NCBI RefSeq assembly: GCF_006345805.1
Contig: NC_043008.1
Location: forward strand, 27,776,001-27,840,000
From: Octopus sinensis
Taxonomy: Eukaryota
Length of the DNA: 64,000 bases
Direction of reading: 5' to 3'
The position numbers were made by a program, and so were the translations under genes. The notes under the pieces were generated by a model, which was not told the origin of the DNA, did no database searches, and was given only the letters and a program-made list of their open reading frames with translations. Positions 1-64,000 of this stretch are shown piece by piece; position 1 is the stretch's first letter; each line of letters starts with the position of its first letter.

Positions 1-187
1 CCTGATTATGACCTCAGTAACATTCTTTCTTTAGAAACAAACAACGCTGTGCGCCACTCAAATTTCCTCATAATATACGCTTTCAAAACCGACAAATTTG
101 AAGCCAGATAATTGTGTGTGTATGTGTGTGTATAAATATATAAGAGAGAGAGCAAAAGAAAGTAGACGTTAATATACATACATACTT

Positions 188-295
<108 letters not shown>

Positions 296-312
296 GAATG
301 TGTGTGTAATAT

Positions 313-617
313 TTTTATTGTTTGAGTCATTTGACTGTGGCCATGCTTGTGCTCCGCTTTTAGTCGAACGAATCGACCCCAGGACGTATTCTTTGTTAGT
401 TTAGTACTCATTTTATCGACCTCTTTTGTCGAACCGCTCGGGTACAGCGACATAAACCAACTAACATCAGTTGCCAAGCGACGGTGGGGGGAGAAGCACA
501 GAAACACCAACATATACATACATATATCTATAAACATACGTACATACATACATATACATATATATATATATATAATATATATTATACACACACACACACA
601 CACATATGTATATATTA

Positions 618-695
<78 letters not shown>

Positions 696-856
696 GACGG
701 GTGTATTTCAGTTTTCGTCTGCTAAATATACTCAAAGGAATATGGTTGGCTCAAGGTTATAGTCGAAGACATTTCCCCAATATGCCACACAATGGGACTG
801 AATCCAGAAACATTTGGTTAGAAAGCAATCTTCTTGCGACACAGCCACAAACCTGT
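313..856 (-). mobile_element. tRNA-derived SINE family A (head + internal microsatellite + tail), Octopus-like
   Basis: Same head and tail (gtcatttgactgyggccatgct, gaaccgct) as copies at 24652-25075, 27906-28515 and 33903-34058. Confidence 0.8.
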
Positions 857-993
857 ATGCATATATGCGTATCATATTCTATAGCTATATGTATATCTAT
901 CATTCATACAAAGAAATATAGTCAGTAAGATTGATACACACACACACGCACACACACACATATATATATATATTGATAGATAGATATATAAGC

Positions 994-1088
<95 letters not shown>
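994..1088. repeat. (AGAT)n microsatellite
   Basis: Direct tetranucleotide repeat; also near 24525, 37035 and 39180. Confidence 0.97.
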
Positions 1089-3494
1089 TAGATATCCAAA
1101 TAATATGTTGACGAAAGAAATAGAGATGCCGAACCACCAGCTATAACTTATATTTCTCTCAGTTATAGGCAAACGTGCACCCACGCTGGTTGCTAGTCCG
1201 ATATCGTATAACTTCATGAGAATGATTCCATGAAGATTTTTTTCTCTATGATTATATAAAGAAATGTTACATAATACAATCGAATGCTATAAACTGAGAT
1301 TTATCGCATCATCTGTGATTTTCCAGATCTTTTATTTCCCAAAGTACAAAGCGCGGCAAAAGTCTTTCCAATATTCTCGTATTGAAAACAAAAAAAATTT
1401 CACTGGAAGGCACTCATAGAAATTCGGGTGTTGCCCTCCATGCTGACTCTAGAATTTTTAGGTTAAAATTGCTCACTCTGGACCGCTATACTTAAGATTC
1501 AATATATTTAAGATTTGGTCTTGATCTTCTTAGTGGTATTGATCTTCTTAGTGGTATTCCTATAGATTTTCGGTAGGTGATTTAAAATAAATTGTATTTA
1601 TGTATTTATGCATGCATGTATATTTGTATGCATATATGTTTGTTTGAATGTACATGTGTGGGAGATGTAAATATACACATATGCTCACACATCCTCATAT
1701 ATATCTACATCTTTAAAAATACTGGTTAAAATTTTTGATACGAGACCAACAATTACCGAGCAGGGGTTATGTCGAATATATAAAGCAGAATAATTATTAT
1801 AGATGCTATTTCATTATTTTTACAAGTATGTATACATTTGAAACGCATAACACTTATGCTGAGCAGCTGGATACTACAAGGAAGATTTGACTAATTATCT
1901 ATATAAATACAAGAGAAAGAATTACATAAAATTAAAATATATTGATTTTATTCACATTACTGATTATATACGTTTACGAAACATCTCATGTTTATTTCAT
2001 TTTATATATAATCCGTGAATTAAATTAGAGATGCTAGAAACGTTGTGTGAAGAAAATAATAAAAATCTTAGAGTGTAGTGCAGAAAATGAGTGGTCGATA
2101 TTAGATGGGCGGACAATGTTCTCAGTTTCAGAGGCAATTATTTGATAGAGTCGATGATAAAGCTGATTCTAATATTACTGATGAAATTGTTGCTATAGTA
2201 TGGGTACAATGGTGTTGATACAGATGATATTTATGATTACATTCATGACAATAATGCTGCCACATGTAATGATGATGTTGGTGATTATAGAAAAGGAGTT
2301 CAGAATGAGGTAAAAAGAAAGAAAAAGGAGTTCTGAGAAACAACAGATGTAATTATTTCCTCGATAACTAAAACGTTAGTACGTAGAGACACGTGTATAG
2401 CGGCTATGCATCAATGTAAATTCTAAGAGAAACCGGCAAGATAAGATAGCATCTACAAAATAACAAAAAAATGTAGCAACAATGACAGCAACAGAAAATC
2501 GATAACAAAAATGTGATAAGAGAAAAGAGGAAGCTTGTCTTTTAATCTAAAACAGAATCAGCTTTATTCTCTTCAATTGTCGGTAATTTTGATTACAAAA
2601 TAGATATTTCTTCCTAATCTGTCTTATGTTTTAAATCTTTCCTATTTTCTAGATTTCCATTTATGTCTGATTTATTTTTAAATGAAAAATGATTTCTTTG
2701 AAAGAAAATGTTTCATATTTATAAAATTTCATGTAAATACTATCCAGAATAATATGTAAAGTTAAGAAAGAATTCTATAAAACTCTTACTACCTCCACCA
2801 ACTACAGCGCCATGAACATTGCAACCACTACCCCGACTGCCCCTACATCCACCACGATCATGACTACTGCGACTACTACAACAGGGGCAGTAGTGATAAT
2901 AATTATAAACATCATAGCAACAATAGTGATACATATTATTAATGATATCACTATAAATAGATTATTACTATGTTTAAGATTATTATTATTATCATTCTCA
3001 TCATTATCGTTAAAGAACGTTATATTGTAAATGGTAATATTTAAAAGTACTTTTATTTTCATTCCTCATATTTATTGCGTGAACAATTGCCTAGGGTATT
3101 AGAAAGTATTTAAAATTTTTTATCATATTATCCTTAATATGTTTTAAGTATTAAATTCCCTGCGTATTTTAGCATTATTCTATGAAATTTTCTTGTGTAA
3201 CGCTGAAAAATTCATTAAGTTTTACTTCACTATGAAATAATATTTAGAACACCAAAGACTAAAAGGCTGTTACTGTTATTAAACCGCCCATTTGTTTATC
3301 TATATTTGCTGATATTTGCATAAATTTTCCTTTGCTTCCTGCATTAGGTTATAACATGAAAGTTGTATGTTCTATGAGAATGCCACAAATATATTGTATA
3401 TGTTCACTGAACGACTACTACTACTATTGATGACGATGATAATGACGACGACGACGACGATGATGATGATGATGATGACAATGATGATGATAAT

Positions 3495-3706
3495 CCTTTC
3501 TATTATAGGCAAAATGTCTCAAATTTCGGAAGAGGGAGTAAGTCAAGTATATTGACCCCAGGGCTTAACTCGCACCTCCTTTGTCAAGCATGAAGGATGA
3601 AAGGCAAACTCTACCTCTGCGGTATTTGAACTCAGACTGTGAAGACGTACGAAATGTTGCTGAGCACCTTTTTCAGTGTGCTAACTATTCTGTTAGTTCG
3701 GTGTCA
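3495..3706 (-). mobile_element. Degenerate tRNA-derived SINE family B
   Basis: aaggatgaaaggcaaa..tttgaactcaga matches copies at 23442-24026 and 35801-36140. Confidence 0.7.
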
Positions 3707-3739
3707 TGATGATGTTAGTAATAATAGTAACCAGTAAGT

Positions 3740-4955
3740 GTATTTATTAAAGATTTTCGACGCAGTTTGGGTTTAATAAGTGAGTGTATTTCATTATGAA
3801 GTAAGCTCGGAAGATGATCTCTCCATGCATAAATTTATTGCAAGATTATACCAGTAGATCACTGAGAAATAATGGGGAATACAGGTACTTAGTGTTACTG
3901 AAAGGCGGGAGATAATAGAGGGAAAGATGAGAAAGAATAATCTACAAAGATCACAGGGAGACAATTAGGAAGGTGACCAAAATGAAATCAAATGAAAGGA
4001 ATATTATCAAAACAACAGAATACGTAGGTTATATAGCAACATTACGATTCAATGTTCCTTTTATAAAAGAGATAAAGGCAGAGCTACATAATATAGAATT
4101 CGGAAGCTGCTCTCAATACACAACGCGCACCCCCAAGGCCTAATATCAACAGACTCTTCTCAGCGGGGAAGAACGGAAGCTGATGACTGATAAACGCAGA
4201 AGATTATTCAGTTGTGCAATATTGAGTTTGCAAATATAGGCTGTACTATGGAAGAAATAATATTTTCCTATTAAAACGGGAGGAAAATTCAATAATATAA
4301 CAAAGTGGATTCAATAATAGAATGAAGAATGAGCTCGCAGATGGAAAGAATTACAAATACAGGGCCAATTGATGCAAGAAACCAATGGCGTTATAAGCAA
4401 ATACTGATTATGGCCGAATACGAAAAGAAACCTTATTGTAGCCGCTTAGGTGGAAGACATATGACGAACATGATAACGGCAAAGACCAACAAAACTAAGT
4501 CAGATTGCAAACAAACAAAGGGAGACGTTATCATGTACTTTTGAGTGAATGTAGCGTGCTTGCACACAAATATAAGTGCAGGTTGGACTGAGTAAAAAAA
4601 CGAGTAAAAGAGAGCCCTTTTACTCGTTAACCGTGTATTTGGTTAACAGAGAAGTGTTATGAAAATGAAGGAGAGACTCTCATAGGGAAAATCCTTACCA
4701 TATTATTGAAAGAAACACGATAGGATTATATGATTATAAGTTTAAGATCATAGATTTTCAACACTAAATAGTAGCAGGAAACCAAAGAAATGGAGAAATA
4801 TCAAGTTATAACCAGAGGGATAAAGAGATTAAAAAAAATATAGTCAACAATTACCCCAGTAGGAATTGGTGTTCATGGCACAACACCACCACTGCTACCG
4901 AAGAGCCTGAAAAGTACTGCAATGAAAATTTGCATTGTAGTCTTGCCAGACAGTT
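3740..4955 (+). pseudogene. Heavily decayed R4/Dong-type LINE fragment
   Basis: Broken frames give YRYL, RKLLSIHNAHP and PVGIGVHGTTPPLLPKSL, homologous to the RT-thumb/RLE C-terminus of better copies in this window. Confidence 0.6.
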
Positions 4956-4964
4956 CAAACGTGC

Positions 4965-5900
4965 ACGAGGCTGGCTGGAGAGCTCATAGGCCGGCGAAGA
5001 ATACTCTCATGGAATGTAAACAAATGAGGATTATTTCTCAACATAGTCCCCTTTGCGGTTCACACAATTTCCTATGGCTACTGCTGCAGTTCTTCGATTC
5101 TATTGCTGACGCTTTCATCCTATTGGTAAAAAAAAAAGAAAGGGACCAACAACAGATAGGACGTCATCATCACTATGATACTGCCTCCAGCCTAGTGGTT
5201 TCTCATACTGGGTAACAGATGATAGTCAGATGGAGCCAAATCAGGTGAAGAGGGATGGTGATCAACAAGTTCAAAGACATAGGCACGCACAGTAACAACT
5301 GAAAAGCAAGGTTTTGTGTTCAAATATTGCCCTGATCAAACGAGATCACTTTTGTCCGTTTCCTTGGGTGTTTGACTTAGATACTGTTTTGAAACTGCCG
5401 CAGAAAGTTGGCATAGTACTCTCCATTATAGTCAATAAACACAATTCCTTTTGTATCCCAATCCCGCTAAAACTGGGTACATCATCTTCCATGAAGATGA
5501 AACGACATTCACCTTCTTTGGAGCACGTGAGGAGGCATGTTTTGATCTGGTATCAAAAGGCATGGCACACACCTAGCAGAAAGATTCGTCATACCAAGTT
5601 CGTTTTGCAGAATATACCCAACTCTCACACGGCATATGTTGATAGCATTGCCTATTTGATTTATAGTCATTCGCCTGTCATGCATCACTACGTAGTGAAC
5701 ACGAACATTTTTTCCTCGGTGGTGGTAGTTACAGGACTTCGAGACCATGGGTAATATTCAGGTCTTTCCTTTCTCCTCCTAAATTCCGCTGCCTAATTTT
5801 GCATTTCTGATAAAACTGGAGTATCACTCTCCAATGTAACAGTTACGTCAGCATGGATGGGGTTTAGGGCTAAACAGTTTTCCTGGAAGTATCCCGAGAC
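4965..5900 (-). mobile_element. Decayed mariner transposon
   Basis: ORF 5509-5748 (DRRMTINQIGNAINI..ILQNELGMTNLSARCVP.LL) is a mariner HTH/WVPxxL region; TIR-like cacgagg at ~4966. Confidence 0.75.
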
Positions 5901-6062
5901 GGATATTTGAAATGAGAGGCAAGTCCTTGTATATATCTTCACATTATGCGTGTATACACACACACACACTCACACATACACACACACACATACACACACA
6001 CACACATAAATATATATATATACACATATATAATTATGCATATATGTATATATTCAGACATG

Positions 6063-6357
6063 TGAGGACGCATGGTTTGGTGGTTAGGGTTTTGCACACA
6101 CGAATTAGCGATTGTTAGCTATTTCTATTCCTAGATCGAGTGGTGCGCTGTGCTCTCAAGCAAAACACTTCCTCACACGTCGCTCTTCGATCACTTCGAC
6201 ATCTGACGCATGCTACATAGTACACCTCTTCAGACAACATCAATTTGATTGAGAGCGTGAGCTAAGTTGCGGCACGAATATTTGATCATAAGTAAGTTAT
6301 TTCACGTTCGGCTAAATTTGCACAATCATACGTCTTCTTCTTCGACGGGAGAGTCCG

Positions 6358-6360
<3 letters not shown>
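6063..6360 (+). mobile_element. tRNA-derived SINE family C
   Basis: A-box-like tggtttggtgg; body (caaaacactt, atcacttcga, ggagagtcc) shared with 24228-24524. Confidence 0.65.
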
Positions 6361-6400
<40 letters not shown>

Positions 6401-6447
6401 CACACACACACACACACATACACACACACATACACACGCATGCATAC

Positions 6448-6745
6448 ATACGATCGAAGTTTGAGCCTGATCGCGCCATTTTTCTTTCTGTCTTGTCAGT
6501 GTAAGCATGGCCGCACAGCAATTATTGTGCACCAAAGAAGAAAGAGAAGTGATCCTATTGCTCTGATCGAAAGGTATATCAAATGCTGTAATTCAACTGA
6601 GGATTTTAGCACTACGGTGACAGTGCACTATCGCGTAGAACTTTGTATGAGTGGACCGAAAAGTTAAAAAATGACCGGGCAAGCGGCCTCTACCACTGAC
6701 GAGAAGATTCAACAAGCTCGAGAGATGGTAATGGTGAATCAGTTC
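6448..6745 (+). mobile_element. Mariner 5' fragment
   Basis: Frameshifted MAAQQLLCTKEE..YGDSALSRRTLYEW.EKLKN..TTDEKIQQAREMVM, a mariner N-terminus. Confidence 0.7.
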
Positions 6746-7049
6746 ACCATTACCATCTCCCGGATCACTGCTCTTTGTTCTTCTTAGAGCACATTGCTAG
6801 TGGAGCGGCCATACTTACACTGTTAAGCCACAAAGAAATATGTCGTGATCAGGCTCAGACTTCGATCACCTGTCTATGATAGCGCAAACTATAAGCACAC
6901 AAGGGCAGAAGGCAGTGTGACAATGATGAAAGTGCGAATAATTTCTGACATCTCAATAGCTAATAATTACAGCTAAAATTAATTTCCTCAGCTATTTTCA
7001 AGTAAATTGTTCATTATCAGACTCTGTTATTATGGCTTCACACGGGTAT

Positions 7050-8050
7050 CCTCTAACATCTGAATGTATAGGAAACTGTACGAATTGGATATGAATAAAA
7101 CTGAAACTTCATTCGGAGAGCCTGCTGTAGAATCGGTCGTCTGCTTGGCCTACACATATGGACCTAAGACAAAAAGAAATGTATTTCAAACAGATATGGA
7201 TCAGTGCAGAAAATGGAAACTGAACGAACACGAGATTTCGCATGTGATAAGCGATATGTTGGAGAATCATGCCACACTGTTTGATCTATAATATTTCCAA
7301 AATAAATTGGTTTGAATGGGGTTGGATATCCCAGTAAAGTTGACGCCTGGGCTTCATACCTGATCACAAAGAGATCCCGGGAAGGCAGAAATTCTTACGA
7401 GCCCAGAAGGCTTGGTCACTACAAATTTGGGAACAGAACGGTCATCTTAGTGACAGCTTCCTCTAGCAATAACAGACTGAAACTGCTGAAAATACCTTCA
7501 TCACTGCCAACATCATAACAGCAACAGCAACAGCGTGCATCAGCAGCAACCTAGCTTTGTGTCAGCTGCAACATGGGAAGCCGCATCCGTTGTAGATGCA
7601 ACTAGAACTAACATTGCAACAATGTCCACTGACCTCAAGTAATAGCACATCACACTCAATAGCGAGAACAATATAATATATGTGTTAGAAATATGAATGA
7701 AGGAGGGAGTAAAACTCCAAACGTTATCTGACACATCAGAATCTGTGGGGAAGGTGATTTGGAGTATTTTAAATGACAAAACTTATCCGAGTGACAGAAG
7801 GAAAACGTCAAAAATAAATATAAATAGTAGATTCAAGCGGATGAGAAGCATGTTTGTGCACAAACTCGCACAAAAAATGCATTCAACAACAACTACAACT
7901 TGATCACCGCAAACTCCACTAGAAATAAGTCCACAGTTCAAATTTAAGTACAGGCTAAATCACATCAAAACCTACAGCCAGGAAACTAAAATCAACGCAA
8001 AGAATATAAGTCAGTAACAGCATTGCCACAAACGCAGTCAACAACAGAAA
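7050..8050 (+). pseudogene. Possible decayed LINE ORF1 (L1/Tx1-like)
   Basis: EGR..GH.K remnant followed by low-complexity T/K/Q-rich sequence, like 46600-49700. Confidence 0.3.
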
Positions 8051-8424
8051 ATTAATGAATCACATACATTAACATAGAAACATAATATTTTATGATTGGA
8101 TCATGACAATACCTACATACAAAGGTAATAAAAACCAGAAAAAGCATTAATTTTAAAAGAAAATATCTGAACAAAATAATATTAGTCCTACATTTCTGAA
8201 GCCCCCACAATAGACAGGGAAAAGGAATATATATCATTGAACCGGAATGTTAGTTTCGGTTTCTCGAATTTTTAATACTATGGCCTTGAACACGAGTGAA
8301 ATAAGAGTATTCCGTGACACAAGTCTTTTGGCACATTTTTTCTGGCTACGAAGCGGAAAGATCTCCCAAATATATGAGTTTGGGAGATGGCAATACAAAC
8401 TTAAATAAGAATGTTCTAGTTAAT

Positions 8425-8580
8425 ACAGACCTATATTTGAGAGACGAGGAATTATGTACATTATTTACAATTGGCGGATAATTGTCGTGATATTGTTTGT
8501 TGTTAACACAACGTTTCAGCTGATATACCCTCCAGCCTTCATCAGATGTCTTGGGGTAATTTCGAACTTGAATTCTCACT
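8425..8580 (-). mobile_element. PLE terminal module (HHR family 1), tRNA head absent
   Basis: Reverse-complement match to 22470-22600 and 19920-20060. Confidence 0.8.
8505..8550 (-). ncRNA. Minimal type-I hammerhead ribozyme motif, core intact
   Basis: Minus strand: gacat CTGATGA a ggctg-gagggtatat-cagct GAAAC GTT gtgtt; stem I, stem II and palindromic ACGT stem III. Confidence 0.75.
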
Positions 8581-8622
8581 GCTCGTGTTGCTATTATTAT
8601 CATTATTATTATCATTATTATT

Positions 8623-9177
8623 GAATGAGAGAGCAGTTCATTCCATCAAAGTGACACTGGGGTAACATATACGAAGCCCAATATACCCATCATGACTACC
8701 CGTCTAATAAAGGTACACCCAGGCACATGCATCACAACCATATGTGCGCGACATGGTGATCTCATATCAAGATAAACAGCACATGACCTTGCAGGTGGGG
8801 CCCAGTTAGAATTTTCTTCAGGTTGAGTAGCCCCTCCCGCTCAAACAGTCCCTGAATAAGGGTTGTTTAAGGATGTTGAAAGAACCACCCATGTTTCCAG
8901 AGGTGAATTATTCAAACCCCAAAGAATCCCTCTCAACACATGGCTATGATGCTCCCCCACTACTTCTGCTCGTGATCAGAGATGCACATATCGTCAGCCA
9001 CTAAGGGACATGCTCAACTGGTTAAGGTCAAACAACTGACAAGGAAATCTGTGGTATTGAGCAGAATATTTGCTGTAGCCCATCTTTTATACCAAGACAA
9101 AACAATGTACATGATAACACTTCCAATCAGTTAAGATCAGAAGCCATGAGAGCCTCTGCCTGGTACTGCATCAGGGC

Positions 9178-9181
<4 letters not shown>
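8623..9181 (-). mobile_element. ~560-bp non-coding element inserted in (AAT)n, copy 1 (full length)
   Basis: Near-identical to 12678-13230 and similar to 50633-51192; trinucleotide tracts on both sides. Confidence 0.85.
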
Positions 9182-9380
<199 letters not shown>

Positions 9381-10204
9381 TACACACATGCTCTCTTTCT
9401 TTCTCTTTTTTTCTCTTTCTCACTTAAATATATATTTTTTCTCCACAACTTTCTCATTTTGTGTAAATTCGCATATTCCATCAAAATGATTTTACTAAGA
9501 TGTATGTACACGAACTGGTTATGTTTTATGCATCTGTTACTTTATATCTTGTTTTGTGTTTTCATTACATGCAGTAGGAAGACATCATCTTAACAACATT
9601 TACAACAGTCACTGGTAAACATGCATATATTGTTAATAAAGAATATAATATCAAAGATATTTTTCATTCATATCTATTTTCGCTTTTCCGTGATTTTGCA
9701 CTTATTTGGATTCGAAGCATACACATATTGCAAACAATTATGAGCAGAAAACACAGATAATGCTGTTGACTTTTTTCCGTAGTTCAATAAGATTGAACAA
9801 TTACGGAATCGTAAATATTTAAGTGAATAGAGAGTTGGTGTGATTTAATTATTCTAATGACGGGAACTATATTGTTATGCAGTGCGATTGATTTATGTGG
9901 CTAATATGATCAAAGTAATGTTGAGAAATGGATTAATATTAAAGAAGCAAGGTAGTAATGAGGATACTGATAAATATCTCAGTAAACATGCTAAGCTTAA
10001 TATTCTACAACTCAATATTTTATAGCAAAAACTGCAACGAGGTCAACATTGGGAGTGATACATTGGATGAAGCACGCCGAATGAGAAAACAAAACCAAGC
10101 AAATACCGGAATATTCTCATAAATCCTCGTTTGAAATATGTAATACTTGATATATAATCTACCGTAAAATATTCCAAGTAAATTTCTAATAGGCTATGAA
10201 TGTC

Positions 10205-11495
10205 CGAGGGACGTTCAATAAGTAATGCCCCTGACCCACTTGTAGTAATTTGATCTAGCTGAAAGTTTGCATGTGCAAATACTTCTATCTCAATAGAGTA
10301 AGTGGCAAATTACAGCTCTGAACTAATTGTGGTTTCGGATTTACAGGTATTTGAACTGAGTGAAGTGTGAAATGGAGCCTGTTGAGTGTCGAGCAGTGAT
10401 CCGGTTTTTGTATTTGAAAGGACGCACACCACGGGAGACTTTTGATGAAATGAAAGTAACTTATGGTGATGATACCCCATCATATGACCTTGTAAAACGC
10501 TGGCATCGTGAATTCAAACATGGTCGGAACTCTGTGGAAACTGCTCCCAGATCTGGTCACCCCGCTTCTGCCATTGATGAGGCATCTGTCCGTCAAGTTG
10601 AGGCTGTCATTTTGGAAGATCGACGCATAATTATTCGCCAAATAGCCCATGAGGTCAATATTAGTACCGGGTCTGTGGAAACTATCATTCATGACCATTT
10701 GCATATGCAAAAGGTGTCTGCCAGATGGATTCCCCGGTTGCTCACACCTTTCCAGAAGCAAGAACGCGTCGAGTGCTCGAGGATGAATTTGGAGATGTGC
10801 CAAGAAGATGAGTCAAAGTTTTTCAAAAGACTGATTACACAGGATGAAACCTGGGTCCATCACTATGATCCAGAGACCAAAGTCCAGTCAATGCAGTGGA
10901 AGCACCGTGACTCACCTCCTCTAAAGAAGGCAAGGGTGCAGCCCTCCGCTGGCAAGGTCATGCTCACGGTCTTCTGGGACCAGGACGGAGTAGTGATGAC
11001 AGATTTCCTGGCAAAGGGTACCACAATTACAAGAGCCTATTATGCTTCACTTTTGAGGAAATTAAGAGAAGCTATCAAAATCAAGAGGCGGGGCAAGATC
11101 AGCAAAGGCATCCTCATCCTGCAGGACAACGCTCCGGTCCACAACTCGCTTGTCGCCAGATCAGAAGCACAGGCGTATGGCTATGAACTTCTCCCCCATC
11201 CCCCTACTTTCCTGACCGTGCACCCTCTGATTTTCCCCTCTTCCCAGTCATGAAGTTGTTTTTGAAAGGAAAGCGTTTCCCAGATGATGCAGCCTTGATT
11301 TCTGAAGTCACGTTGAGGTTGGAGGACCAAGCTGGTGTCTTCTACAGAAACGGTCTCCAGAGCTGCATCAAACGATGGTAGAAATGCGTAAATCTGGGTG
11401 GTTCCTATGTTGAAAAAGACTATAACTGTGCCAAATTTTGTTGCTCTACTGCTATAGGAAGTGGGTCAGGGGCATTACTTATTGAATGCCCCTCG
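10205..11495 (+). mobile_element. Full-length mariner (DD34D) element, ~1.29 kb
   Basis: ~37-bp TIRs (cgagggacgttcaataagtaatgcccctgacccactt / aagtgggtcaggggcattacttattgaatgcccctcg), TA at the right end, transposase inside. Confidence 0.95.
10372..11420 (+). pseudogene. Mariner transposase with one frameshift (~11205) and one late stop (~11378)
   Basis: WIPRLL, ITQDETWVHHYDPE, QDNAPVH; HPP..PD.APSDF is split by the frameshift. Confidence 0.92.
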
Positions 11496-12269
11496 TATTT
11501 CGCTTCCCTTTAAAACATATAAACGTCGTAAGATCACGCACGAAACGTATGAAACGCTAGTAATTTTTTAGAAAATACTTGTATTATAAAATTAGCAAAC
11601 TTGTGAATCCTCTCCTAGTTATTAACGGTTGTATTAATGTTTTCAAATGGCTCATATTTAGAGAAGAAAACTTTGCTATATATATATATATATACGTAAT
11701 TCGAAATATATGTGAGTGAACATGGAATGACAAGTCATGTTTCAAACAAATAAAGTAACGATATTAATTTGACATTAACGGTTGAAAATAGGATATTGAA
11801 AGAAAGTATATTTATGTATGCTTTCAAAAAATGTTGTTCGAGGAACCATGCAAATATCTCAATATTTTTTCCTTGTGTCATAGCATCATATTTCCAAATA
11901 ATTTTTATTCATATTCACAGTAAAACATCGTCATGTAGATAATTCTTATACAACTACACATGCTTCATCCCACCATATATTCTCTTTGCATACACATATA
12001 TCGTACACACACATACAAACGTATACAAGTATATAAACGGTAAACATAGTAGAGAAATGATTATATTACTTTGAAACTTGACTTAAAAATCCAAATGTGA
12101 AAATCAGTATATTTAATGCACATGTACATTATGAAACATTTGATGGAAATTTATAACTCAACTGTAAGCAGCAGACACTATTTTGAGAACTATGATGTAG
12201 CAAGAAGATCTAACTTGTACATGTCATATTAGGTTGTCCAGTATGAAATTTGTAGAAAAGAGAAAAATA

Positions 12270-12445
12270 CGGTTCTAGTTTAAAAATATTATTTATATTA
12301 TTTACATTTGATGGATATTTGTCCACATCTTTGTTGTTAACACAACGTGTTGGCTGATATACCCATTAGCATTCATTAGGTGTCTTGAGGAAATTTCGAA
12401 CCTAGGTTCTCATTCCTAAGATATATTTCAATGTTGTTGTTGTTA
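12270..12445 (-). mobile_element. PLE terminal module (HHR family 1, core mutated), 3' half
   Basis: Matches 43900-44050; its tRNA-head remnant appears at 18526-18552. Confidence 0.75.
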
Positions 12446-12469
12446 TTATTTTTGGTATTATTATTATTA

Positions 12470-12519
<50 letters not shown>

Positions 12520-12538
12520 GTTATTATTATTATTATTA

Positions 12539-12572
<34 letters not shown>

Positions 12573-12583
12573 GTTGTTGTTGC

Positions 12584-12677
<94 letters not shown>

Positions 12678-13230
12678 GAGTGAGAGAGCAGTTCATGCCA
12701 TCAGTGACACTGGGGTAACATATACGAAGCCCAATATACCCATCATGACTACCCGTCTGATAAGGGTGCACCAGGCACATGCATCACAACTATATGTACG
12801 CGACATGGTGATCTCATATCAAGATAAACAGCACATGACCTTGCAGGTGGGGCCCAGTTAGAATTTTCTTCAGGTTGAGTAGCCCATCCCGCTCAAAAGG
12901 TCCCTGAATAAGTGGTGTTTAAGGATGTTGAAAGAACCACCCATGTTTCCAGAGGTGAATTATTCAAACCCCAAAGAATCCCTCTCAACACACGGCTATG
13001 ATGCTCCCCCACTACTTCTGCTCGTGATCAGAGATGCACATATCGTCAGCCACTAAGGGACATGCTCAACTGTTTAAGGTCAAACAACTGACAAGGAAAT
13101 CTGTGGTATTGAGCAGAATATTTGCTGTAGCCCATCTTTTATACCAAGACAAAACAATGTACATGATAACACTTCCAATCAGTTAAGATCAGAAGCCATG
13201 AGAGCCACTGCCTGATACTGCATCAGGGCA
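12678..13230 (-). mobile_element. ~560-bp non-coding (AAT)n-targeted element, copy 2 (full length)
   Basis: Near-identical to 8623-9181. Confidence 0.85.
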
Positions 13231-13563
<333 letters not shown>

Positions 13564-16500
13564 GCCTTTGCACGGCTTCTAACGCTGGAGATGTACTACA
13601 GTGTCAGCTGTTCCCTACCAGTGAACTAAGGTAACACTTCTTATTTTTCGAGCACTATACGGAGTATTCGAGCGGTTCCAAGTAGTGCTGCTTTCTGCAA
13701 GTGCTCCACTCTTATTATTTGTTCCACGTACTTCTCGAGATGTTTGCTCACTTTCCCCAGGCCCCCGACAATTATTGGTACTACTGCTATTCTTTTGATC
13801 GAAGACAACTGCTTAAAACCCAAGCTAAGTCTCGACATTTTTTTCCTCCTTATCGCATACCTCGTTGTCAGCTGGGCATGTTATATCTATGATCCAGCAT
13901 AGTTTGTTTTCTTTCTCAATTGAGACTATGTCCGACTTGCTATAAAATCCCACAGGATCTTTGCATTTCTATTCTCGACAATGCCTTCAGGTTTGTAGCC
14001 GTACCAACTTTTTGCTCTGCCATGTCCATACTTGTTGCAAAGTGTCCAATGGACAAGCCTTGCTATATTGTCGTGGCGTCTCTTATATTCCTTCTGGTAT
14101 AGCGGCGTACATTGGCTGGCAATATGCCATTTGGTTCACCGTTTTGTCCACAGATTCTTCACTTATCACTTTCTGTTGTGTTGTCTATTCTGTATTTTAT
14201 TTAGTTTGTTCTTAGTGCTTCATCTTGGAGAGCACAGATTAGAGCATACATTTCCGGTTTTAAATCACTTTTTGTCATCCACAGCTATCTTTATTTCACT
14301 CTCTGTCATATCTTCAACACCCTAGGAAATTGACCATGCATTCTTTTCTTTGCACACCTATTTTCTATTTCATTAGTTTTCCGAATTCTTGTATAGTGCT
14401 TCATCTTTGCAATCTTTCATCCTATACATATCTGACCTTCTCACTTCTAATAATATCGGTTGTGTGACATTTTTACAAACCCTGCTACGTTGTTTTCTTC
14501 GGCTCTAGTGATGTTTTCGCATCCAATAATTCCTTTTCCCACAATTTTTCTTGCTACATACAGTCTGTCTATGTCACATTTTGGGTGGAGTGACCATATC
14601 TAGTTAACAACTTCCTTGTCTTTGTGTCTAAACTGTTTAGATCGTCTAATGTCCATGCGATTATCCCTCATCCATATGTAAGGAGTGAAACCGCCCAGGT
14701 ATTGATAGCTACGATCTTAATCCGTCCATTTAATTTCGACTTAATATCAGTCTCATTTGCCGCAAGTACTCCACCTTAAATTTTTCTGACATTTCTTTCT
14801 CCATCAACTTATCCATTTCCAATATCCCCAGGACTTATAACCCATCTCTTGTATCTGATTCATAATCTCCCCTGACGGTATCATTAGCCCATCCATACAT
14901 TTGATTTTACTTCTCTTCAAGACTAACCCATCACACTTTCTCAGTCTGACTCCATTCTGGTATCAGGACTGAATGTATACACCGAATCAACGACGGAACT
15001 GACTTGAGATTCATCTTTACCATAAAGTTTGAGGTCATCCATGAATACCAAATAGGTGACATTCTGTTGGCGGCTTTTGAATACATACTCAGCTTTTGAT
15101 TTCCTAGAAATGAGTGTTAGTGGCATCAAGCACAGTACAAAGATCAGTGGGGAGAGACAGTCCCCTTGGAAGATGCCCTACCTAATTTCTACTGTCCGTA
15201 AACTTCTTCCGTATGCTGTCAGGTCCGTCCTTCAATTCGACATGCTTTTTCCAAGCAATCGCACAACTTTCGATGCAATTCCAAATAGGTTCATACATTC
15301 ATTAATCCAAGAATATGGGATCATATCGTACGCCTTACGATAATCTATCCATGACATGGTTAAGTTAGTTTTCCTCCACTTGCAGTCTCTTAGTTTTATC
15401 TACCAGGAGTTGATCCTTGGTACTCTTCACTTATGCTTGCAACCCTTCTGCTCATGCAGCAGGACTCCATTTTTTCCAGATGTTCGTATATTGACTCTGC
15501 GAGTATTCCAGTCAATAACTTCAACATAAATGGCAAACAGGATATCGGCATGTAACTGTCTACCGTATTGCCTTTTTCAACATTTTTCAGGCACAACAAT
15601 GTCCCACCCAATGCCAACTACTCTGGTGTTCCTTGGTTGGTATTTAACAAGGTGTTGTGTTGCGAAGCTATTCGTGCATAACATTCACCAAATCTTTTGA
15701 TCTAGTAGCCTTGAACTCCATCTTGTCCAGGACCCTTCCAGTTGCTCATTGTTTTGTGTAATGTCCTTCACTTCCCTAACTGAAATGACTAGTTCTGCCT
15801 GTTTTCGACAGACTACTGTCTGTTTCAGTACTTACAGCCATTCAGCATCCTTCTTGTGCTCCTTGTCGTTGATCCAGATATCACTCCCAAGCCTCTCATT
15901 GTTATTTGATATCAACTTCTCATCTGTACACTCTCCATTTATTTCTTTATAGAATCTCTTCTTATTTACTCGGAATAACCTATTTGGTCGTATCTTACCA
16001 TCTTTGTTTTCTTTGCAACGAGGCTGTGTTTCAGTTCCTCCATTACTACTTGGAAGCCCTTTCAATATCCTCCTTCCTTTTCAGCGAACTCTATTTTTGT
16101 TCGCTTTTAAGCTCCCCTATCTCTTTTCCGTCGGACACAGAGATTTTCTTTCAGAGCATGGATTTTTCTTCTCCACCATGGGTCTTTTTTTTGTCACTCC
16201 CATTATATTTCTTTTTCCTCACATCAACACCCACTTTTTTCTGCTACAACAATACTTGCTGCCTTGATCAAATTCTTTGTTTCTGTGATGTTGTTTGTTC
16301 TGATGTATTTCAGAATTTCCTTGACATTTTTCGTTTCTTGATCCAATTTATATCGATCAACGTTTTTAAGGTTGCAAGTAAGGTCGCTATCGTTCTCCTG
16401 TAGTCTTACCTTTATTTTGACGTTGATTGCATTTTGTTCATCTGTTATGTCGCCATTAGTTTTATTTTCTTCTTTTAGATTATCTATATGCCTCTCATTG

Positions 16501-16936
16501 AGTAAACTACCACTGCTTTTGTCCTGTGCTATGGGCTTATTCTTAGTAAGAATTGTATTTTCATTGTTATCACTGCTGCTTGTTTCCATGACCTCTCTTT
16601 TGATAGTTTCGAGCTCTACTTCTGTGAACCTACAAAGTTTTCTTATTGCACTGGCTTGATCACATAGTCTCTGTTCCTTGATTTGAAACAATCCCTATTC
16701 ATTCCAATGATCATTACTATGAGCATCTTTTTCAACTACCGGGCTGCTCAGGTAGTAACACTCCATAACCACAGCATTAATTTGCTTTCTCATTCGACGC
16801 TTTGTGTGGTGGCCCTTTTCTAGATATAGACAGGCTGGAGCCGGACAAATATCTGTTAGCCTATCGGGTGTAACACTGTCCGCATTATTGGCTTCAGTTT
16901 CATAACAACCGTATTCGTAATATTTTGTTTTTTCAT
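13564..16936 (-). mobile_element. Near full-length but disrupted R4/Dong non-LTR retrotransposon
   Basis: N-terminal VMECYY and EQRLCDQ, RT PISCL and FMDDLKLY, C-terminal VPIIVGGLG..LQKAALLGTARILR; (AAT)n flanks. Confidence 0.9.
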
Positions 16937-16991
16937 TGTTGTTGTTGTTGTTGTTGTTGTTATTATTATTATTATTATCATTATTATTATT

Positions 16992-18307
16992 CAGTAGTTT
17001 TATTTTTATAGCGTGCTTTCACTTCACTACCGAGCACAGCTCTGTGTGTCTTGGGTATGTGCTGTGATTTGTTGTGATGCTCTGATGGTTATTGTATGGA
17101 AAGTGTTCTGCGTAGGATGTGTGCAGTGCCTAGTAGTGCAATTTTCTGTATGTTATATGTGTTTGTAAGTCCTGGTGTTTTTGTTATGTATTTGTCTGAA
17201 TATTTTTTATCACGCCTAATGCACCTACTATGATAGGAATTGTTTCTGTTTTCAGATTCCACATTCTAGTTACCTCTATTTCCAGGTCTTTGTATTTTGA
17301 GAGTTTCTCCATTTCTTTTAGAGACACGTTGTCATCTGCCGGTATTGTTACATCAATTAGAAAGCATTTTTTTCTTCATGATCTCTGACAACTATATCTG
17401 GTCTGTTGGCCTTAATTTCTCTATCTGTGTGTATCGGCATATCCCATAGTATGGTTGCTTTCTCGTTTTCTGTGACCGTTTCTGGTGTGTGCCTATACCA
17501 TCTTTTTTCTGTTGTTATTCCATAATGTTGGCATAGCTTCCAATGTATGTAGGTTCCACCTCTGTCATGTCTGTGAATATATTCCTTCTTAGCCAAGACT
17601 GAGCAGCTAGAGATAATATGATTTATTGTTTTTTGTCCATCTCCACATATTCTGCAGTTACTTGTAATATTTCTTTTCATTACATGTTTTTGGTAATTTC
17701 TGGTGGGGAGGCTTTGGTCTTGTGCTGCAATTAAAAATCCCTCTGTTTCTGCTTTGAGTCCTGAGCGTCTCAACCATTGCTGGGATTTTTCTTTGTCTAT
17801 TTCTTTTGCGTTTAGTTTAGTCCAGTATTTACCATGAAGGGGCTTTTCTTGCCATCGTTTTATCATGGTTCGTTGCTGTTCTATTTTTAATTTGGATTTC
17901 ATTTGTTTTATAGCTTTTGTTGTTTCTTCATCTTCTTCTTCTTCTTCATGTTTATTAGGTGGTATGATTTATTGTTTGTATTTGTCAGCTTCCTTAAATA
18001 TTGAGAACATTTTTTTGTTTTGCTCGTGTTTTGCCGCTGGATCAGATTTCCTTCCTTCTGAAGTAGATATTTTTGCAGTCCTATGGTGGTTATTTTATAG
18101 TAGTTTTCCAGCTGTATAAGGCCTCTACCACCTTCTATACGTTGTATATATAGTTTTTCTATGTCAGATTTTGGGTGATGCATCCTAGATCCTGTCATTA
18201 TTTTTCTTGTTTTCCTGTCTATTTTGGTCAGTTCATTTCGTGTCCAGTTAAGGATAGTGTAGCTGTAACTTATAACTGGGACAGCTAAAGTGTTGATACC
18301 TATTATC
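16992..18307 (-). mobile_element. 5'-truncated R4/Dong LINE (family B)
   Basis: HHPKSDIEKLY..GGRGL, CCHC knuckle CRICGDGQKTINHIISSC, RLE RPDIVV. Confidence 0.93.
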
Positions 18308-18346
18308 ATTATTATTATTATATAATAATACCTATTATCATTATCA

Positions 18347-18406
<60 letters not shown>

Positions 18407-18421
18407 GCATTGTTATTATTA

Positions 18422-18465
<44 letters not shown>

Positions 18466-18466
18466 G

Positions 18467-18506
<40 letters not shown>

Positions 18507-18577
18507 GTTATTATTATTAGCATTATTCATGTTACTGCATGGAATCGAACTCAGGGCATAATTATAATAATAATAAC

Positions 18578-18634
<57 letters not shown>

Positions 18635-18654
18635 TAATAATAATAATAATAATA

Positions 18655-19341
18655 ATGGCTTCTGACCTTAACTGATTGGAAGTGTTATCATGTATATTGT
18701 TTTGTCTTGGTATAAAAGATGGGCTACAGCAAATATTCTGCTCAATACCACAGATTTGATTGTCAGTTGTTTGACTTTAACCAGTTGAGCATGTTCCTTA
18801 GGGGCTGATGATATGTGGATGGCTTCTGACCTTAACTGATTGGAAGTGTTATCATGTACATTGTTTTGTCCTGGTATAAAAGATGGGCTACAACAAATAT
18901 TCTGCTCAATACCACAGATTTGCTTGTCAGTTGTTTGACTTTAATCAGTTGAGCATGTTCCTTAGTGGCTGACGATATGTGCATCTCTGATCACGAGCAG
19001 AAGTATTGGGGGAGCATCATAGCCATGTGTTGAGAGGGATTCTTTGGGGTTTGAATAATTCACCTCTGGAAACATGGGTGGTTTTTCAACATCATTAAAC
19101 AATCCTTATTCAGGGACCTTTTGAGCAGGATGGGCTACTTAATCTGAAGAAAATTCTAACTGGGCCCCACCTGCAAGGTAATGTGCTGTTCATCTTGATA
19201 TGAGATCACCATGTCGCGCACATTTGGTTGTGATGCATGTGCCTGGTGTACCCTTATCAAGCGGGTAGTCATGATGGGTATATTGGGCTTCGTACATTTT
19301 ACTCCAGTGTCACTTTGATGGCATGAACTGCTCTCTCACTC
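18655..19341 (+). mobile_element. ~560-bp element, copy 3 (5'-truncated, first ~165 bp duplicated in tandem)
   Basis: atggcttctgacc starts twice (~18655 and ~18819); intact 3' end ctctcactc(aat)n. Confidence 0.85.
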
Positions 19342-19376
19342 AATAATAATAATATAATAATAATAATAATAATAAT

Positions 19377-19825
19377 ACAAATATTGTGCTAAATACCACA
19401 TATTTGCTTGTCAGTTGTTTGACCTAACCAGTCGACCCTGTCCCTTGATTGCTGACGATATGTGCATCTCTGGTCACGAGTGGAAGTAGTGGGGAAGCAT
19501 CATACCCATGTGCAGAGAGGGGTACTTTGGGGTTTGAATAATACACCTCTGGAAACATGGGTGTTACGTTCAACAACCTTAAACAACCCTTATTCAGGGA
19601 TCTTTTGAGCGGGATGTGTTACTCGACCAGAAAAAAATTCTAACTGAGCCCCACATGTACGGTCGTGTACTGTTTGTCTTGATATGAGATCACCATGTCG
19701 CGCACACATGGTTGTGATGCATGTGTCTCTTGTACCCTTATCAGACAGGTCGTCATGATGGGTATACTGGACTTCGTATATTTTACCCCAGTGTCACTTA
19801 GATGGCATGCACTGTTCTCTCACTC
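19377..19825 (+). mobile_element. ~560-bp element, copy 4 (5'-truncated, more diverged)
   Basis: Homologous to the other copies; 3' end intact. Confidence 0.82.
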
Positions 19826-19836
19826 AATAATAATAA

Positions 19837-19904
<68 letters not shown>

Positions 19905-19905
<1 letters not shown>

Positions 19906-20060
19906 CAACAACATCGAAAGATACGTCAGGATTGAGAACCCAGGTTCGAAATTTCCCCAATACACCTGACGAAGGCTGTAGGGGTTTATCAGCCTAAACG
20001 TTGTGTTAACAACAAACAAGATGAAGACAAATATCCGTCAACTGTAAATATTGTAAATAA
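19905..20060 (+). mobile_element. PLE terminal module (HHR family 1, G12 mutated)
   Basis: acac CTGACGA a ggctg..cagcc TAAAC GTT gtgt at ~19963-20006. Confidence 0.78.
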
Positions 20061-21156
20061 TGAAAAGAATGAAAATTCGCTTATTTTTTAAATACAAGGA
20101 ATACTTTTATTCATCGAATTATGCACCGATACTGTCAATACACTATCAGTTGAAATTTACAACCTTTGTGGATTCGTCCGTAAATATCTTAATACATATG
20201 TTTTTACTAGTTGAAATAAAAAGAAAACTGCTAAAACTGATAGAATGTAAAGTACAATTTATAGCAAGAGAAAGTACTCTACCTGTGTTCACGAACTGAT
20301 CTGAAGTATATAAAATTGATGAACGAAAAATATTCTTAAATATGCGTACAATTCCGAGATGCTAGTTTTGTTCAGGCAAAAATCGTTTTCATTTCTCTGC
20401 ATCTGAAATCAGTAGAAAAACTCACACGCCATGAGAATAATTCCGCAGAGACATTGTTTCCACGCCGCTACCAACACGATATACTCGATGTGATGAACAA
20501 TACAATGATCAGATGTAACATTTATTGAAAATCTTTAGATATTTTACATCAGCATTTCTGACATGATGTATAAGAATTAATCGATATCGTATTCGTGATT
20601 ATCGTTCGGCATTATCAAAACTTTCAGCATGTACGGCGATGACCATAAATCAGACGGTTTTGTCCTCGAAGAAATAGTTTATCAAAAGTTGGTTTCCATT
20701 TATTTCAATAAGTATGCCGGCATAGTCTGGCATAGCAAAGACACAACAAGCTGGCCCTCTCATACTGATATTAATTTCCACTTGAAGAGATCCTATAAAA
20801 GAATAGTATTAAAGACTTTGAATTGAGCCATATATCACCCCGTCACTCTCACTGCTTGCCTATTCTTTTACACATATGCAGATGTGCAGACGCACTACGA
20901 CACATACGTTTGTTGCAGAACACACATATGAGGGAATATGTAAAGAAATCTAAGCAAACGTCTATTAACACTAGGTTATTAATTTTCTATTCCGCAGGCA
21001 GCTACTCTTAAATATCAGTAGGCAGACCAGAAATCACTTTGTATAGATTCTGATGTATGTATGTATGTATGTATGTAATTACGTTTGTATGTACTCACAC
21101 ACATACCCACATGCATATATGTGTTTGTGTGTGTGTGTGTGTGTGTGTATGTGTGT

Positions 21157-21221
<65 letters not shown>

Positions 21222-21805
21222 TGATATCAGAAACAGAATGGCAATTTTACGCCTTTTCTTTTCTTTCCGTGGAAAATCCATGCACCATTACTACTTCTTA
21301 GGTTTCGGCAATACAATGAATGATTGAACTCTCGTCCCGGAAGAGAAAAAAAGACAAGCTTTCCCTTGTTTACCTCTTTAGATGTTTATCTTCATACAAC
21401 CTCTAGTTTTAACATATTTCGTGCAACGCACTACTCGATTCACTTCGCCAGCATAACTTGATGTATTGGATATTTCCCTACTGATTTTCACTTATATAAG
21501 AATCACATACGCATACTACAGGCACATTTAAAAGCATGACTTAAACAAGGAGTATAAAAGCACCCCAGAACAGACGAAATTATTTTCATGAAAAGCATTC
21601 GAAATGCGAACGTTATTTTATAAAGCGAAATTGGCTTTCTATATAAGCATAGGCGCATGTAATGCAAATGTATACATGTGCAATTCACTAAGCATGCACA
21701 AAACAAATATGAGACTTCTTTGAAAGAGTTTTATATATGGGAGATGAGGAATTATGAACATTATTTACATTATCTACGTTATCCACTCCAATTATGAAGA
21801 TGTGA

Positions 21806-22312
21806 GAGGATGAGGGCAATAAATTGTCCACGGTCTATCCACCCTATGTCAAAGGCCTCTTCGAAAAGATACAAAAACGATATGTGGCACATATGTGACA
21901 CATCAGGACAGTATTCAAGAGTAAAACAGCACTTCGCAAACATCTTCGCGTAAAACCACCAATAGAAGAGAATATGACCAAAGACTGCGTGTACTCCATC
22001 CCATGCAGCTGCGGTAGGTTATACAAAGGTGAAACATGTCGCACCCTCAAAATAAGGGTAGGCGAACATCGCAAAGCTGTGACACGAGAGGATATCGATA
22101 AATCAAGCATAGATGACCATGTGTAGAAAAATGGAGACCACCTCCACCTGAGGGATGAAGTTAAAATAACAGACAGAGAAGACCACTGGAAAATACGAAA
22201 ACTTAAAGAAGCAGCACGCATGCTAGGACACAACAACCTCCTAAGCAGACCGAGTGCAGATATGAGCAGCATATGGAAAACGATATTAAGGAAGGATAGA
22301 AAAAAATATTAG
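21806..22312 (+). pseudogene. PLE C-terminal GIY-YIG endonuclease remnant
   Basis: Manual translation PYVKGLFEKIQK..IRTVFKS..CVYSIPCSCGRLYKGETCRTLKIRVGEH..RKLKEA; one internal stop and a frameshift; absent from the ORF track. Confidence 0.9.
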
Positions 22313-22349
22313 ATTAATAAGCTCTAAAATTCACTCCATAATTTCCCAC

Positions 22350-22425
22350 GGGCATATGGCGTAGTGGTTAAGAGCGCGGGCTACTAACCCCAAGATTCCG
22401 AGTTCGATTTCCGAGTTCAGTGACC
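22350..22425 (+). ncRNA. tRNA-derived segment with Pol III A/B boxes (not a functional tRNA)
   Basis: A box TGGCGTAGTGG, loop CT-ACT-AA, B box GAGTTCGATT; acceptor stem pairs poorly. Confidence 0.75.
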
Positions 22426-22503
22426 TGAATAATAATAATAAGAAGAAGAAAAATAACATCGAAAAGTACCTTAGGAATGAGAATCCAGGTTCGAAATTTC
22501 CCC

Positions 22504-22548
22504 AAGACACCTGAAGAAAGCTGGAGGGTATATTAACCGAAACGTGTT
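22504..22548 (+). ncRNA. Hammerhead motif (family 1, partly degenerate)
   Basis: acac CTGAAGA aagctg..taacc GAAAC gtgtt. Confidence 0.6.
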
Positions 22549-23441
22549 AACAACAAACAAGATGAGGACAAATATCCGTCGAATATAAATAATATACATA
22601 ATATCTTTTGAAAGAATCTATGTCACATAAAATTTCAATAACACTTATACTGAGAGAAACACATGATTAAATATTACTTTATCGACGCCGAAACCAAAAA
22701 ATGCAATGGCAACTTCGATGACATTTGAAATCAAACCGTAAGAGCAAACGAAATGCCGCTAATCATCTTGCCCTGAATAATTATTGAACTGACATAACTC
22801 CTATTGCCAGCAGAACATTATACACACATAAGAACATTGAAAGAAATACATTTTAACACAAACAACGAAAGTATGAATCTGGCGATATAATACAGTCCCG
22901 CTGTTTATCAACATAAAGGTACACAGCACTATCAATACATAAACATAGAGATGCTTATATAAAAGGAAGTAGTACTTTGAAAATCAAATAAATCTTCGGA
23001 CATAAAAACCTGCACTGAGAGACATTCACACTGAAAGGCATTGCATGTATACCATCGCTCAGAAATCTCATATTAAATCTATAAAGCCAAACACACACCA
23101 TGCATAACAGACATTCGTAACTATACAGAAAGAGATGACATGGCAGTTAAACAGCATATTGTGATAAAATGAAATCACTATGAGTTCCGAAATAAACATA
23201 CAACAGAAATTGATGCTGGGCCCTGTAACAACGCACATATACACAGGCATATACATACGCTCACTCAGAGAAACACTCTGACACGCAAACTTAATTTCAA
23301 AAGAAGCTGGAAAGCTTCTGTGTGATAAATTTCTGTATCTTTAATTTATCTTATTTGACTTTTTCCTTTACTGTTCATCTTCAATTGAGTCGCCCATATA
23401 TTCTTTGAGATGAATGGCATACATCAGACTCATAAAATATA

Positions 23442-24026
23442 TTCTTTTCTAATCTCGGCACCAGGCCCGAAATTTTGGGGGAGGAGACCAGTAAATTAGA
23501 TCGACCTCAGTACGCAACTGGTACTTAATCTATCAATTCCGTAAAGATGAAGGGTAAAGTCGACCTCGGCAGAATTTGAATCCAGAACGTAAAGACAGGC
23601 GAAATACCTCTTTTTTTTTACTACCCACAAGGGGCTAAACACAGGGAGGACAAACAAAGACAGACAAATGGATTAAGTCGATTATATCAACCCCAGTGTG
23701 TAACTGGTACTTATTTAATCGACTGCGAAAGAATGAAAGGCAAAGTCGATCTCGGCGGAATTTGAACTCAGACCATAACGGCAGACGAAATACCTATTTC
23801 TTTATTATCAAAAAGGGGCTAAACATAGAGGGGACAAACAAGGACAGAAATAGGTATTAAGTCGATTACATCGAGCCCAATACGTAACTGGTACTTAATT
23901 TATCGATCCCTAAAGGATGAAAGGCAAAGTCGACCGCGGTGGAATTTGAACTCAGAACACAGCGGCGGACGAAATACCGCAAAGCATTTCGCCCGGCGTG
24001 CTAACGTTTCTGCCAGCTTGCCACCT
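23442..24026 (-). mobile_element. SINE family B, tandem trimer
   Basis: Three ~170-230-bp units with aaagtcga..gaatttgaa..gaaatacc; full tRNA head only on the unit at ~23960-24026. Confidence 0.85.
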
Positions 24027-24110
24027 TACTCATGAAAGATTACATTCATATTGTTTTCGTCGTGCAGTGAGGTAATAAATCTTATTTCCTTTTGCTACAT
24101 GGAGTCTATA

Positions 24111-24160
<50 letters not shown>

Positions 24161-24227
24161 CTGGTACACACACGTAATCAACCTCTTACACACATATATG
24201 GATGTTCCTCTCTGTACATATCTATGA

Positions 24228-24523
24228 AGGTGTTTGGCCTAGTCTTTAAGCGTGTTGAACTCGCGCGATATGTCAATCTTAATTTCACTTCATATACCAG
24301 GCAAAGCGTTGTGGTCTTGATCAAAGTACTTCATCTCACGTTGCACTGCAATCACTTCGATATCTGAGGCGTGGTACGTAGTGCACCTGTTCAGACAAAG
24401 TTGATTGGATAGAGAAAGTGAGCTATTGTACAGCACGAACATTTGATCAAGAAAAACGAATCAAATTTGCAGGTCGTTCAGCTAAAGCTGAAAACTTTTA
24501 GGCTGTCTTCGATGGTAGAGTCC

Positions 24524-24524
<1 letters not shown>
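24228..24524 (+). mobile_element. SINE family C
   Basis: Homologous to 6063-6360. Confidence 0.65.
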
Positions 24525-24597
<73 letters not shown>

Positions 24598-24651
24598 TCT
24601 ATCTATCTACATACATATATAAATACATGCATAAATACATACATATATAAC

Positions 24652-25075
24652 GTACTCTTTTACTCTTTTACTCTTTTAATTGTTTCAGTCATTTGACTGC
24701 GGCCATGCTGGAGCACCGCCTTTAATCGAGCAACTCGACCCCGGGACTTATTCTTTTTGTAAGCCCAGTACTTGTTCTATCGGTCTCTTTTGCCGGACCG
24801 CTAAGTAACGGGGACATAAACACACCAGCATCGGTCGTCAAGCAATGCTAGAGGGGCAAACACAGACACACAAACACACACACGCATATATATATACATA
24901 TACACGACGGGCGTCTTTTCAGTTTCCGTCTACTAAATCCACTCACAAGGCATTGGCTATAGTAAAATACACTTGCTATAGTAGGATACACTTGCAGAAG
25001 GTGCCACGCAGTAGCACTGGACCCGGAACCATATGGTTGGTAAACAAGCTACTTACCACACACCCACTTCTGCGC
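24652..25075 (-). mobile_element. SINE family A, well preserved
   Basis: tRNA-like head, internal microsatellite, tail ending in (taaaagag)n on the sense strand. Confidence 0.85.
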
Positions 25076-25290
25076 GTGTGTGAAAAAAATCAAAAGGTAA
25101 ATTTAATTTTAATTTCAATTGACCTAAGGAAAATGATTCTTTTTTTACTTGATGTAAATGATTTCTTCATCAATGAAGAACACGGCTGAAACAGCTTTTG
25201 TTGAAATATAGCCAATTTGTGTCACTATGTATACACACATACGTATGAAAATACATACATATATTCAAACACATACATATATACATATAT

Positions 25291-25358
<68 letters not shown>

Positions 25359-25385
25359 TACATATATATGTATAATATATGTATA

Positions 25386-27429
25386 TCTATAAATATAATA
25401 CTGAAATGCGTTTTTACCGCTTGGATCGCTTTAAAGGTCACTACCTCCCCTCGGATTCACTCCAAAATTTACAGGGACATGTAAAATGAGGTGTAGATTC
25501 CCGTGGGCTCCCTTAGAAATCCCTATCTTATAAGGTGTTGTTGCTAGGGCCAAAAACCCGCTTTGACAAATCCACTCCGGTTCTTTAATGTATCTGTCTT
25601 CCTCAACTCACTCTCGCTATTTCCTCTCTTCCCAGCATTTTGTCACTCACTCTATTTCATACATTCCCGTTACTTTCACTTCCTCAAACGGCCTTCTTCT
25701 ATGTATCTGTGTGTGTGAAAGAGAGAGATAACTGAAATTTTTTACTCGGATTTTGTAATGCGTGCGTGTGTATGCATGTATGTGTATATGTATATATGCA
25801 TGTATGTGTGTATGTATCTATGTATGTGTGTGTGTAGGTATGTGTATGTATGTGTGTATGTATGTGTGTATGTGTGTGTATGTATGTGTGAGTGTGTATG
25901 TATGTATGTCCCTTTGCCTGTTTATGTAACGGTCTGCTATGTAGAAAATAATGAGGTTGACTCAATGGAAATACATACATACACACACACGCATACATAC
26001 ACACACATACACACATACATACACACACATACATACACATACATACACACACAAACACACACATGCATAGATACACACACACACACGAACGCACACACAC
26101 ATATACATCAATGCTCCCATGCACGGTAACTTCAAAAGAACTTCCCTCGTCATACAATCGCTTTCTCTTAGTCTCTTTCGCTCTCATTACTTCAAAAGTT
26201 GCCGCAAGCCCATGTGTAAAAAAATAAAAAACTTTTTACGGAAATCGACGGAAAAGTATACTAAAACCGTAAGATTGCCATATATATATATATATATATA
26301 ATGTGTGCATTGTGTGGTCGCTTGAGCTGAAAATATGCACAACTATGTTAAAAGTAAGGGCAAGTTTGCATGACAACTATTTTTTTTCCTCAAATGAAAC
26401 GCGTGACCTCTAGGACAAAATTCCTCATCTTATAAAATGTGGCCCCAGTACACCCGAATGAAATCAGGTTATATTAGCCAAAATGTGAAAAGGGGTCTAA
26501 ATGGGGCTGGAAGGGGATTAAAATTTAAAAGAGCGGGTGTTTAGGGATTCTCTGTTACATCAAGCTAAAAAAATTGCGCCAGCCTTTTAATCGTCAATGT
26601 GTTGCCGTCCATGATGAAGAAGTTTTGAATGCTTGCCATGGTGAGTCTACTGTCGTGTGAAAGAATCACTTAAAAACTTGGTGTTTACGAATTTTCTTTT
26701 ACATCAAGTTCAAAATTTTAAACTGTCAAAATGTTGCTGTCCGTCGTTAAGAAATGTCAGCCATGGTGACTCTACTATCCTCAGATTCTATCCCTTCAAA
26801 CTATGGTTTCCAATATTTTATTATTTTTATTCAGCTCGCAAGTTCGTCTGTCCCTATTAAATGTTAGTGTTTTGCTGTCTGCCTTGAAGCAGACCTTTCC
26901 GTTGTTACTGCCTGATATTTATGATTCATCTTTCTAAATATTTTATTTCTCAACTTACACAAGATCTTTTGTTGTTTATAAATGGGAGAGAGAGAGATAA
27001 AGATAGAGAGTAAGAGAAAGCGTGGGAGAGTCCGAGAGAAAGGAAGAGTAAGAGAGTGGGGAAAGTGAGAGAGAAAGGAGGGAGAAACAAAGAGGGAGAA
27101 TCATCATCATCATCATCATCATCATCGTCGTTTAACGTCCGTTTTCCGTGCTAGCACGTGTTGGACAGTTTGACCGGGGACTGGGAAGCCAGGAGGCTGC
27201 ACCAAGCCTCAGTCTGATCTTGCAGTGTTTCTACAGGTGGATGCCCTTCCTAACGCCAACCACTCTGTGAGCGTAGCGGGTGCTTTTTTCGTGCCACCGG
27301 CACAGAAGCCAGTCATGGCGGCGCTGCAATCGGGCACGTTCGGATGGTGCTTTTTACGTGCTGAAAGGAAGCAACAGAAAGTAACAACCACACTCTTACG
27401 CGCGCGTAGAGCGGGTCACCTTCAGCTAG
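25386..27429 (+). mobile_element. Probable non-autonomous Helitron (~2.0 kb)
   Basis: A|TCTATAAATATAATA 5' end; imperfect GC hairpin 27398-27416, then CTAG|T; no TSD. Confidence 0.6.
27100..27360 (-). mobile_element. SINE or RTE-type 3' end with (GAT)n tail, nested in the Helitron
   Basis: Minus strand ttggcgttaggaagggcatcca..ggaaaacggacgttaaacgacgatgatgatg. Confidence 0.65.
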
Positions 27430-27465
27430 TATATGTGTATATACATATATACATATATATATATG

Positions 27466-27555
<90 letters not shown>

Positions 27556-27675
27556 ATATATACATATATACATATATACATATACATATATACATATATA
27601 TATACATATATATATATAATATATATATATATATACATACATACATACATACATACATACATACATACTTATATA

Positions 27676-27890
27676 TCGCGTTCAGTGACGTTTTGTCACT
27701 GGCAAAAGCATACATATTTGCATTGGTCAGATCTCTTCTCATTCTATCCCGGTGATTGACACGCGCTGATGACGGGTTAATACCCAGGACCCGGTTCCGT
27801 GCAAAGAAAGTGTCATTAGCTAGCTAGAGGAGATGTTTTCCTGGGATTATAAACTACAGTTGCATCGTCCCATATGGGTCAGCCATATTT
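27676..27890 (+). mobile_element. Possible PLE terminal fragment with a degenerate HHR, in (AT)n
   Basis: cgcg CTGATGA c ggg-ttaata-ccc, then mutated GAAAC (aggac) and ccggt. Confidence 0.35.
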
Positions 27891-27905
27891 AGATGTATAC
27901 ATATA

Positions 27906-28515
27906 TACAGGCGCAGGCCTGGCTGTGTGTTGAGAAACCTCCTTCCAACTACATTGTTCTGGGTTCAGTCCAACTGGGTGGCACCTCGGGCAATTATCTT
28001 TTGTTACATCCTTTTCTTCTGCAGAGTTCATTTGAACGGAAGAAATATGAAATCTGAAGAGGTGGTCAGAAGAGTAATGGAGGAATAATTTTCGTCATGG
28101 AAAAGTGAATTTTGGAATAGGGACCTCGGAAACCTACTAGATAGATGGAAAGGCATTGCAGAAAATGAAGGAGAGTATACTTTAGATTTTAAAAACTTTA
28201 TGTTAATTTTGCAATATAAAACAATTATAAAAAGATACATAATTAATGGGATCACCCAATATATAAGCGTGTGTGTATTTATGTATATATGTATGTGTAT
28301 CTATAAGTGTATGTCTTTATGTCTGTGTTCGTCCCCCCGTCACCACTTAAAAAGCAGTATTGGTGTGTTTCCCTCCCCGTAAATAGCGGTTCGGCCCAAG
28401 AGTCCGATATAATAAGTACTTGGCTTAAATAATTACTGTGGCTGATTCATTCGACTAAAAATTCAAGAGGTGCCTCAGCATGGCCGCAGTCTAATGACCA
28501 AAAGAAGTAAAAGAT
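27906..28515 (+). mobile_element. SINE family A interrupted by a mariner fragment
   Basis: Head at 27906-28008, tail at 28320-28515. Confidence 0.75.
28010..28261 (+). mobile_element. Mariner 3' fragment with TIR
   Basis: HLNGRNMKSEEVVRR..EFWNRDLGNLLDRWKGIAENEGEY; ends atgggatcacccaata. Confidence 0.75.
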
Positions 28516-28679
28516 TAAAAAGTATGTGTGCCTTTGCAAAAATATGAATCTATACATGTATACCATAGGCGGATCAAAAATATAGGTAACTGATAATACA
28601 TTCCCTGTCGAAATATTTGGGCTATGCGTAAGGATATAAAACAATTCAGTCTTAATATGGGAATAATATATTATTCTTT

Positions 28680-28876
28680 TCATTATATGTCCGAAAGTTT
28701 TGTGGGAGGTGGCCAGTCGATAAGATTGACCTCCAGTACACAACTGGTACTGAAGCTATCGACCCCGAAATAATTAAGAGCAAAGTCGATCCCGGCGGAA
28801 TTTGAACTCAGAACATAAAGACAGACAAAATACCGCTAAATATTTGCCCGGCGCGCTAACGTTTCTGCCAGTTCAT
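28680..28876 (-). mobile_element. SINE family B
   Basis: aaagtcgatcccggcggaatttgaactcag..cgcgctaacgtttctgccag. Confidence 0.8.
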
Positions 28877-30149
28877 GCTCGTATTTTCGTGATGTTAAAC
28901 TATGCAGAACGCGTATTAAAATCGTTGATATGAATCCCTCCGTATACGTCCCCGAATGAATAAAAGATCACAACGAGTATCGAAAGTGGATATTCGCATG
29001 CATTCAACTTTTTATATGACAGCCAATATAAATTAACAAAGCTTTCCTGTCCAATTTTGAAATAGAATATCTTCCATCATGCATTTCCACTATATCCATA
29101 TTAGTGATTCCACTAAAGGCTTAATGTAAACAGATTATTCTCGCGAAATAAATGAATAAACAAGTGAATTTTTGATGAATATTTTATTCTGCTGATTATT
29201 TCAAATATCCTCAAGCGCATACATATTCCTGACGTATGTTCCTCTGTCTTTTTGTCTCTCATTTGGTCTACAGGCATGAATGTAGTCACTATAGACAAAC
29301 AAGAATAATGAAATCTATGCATTCTTAATTATAGTCTTACGCAATCTTATGTATATGTTGGTAGTTGTACGAATATGATTACCTGTGCATCTTTCTGAAT
29401 TTCTATCTCTTTAATAGTTGGGATAAGTGAATGAAAATGCACATTCCCATTAATATCCCAGCTAATGCTTATTACTGGGAGTTGGAAAATTATGCATTCA
29501 CAACTATGAAGTGGCTCTCCCATTATTGGAATGCGAATTGCAATTTGTAATCAATCCTAAAGATAGGGGTCGGTTTATCTATTTTCTCCTTTTGGCCATT
29601 TCTTTTACTTAAACTACTTTCAATTCCAGTGCAGTCTACGTATCAATGTGTTAACCAATATCTGATATAGATTTATCGCATTCTGTTTCTGTTTAAATGT
29701 AAAAGGGTAATAATTCCTGGTACAGTGATGATACCTATCATTATATAAAATTCATTGTCATCTAGTTTTTGTTATTTACAGTGTATCCGACTATAATTTC
29801 TTTAAGTATGTATATATGTACTGTATTGTTCAGTTTTTATTTCAAGATTTCTTGCCAATAGAGAAAGAACCGGTTTTTTACCTAGATTGTTTAACCTAGA
29901 ATTTCAACATCAGCAACAGGGTATATATTCTTGTATGTGTGCATATATGTATATATACATATATATATATGGGCATATTTGTATGTTTTGTTTTATGTAG
30001 GTATTCTCATGAATATAGTTGCATATCTAGACATGCTCATATATATTTAAATGATAAACTTCTGGGAAGTTTTACAGATTCTTACAGTTCTAATGATGGA
30101 TTGAATTTTTAGTCTTCAAAGTAACTTCGTTGAATACGAAGATCGAACA

Positions 30150-30991
30150 AGATGTCCAGTTGAGTTTGTTGATAAGCTCCTTCAGGTATTAATTGGAGAA
30201 AATCCTGCATTATCAGTTGAAGAATTGGCAATAAAGATAAGTTCAAACCATACAACTGTTCATCTTCATCTTCAACAACTCAGAAAGGTTCCTAAACTTT
30301 GTTTACATCTGCCTTTTTCCCGATTTTGGCGAACTCATTTCACCCTTTTTTGATAGACTTGTGACTGGTGACGAATGATGGATCTTCTATCGAAATGTAA
30401 AACGTCGTAAACATTGGTTTGGCAAAAGGGAAAAAGCTCAACCACAAATGAGAAGGGAACTTCATGGGAAAGAAGATTCTTCTCTCTATCTGGTTGGATT
30501 GCAAAGGAATAATTCTTTTGAATTGTTACCACCTAATATAACAATAAATGATCAAGTCTACTGTCTGCAATTAGAGCGTTTGAACAAATCTTTGAAGAAA
30601 AAGACCCGCTCTAGTGAATTGAAAAGGATTGATGCTTCATCGGGACAATGCGCGACCCCACACTGCTAAGATCACATCACGGAAGATCGAAGAGCTTGGT
30701 TACGAAAAAATTTCTCATCCACATTATTCTTCCAACGTTGCTCCTTAAGACTGACATTTGTTTCATAGTTTACAGAGTCATTTGGGGGACAGAAATTTCA
30801 CATTTCAGAGTTTTTTGCTTTGAAACCAAAATAGTTTGATGCTGATGGGATTAAAAAGCTTGTAAATAGATGGAAAGAAGTCATAGATAATGAGGGAAAG
30901 TACATTGATGATTAAATTTAAATTAATATAACATTTGATCACTTGTGTTCGTTTTTCAAAATTCGGACAGAACTTATGGGATGACCTGATA
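30150..30991 (+). mobile_element. Decayed mariner
   Basis: SVEELA..HTTV.LHLQQL, LVTGDE.W, FELLPPNITINDQVYCLQLERL, RDNARPH; right TIR aacttatgggatgacctgata. Confidence 0.85.
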
Positions 30992-31452
30992 TATTTTTCT
31001 GTTTTAAAACCCATAGAAATAAATTATTTTTGATTGGTTTATATATTTCATGGCTGTTCAATATATTAGTTAATTTCAATGTGGGAAAATAGATTTGTTG
31101 AACGAGTACTTCGTTAAACGAAATTGGTCTTGGAATTAATTAAACTCCTACTGGGAAATATCACAGTCTCTCTCTCTCTCTTTATCTCTCTCTCTCTCTC
31201 TCTCTCTGTATATATATATATATATATATATAGATATATGTATATATATATATAAATATGCATGAGTGTGTACGTGTGTGTGCGTGTGTTCCAGCAAATG
31301 CGTAAGTATACACATAGAATATGCTTTAATTGTCTTCTAAATTTGAAGCATTGCGTTGGAAAATAGCCAAATTAAACTTGATATTTTTACGAGCATTACT
31401 ATTATTCCTCTGGAAATATCTCGCGAAAATCCTTTCATCTTACTGCCAGCTG

Positions 31453-31485
<33 letters not shown>

Positions 31486-31579
31486 ATATAATATATATTA
31501 TATATGTGGTGTGTGTGTGTTGTGTGTGTGTGTGGTGTGTGTGTGTGTATGTATGTATGTCTGTATATATATATATATA

Positions 31580-32111
31580 ATAAAATATTAGGAAATAAAT
31601 CCAAACTTACAGGGAAAAATCAGATTTAGGATTGAATCCAATTTTATAGCAAAATAATATATTATATTAAATTAGAGATAAAACCACTATTAGGCAAATC
31701 ATACAATGAAAAACTTAAGCCAATACATAAGATTAATTAATTTATATTATTTAAATATATATCAAACTTATTAAAAAAGATAATTAATATAACACTACGA
31801 TCGTTTCATAGCTGTTCAATTCTTAAAATTTTCGAGTTACAGTCATTCTTCAGGTGGTTTAAATATTTAACTTGGCGAGGTTTAATCAATTGATTAAACC
31901 TCGCCAAGTTAAATATTTAAACCACCTGAAGAATGACTGTAACTCGAAAATTTTAAGAATTGAACAGCTATGAAACGATCGTAGTGTTATATTAATTATC
32001 TTTTTTAATAATTTTGATATATATTTAAATAATATAAATTAATTAATCTTATGTATTGGCTTAAGTTTTTCATTGTATGATTTGCCTAATAGTGGTTTTA
32101 TCTCTAATTTA

Positions 32112-32120
<9 letters not shown>
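31580..32120. mobile_element. Head-to-head inverted PLE termini forming a spacerless palindrome (~229-bp arms)
   Basis: Centre at 31889/31890; arms 31661-31889 and 31890-32118 almost identical; one HHR per arm; lies in (AT)n. Confidence 0.85.
31920..31988 (+). ncRNA. Hammerhead motif (family 2); mirror copy at 31791-31859 on the minus strand
   Basis: aaccac CTGAAGA atgactgt..acagctat GAA ACGATCGT A gtgtt; palindromic stem III, GUA site. Confidence 0.7.
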
Positions 32121-32150
<30 letters not shown>

Positions 32151-32159
32151 CACACACAC

Positions 32160-32227
<68 letters not shown>

Positions 32228-32245
32228 TATATATATATATATATA

Positions 32246-33463
32246 CTCATGTTTGACAAAATAATGGAAACACTTAGCATCATATCATCATAATTTTGAA
32301 ATATCCATAAAACCGTCAAAAGCGCGTTAATTTTTACGTTTGTTATTTATTATTAGTGTAGCTTAATATGTCTTACTAAAATTGCTATTTTCTTTTAGAT
32401 ATGATCCGAAAAATGTTATTAAAATTCATTAAAATAACAGATAAATGTCAAAAGGTTGGTACTCGCATGACAGGCACTAGCGTAACGAAAACAGCTGAAA
32501 TGTTTTGTGTATCAAGACGTACTGTCTCGGAAGTAAAGCCAGCCTTTGGGGAATAGGGAAAAACCTCCTCGTCGAAACAAAACTCCGGAAGACAGCCAAA
32601 AATTTAGATAAGTACCATCGGACACTTACGCGAATTGTTAGAAATGATCACAAACGTACAGCCCCCAACATTACTGCAGAGCTTAATGACCACCTCGAGA
32701 ACTCAGTCTCCACAAAATCTGTTCGCCAGGAACTGCACAATGTTGGATTTCATGGCAGGGCTGCAGTTAGAAATCCACTATTTTCAAAAACAAACGTTGC
32801 AAAGCTTTTAGAGTGGAGTAAGAACCCACAAAATTAATCCCTAGAACAGTGGGAAAATTTTATTTTCTCGCATGAGTCATCCTTTACGTTATTTCCATCC
32901 ACCAGCCGATTATACATGTGGAGACAGACAAAAGAAGCATTTGACCCGGACTGCCTTCTTCCAAATTTTAAACAAGGAGGATCTGCGCTGATCTGGTGGG
33001 GGCTATAACTTGGAAATCGGCCAGCCTAATGGTTCCCCTTCATAGCAGAATGAATAATCAACACTGTTTAAGCATTTTATCTCATCAAATACATCCTGTG
33101 GCTGCGAAGCTGTTTCAGGAGGCAAATGCAATCTTTCAGGATGAAAGTACACCAATACACACAGCTAAATTTGTTACTGAATGCCCGAGGAACATTCTAC
33201 TGAAGGTGAACATCTTATCTGCCCACCATAGTCTCCAGATCTCAATATTATTGAACGTTTGTGGTGCATTTTAGAAAAACATGTAAGGAAACTTATCCTC
33301 CACAATCATCACTACAAGAACTGGAGACTGTTTTGGCTGACGAATGGAAACAATCCAAACCTCACAGTATTCAAGTTGTACCTATTACCAAAGTCAGTCC
33401 TCCCCATATTAAAATAATTTGCTTGAAATTTTAAGGTGTTTCCTTTATTCTGTCTCACCCCTG
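32246..33463 (+). mobile_element. Decayed Tc1-like transposon
   Basis: TIRs gacaaaataatggaaacac / gtgtttcctttattctgtc; RTLTRIV..TAPNITAELN..GFHGRAAVRNP, IFSHES.F, FQDESTPIH, SPDLNIIE. Confidence 0.88.
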
Positions 33464-33464
33464 C

Positions 33465-33499
<35 letters not shown>

Positions 33500-33738
33500 G
33501 GTATGTATATATGTATGTATATATATACATATTTATTGTCATTTTTCAGTCTATAAACTGGAGTCATGCAGCGGGACTGAATCAAGAAGCATATGGCTGG
33601 GTAGCAAATTTCAAGGGGCGAGATTCGTGCATCGCGACTCATCATGTCCTTTAATCTTGTGAATAGGCCTGGAACACGGAAACGGAGAAAAACTTGTCTC
33701 ATAAGTGTGTGTTTACATGTATCTCTCTCTCCCTCTGA

Positions 33739-33806
<68 letters not shown>

Positions 33807-33902
33807 TGAGAGAGACAGAGAGAGAGACATACAGAGACAGAGGAGGAGGAAGAGAGAGAGAGAGAGGGGGAGGGAGAGAGACAAAGAGATGGATGTGCAT
33901 TC

Positions 33903-34058
33903 GCAGCTGTGTAGTAAGACTCTTGCTTCACTACAACATGGTTCCGGGTTGAGTCCCACTGCGTGGGAACTTGACCGAGTGCCTTTCATTATTGCATCGG
34001 GCTAATAAAAGTCTTGTGAGTGGATTTCCTTGACGGAAACTGAAATAAGACTGTCGTA
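33903..34058 (+). mobile_element. SINE family A, 5' half
   Basis: gctgtgtagtaag..atggttccgggttgagtcccactgcg..gacggaaactgaaa. Confidence 0.75.
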
Positions 34059-34784
34059 GATTCATGTATATATGTCTGACCAGAGATGAAATTCATGTCG
34101 TGTTAGCCGCCAGAATATCTATTATTAAATTTGATAGCAAGTTGTAGGAAAGTTTTGATGTCACGATGGTAAGTTCTAAATCAGCATCTAACCAAAAAAC
34201 GCATCAATACTCGTCTTAGTAAATTAATATGGTCTCTAAAAGAACATAATAAACAATTTGATTTGGAATGGAATATGCTATCAAGATACTTTCCTTATGA
34301 TAAGGTTAAACCTTTTTGTTTGCTTTGTAACGATGAACTTTATTTCATCCTGTTCTCAGAGAATCATCTTATATACACGTTTAAAGAACGCATTTATCGT
34401 TGCAAATATTGGCAAATACATACCGTTAGTTCCTATAAGTAATTTCTACCAGTCTATAAAATTTGACCTTTAAGTATCTTCTTACAATTCACTTCAACTA
34501 AATATATCTATTTCCACGACTTTAAGCTGTAATCATATTCACCGATCGCACTATATTTGTCCACTTGTAGTTTTCTTCCAATTCCTTTCTCTCTGCTCAT
34601 TCTCTTTTTATAAATTGCTTTTGACGTTATATCTATTAAGGGTCATTTTAAAAAACTAACTCCAATAGGCATGTGGAAACAATCCAATAAGCTGTAAAAT
34701 TGCGTTCATAGAATCCGCATATGCACACATATACACAAACGTCCACGTACACACACATATATGTATATATATATATATACATAC

Positions 34785-35190
34785 TCGGCCAGACCAGACT
34801 TCAGCCCCGGCATCCGTAACATACATCAGCCGGTAGACATTCTATTATGTATATCTAATGCAACACAAAAGGGAATATTATAAGAATAGATACACATGCA
34901 ATGACTGTGTGCTACACAAGTATATACTAGTTGGAGTATGGGGTAACATACCATTTGAAGACCAGAACGATGGGGTATTATTATCTGTACCTGTCTATAC
35001 TCATGCTCTAGCAGCCATGCATAAATAGGTACCACTGCCTAAATTTACTCTTCCTACAAAAATTCATCCTTAGAACGACCACCCAAATTCTATCTACAGA
35101 ATACTGAAGAGATGGAGCTGGCATAGAGTATGTCATGGCCTCTTGGCAGAAACGGCCGTGAGGAACTGATCTTTTAATCTTTTACTCTTT
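34785..35190 (+). mobile_element. Repeat with an HHR-like motif (family 3), probable PLE terminus
   Basis: CTGAAGA at 35104 and GAAACGGCCGT at 35149; ~185 bp recurs inverted at 37768-37958. Confidence 0.55.
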
Positions 35191-35525
35191 TATGTATTAC
35201 TATTATTACTATTACTAATATATACTTGTGTACCACACAGTCTTTGCATGTGTAACTATTCTTATAATACTCACTTTTGTTTTGCATTAAATAGACATTA
35301 TAGAATGTCTACCTGATGATATATGTAATTTTTGTATCTCCTCTACTTTTTCGCCGTAAACAACTTTTCCCCCCCGCCCATATATGACACTTGATCACGA
35401 AATTGCCAGGCAATAACCAGCACTTGGCACTTGGGTATTAACAATTGGGCACACTACCAGCAGTGTATTGGATAGGTACTATGCCTTAGTTGGTTGGCTT
35501 CCTAACGACTAACCCTCACGGAAAT

Positions 35526-35580
<55 letters not shown>

Positions 35581-35586
35581 ATATAT

Positions 35587-35620
<34 letters not shown>

Positions 35621-35800
35621 CAGACAATCAGATGGACAGAAGAAGAAGGAGGAGGAAGAGAGAGTGATAGATCGATAGGTAGATAGATAAATTTGATTAA
35701 AGGGGATGCATAATTGATCGAGATATGCCAAGAGAAAGCACACTCCAATAGTTGTAAAGAGTTAATGATGCATATGAGAAACTTATGTAGTCTGTCATGA

Positions 35801-36140
35801 AAGGCGGCGAGATGGCAGAAACGTTAGCGCGCCGGGCGAAAAGCCTAGCGGTATTTCGTCTGCCGTTACGTTGTGAGTTCAAATTCCGCCGAGGTCGACT
35901 TTGCCTTTCATCCTTCCGGGGTCGATAAAAAAGAACCAGTTACGCACTGGGGTCGATATAATCGACTTAATCCGTTTCTCTGTCCTTGTTTGTCCTCTCT
36001 GTGTTTAGCCCCTTTACGTTTTAAGTTCCAATTCCGTCGAGGTCGACTTTACAGTTCATCCTTTGAGGGTCATACTGGGATCGATCTAATCGACTGGCCC
36101 CCTCCCAAGAAATTGAGGGCCTGTGCCTGGTGTAGAAAAG
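35801..36140 (+). mobile_element. SINE family B (dimer-like)
   Basis: ggcggcgagatggcagaaacgttagc..gagttcaaattccgccgaggtcgactttgcc. Confidence 0.85.
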
Positions 36141-36782
36141 TATGTGGTCTATCATCATAGTACCGAAAGCATTGATGAAGGAAAATTCACCGCAACTCGA
36201 ACAGCATCAAAACATACCCAATGATTAAAGGAACTTTAAGCATAGCATAAATACTTTATATGAACAGAATAATTGGTTATCATGTACCTCTACAAATATC
36301 TAATTACAGGCCATATTTGTGTCGCAAAACTATTTCACTGAAGTGGGCTGTATGTAGTACATACATAAGCCTGTATAACACGATATGCAATTCTCGACTC
36401 CTCAGGTTTATCGAATATATGAGCAAGAATTGAGTTGTCGATTAATCACAAAATTATCAACGCGTGAATTTTAGGATGAAAATTACTGATTTTTAAGAAA
36501 TGTAAATTATCTGGAGATATATCGCGTCAATCAGAAGTATATATGTCAGACAAATGAGGTACATGACAGGATAGTTAATATATATATTTATGATTTAAAA
36601 AAAGCATCATTCAATCTTAGCTATATTGCTCATAAAGGCGGGCGCTTGTATAGAGCTGCTCGTAAATGCCAAGCACAAAACGAGGCGCAGTTAAAACAAA
36701 TTTGAAGACAGTTGCCAACGATGTTTCAAAAACACAAAACTTCCCATTTCATTGTGTAGTGCTTGAAAGTAGGTCTATGCGG

Positions 36783-36867
36783 TTACCTGATGAGAGCAAC
36801 TTTCTTAGTAATGATGCGATAATTTCATTGATAAATTAAAGGAGTCTCTCGAAACAGCCGTAATGAA
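36783..36867 (+). ncRNA. Hammerhead motif (family 4)
   Basis: CTGATGA gag..ctc GAA ACAGCCGT A atga; related motif at 62876-62965; stem I weak. Confidence 0.5.
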
Positions 36868-37012
36868 TTGATACACATCTTTGTTGCTCATTTAAATTTC
36901 ACTCACTTACACTGGAATCTGCAGTGTAGAAGGATTTAGAAAGTATATTTATATAAAGTACATATCTGAACAAACAAGATCGGATTCATTCAGTAAGTTG
37001 GATCATACCGTC

Positions 37013-37050
<38 letters not shown>

Positions 37051-37054
37051 TGGT

Positions 37055-37173
<119 letters not shown>

Positions 37174-37402
37174 GCAAATAGTTAGGAAGATAGATACTTC
37201 CAAACAAACATGACTTTTTATTAAATCCTAATATACTTCAACGTTTTAATATTTTCTCAAAATTATCCTTGTAAACGGTATTTAACATTTTCTTAAAGTG
37301 AAAACGGTTTGGTGAATAAACATCTTTAAAAATTGCATTTTCAAACCTTCTTTCATATATATTTCCACTCGTGCAGTACCTTATAACTTCAGTTTGTTAT
37401 AT

Positions 37403-37437
<35 letters not shown>

Positions 37438-37493
37438 TATTATATATATATATAATATATATAATATATATATGTATAAACATATATATATAT

Positions 37494-37590
<97 letters not shown>

Positions 37591-37681
37591 CATATATATA
37601 TATATATACACATACATATATATGCGTATATATATATATATATAAATATACGTATATACGTATATATATACATATATATGT

Positions 37682-37735
<54 letters not shown>

Positions 37736-37754
37736 ATATATATATATACTTTCT

Positions 37755-37958
37755 AAATCCTTAATACTTTCCTTACGGCCGTTTCTGCCAAGAGGCCATG
37801 ACATACTCCATGCCAGCTCCATCTCTTCAGTATTCTGTAGGGATTGTTAGATAGAATTTGGGTGGTCGTTCTAAGGATGAATTTTTGTAGTAAGAGTAAA
37901 TGTAGGCAGTGGTACCTATTTATGCATGGCTGCTAGAGCATGAGTATAAACAGGTACT
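37755..37958 (-). mobile_element. Inverted copy of the HHR family 3 repeat
   Basis: Reverse complement of ~34983-35165; reads GAAACGGCCGTA agga. Confidence 0.65.
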
Positions 37959-37959
37959 T

Positions 37960-39100
37960 TTAATTTGTTTTAAGAATTTATTTATATTTAAGATCTTCAA
38001 ATTGTAATTTTAATAATGTATAAGTCTTTGGTGTAATAATATTTTCCTTATGTAAATATCGTTTTTTATGTAATGATATAATTATCGTAATTTTCTATAT
38101 TATTAGATATTAAATTTAAGTATATTCGTAAGATACTACTTAGCGATAGATTTGTTATTTGATAGCAAGCATACGAGGTGTATTAAGTTAGGCTTTTGTA
38201 TATACATGTTTTAATAGTATTAATTGTAGTTTTAAATTTACAATTAAATTAGATAAACCTTGATAAACTTAGATATGTTTCGACTAAACATGGTTACAGG
38301 CCATGTCTAATTTAATAGCATAACTTAGTTATTTCTTTAAATTGATATTCGCTAGTTATTCCCATTGATAATTATATTTATAGTATTTATAGTATTTATT
38401 CGATACTATATTACTACGAATTGATTATTTCAATAAGTATTTTACGTAAGATTTCCGAAAGTTCTTTTAAGTTTGTTTATTTGTATTTTGAAATTAGCTA
38501 TTTCATCTTTAAATATCAAAACTTAATTTATTAGGTTTTTATTATATGTGCATATATATTTATTTATAGAGATTATTTTAGATCTTAATATTTATATACA
38601 TTTATATATTTTCATTGATAATTTATATATATTATTCATTTTTAAATATTTATGTAATTAGATATTTATGTAATTAGATATATGTATACCGATATTAGAT
38701 TATTGGTGGGTTTCCTACCTTATAAATTAAAATTACTATTTAACATTATATTCGATTTTGATATAATCATAATTGTTAAGTTTTATGTTTCTAGTTTGAT
38801 AATAGAGTGTATTATAAGTAAAATTATTATATTATGTAAATCTTAAAAATATTGTTTAAATATTTCTGATTATATTTTAGATATTTCAATTAACCTGAAG
38901 ATTGACTGTAACCATAACTCGAATTTTTACGAATTGTACAGCCATGAAACAATCGTAGTGTTTTACTCTTTATCTTTTATTAAAATTTTAATACTTTTGA
39001 TATATATTTAAAATAATATAAATTAATTAATTTTATGTATTGGCTTATGTTTTTCATTGTTCGATTTGCCTAATAGTGGTTTTATCTCTAATTTAATATG
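37960..39100 (+). mobile_element. AT-rich PLE 3' region ending in the family 2 HHR terminus
   Basis: 38860-39100 is homologous to 31900-32118; CTGAAGA at 38895, GAAACAATCGTA gtg. Confidence 0.65.
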
Positions 39101-39178
39101 ATATATATAAATCTATATATATATACATATATACATACACATTCCCCCACACACATATATATAGAGAGAGATAGATAT

Positions 39179-39245
<67 letters not shown>

Positions 39246-39246
<1 letters not shown>

Positions 39247-40128
39247 GTGCATCATAGAGACTGGTCATGTTTCATAAATAAATAACTTATTTACCTAAGT
39301 TTTAACATCATTACTTCGAAATAGCTATTTTGCGTGGCAATGTACCGGTCTCAGAGTTTCTGCTGTTTTGAGCATCTGGCGTGGAATCCCTTTTACGTAA
39401 GCGAATCGAAGACCTGTCATTCTTACTGGTGTTAAATGGTGCTAAAACTGCGAGTCCAGGTCTGCATTTTCATTTTGGGGGAGGAATTGAAGTCCGCAAC
39501 TACTAAATATGGTGAATAAGATGGGCACGGAAGTCATATAAATGAAGAGAGCTCTGTGACACAGGGTATTGTCGTCTTAAAAATTCGAATTCTTCGTGCT
39601 CCACAGATCCAGCCTCTTAAGCCGAATGTCTTCTCTTAAACGCTTTAAATTGCCACAGGGAAATACTCGATTGACTCTCTGACCTTGTAATCGTGTGGTG
39701 GGTGAGGCGAATTCCCGACCGACAGTACCAGATTCTGGTTGTTGACACGTGTGCAAAACTTCGTGATTGCTCATTGTCTTTCGGGGACTATCTTTGGGAT
39801 TTGAAATGCATGTGACACTCATAAAATTGCGCGGAACTGATTACCTCTCATCGTAATCTTGCTAGGGCATGTTCAATGTCTCTGAGGCAAATTTGTCAAG
39901 TTTAAAACACAATTCTACATTGAATATTTGTACATATTCATGGCAAAATTGCAAACTGCAGCATACATATGATCACAGCAATTTTATAACTTGCAAAGTG
40001 AACAGAGTGATATCCCTTGGCACACTGCCTCATGGAGATCACTGCTAGCTCTCACTGCGCACCTAACAATGTGCTGCCATCGGTTATGCGCTACAGAACT
40101 AGTCCAGGAATGCTATGATACCACGTCA
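39246..40128 (-). mobile_element. Internally deleted, decayed mariner
   Basis: Degenerate TIRs; minus-strand DDNTLCHRAL and KRLREDIRLKRLDLW remnants. Confidence 0.6.
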
Positions 40129-40165
40129 TACATATATATATAAATACATACACACACACATACAT

Positions 40166-40211
<46 letters not shown>

Positions 40212-40672
40212 AATATAATATAATTCAAAACTTAGGGGGAAACATTCGATTTATCAATTTTAAATCAAATTTCACAATATATACTATTTGTATAAAATTT
40301 AGAGAAAAAACTCTATTAAACAATTCGATTTTGTCTTCTTAACAGCTTAAATACATTTTTCTATCTATCTATCAATTTTTTCAATAATTTTTACTTACGT
40401 CATGTTTATACGCGATAAATTTCTTATAAGCGATTAAGTGCAACATATTACGTTTAAAATTTTATTTAGAATTTCTTCGAGGAGATAAGGTAAGTTTTTA
40501 TTTTAAGTAATACTGTTAAATTTTATTCTATTATTTAATGTTAAAACACGTATTTTTTCTATATTAGTTAATTTATAAGTTAAGATAGTACATTTATTAT
40601 ATTATTTATATTGTTTTATCATAATAATAATAATAATAATAATAATGATAATAATAATAATAATATAGTAAT

Positions 40673-41012
40673 CAACGTGTCTCTAAAAGAAATGGAGAAA
40701 CTCTCAAAATACAAAGACTTGGAAATAGAGATAACTAGAATGTGGAACCTGAAAACAGAAACAATTCCTATCATAGTAGGTGCATTAGGCATGATAAAAA
40801 AATATTCAGACAAATACATAACAAAAACACCAGGACTTACAAACACATATAACATACAGAAAATTGCACTACTAGGCACTGCACATCCCTACGCAGAACC
40901 CTTTCCATACAATAACCATCAGAGCATCACAACAAATCACAGCACATACCCAAGGCACACAGAGCTGCGCTCGGTAGTGAAGTGAAAGCACGCTATAAAA
41001 ATAAAACTACTG
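40673..41012 (+). mobile_element. R4/Dong family B 3' end
   Basis: KEMEKLSKYKDLEIEITRMWNLKTETIPIIVGALG plus 3'UTR between (AAT)n tracts. Confidence 0.92.
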
Positions 41013-41189
41013 AGTAATAATAATAATATTAATAATAATAATGATAATAATTATTATTATTATTAATATTATAATTATTATTTTATTAATATTATTATTT
41101 TTATTATTATTATTATATTATTATTATTATTATTATTACTATTATTATTATTATTTTTATTTTTATTATTGTTATTATTATTATTATTA

Positions 41190-41232
<43 letters not shown>

Positions 41233-41522
41233 GTTATTATTATTGTAGACCTCAGGCATGACTATATTTTTCAATAGAATTAATTTTAGATGGATTTAGT
41301 TTTAATCTAATTGTTATTATTATCATTATCTTTTTGTAAATATAGCCACGTAACGCGTGTAGTCTATTTACTAATTATTGTTCATGTACTCTATTGAGTT
41401 TTAGAATAATGTTTTCTATAGTATATTTTTCCTTTTTCTATAAGGTGTGAATAGCGTCTTTCCCTATTGAATTGTTTAATACAAGATTTTCTCTATATCA
41501 AATACATTTATCTATATCAGTA

Positions 41523-41576
<54 letters not shown>

Positions 41577-41591
41577 ATATATATTATATAT

Positions 41592-41661
<70 letters not shown>

Positions 41662-41664
<3 letters not shown>

Positions 41665-41846
41665 GGTCCCGGGTTGATTCGGGGTTAACCACAGTAAATA
41701 AGGTACTCAATACATAGTAGAGTAAAATTAATTTATTATATAGAAGGAGCTTCTACAGGACTAGAACTGTTTCATTCAAGAGAAATCTTCCTGAAGATTT
41801 TTCTTGAATGAAACAGTTCTAGTCCTGTAGAAGCTCCTTCTATATA

Positions 41847-41852
<6 letters not shown>
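41662..41852. mobile_element. Short inverted PLE-like termini (~60-bp arms) with an HHR core (family 5)
   Basis: Arms 41731-41790 and 41793-41852; CTGAAGA at 41791, GAAAC at 41810. Confidence 0.6.
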
Positions 41853-41914
<62 letters not shown>

Positions 41915-41918
<4 letters not shown>

Positions 41919-42730
41919 ACTACCTTGGATATCCTTGTTGCTTATTTTGAGTATATATATATATATATACGCAAAATAATCAACAAGGATATCCAAAGGT
42001 AGTGCAGTATAATCGTTTCATGATACTTCATTTAATTAAACAATGTAACTATTACATCAGTTTTTCTATACTCTCAATCCCTATATAAGATACTAAAATT
42101 TACTAGAATCCTTTGGAAGAAAAACTATCTAGAGGATATTTATCTCAAATCACAAGTAGGATTATGGCTGTTAAGGGTATAATTAAGGGTATTGGAAGTT
42201 TCTATTCTCCTTACCCCATTAGCTTCATCCTGCTAACTTTAGTTAAAATACATTAAGCTGGTACCAGAGTTGGATTCTTTAAAAAAGAGTTTGATTTATG
42301 GCTACTTAAACTGCCTCTTCCTCTATCTATAAATAGATAAATTCGTTGTCTCCACTGATCTCAATAAAATTAAAAAAACCTCTCCAATAATAAATCTAAA
42401 TAACAAACTAAATTCAGTGATAAGAAATCTACCCATGAGTAAAGAACATTTACTAACATGTTTCTATTGATGAGATTCACCTTTTTGTCTATATACCTAC
42501 CTTCTGTGTAACGTTGGAAAATGGAATAAGTATAAAACTGAATATTGTCAATGCAATTTTAAGAATTCCATATGTGGCTGATGTAATAGTTACGTTGTTT
42601 AATAAAATGAAGTATCATGAAACGATCGTACCACACTACCTTTGGATATCCTTGTTGCTTATTTTGATTATAATCACCCCATTTGGTTTATATGGATAAT
42701 ACCATATCAAATTATGGTGCCTCTAAATTA
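41915..42730 (+). mobile_element. PLE fragment with an inverted 5' partial terminus and a 3' HHR terminus (family 6)
   Basis: 41972-42062 is the reverse complement of ~42578-42667; a short direct copy sits at 41916-41951. Confidence 0.65.
42573..42635 (+). ncRNA. Hammerhead motif with a variant core
   Basis: tgtgg CTGATGTA..at GAA ACGATCGT A ccaca; perfect 5-bp stem I. Confidence 0.6.
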
Positions 42731-43899
42731 AGTACCATATTCATTTATGATATTTACTGAACAATCGCTGTTTCTTTGCTTACTTAACTCTAACTTAACA
42801 GGTCAACTAAAGAATAGATCTATGGTATAATTACGTGGTTTTAGACGATCATAACTCGGATCGTTTTGTTCTAAAACTTCTGAAAACGACGCCATTCACT
42901 GAAATAAAAAGCAACAAAGAGTATAAAGATAAAACATATAGACATAGAAATACTCAAATACATAATATATGCGCAGAGGCTGAAATTCATGGAAATATGT
43001 GTGTATACCTGTTTGTGCATTTGTGTATGTTTCTACGTGTGTGACTGAGTGTGTGTATTTTACTTCACAATATCTTCATATCAACGCTCCCGTAAAATAA
43101 AACATTAAATAAATCAGTTATAAACCATAAGTCGTTACCTGCATTGGAGTATTACTGTTATAGTGACACCAGCAATAGTTTCATGGGTAATAATGAAAAC
43201 GTTATTTTCATTACAGTTTTAGGGAAGAGTCTTGTTTCATTTATGATTATTGTATATTCAAATATTGATTTGATTACAGAATTTTGTGGAGCTATAGCGT
43301 ATAAAGGCACTATTCAAGTATGTTTTAAAACACAAATAAAGTGCCCTGTTGGCATAAATCTTATTAACGACTGTGTTTACATCAATCAGATAGATTTAAC
43401 TATGAAAATAGGAGAAAATCTTAGGAAGCAAATTACATGAAACGTGCATTCCTTTAAAAATCAGGTTATACATTTAGTAGTTTCAATACTAAGTATGCTC
43501 AGCTATTTTCACAAACTTCTCATTAGATAGTCCATTGTAGTTGATATATTTCTAATTTACTTTCAAATTCATTTTAAGTACTGTAATGTTGAGCAAAAGC
43601 TTTTCAAAATTATATGCGTTCAAATTATAACTTACCAGCAAAGTTTAAATTATGAACTAACAATGTTTTTTTTCCATGACTCTCAACCACTATAAAATCT
43701 TTATTTGCATATGCACAGATAAGTTAGTACATCATTTCATCTTTGAGAGTACACGTGTATTCAGCGAAAAATATAAGCGCAAAATCAAAAGATTTACTCC
43801 GAAACGGATTCACGCGCAGTTCAGAAAACAGTATAAGAATGCCATTTCTTCTTAATTGATAAAAAATATTAAAATACGTATCGGTCCAATAATAATGTC

Positions 43900-44133
43900 T
43901 ACATTCTTTATTTACATTCGACGGATATTTGTCTTAATCTTCTTCGTTGTTAACATAATGTTACCGTTCGTATACCCTCCAGCCTTCATCAGGTATCTTG
44001 GAGAAATTTCGATCCTTGGTTCTCATTCGTAAGGTAATTTTTCGATGTTATTGTTGTTAGTGTTCAAGTCACTGCTTGGAATCGAACCCGCAATCTTGGG
44101 GTTAGTAGCCCGCGCTCTTAACCACTACGCCAT
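43900..44133 (-). mobile_element. Solo tRNA-head + HHR module (SINE-like)
   Basis: Minus strand atggcgtagtggttaagagcgcgggctactaacccc..ggttcgattcc..acctgatgaaggctggagggtata; no adjacent ORF. Confidence 0.85.
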
Positions 44134-45259
44134 TAACAATAGTCTCCGTGGAAATCATAATTTATTTATGATAATTTTGCAAGAGTATAATTTTCGAACA
44201 TATTATTACCCACGAGGCTAAGTAATCAAAAGTGAAATAAACCGCTCTTGCATAAATAGGAATGCAAGTGAACTGATGAAAGACAAAGATAGACTTGAAA
44301 TACTTAAAGTAATTTGAAAATGAAAAACAAAGACAATCAAATTTATATAACAAAGGTAGTCATTAGTTATCAATTTGCCTGTGATTTCAACTGTTTCTAT
44401 AATAAGATATATTCTATAATGTAGTTAAAGTGTCCTAAATTAACAACCCAGTCTGCAGTTATATGGTAACGCAGGTGCTAAAAAGAGGATTTAATAAAAA
44501 TGAGATTCTAAGTAAAACATTAAGATTTTTTTTCAATAAGAATATTGAAGTAGTCAAAATAAGAAAGATATACACAATTTTCAGGCATTTCTTCGGTTTA
44601 GAGGTTCAACTGATTGTTTTTACTGCAACACCATATCTTCTATATTAGTTTGATGAATGTTGTGAGCAAGAAATAGATATATCTCACCCGAAACGGAGTC
44701 ATGTGCCGTTCAGAAAACATATTAGTGTAAGAATGCCACTTTTTTCTAAAATAACCAAAATAATACGCAACAGTTCAATGATAATATGTCATGACAATAA
44801 CAAAAGCTTCCGTTGAAATCGTAATTAATGATCATTTTGCAGATATGTAACGCACAAGCATATTACCATCATACTATGAAATCAAATTGAAATAAAATGT
44901 TATCTTTTACATTAGTTAATGAATGTCATATGCAACTAATATTACAAAAGATCTACTATCTCTTATATCAATTACCAACAAAACGTATGTTTATATTCGT
45001 GCACAGATTAGGCATAAATAAATGAGGTAAGATTCTGTGTATAATAGTTATAATGACTTTGAAGAATTGGTCAAGAACCAAACTCGTCCCAATATATTGG
45101 TCGCTAGGCCTTTACTATGTATTTCTACTTTCCTTAATAATTCTCCCTTTATTTCGGATTCTTCTAACGCTAATTCTTTATTAAACCCTAACGCCTCTGC
45201 TCAAATAACCCGTTACAAGGCTATGTACTGCCAGCAGTTGAGGATTGAAACCGACAACA

Positions 45260-46040
45260 ACCGTTGAATTAACTGGTTAACCAAGTCTTTAAAAGCTTAA
45301 CACACCTGGAAAGACGCGTTTAGCTTGTAGTATTTGGGACAATGCTTACGGATTCTATCTTGGTCGACCATACAGATCACAAATTTGTGGTATATGTACA
45401 CGAAGAAATTGAAATGTTTACAACTTATGCTACTTATATCTAATAACCTACAACGTATTCTGTCTAATAATATCTGGAAGATTTGATGCTTGTCATATTG
45501 GCGCAATCGGGAAAACCGTCATTACCTATCGACTAGTTGGAAATTGTTCAGCAGGTTTGTGAGGCTTTAACGCTCCTCTCAATCAGCTACCCGCTCTATC
45601 AATATGTGCATTAAAGACGGCGTTGTAATCGTCTAGTAGCACTAAAGAGCGAGGCATCCCAAGGAGAACCTCCAAAAGTCTGAAGAAATTCAGCTGCTGG
45701 AGCGAAGATAGCGATTAGTTTAAAAGCACTGCTTTTCGTATTGCTCATATACAGGACCCTCAAATTACTAAGAGCGTCCAGGAACATCGTCCAGACCTCG
45801 AGATCCAGGCGCTTCCTAACCAGCAATGCCTCCCCACCGCATTGCAGCCAAGTAGAAGATGCATAGATATCAAAGTCGTTCAAAGTGTAAGCTAGTGTGC
45901 AGGCGACAGAGTACGTGCTCTCATTGCTGGCTATCAAATCCATAGTTTGTGACCTGAGGTTACTGAACAAGCAACCTTGCTTCCATGAAGACCCCTTTAA
46001 ATATCTGTTCGTGGAATTTATATTCAGGGTTCCCACGTCG
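45260..46040 (-). pseudogene. L1/Tx1-like LINE ORF2 AP-endonuclease remnant
   Basis: GTLN, GG.ALLV, LIAIFAP, LLDDYNAV, LDRI, YHKFV, YYKLNAS motifs across frames. Confidence 0.72.
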
Positions 46041-46099
46041 TAGGAGAAAGCATCCCTAAAGCTAATCTATGTGTTAAGTGGCATTCGCATTATCATTAA

Positions 46100-49000
46100 G
46101 TAATGTGTCTCATTAAAAGTGTTGGTGTCATTAATTGCACCCCCACTCTCTACATCTTTGTTTCGTGCCATACATCTCATCAATTCATGGTTAGCTCTTC
46201 TCGCATTCACGAAGTTTGGTCCCAATATAGTTAAATGCAGCTTTGTGAGTTTTCTATTGAGAGCGAATTGGAGTTGTGATAGCGTTGGTGGTGGTAGTGG
46301 TGGTAGTGGGGATTGTGTTGACTGTGGTGCTGGGTTGGTGTTGATTTGATGTGTCTTTGTTTTATGTGATATGTTTCCTATGTTATCTCATGCGTGTGTT
46401 GGTTTGAGATCATGTGTTTATTCTGTGTGTTTCTGTATGTGTGTGTGTTTTAGATAGAGGGCAAGTGACAGCTGGTTTCAGAGGTACATTAGATGATCTT
46501 TTCATTGTTTTTCTTGTTTCTTTTAGAGGTGATGGTGACGCATGAGTTGCTGGGCTGTTGTCTCGGCTTGTTTGGTTGCATCTGGTGATCATGTTGATTC
46601 AGAAGCTAATTGTTGGTATTGCTATTGTGGCTCTAGGTGACGGTAATTCTTGTGTTCTGACTGTTTCTATTGTTATTGAAGATGATAAATGTGCTGTTGT
46701 TGGGTGTACCTTATAAGATATTGTGGTGGAATCGTGTCCCCTATCTTTGGGGGCAGAAGGCCCCAATGGGGCGTGTGTCCCTACACATTTCCCATTGAGG
46801 CTCTCTACCTTGTACAAATTATAGTTCGAGCCGGTAGGGTAGCTGTGATGGGGATACTTTTCCATGTTTGTCCCAGACCAGTTCTCCCGGCTGCTTTGTT
46901 TGCACCAGATGATCATTCTAGGAGAACACCTGATATTGAAACTTATTCTTGAGAATTATGTCAGATGCAGGACACACTCCTCACTAAAACGGCATGTAAC
47001 CAAATATTTACCTGCATGGTCATCACTTTTCAAGAGAACCTTGATGATGGAAAACTGTCTTCCTCTTTGCATGTGACCCACATCTTCCATAATATCCTTC
47101 AGGACTTTCTTCACTTGACTAGTCCGGCTCACCTGTTTTTTTGTGGTACACATCTGTTATAAACGCTTCTCTTTTCAGTATTTCAAGTGGCACAAGTGCC
47201 ACTGCCCTGCCTTATCTCCCTCACATGTAATTTTTTTTCCGGTTTGAGCCAGTTCTATTTTTGCTCTATCTACGGCTAGTGGAATCATATATATTTTTTT
47301 TTTGGGGGGGGGGGTCTAGCCACGTCGGAAAAACGTTTTTTCATTTGTTGCTATTTCTGTCGTTGGTGTCGTATTTTTGCCACTCGTTTTATTATTGTTC
47401 TTGTTGTTCTTGATAATGTGACTTTTTTCTTTGGTGTTCTCTGCGTTGCTTTTGTTGTTCATCGTGTCACTTTTTCTTTGATTGCTGTTTATTATTATTG
47501 TAGTGGCTGCGATGATGGTCGTGTTGAGGATGTTGTCACTGCTGATTTTACCAGCGATATTCCATGCTTCTCGTGCTTTTTCAGGTTATTTTTGTTATTT
47601 TTATTATTATTATTTTAGGAGCGTGAGTGACGGAAGAAGAGTTAAGTCAATGGGAGGGCTGATGGGAGAAAGTTCTCCCCGTCGATGTATCCACGATGGC
47701 AGTTCCTGACGCCACACGTATATCAGTTTTTTTTTTTAATTAGACGGGCGTTTTATGAAGGCAATATATTGCCACTTACGTGTCAAAAACAACCACGGAG
47801 CACCAACCAAGAGATTCTTGGTGTACTTAGGAAATTTGAAACAGCATTTAACACATAAAATGGTTAAGCTTATAACAAAAGCTCGCGTAGCGTGTTCGAC
47901 GGTACGTGAGACGCAGTTTTAATTTTTGTTCATTCGCCCTATAGGTGGGAAAACAAATGAAAATAGAAACGTTAGCAATTGGAGGATCCCGAATGTTGCT
48001 GACTCGCTATCGATGGAGTTTTGAGTTACCTTTGGCAAATCCTTTAAAAACCTACTGATGGTTCTCACACTCTAATTTTCAAAATAGTTAGGAAAATTTT
48101 GCTTAATTTTTTATATATATCCATGTCCGGTGTTACTGTTTGCAAGTTAGGTGGCATTTTGAAAGTGCTGGCCATGAGGATTTCTCTTTCAGTTTCCATG
48201 TTCTCTTTCTCTGCAAGGATGGCCGACAGTTTATTGTTTGTATTTCTTATTTGAAAAAGCTTGGGTATTCGTGTTTTGTCGGTGCCTGTCTTTTGGTATT
48301 GCTCCTGCGTGTATTTTCTTTTTGTTGAAGTGGTGGTTTTTGTTGCTTTTGATTGTAGTAGAGTTGTTACTTTGCACATCTCTGTGATTTTGTCGTAAAA
48401 TTTCGTTGATATTGTTGTGATCATGCGGCACCAAATTACTCTATATTTCTTTTGTCCTTATCTGTAGTTCTGAAGTGGGGGTGAAGAGAGATGTAACTTT
48501 ATGTGTCCAAATGAGTGTGTTTGATGGAGGGTTCAGAAGGAAGATTAGAAGACAGTGTGTTGGGTTTTAAATTGTCCCTGTTGCTGTCTCCTGATATCAT
48601 TGCATGCATTGTTATTGCTTCATGTATTGCAGCTGCTACTCTTGTTGGCGTTGGTGCTGCTGCTGTTTTATTTTGCACTTATTGATGCTACTGCAGTATG
48701 CTATTGTTGCATGCTGCTTTGTTTGAGACTGAAGTGTCGGCAGTACAGGGGAGGAGCTCTTCTCACCTGATTTTTGCTCAGGGCAGAATGTTTGATGCAT
48801 TTTGCCATTAAAAGCTAATCAAAAAGCCAATCCATTGGTCAGGTAGATTACGTCTGGAATATTTTCCGCTTCCTCCGGTTTGTTCTGGAAGAGAATGTTT
48901 AGTGTGGTCCGTAACCAATTCTCCGTTTCTGCTACATTTTCCTCTAGTTTCCCTCGCGACACACACAAGAGCAACAACCAGGTACCCAATCTAGGCCGAA

Positions 49001-49720
49001 TGTCCTTCTCTTTGAATAGGTGGTGTAGAGACAGAAGTCCTTTTCATGTATGGGAGCTATGGAGTACTTCAATATAAGGATTCACCTCCAATTGGACATT
49101 TATTTTATGAAAATGTGTAGCCGTCGACACATGAGCTATGTGCGCCCATCTTTCAGAGTTCTTTCCACCTGGACACGTGTTTTCGATTACAAGCGTCGGG
49201 TTTTAACTGAAGCACAGACGCATGCCACCCACATTTAGAAAGTTGCTGTCAAGATCTCAGCTGGGACAGGAAATTTTGCTCTGCTATCTTCCACTTTGCA
49301 AGGTCGTCTGATTCTCTCACCTTTTCTATTTATCACTTAGTGACAGCGGGAAAAATTGTGTTGATTTTGATGCCATCACAACAGAAGGTTTATTGATAGT
49401 TTTTCTTCTATTATTGTTTTCTTTATGATCTACATTATTTATGCTGATCCCCTTGTTTGTATTGATTCTTCGCCCGCTGATATTGCCAATCTCATTGTCG
49501 TCGTCGTCCTCGTTATGGTCTTCATTGTCACTGTTGCTTTTAATGCATCTGTTGTTGTTTCCATCGATGCTGCAGCTGTTTCTGCTGCTGTCGCTACTTC
49601 GGTTGTTGTTGTTTCCTATGGTGTTGCTACTACTGCTACCTTTACTGTTGTCGCTGCGATAGTCACATTCTGTAAAGCTTGAACCGTGACTATTCAACGA
49701 TGATATTTTCTTCTCCCCAT
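46100..49720 (-). mobile_element. Decayed ORF1/5' region(s) of the L1/Tx1-like LINE
   Basis: Broken ORFs and T/K/N-rich low-complexity sequence upstream of the APE domain. Confidence 0.4.
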
Positions 49721-50089
49721 CAACGTGTAGTACTTCATCTTCAAAAATATTACTTCTGACAGTTGTGTTTCGTTATTGCATTTTTGTGATTGTTACTGAT
49801 TTTTGATGTTTGCCATAAGGAGAGTGGACGTTGGAACTGAAAATTGTTATTCTCTTCCACATGAAGAGTGAAGGCGAGGATTTCTGAAATGTGCTGCAAC
49901 ACACGTATAAACTTCTCTTTAGTTGCACCCTAAATTCAGCTACCTAAGATATTTATCACCATTATTTGGTAAAGACTTTCAAACCAAACTTTCAAAATAC
50001 TCTTTACAAATTTGTGTTCTAACATGAGTGCAAACAAATGAACAAAGCAGTACTGCCTGGTAGTCGTGAAGATGTCAAATACCATATTC

Positions 50090-50141
<52 letters not shown>

Positions 50142-50217
50142 ACATCATCATCATCACCAGCAGCAGTATCGTCATCATCATCATCATTATCTTGTTGTTG
50201 TTGTTGTTGATCTTCTT

Positions 50218-50265
<48 letters not shown>

Positions 50266-50287
50266 GTTATTATTATTATTATTATTA

Positions 50288-50600
50288 TGTTTGTCTCTTC
50301 CTTTGTATTTGTCCAAGTTGACACCAAGTCTTACCCAGAAACCTCAAGAGACAAGTTCATGTTGCTGTCGAATATTTTATTTTGCACATAGCATTGTTCT
50401 AGAGAATATTTTTTGGGAAAAAACATAAGAAAATTGTGAGTGTTTTAAAATTTCAGATTACATAGACATTATTATTTACGTAGGATTTGGGCAATTCCCA
50501 TGAGCAATATGTTTTGAATTTCTGCTATTTTGGAGTTTCCTGGTACCTGAGCTAGGTAGGGATCAGCCCATTTTTGGTGTCATGGTACATGAGCGAGGTA
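50288..50600 (-). mobile_element. R4/Dong 3' end (distinct family)
   Basis: Minus strand YLAQVPGNSKIAEIQNILLMGIAQILRK plus 3'UTR and (AAT)n. Confidence 0.72.
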
Positions 50601-50632
50601 CGAATAATAATGATAATAATAATAATAATAAT

Positions 50633-51192
50633 AAATGCTCTGATGCCGTAACAGGCAGGGGCTTTCGTGGCTTCTGATCTTAACTGATTGGAAGTGTTAT
50701 CATGTACATTGTTTTGTCTTGGTATAAAAGTTGGGGTACAGCAAATATTCTGCTCAATACCACAGATTTGCTTGTCAGTTGTTTGATCTTAACTAGTTGA
50801 GCATGTCCCTTAGTGGTTGATGTGCATCTCTGATCACGTGCAGAGGTAGTGGGGATACATAGCCATGTGTTGAGAGGGATCCTTTAGGGTTTGAATAATT
50901 CACCTCTGGAAACACAGAGGTTTCATTCAACATCCTTAAACAACACTTTTTCAAGGAACTTTTGAACGGGATAGGTTTCTGGACCAGAAGAAATTTCTCA
51001 CTACCCCACACACACACACACCTGCAAGGTCATGCGCTGTTTATCTTGATATGAGATCACATTGTCGCGCATATATGGTCGTTATGCATGTGCCTAGTGT
51101 ACCCTTATCAGACGGGTAGTCATGATGGGTATACTGGGCTTCGTGTATTTTACCCCAGTGTCACTTTGATGACATGCACTGCACTCTCGCTC
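50633..51192 (+). mobile_element. ~560-bp non-coding element, copy 5 (full length)
   Basis: Same 5' (aaatgcyctgatgc) and 3' (ctctcrctc) ends; (AAT)n flanks. Confidence 0.85.
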
Positions 51193-51231
51193 AATAATAA
51201 TAATAATAGTAATAATAATAATAACAATAAC

Positions 51232-51269
<38 letters not shown>

Positions 51270-51287
51270 TAATAATAATGATAAGGG

Positions 51288-51352
<65 letters not shown>

Positions 51353-51353
<1 letters not shown>

Positions 51354-51609
51354 TTTTTTTCTTCTTTCAAATTTGCTTCCATTTCTTGCTGAGTGTCTTC
51401 CCGACTCCTAGGGCAAAGAAACTCATAGTATACATTGGTAGGCCATTAAACCAAACTCAGTAGTTCGTTCATTTTTTTTAAAGTTAAATTAAAATACATG
51501 AGCAGCAACAGTTCTCACATCGACAATGCTCTTCTCAATACGTGTGATGTACCAGTTAATTATACGTGTGATGTACCAGTTAATTAATACGTGTGATGTA
51601 CCAGTTAAT
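51353..51609 (-). mobile_element. Very short R4/Dong 3' end (distinct family)
   Basis: Minus strand LTGTSHVLRRALSM* plus 3'UTR; 5' 22-mer present three times. Confidence 0.7.
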
Positions 51610-51629
51610 TGTTATTATTATTATTATTA

Positions 51630-51703
<74 letters not shown>

Positions 51704-51715
51704 TTTATTATCATT

Positions 51716-53448
51716 CAGTAGCCTTATTTGTAATCTGCATTCACTGCAGAACACCGCTCTGTGTGTCTTGGGTATGTGCTGTGGTTTTTTGTGAAGGTCT
51801 TATTCTTAGTGTATTAAAAGTATTTTGCGTAGGATGTGTGCGGTGCCGGGTAGTGCTATTTTCTGTATGTTATATATATAAATATATATTTGTTAGTCAT
51901 GGTGTTTTTGTTATGCATTTGTCTGAGTATTATTTTATACATAATGCGCCTACTATGTTAGAAATTGTTTCTGTTTTTAGACTACACATTCGAGTTACCT
52001 GTATATCCAGATCTTTGTATTTTAAAAGTTTTTCCGTTTGTTTTCGAGAAATATTGTCAGCTGTTGGTATTGATACGTCGATTAGAAAGCATTTTTTCTT
52101 GATGATCTCTTACAACTATGTCCGACTTTTTTGGCTTTATGTTGTCTATCTGTGTGTATTTACATATCCGATAGTATGGTTGCTTTCTCATTTTCTGTGA
52201 CCTTTTCTGGGGAGTGCTTATACCACTTTGATCTGTTATTATTCCATAGCTTGGCATAGTTTCCAATTTATATACGTCCCAACGCTGTCGTCTCTGTGAA
52301 TATATTCTTTCTTTGCCAGGGTTCGGCAGCAATAGAAAATGTGATTTATAGTTTCTCCCCTATTACAAAACATATTGCAGATACTGGTATTTTGTCATTA
52401 CATGTTTTTGGTAGTTTCTAGTGGGGAGGCTTTGATCTTGTACTGAAATGTAAAACCCTTCAGTATCTGCTGTGAGACTTGAGCTTGTCGGCTATTGTTA
52501 GTATTTTGCTTTGTCTATTTCTTTCTGTTAATATAACCCAGTATTTGGCATAAAAAGGCTGTTCTTGCCATCGTTTTATCATGATCGGTTCCTGTTCCTA
52601 TTTTAGTTTGGACTTTAGATGATTTACAGCTTTCGTTTTGTCTTCTTTTTCTTCATAGTCGTTAGGTACTGTGGTTTCGTTTTTGTATTTGTCAGCTTCC
52701 TCAGAGACTGAAGCAGTTGTTTTGTTTTGTTCATGTTTTGTAGCTAAATAGCTATTAACTTTCCTTGCTTTTAAATTAGGTGTTATTGTAGTCCAATGAT
52801 TCTTATATTGTAATAGTTTTCTAGCTGTATAAGGCCTCTACCACCTTCCATACATTATATATATAACCTATCTATGTCAGATTTTAGGAGATGCATCGGA
52901 AATCCTATTTTTCTTCTTTTCCTGTCTATTTTCGTTAGTTGATTTAGAGTCCGGTTAAGAAAATTGTAGCTAGATTATTGATACTAATATGTTGCGTTTC
53001 GTATCGAGCTTTGTTTTCGATATTAATGTAACTCATCTATAGTATTATCTTTCGTCTGTGTGTGTTGTATAGTATCTAGTTCATTGATTCCGAAGTATTT
53101 GTATGTCTGGCTACAGTCTAATTCTCTCCTTTCATTTGCCTTGTCTAGTTTGATGATGCTACTCTTAATCAGTTTTCCTCTTTTCAAGGTTTCTTTGGCA
53201 CATATTAGTATGCCAAATTTCATGTTTATTTCTTGAAACCCATGTAATGCCTGTAGTAATATTTCCATCTGTTTCTCATTTGCAGCGTACAGTTTCGATC
53301 ATCCATATACAAAGGAGGTCCGTTGCTTTGCCGTAAAAGTTATATCCACATTCTCTTCTCATTAGCATGTCAGATAAAGGTGCCTGAGCTCAGCAGAAAA
53401 GGAGTGAAGAAAAACTTCCTGGAATATATCTCTTTTAATGTGGATGAC
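51716..53448 (-). mobile_element. Diverged R4/Dong (family B-related)
   Basis: IKRDIFQ..LYMDD..KFG..CAK, YKYFGI and RLE remnants. Confidence 0.85.
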
Positions 53449-53450
53449 TT

Positions 53451-53481
<31 letters not shown>

Positions 53482-53489
53482 TTATTATT

Positions 53490-54986
53490 CAGTAGTTTTA
53501 TTTTTATAGCGTGCTTTCACTTCACTACCGAGCGCAGCTGTGTGCCTTGGGTATATGCTGTGATTTGTTGTGATGCTCTGATGGTTATTGTATGGAAAGT
53601 GTTCTGCGTAGGATGTGTGCAGTGCCTAGTAGTGCAATTTTCTGTATGTTATATGTGTTTGTAAGTCCTGGTGTTTTTCTTATGTATTTGTCTGAATATT
53701 TTTTTATCATGCCTAATGCACCTACTATGATAGGAATTGTTTCTGTTTTCAGGTTCCACATTCTAGTTATCTCTATTTCCAGGTCTTTGTATTTTGAGAG
53801 TTTCTCCATTTCTTTTAGAGACACGTTGTCATCTGCCGGTATTGATACATCAATTAGAAAGCATTTTTTTCCTTCATGATCTCTGACAACTATATCTGGT
53901 CTGTTGGCCTTAATTTCTCTATCTGTGTGTATCGGCATATCCCAGAGTATGGTTGCTTTCTCGTTTTCTGTGACCATTTCTGGTGTGTGCCTATACCATC
54001 TTTTTTCTGTTGTTATTCCATAATGTTGGCATAGCTTCCAATGTAAGTAGGTTCCAACTCTGTTATGTCTGTGAATATATTCCTTCTTAGCCAGGAGTGG
54101 GCAGCTAGAGATAATATGATTTATTGTTTCTTGTCCATCTCCACATATTCTGCAGTTACTTGTAATATTTCTTTTCATTACATGTTTTTGGTAATTTCTG
54201 GTGGGGAGGCTTTGGTCTTGTGCTGCAATTAAAAATCCCTCTGTTTCTGCTTTGAGTCCTGAGCTTCTCAACCATTGCTGGGATTTTTCTTTGTCTATTT
54301 CTTTTGCGTTTAGTTTAGTGCAGTATTTACCATGAAGGGGCTTTTCTTGCCATCGTTTTATCATGGCTCGTTGCTGTTCTATTTTTAGTTTGGATTTCAT
54401 TTGTTTTATAGCTTTTGTTGTTTCGTCATCGTCTTCTTCTTCTTCTTTGTGTTTATTAGGTGGTATGATTTTTTGTTTGTATTTGTCAGCTTCCTTAAAT
54501 ACTGAGAACAGTTTTTTGTTTTGCTCGTGTTTTGCTGCTATCTGGATCAGTTTTCATTCCTTCTGAAGAAGGTATTTTTGCAGTCCTATGGTGGTTATTT
54601 TATAGTAGTTTTCCAGCTGTATAAGGCCTCTACCACCTTCTATACGTTGTATATATAGTCTTTCTATGTCAGATTTTGTGTGATGCATCCTAGATCATGC
54701 TAGTATTTTTCTTGTTTTCCTATCTATTTTGGACAGTTCATTTCGTGTCCAGTTAAGGATATTGTAGCTGTAACTTATAACTGGGACAGCTAAAGTGTTG
54801 ATACCTATTATCTTGTTTTTAGCATTGAGCTCTGTTTTTAGTATTGATCTAACTCGTCTATAATATTCTTTTTTTATTTTCTCTTTCATTTGTGTGTGTT
54901 GTGTCTTATCTAGTTCATGGATTCCTAAGTATTTGTAAGTTTGGCTTTGGTCTAATTCTTTTATTTCATTGGTTTTATCTAGTGTG

Positions 54987-54988
<2 letters not shown>
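53490..54988 (-). mobile_element. 5'-truncated R4/Dong family B with an intact C-terminal 271-aa frame
   Basis: CRICGDGQETINHIISSC, RPDIVV..LIDVSIP..KLSKYKDL. Confidence 0.95.
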
Positions 54989-55048
<60 letters not shown>

Positions 55049-55074
55049 GATTATTATTATTATTATTATTATTA

Positions 55075-56090
55075 TTTACTTTTAATCTGCATGTTTGTTA
55101 CTATCACTCGCCGAGACACACCCAATGAGGGCGAGTGAAGGGTAAGACATGTTACAGTATGATTGAATGCTTGGGGAGGGGAAGTGGCAAGGGTAGTAGC
55201 AAAATATTTCTACGTAATGCAACATAGACATTTAAACGGATAGGGTTATTTCTAATTATGTGGGTAATAATTGTCAGCAAAATCTTTTGGATTTCTCTGA
55301 GACATGGTTCGCCTGGGATATTATCTAGATGTTTCTGACATCCCTTTTCTTATCACACGTAGGGCTCCCACAATAACAGGAAGAGCTATCCATTTGAGAT
55401 AACAAATCTTTTGCATTTCAATTTCCAGGTTGTTATATTTAATAAGTTTCTCAAATTCCTTTACAGTTAACTCAAGTACCTTTACAGATATATGCTTATC
55501 AGTGGGAACATTAACATCTATTAGTCTACTATTATTTTTCCTCGGCATTTAATGACTATGTCTTCTCAACTAGACCGGATCACTCTGTCGGTGTTGACTG
55601 GAAAATCACAACGAATAGTAACATTTTTACCTTCAATGACTGGCTCACAATAATGTTCACACCACTAAGCAAGAGTGCTGATTTTGTAGGGCTTACTTAT
55701 TTTCCAACGTAAATACTGTGGGAACATTATCTTGGTGATTGTTGTCTTCGTTTGGCATCGGCACAAGAGATCTCGAGACGAAGTGCTCTATTCTTTCAAC
55801 AAATGTGTCGCAAGATCTGCATTTAGGGTCAGAAGAGTTTTATAGAACATTAACCAGGTAGTTTTTTGTAAACAAGCTTTGAACTCGTATCGCCAATATT
55901 AAACGTTCAGTCTCTGCGTTCAGTTCTGAACGTTTCAGCCTCTAATGGGTTGTTGCTTGGTCTACATCAGTATTTCGACTTCAAAGTATTGGCTGTTCAT
56001 GTAGAGGATACTGGCTCCACCGCTTCTCGATTTGTTTCTGCCCGTTCTTTTTTGCAGTCTGGTTGATCCGTTGTTTTTCCTCTTCTTGTT
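55075..56090 (-). mobile_element. Diverged R4/Dong family C
   Basis: LIDVNVPTDK..KYNNLEIE..PVIVGAL; 3'UTR resembles 56310-56460. Confidence 0.85.
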
Positions 56091-56222
56091 TTTCTTGTTC
56101 TTCTTGTTCTTCTTGTTCTTGTTCTTGTTCTTGTTCTTGTTCTTCTTCTTCTTGTTCTTCTTGTTCTTCTTCTTCTTCTTCTTCTTCTTCTTCTTCTTCT
56201 TCTTCTTCTTCTTCTTCTTCTT

Positions 56223-56305
<83 letters not shown>
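56091..56305. repeat. (TTC)n/(TTG)n/(TTA)n compound microsatellite
   Basis: Direct repeats. Confidence 0.95.
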
Positions 56306-56309
56306 CATT

Positions 56310-58360
56310 GTCATTTACTTTTAATCTGCATGTTTGATGCAATCACCTGCCGGGGCACACCCAGCGCCCTAGGGCAAGTGAAGGTTAAGAGTTGTTGAAA
56401 TATAGCTGAAACTTGGGGAGGGGAAGTAGAGATATATCTCCATGCAATGCAAACACAAACATTTACATTGATAGGGTTTTTCTAAGGATGTGGGCAGTAC
56501 TTGTTAGCACAATCTTTTGGATTTCCTTGAGACATGGTTCTCCAGGGATATTGTCTAGGTGTTTCTGACATCCCTTTTTTATCATACCTAGGGCACCTAC
56601 AATAACAGGAACAGTTTTTGTTTTAAGATTCCACATCCTCTGTATTTCGATTTCCAGGTCCTTATATTTACTAAGTTTGTCAAATTCCTTGACAGATACA
56701 TTTTTATCAGTGGGGACGCTTACTTCTATTAGTCTGCAGGTATTTTCTTCCCTGTCTTTAACAATTATGTCTGGTCGATTAGCCTTGATCGTTCTGTCAG
56801 TGTTGACTGGAAAATCCCAGAGGATGGTGACATCTTTACCTTCAACAACTGGCTGAGGATGGTGTTCATACCAGTTAGCAGGAGTGTCGGATTTGTAGTG
56901 TTTACATATCTTCCAATGTATATACTGTCCTACCCTATCGCGGCGATTTTTGTATTCGTTTGGTGTCAGCACAGGACATCCCGAAACGAGATGGTCTATC
57001 GTTTCGTCAAATGTGTCACAGAATCTGCATTTAGGGTCAGTACCGTTTCGGAGAACGTTAGCCTGGTAATTTCTGGCAAACAAGCTTTGATCTTGTGCTG
57101 CCATTATGAAACCTTCAGTCTCTGCTTTCAATCCAGAGCTCTTCAGCCACTGATGGGTTGTTGCTTGGTCTACATCAGCATTTTGGCTTCGGAGAATGTA
57201 TTGTCTATGCAGGGGCTTCTGGCTCCACCGCCTCTCAATTTGATTCTGCCCGTTCTTTTTTGCAGTCTGCTTGATTCGCTTTGCTTGCTTGGTAGCAGTG
57301 GTTTACGGCTCTTCATCTGATTCAAGGTTAATGTCTAGTTCCCTTTCGAACTTATAAGCTTCCTTGACAATAGAATGCAGCTTTTTGCTGCTTTCGTGTT
57401 CGCACACACGTCGCAGCATCCAGTCCTTTGTACTAGATAGGTACCTGTTCATTCCTACAGTAGAGGTCTTATAGCACAGCTCTAATTGCATCATTCCTCT
57501 CCACCCGCTGCTTCTAGGTAGGTACAAGCGGTCTACATCTGCCTTAGGGTGGTGCATGCTCTTGGATGTCAGTAACTTTCTTGTCTTCCTGTCCAAGCGT
57601 TGGAGTTCCGTAAGGTTCCAGTTAATGATGTTAAAACAGTACTGGACTACTGGAAGTGCCAGGGTGTTAATGGCATCAATGCAATTTTTGGAGTTGAGTT
57701 CAGTCTTCAGTACAAGCCTTATTCTCCTATAGTATTCCTTTCTTATTTTTTCCTTCATAGTAGCATGATGTATACCATCTCCTTCGTTGATTCCTAGGTA
57801 TTTGTAACTTTCTTGTGGGTCAAGTTCCTTGATGGTAGTGTCAATATCTAATTTAACAGAAGCTGTTTGCCTGAGCTTGCCTCTTACAAAAGTTGCTTTA
57901 GCACACTTATCAAGGCCAAAATCCATTCCGATATCATTGCTAAACTCTTTAACAGTTGTTAGCAGCCCTTCTAGCTCTTGGTCATTCCTGGCAAACAGCT
58001 TCAGGTCGTCCATATAGAAAAGGTGGTTTATTAACTTACTGAAAACTTTGTACCATATCTGGTACTATCCAATTCGTTTGAGAGTGGGATCAGTGCCATG
58101 CAAAAAAGTAATGGAGAGAGGGAGTCACCTTGAAAGATGCCTCGTTTGATGTTGATGCTGTTGGACTGGCTCATCCCATTACTATGGCTTATAAAGAGAC
58201 GTGTGTTCCACATGGTCATGCTATTCTCTAAGAATTTTGAGACGACAGGAGAGATCTTGTAAATCTCAAGGGCCTTGAGTATCCATTTATGTGGGACACT
58301 GTCATACGCTTTCCTGTAGTCTATCCATGCCATACTCAGGTTTTTGTTTTTGCTCCGGCA
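56310..58360 (-). mobile_element. 5'-truncated R4/Dong family C (RT + CCHC + RLE)
   Basis: AWIDYRKAYDSVPH, RGIFQGDSLSPLLF, YMDDLKLF, CRFCDTFDETIDHLVSGC, RPDIIV. Confidence 0.96.
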
Positions 58361-58405
<45 letters not shown>

Positions 58406-58464
58406 ATCATAATCATCCTCATCACTATCGCCTCGTCGTCGTCGTCTTCACCGTCATCATCATC

Positions 58465-60050
58465 ATCTTTATTATTTTGTGTAGATTCAGGTTCGGTTTA
58501 AACCTGGTAAGTGGGTTACTTTCCTTACCTTTAAACACCTTTTGGTGTCCACAAACTTTCTCCTGTATTTCTAGTGTTTAGAACGATCCTGATAATCCTT
58601 GCTGCCCAAAGCAACCGAATTTCTGTAGGGGCTCTACAGAGTGTAATATTCCAAATTCCTTGCGCCATCTGTCTATGTCTTTGCTTACTGTTCCTAATGC
58701 ACCAATTATTAGAGGCACGACCTTTACAGTTCTGATGTTTTCCGTCTTCTTTCTTTACGATCCTAGAATCAATCGGGCATGATGTCGCTTTTCTTTATCT
58801 ATAACTGTTAAATGAAGACTATTATTTTATAACTTCTCCCTTTGTATAAGTAAGCCCTACAAAAGCTTACATTGCTCTGACTCCAGTAGTCTGTCGACTC
58901 GGTGATTTTACCACGTGTTTCCAGCATCAAATCCCAATTTCTGGCGCAGTTTCCATGTACAACCTGGCCGGGCTTCCATTTCTTTTCTTCCTCCTGTGCC
59001 AACGTGGGACATTCTGTACAATTGATGCCTCTTTCTCGTTCCAATTTCCACATGCCCTATAGTTTTTTACATATTATCTCCGTATTCATTTTTTGTCAAG
59101 TTGATTATTTTCATCTCTTGATCTTTGGCTGATTCAATTAGGCTCTCTGTTTCTTTTTTTAATTGCCGATCTTTTAACCCAGCCCAGGCGTTTGTTCCAC
59201 ATACGCCTTCAGGCTATCCAGGGGTATCCAGTCAATCTGTTTGCCGTGCTCTCTTTATATTTTATTCTTGTTCTTTTCTCCTATTATGCACTTCATCACC
59301 TGTTCTTCATTTATTGTTTGTCCTTAGTAGATTTTGTGTGCTGTTCTGCAAATACTCTACTAGGCTTCTTCTTGCCAACTGTATACATTCTCTCACTTCC
59401 ATTAAGCCTCTTCCGCCTTTGTCTTTCCTCAAGTAAAGCCGGTTGATATCAGATTTTGGATGGTGGACTCCATAGATTGTTAGCAGCTTTTTAGTTTTTC
59501 TGTCATGTTTCTTTATAACGTCTATGGTCAAGTCTATAAGTCCAACTTCATATCTGATTACAGCCACTGTTCTTGAATTTATTGCTCCAATAAGATTTTT
59601 AGATTTCAGCTTTGGCTACGATCATTTTCTTACACTCTGTGTGTACTCCTTACTAGTAATTTGTTTCATTTCTTCATTTGTTTTAATTTCGTCTGCTTCC
59701 TGTATTCTGAAGTGCTTATACTTCTGTCCTTTCTGAATTGCGCTCATTGTTTGCCCATTTGGCTTTTCAGTTTGCCGGTTTCTTTAAAATTTTTGTCTCT
59801 TCATATTTAATACAGCGCCCTTTTCTTTGCTATATCCCATACCTATACCTATAACATCGGAGAAAATATGAGTATACGGAGAGTATATACAAGTCTTTCA
59901 AGCTGTTTCTTTTTTTTTTCGCATAAACCTTTATATCATCCATGAAAAGGAGATGATTGAACTGACCATTTCCTTTCCCAAATCGTAAGCAATTTTAACT
60001 TTTCGTAATATCATAATGAGCGGTATGAGGAACGCAATAACAGATTACAG
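58465..60050 (-). mobile_element. Decayed R4/Dong (family D)
   Basis: NHLLFMDDIK, HHPKSDINRLYL..GGRGL, ECPTLAQEE. Confidence 0.85.
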
Positions 60051-62875
60051 ACATCATTTGCCTATAAGCATTAGTTATATCGTGAGAGTTAGCGGGGTAT
60101 CTTCTAACGCTGAAGCGATATCGGTTATATGCAGTAGAATAGTAATCTACTATAGTGTCTCTATTTTTCATATGTCCATTAAAAGGAGAAAATGACTGCA
60201 GCATTGTGAATGTCGCATACAACAGGGTTAGTGTATTTGTAGATGCATAACGCACTAAATGGTTTACATTGATTTTCTCTCCGTTCTGAGTTTAAACAAT
60301 GCCTACTGGTCTCACTTCATCATCATCGACGGCCAGGAGTGTCCGTTTTCCTCTCTTTTCTTTTTACTGAGAACACAGAAACGCAGTATAATGCCTTCGT
60401 GTGCTCTCCGAGAAAAGAAAACAGAACAGTGGTTGCTGGGTGTTGTATTTGATAAACACATTTCATCTGTCAGAATTGTGTGAGAGCTTTACTTAGAAAC
60501 ATATTTCATTCAAAATTTTCCTTGTTTTTACTGTAAAATTCATGTTGTTCGAAAGTCCGGAATTACTAGCATTTGCCAAAATCTGAGTACCATAAAGCCA
60601 TATTTTAAATATTTTCGGCTTAAGTTCTTCATGTTCATGTTGATTATTTCAAAAATCTGACGCATCGGCATGGTGAATTACGTTACAAAAGCGTATCTTC
60701 CTCACAAAATGTTGTCGTACAAGAGTTCTTTCTTCTAAAATGTCCATGAACGCACAATATCAGATAGGAATTATATTTAGCAAAAGCAGAAGTTTCCAAA
60801 TTTCTATCAAATCGAAAACTTTGCGTGTATATCAGTGTGATGTAGTGTGTGTATATATGTGTGCGTGTGAGTTGTGTGTGAATGTGAGTGTGTGTGGTAT
60901 GCATAGCGTGTGTATGTGTATATGTGTGTGTGCGTGTGTGTTTGTGTGGGTCTCTGCTGGTGATTTTCTTTGATGTTTTGACAACCCCATCAGCAACAGT
61001 AGGATTCTGTACAATGGGTCAAAATGTTCCCTTCCAATAATTCGTATATTTTTAGAATATGAATTTAATAGATTTTAAGTTCACCCGCTTTATGAATATG
61101 TGTAACAGCTTGTCTATATTTGCTTCTGTGTGTAATCTCTTCCACAAACGCAAAGACAAGAAAATATTTACAAGTAAATTGATAGGAAATCAACACATTC
61201 TTCATTATTCTCAGGTTGCATTTCAAACTTCACTTGAAGAAGCTTATGACAACGAGCTTCACAAAACGTCTTGCATCGCAGGTAAGACAATGATAAAAAA
61301 ATAGTCACTATATTTTGAAATTAAGGCGTTGATATCCTCAGTTGATAATTGCATTGTTCTTGTAAGTAGTAGCATCCGCCCGACCCAAACTCAAGCGTTT
61401 CAATAAGCAGTCAATGAACACCGGTTAGCATGCCGAATAATTTCGTGACACTATGTTGCTATGCCAGCCTTTATTGGTCACCGCATAAATTAGACGATCA
61501 ATCCTGGTACCTTTTATTTAGCATACAGCAAGTAACAGTTACCTACTTTCGCTGTGCGCTTAATCCATCGTGTACATGTTTCTGATGTACAAGCAGCGTA
61601 AAAAATTGTCGCCCGAAGAACAATGCAACTGTTAATGGCATTCAGTCTTTACAAGAAACTTGTAGAACTCTCGTACTGAGTGTTAACACTATATGGAAAT
61701 CCTGATTAACTACAATTGTTCCGTTATCAGAGAACAAAATGATATACACTCCAATCTGATCAGATGACCCCTAGGACAGAGATAGGCGATAACTCCCAAC
61801 CGAAGTGATTTCGAGGTCATCTATTAAATGCATAAATTTCTTTCTCTACTAACTCACCACGCTTTTCTATATAAGACGATTGTTTACTTTCCTGGTGTGT
61901 CCGCAGTTTATGTTACTTATAAATTTGTCCGAACCTGTCAGTAACACAAACTCAATTCATTTGTTTAAACAGCATCTCGCTCTGCCATCTCGTATGACCT
62001 GATTTCGACAGGTACTCACTTGCAAATCTCGGCACATATCTAGTCATCTGAAAGTATTTCTTGAGAAAAGGGCGATCAATTCTGTAATTAATAAACAAAG
62101 TTATGGTCGTTCACCTAAAAATGTCACAGCTCTATTCCCCCGTTAAAGCAGGATCTCTTAAAAGTTAACAAATCTACAAAAATCACTGAAGGAATGAAAC
62201 AATATAAAGCACAATCGCACGAATCAAAAAATGCGTTTGGACACAAGTCTGTATCTCTTCAGGCGTATATATGTATATATATAGTATATATATATAAATT
62301 TGTATTACAAAATTGAGTTTTTCCCTGTAAGTTTGGAATCATCTTCCCTAATATTATTATATATACTCTCATACATATCCATACATACATATAGTAAAAT
62401 AAAGATTCAGATAGAATCAGGTACTTGACAAGATATGTACCGAGTAAGGTTGGATAAACCAGTGGTTCTGGCCTATGGCTAGTAAGTATCAAACTTGATA
62501 CTCCGGTTGTGTACACAAAGAAAACCAATCCTATGTGCATTTAGCGACTAGGGGCTGGTCCAGAGCACATTTTACGTTGAAGTTTAAGTTATTGTTATAC
62601 TCTAGGCTGTCCGATATATCACAAACCCCTTTGGTGTATTATAATCAAATGAATAATAACAGACGATTGATAAATATCAGTTTATGTAATTTTGAAAGAA
62701 AAATGTGAATGTTACTCCCTTGCAAAACATCGTAATCATCAGATGAAAGCTAATTTTACAAACAAAATAATATCCCACGAATAAAGCGGGGACATGCGTG
62801 AAGTATGTCGAGATTGATTTTAATCACGTTCCTGCAGTATTCTTGGCATATTTTCTCTGTTTGTAAAATTATATT

Positions 62876-62965
62876 TCAGCTGATGATCACTTTTTTTTGT
62901 GATGTTGTAATGGAGTAATGTTCTCATTTTTCTATTTAAAAAGGCGCAAGAAACAGCTGTAATGA
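62876..62965 (+). ncRNA. Hammerhead-like motif (family 4, degenerate stem II)
   Basis: tcag CTGATGA .. GAA ACAGCTGT A atga. Confidence 0.45.
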
Positions 62966-63002
62966 GCTGACTTCAATCTATCGTCTGTTATTATTCATAT
63001 AC

Positions 63003-63154
63003 GACCTAGCAGAAACGTTAGCGCGCCGGACGAAATGCTTAGCGGTATTTCGTCTGCAGTTGCGTTCTGAGTTCAAATTCCGCCGAGGTCGACTTAATCC
63101 CTTTGTCTGTCCTTGTTTGTCCCCTCTATGTTTAGCCCCATGAGGGTAGTAAAG

Positions 63155-63157
<3 letters not shown>
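63003..63157 (+). mobile_element. SINE family B (internally deleted)
   Basis: gcagaaacgttagcgcgccggacgaaatgcttagcggtatttcgtc..gagttcaaattccgccgaggtcgac. Confidence 0.8.
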
Positions 63158-63202
<45 letters not shown>

Positions 63203-63225
63203 CTACGTTTGTATGCATCTACGTT

Positions 63226-63278
<53 letters not shown>

Positions 63279-63348
63279 ATGTGTGTGTGTGTGTCACTTA
63301 TGTATTCACACACAGACACAGACTGACACACGCAAACACAAACATACA

Positions 63349-63399
<51 letters not shown>

Positions 63400-64000
63400 C
63401 TTCGGGGGAGAGAGGTTGATAGAGATAATAAAGTTGAGAAACAATAAAGAAAGCGATAAATACTAGAGAAAGAAAAGATGAGTAAACAAGATGTAAGGCA
63501 GTAAGAAATAAATGAATGTACGAGGGAAAGGAATGGAAAAGAAAAAAGAAAAGCAAAATGATGGTGGCTATTAAAGAAAAATTCAAATAAATCGACAGAA
63601 CAATTCCAACGAAAATGTAAAATTATTGGTTTGCCATTACTTCCAGTTTAGAATAAATAGAGATTTTTCCCAGCTGCCAAAACGCAATAAATTTTATCTT
63701 AGGTGTTTGACGTAAAGAACAAACACACAATAGTAAGCAAAAGAGCTGGATATAGAGATAAAGAAATGTTTAAAGAAGAGAATGCTGGCAGACTGGAAGT
63801 TAAAAGAAGAAGCGATTTCAATAAGAACGGAGTGTTTATAGAAATCTAGCTGGTGTCAGCAAATTGAAGACATACAGAATATGATATTTCTAAATATATA
63901 TTACCTACCTCGAAAATTGTCCGATCCTACACATATTTTACTCTTCAAATGCCATATGAGATAAAGCACAAATACACATAAACACAGATACACACGCACG

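What the first reader, a model, noticed from the sequence alone, without database searches (positions are those of the whole stretch)
21725..22601. Penelope-like element ending in a tRNA-like Pol III head + (AAT)n + hammerhead module that also occurs alone
Seen: about 40 nt after the GIY-YIG stop (22312) come a tRNA-derived segment with A/B boxes (22350-22425), a short (AAT)n and a hammerhead motif (22504-22548). An inverted copy of the 3' tail sits at the 5' junction. The module occurs without any ORF at 43900-44133, and its HHR half occurs at 8425, 12270 and 19905. Known: PLE pseudo-LTRs carry minimal HHRs, and Schistosoma Sm-alpha is a Pol III, tRNA-related repeat with an HHR. Inference: this PLE carries a Pol III promoter in its own terminus, so it could yield a PLE-mobilised, ribozyme-processed SINE/retrozyme. 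I do not know of such a linked pair described in cephalopods, but I have not searched.
Basis: partly seen in the sequence, partly recalled or inferred. Interest (0 to 1): 0.8.

Follow-up and report, generated by a model that had tools for sequence, protein, structure and literature searches.

The report
Penelope retrotransposon with tRNA-headed end repeat
This jumping gene carries a piece of an arginine tRNA gene at the very start of its terminal repeat, and most sampled copies of that piece begin there, so the piece likely serves as a built-in RNA polymerase III promoter, which our literature searches did not find described for this class of element.

Summary
21728-22603 is a broken, 5'-truncated Penelope-like element (PLE): GIY-YIG ORF end, tRNA-Arg-like head with A/B boxes, (AAT)n, minimal hammerhead, inverted 5' tail, 9-bp target duplication. 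The head is integral: 25 of 30 ORF-anchored loci carry it; five break off earlier. Of 90 head copies, 58 begin in a 24-nt zone around the head start, none 60-79 nt upstream, and 10 run into the ORF. In tandem copies the module leads into the next ORF, whose ATG reads through the hammerhead, so the module is the pseudo-LTR. Solo copies share subfamily variants and age with ORF copies and rarely form direct tandems: solo pLTRs, not a separate SINE or retrozyme lineage. The focal hammerhead lacks its cleavage site. Best reading (0.6): the pLTR's tRNA head is a Pol III promoter setting the RNA 5' end. Rival (0.28): captured passenger whose hairpin causes fold-back. The 2.7-kb sense strand lacks T4 terminators (P about 0.03), hinting at Pol III read-through of the ORF. 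A distant PLE (L311) shows the same box-(AAT)n-hammerhead order. Transcription and cleavage are untested.

The parts
21719..21727 (+). left copy of a 9-bp target-site duplication
   Evidence: same 9 letters at 22607-22615
21727..21777 (-). inverted copy of the element's 3' end plus 'tail' (the tail is the start of the next tandem unit)
   Evidence: BLAST to 8432-8469 and to the 3' ends of many genome copies; the tail continues into the ORF in L157/L201 and L161
21780..22312 (+). 5'-truncated PLE ORF end (GIY-YIG endonuclease), broken by three in-frame stops
   Evidence: translation; longer copies give the RT (RVT_1 E=1.5e-9) and 52-67% identity to RT+EN proteins P0001-P0008
22313..22349 (+). 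spacer; its last ~20 nt pair with the A-box region (hairpin, -13.4 kcal/mol in copy L020) and resemble a decayed fold-back copy of the head
   Evidence: RNA fold; comparison with fold-back junctions
22350..22427 (+). tRNA-Arg-derived head with A box (22357-22367) and B box (22402-22410, altered in this copy); the family's 5' boundary lies about 6 nt upstream (22344)
   Evidence: alignment to genomic tRNA-Arg(ACG) and Arg(TCT); 5'-end map
22428..22458 (+). (AAT)n/(AAC)n linker of variable length; target of other insertions
22477..22479 (+). ATG that opens the RT-EN ORF when a tandem unit follows (reads MRTQVRNFPKTP.. through the hammerhead)
   Evidence: open into the ORF N-terminus in natural copies L408, L414, L423; P0005 starts with the same TPDDG..PKRCVNN motif
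22506..22548 (+). minimal type I hammerhead; this copy lacks 3 nt at the cleavage site and has stem II mismatches
   Evidence: column counts over 163 copies; alignment
22549..22603 (+). 3' end of the pseudo-LTR
22607..22615 (+). right copy of the target-site duplication
43908..44133 (-). solo pseudo-LTR starting at the A box; hammerhead core decayed
19883..20061 (+). hammerhead half behind inserted ~550-bp repeats; an inverted head remnant at 18499-18552 may be the same insertion's 5' arm
12282..12462 (-). hammerhead half behind an inserted ~550-bp repeat; core decayed
8432..8622 (-). hammerhead half with tail, behind an inserted ~550-bp repeat

Best explanation
This is a Penelope-like retrotransposon whose pseudo-LTR begins with a tRNA-Arg-derived A/B-box segment, which likely acts as an internal RNA polymerase III promoter and likely sets the 5' end of the RNA that the element's own reverse transcriptase copies. 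Shown: the unit is head - (AAT)n - ATG/hammerhead - RT-EN ORF - spacer - head again, about 2.5 kb, in partial tandems; most sampled head copies are solo pLTRs that begin at the head and carry PLE insertion marks. Inferred: transcription starts about 13 nt upstream of the A box; the RT primes near the pLTR 3' end or tail, runs to that RNA end, then folds back on the short palindrome, jumps to another template or joins the target. Copying from the first pLTR of a tandem gives a SINE-like solo copy; copying from the second gives an ORF-bearing copy. The head probably arose once by capture of a tRNA-derived RNA during reverse transcription, leaving its fold-back arm as the spacer. The hammerhead is the ordinary dimer-type PLE motif; its activity here is untested.
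For: Head present in 25 of 30 ORF-anchored loci and 27 of 30 loci found with a distant PLE protein; the rest break off before the head is complete. 5' ends of 90 B-box-anchored copies: 22 inside the head, 58 at 36-59 nt from the anchor (tRNA +1 = 40), 0 at 60-79, 10 in the ORF; 0.070 ends per nt against 0.0075 and 0.0024. Only 1 of 63 head-start copies shows the true spacer just upstream (3 regex hits, 2 judged chance), against 33 of 40 ORF-linked copies: a hard edge, not a smear along the hairpin. Two template-jump copies end at the same G, 13 nt before the A box (L402, L418). Copies that start at the head run on into the ORF N-terminus (L408, L409, L417). Both boxes fit the consensus that 30 of 30 genomic tRNAs fit. 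No T run of 4 or more in 2,700 majority columns of the sense strand (4.9 expected); 1 against 4.5 in synonymous shuffles of natural frames (P=0.026); none of 13 control PLE frames is depleted at P<0.05. L311, a distant PLE, has the same order.
Against: No transcript evidence: RNA-seq of a related organism shows equal depth on both strands and no start sites (standard libraries, so weak). PLE pLTRs without tRNA heads also have fixed 5' edges with palindromes and occur solo (Arkhipova 2013, passages), so the pile-up alone does not need Pol III. The spacer-A box hairpin could stop or redirect the RT, and 6 of 90 ends lie at its 3' foot. T4 absence is modest: P=0.07 under a first-order Markov null, G4 runs are also absent, and some headless control families also have none (L325, L340). 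L201 and L410 extend upstream through the head, so longer RNAs exist. One copy, L129, joins the ORF stop to the (AAT)n with no spacer or head. An uncapped Pol III RNA would be hard to translate (established knowledge).
Confidence: 0.6

Rival explanations
1. The head is a captured tRNA-SINE fragment with no promoter role. The element is transcribed by Pol II or host read-through, and the 5' edge of solo copies is set by RT stalling and self-priming at the palindrome/hairpin, as in other PLEs.
For: Palindromic pLTR edges and solo pLTRs are known in PLEs without tRNA heads. Hairpin of -13.4 kcal/mol over the edge. Many junctions are perfect fold-backs. RNA-seq is strand-symmetric. An earlier AI note reports 47 of 60 short stubs in another PLE family (e1-7858657, unchecked).
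Against: Ends stop short of the hairpin's 5' arm (spacer kept in 1 of 63); template jumps end at one base; the edge lies where a Pol III start is expected; both boxes are kept while 25 of 73 tRNA positions differ; T4 runs are depleted; L311 repeats the layout.
Confidence: 0.28
2. The solo module is an independent PLE-mobilised SINE or retrozyme with its own master copies, processed by its hammerhead.
For: Solo copies outnumber ORF-linked heads about 6 to 1 (63 to 10), have SINE anatomy and PLE insertion marks; Sm-alpha pairs a Pol III promoter with a hammerhead (review passage); retrozymes derive from pLTRs (Li 2026).
Against: No solo-specific variant: the two linked haplotypes occur in both classes (head A/G 48:28 versus 58:55, P=0.14; hammerhead T/A 40:20 versus 58:32, P=0.86) at equal divergence (4.3 versus 4.1%). 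Direct hammerhead pairs in 4 of 142 loci (two are one place), inverted pairs in 50. The tail at one end comes from a downstream ORF unit. A monomer cut at the hammerhead would lose either its promoter or its 3' end.
Confidence: 0.1
3. A tRNA SINE inserted by chance behind this one PLE copy.
For: One headless ORF copy exists (L129).
Against: All 40 scored junction hits span ORF end and head; ORF-anchored samples carry it; 82 of 90 heads are followed by the hammerhead part within 800 nt.
Confidence: 0.02

Closest known systems
EN+ Penelope-like elements, Penelope/Poseidon type (Arkhipova 2013 PMC3846280; Craig 2021 PMC8557442; passages read)
   Same: Single RT + C-terminal GIY-YIG ORF, partial tandems forming pLTRs, inverted 5' arm, 30-40-bp tail at one end, 9-bp TSD, ORF start inside the pLTR, palindrome at the pLTR edge, solo pLTRs.
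   Different: Their pLTR promoters are described as TATA/Inr-like or Pol II internal; here the pLTR opens with tRNA-derived A/B boxes.
Minimal type I hammerheads of metazoan PLEs (Cervera and de la Pena 2014, PMC4209133; passages and first quarter read)
   Same: CUGAnGA/GAAA core, 4-5-bp helix I, long helix II with an unpaired 5' nucleotide, palindromic minimal helix III.
   Different: None in the motif; activity not tested here.
TRIMp3: Cassandra, Helenus, Ajax (Kojima 2024, PMC10886601; passages read)
   Same: Small-RNA-derived Pol III promoter inside a terminal repeat, proposed to arise by SINE capture.
   Different: Those are short non-autonomous LTR elements, and the paper argues that autonomous partners must use Pol II; here the repeat belongs to a protein-coding PLE.
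Schistosoma Sm-alpha / Sj-alpha (seen only through a review passage, PMC6765202; the original paper was not held)
   Same: Pol III-type promoter followed by a hammerhead.
   Different: Canonical hammerhead, tandem arrays, not described there as a PLE terminus; here a minimal hammerhead, dispersed monomers or inverted pairs, identical to the pLTR.
Non-LTR retrozymes (Cervera 2020 PMC7229834, passages; Li, Clavereau and Pollet 2026 bioRxiv 10.64898/2026.07.22.740005, first fifth and passages)
   Same: pLTR-related, type I hammerhead, 170-400 nt, PLE as proposed partner.
   Different: Defined by head-to-tail tandems with two or more hammerheads; the 2026 text has no mention of tRNA, Pol III or promoter.
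Octopus tRNA-derived SINEs OK, OR1, OR2 (Ohshima and Okada 1994; not held; names OK and OR1 recalled)
   Same: tRNA-derived heads; an Arg origin for OR1/OR2 is recalled, not checked.
   Different: OR2 is a CORE SINE (PMC4758252 passage); no sequence comparison was possible, so identity of the solo module with OR1 is not excluded.

Membership tests
EN+ Penelope-like element | single ORF with RT and C-terminal GIY-YIG endonuclease | tested here: met
   RVT_1 hit; EN motif and alignment with RT+EN proteins; Pfam gave no GIY-YIG hit for the fragments
EN+ Penelope-like element | partial tandem forming pLTRs; inverted 5' arm; tail at one end | tested here: met
   L201 tandem; inverted arms and tails, never both tails in 90 copies
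EN+ Penelope-like element | minimal type I hammerhead in the pLTR | tested here: met
   column counts over 163 copies
Penelope/Poseidon clade | placement with named reference elements; no Cys-rich linker between RT and EN | tested here: inconclusive
   no Cys linker seen in the alignment; the tree had no named references
tRNA-derived SINE | tRNA-derived head with A and B boxes at the 5' end | tested here: met
tRNA-derived SINE | lineage independent of the autonomous partner (own masters, diagnostic variants) | tested here: not met
   shared haplotypes and age in 87 ORF-linked and 118 solo copies
tRNA-derived SINE | 3' end borrowed from a LINE, simple-repeat tail | tested here: not met
   the 3' part is the PLE pLTR; (AAT)n is internal
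tRNA-derived SINE | transcription by Pol III | not testable with these tools
   available RNA-seq shows no start sites
Non-LTR retrozyme | head-to-tail tandem units each with a hammerhead | tested here: not met
   direct pairs in 4 of 142 loci, inverted pairs in 50
Non-LTR retrozyme | self-cleavage and circular RNA | not testable with these tools
   needs in vitro assay and northern blot
TRIMp3 (Cassandra/Helenus/Ajax) | true LTRs with PBS and PPT, no ORF | tested here: not met
   the repeat is a pLTR overlapping an RT-EN ORF

The most novel reading that the evidence does not exclude
An autonomous, protein-coding retrotransposon whose whole ~2.7-kb RNA is made by Pol III from a tRNA promoter in its own pseudo-LTR, with the ORF purged of T4 terminators; the design has arisen more than once among PLEs (this family and L311), and its solo pLTRs are SINEs in the making.
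Probability: 0.3. Interest if true: 0.85.

Novelty: new variant of a known kind. Interest (0 to 1): 0.62.

Why it matters
How PLEs are transcribed and where their RNA starts is poorly known, and Pol III is thought to serve only short non-autonomous elements. A tRNA promoter at the edge of a PLE pLTR gives a direct test of that rule, shows a route from an autonomous element to a SINE-like population without a LINE partner, and bridges pLTRs, retrozymes and Sm-alpha-type repeats. In practice, roughly 20,000 copies (rough estimate) would be filed as tRNA SINEs although they are PLE termini.

Tried and rejected
Rfam and ARAGORN found neither head nor hammerhead. RNA: no RNA holder listed by index; raw RNA-seq of organism B laid on L008 gave symmetric strands and no begin/end pile-ups; the second lay used wrong coordinates and missed the head, showing only that organisms E, F and G hold the tail and ORF start. 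Viral contigs gave no relative. A distant PLE protein found only this family among its 30 best loci, so there is no in-genome control family. Relaxed ARAGORN was pure noise. The first A/B-box regexes failed a positive control and were corrected. The IQ-TREE run did not finish; the FastTree tree has a weak root and L311 on a long branch, so independent origin is not shown. 3' ends of ORF N-terminal pieces do not fall at T-rich sites: no sign of internal Pol III stops. Ohshima and Okada 1994 and Ferbeyre 1998 were not held; Repbase, Dfam and SINEBase could not be searched; no supplements were read, and those of Craig 2021 or the Octopus repeat papers may hold this family. Rejected: chance insertion, tandem retrozyme, independent SINE lineage.

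Full report
Setting. The window lies at G000:C12:27776001-27840000 of a 2.72-Gb genome.

Observation. 21728-22603 holds an inverted tail, a 5'-truncated ORF end with three in-frame stops, a tRNA-like head, (AAT)n and a hammerhead motif, between 9-bp direct repeats. The four other window copies are as described, except that the three 'halves' sit behind an unrelated ~550-bp repeat inserted in the (AAT)n. The focal hammerhead lacks 3 nt at the cleavage site. Rfam and ARAGORN call neither part. The head aligns to the genome's tRNA-Arg(ACG) at 48 of 73 positions, score 60-64 against shuffles of mean 19, and to Arg(TCT) at 50; five other isotypes gave 39-46. Column counts over 163 copies give the minimal type I hammerhead of Cervera and de la Pena 2014.

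The element. Longer copies encode an RT (RVT_1) and a GIY-YIG-type domain, 52-67% identical to unnamed proteins P0001-P0008. L201 is a partial tandem: ORF end, head, (AAT)n, hammerhead, full ORF, head, (AAT)n, hammerhead, with a unit of about 2.5 kb. The 'tail' is the start of the downstream unit. An ATG just after the (AAT)n reads through the hammerhead into the ORF in natural copies L408, L414 and L423, and P0005 begins with the same motif. The module is therefore the pseudo-LTR, as in Arkhipova 2013, where the pLTR holds the first codons (passages).

Is the head integral? All 40 scored junction hits span ORF end and head (biased by the query). Of 30 loci found with the ORF alone (one is the window, two are duplicates), 25 carry the head and 5 break off inside the ORF. 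With a distant protein, 27 of 30 carry it (some loci overlap the earlier set) and 3 break off at different points. One copy among the 20, L129, has lost spacer and head.

Where do copies begin? Of the first 30 of 385 exact A-box matches, 25 start at window-equivalent 22343-22355, 3 carry ORF and 2 start in the spacer or at the stop. For an unbiased map I took 90 of the first 91 listed of 1,278 B-box matches (two are arms of one insertion). 22 end inside the head, 58 at 36-59 nt from the anchor (tRNA +1 is 40), none at 60-79 and 10 in the ORF; 11.3 would be expected in the peak zone at the rate inside the head. The 14 ends scored at 51-59 are, by my reading of the printout, mostly alignment into the fold-back arm. 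Only 1 of 63 head-start copies keeps the true spacer, against 33 of 40 ORF-linked copies. Two template-jump products end at the G 13 nt before the A box. 39 of the 63 have an inverted arm or inverted tail upstream. Among 30 loci spanning tail and ORF start, three begin at the head (L408, L409, L417) and one reads through from upstream (L410), as L201 does. From 7 exact hammerhead 35-mers in 82 copies and 1,932 genome matches, the family has very roughly 20,000 copies.

Independent SINE or retrozyme? No sign. In 87 ORF-linked and 118 solo copies the two linked haplotypes occur in both classes and non-CpG divergence is 4.3 versus 4.1% (head) and 5.3 versus 4.7% (3' part); four sites differ at P=0.004-0.035, three of them CpG. 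Of 150 pattern-anchored loci, 142 hold a hammerhead; 4 have a direct pair within 700 nt (two are one place) and 50 an inverted pair.

Pol III signs. Both boxes match a pattern met by 30 of 30 genomic tRNAs. Over 2,700 majority columns from 73 pieces there is no sense-strand T run of 4 or more (4.9 expected by composition; 2.6 under a first-order Markov model, P=0.07); G runs are also absent. Synonymous shuffles of natural frames give 1 against 4.5 (P=0.026) and, for overlapping pieces, 0 against 4.5 (P=0.005); none of 13 control PLE frames (15 tried) is depleted at P<0.05. Control PLE ORFs hold 323 runs against 225 expected, though a few families have none. This is suggestive only. RNA-seq of organism B covers ORF, head and hammerhead equally on both strands with no start sites, as expected of copies carried in host transcripts.

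A second case. Among 86 PLE loci from other organisms, 22 had both ORF end and hammerhead, in 11 families. One, L311, has A and B boxes 45 nt apart, then (AAT)n, ATG and hammerhead; 0 of 5,000 shuffles matched. It is an intact tandem, 38% identical to P0005, and does not group with this family, but its branch is long. Its unit has two T4 runs just after the hammerhead and is not significantly depleted.

The rival. The spacer pairs with the A-box region (-13.4 kcal/mol), and palindromic edges and solo pLTRs are known in PLEs with no tRNA head. Stalling and self-priming could thus set the edge. I weigh it lower because the ends stop short of the hairpin's 5' arm and sit where a Pol III start is expected (established knowledge of type 2 promoters). 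The spacer also resembles a decayed fold-back of the head, which suggests capture of a tRNA-derived RNA during reverse transcription (inference).

Literature. Ten searches found no PLE with a tRNA-derived promoter in its pLTR; the library lacks most subscription papers, and Repbase and Dfam were not searchable. Closest are TRIMp3, Sm-alpha and pLTR-derived retrozymes. An earlier AI note describes a tRNA-bearing repeat inserted Penelope-style in a coral, without a ribozyme (unchecked).

Verdict. A new variant of a known kind: a PLE whose pLTR opens with a tRNA-derived promoter-like head. Anatomy, integrality and the 5' edge are shown; Pol III use (0.6), whole-unit Pol III transcription (0.3) and ribozyme activity are inferred or untested. 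Interest 0.62.

Noticed in passing
window 8623-9176, 12678-13228, 18655-19825, 50640-51192; also L033, L089, L439: A ~550-bp non-coding repeat, 86-97% identical between copies, that sits in (AAT)n tracts, including the PLE's own linker (found in 9 of 150 pattern-anchored loci); no partner identified, possibly a Dong/R4 dependant.
   Followed up: partly
window 17357-18300, 40584-40985, 53585-54553, 56463-58447, 59307-59615: Several fragments of RT elements with a zinc-knuckle/endonuclease end, flanked by (AAT)n; Dong/R4 type by recall.
   Followed up: no
window 10360-11253: Mariner transposase ORF of 297 aa (Transposase_1 and HTH_48 hits).
   Followed up: no
G000:C2:3121912-3157897 (L428-L434): Tandem array of about 87 tRNA-Arg(ACG) matches, mostly at ~206-bp spacing.
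   Followed up: no
L311:2814-3020: Intact tandem PLE from another organism with A/B boxes, (AAT)n, ATG and hammerhead in the same order; a hairpin with a TTTT loop follows at 3059-3074.
   Followed up: partly
L401, L402, L403, L404, L413, L418, L422: Short tandems in which an ORF N-terminal piece of 270-530 nt is joined to a second pLTR, consistent with RT template jumps.
   Followed up: partly
window 31657-32122: Perfect 233-bp inverted repeat with no spacer; may be an assembly artefact.
   Followed up: no
L390-L396: PLE ORFs inside records filed as bacterial MAGs, most likely animal contamination.
   Followed up: no
L316:2513-2580: tRNA-like sequence (Rfam 38.6 bits) about 420 nt upstream of a truncated PLE; probably a separate SINE.
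   Followed up: no
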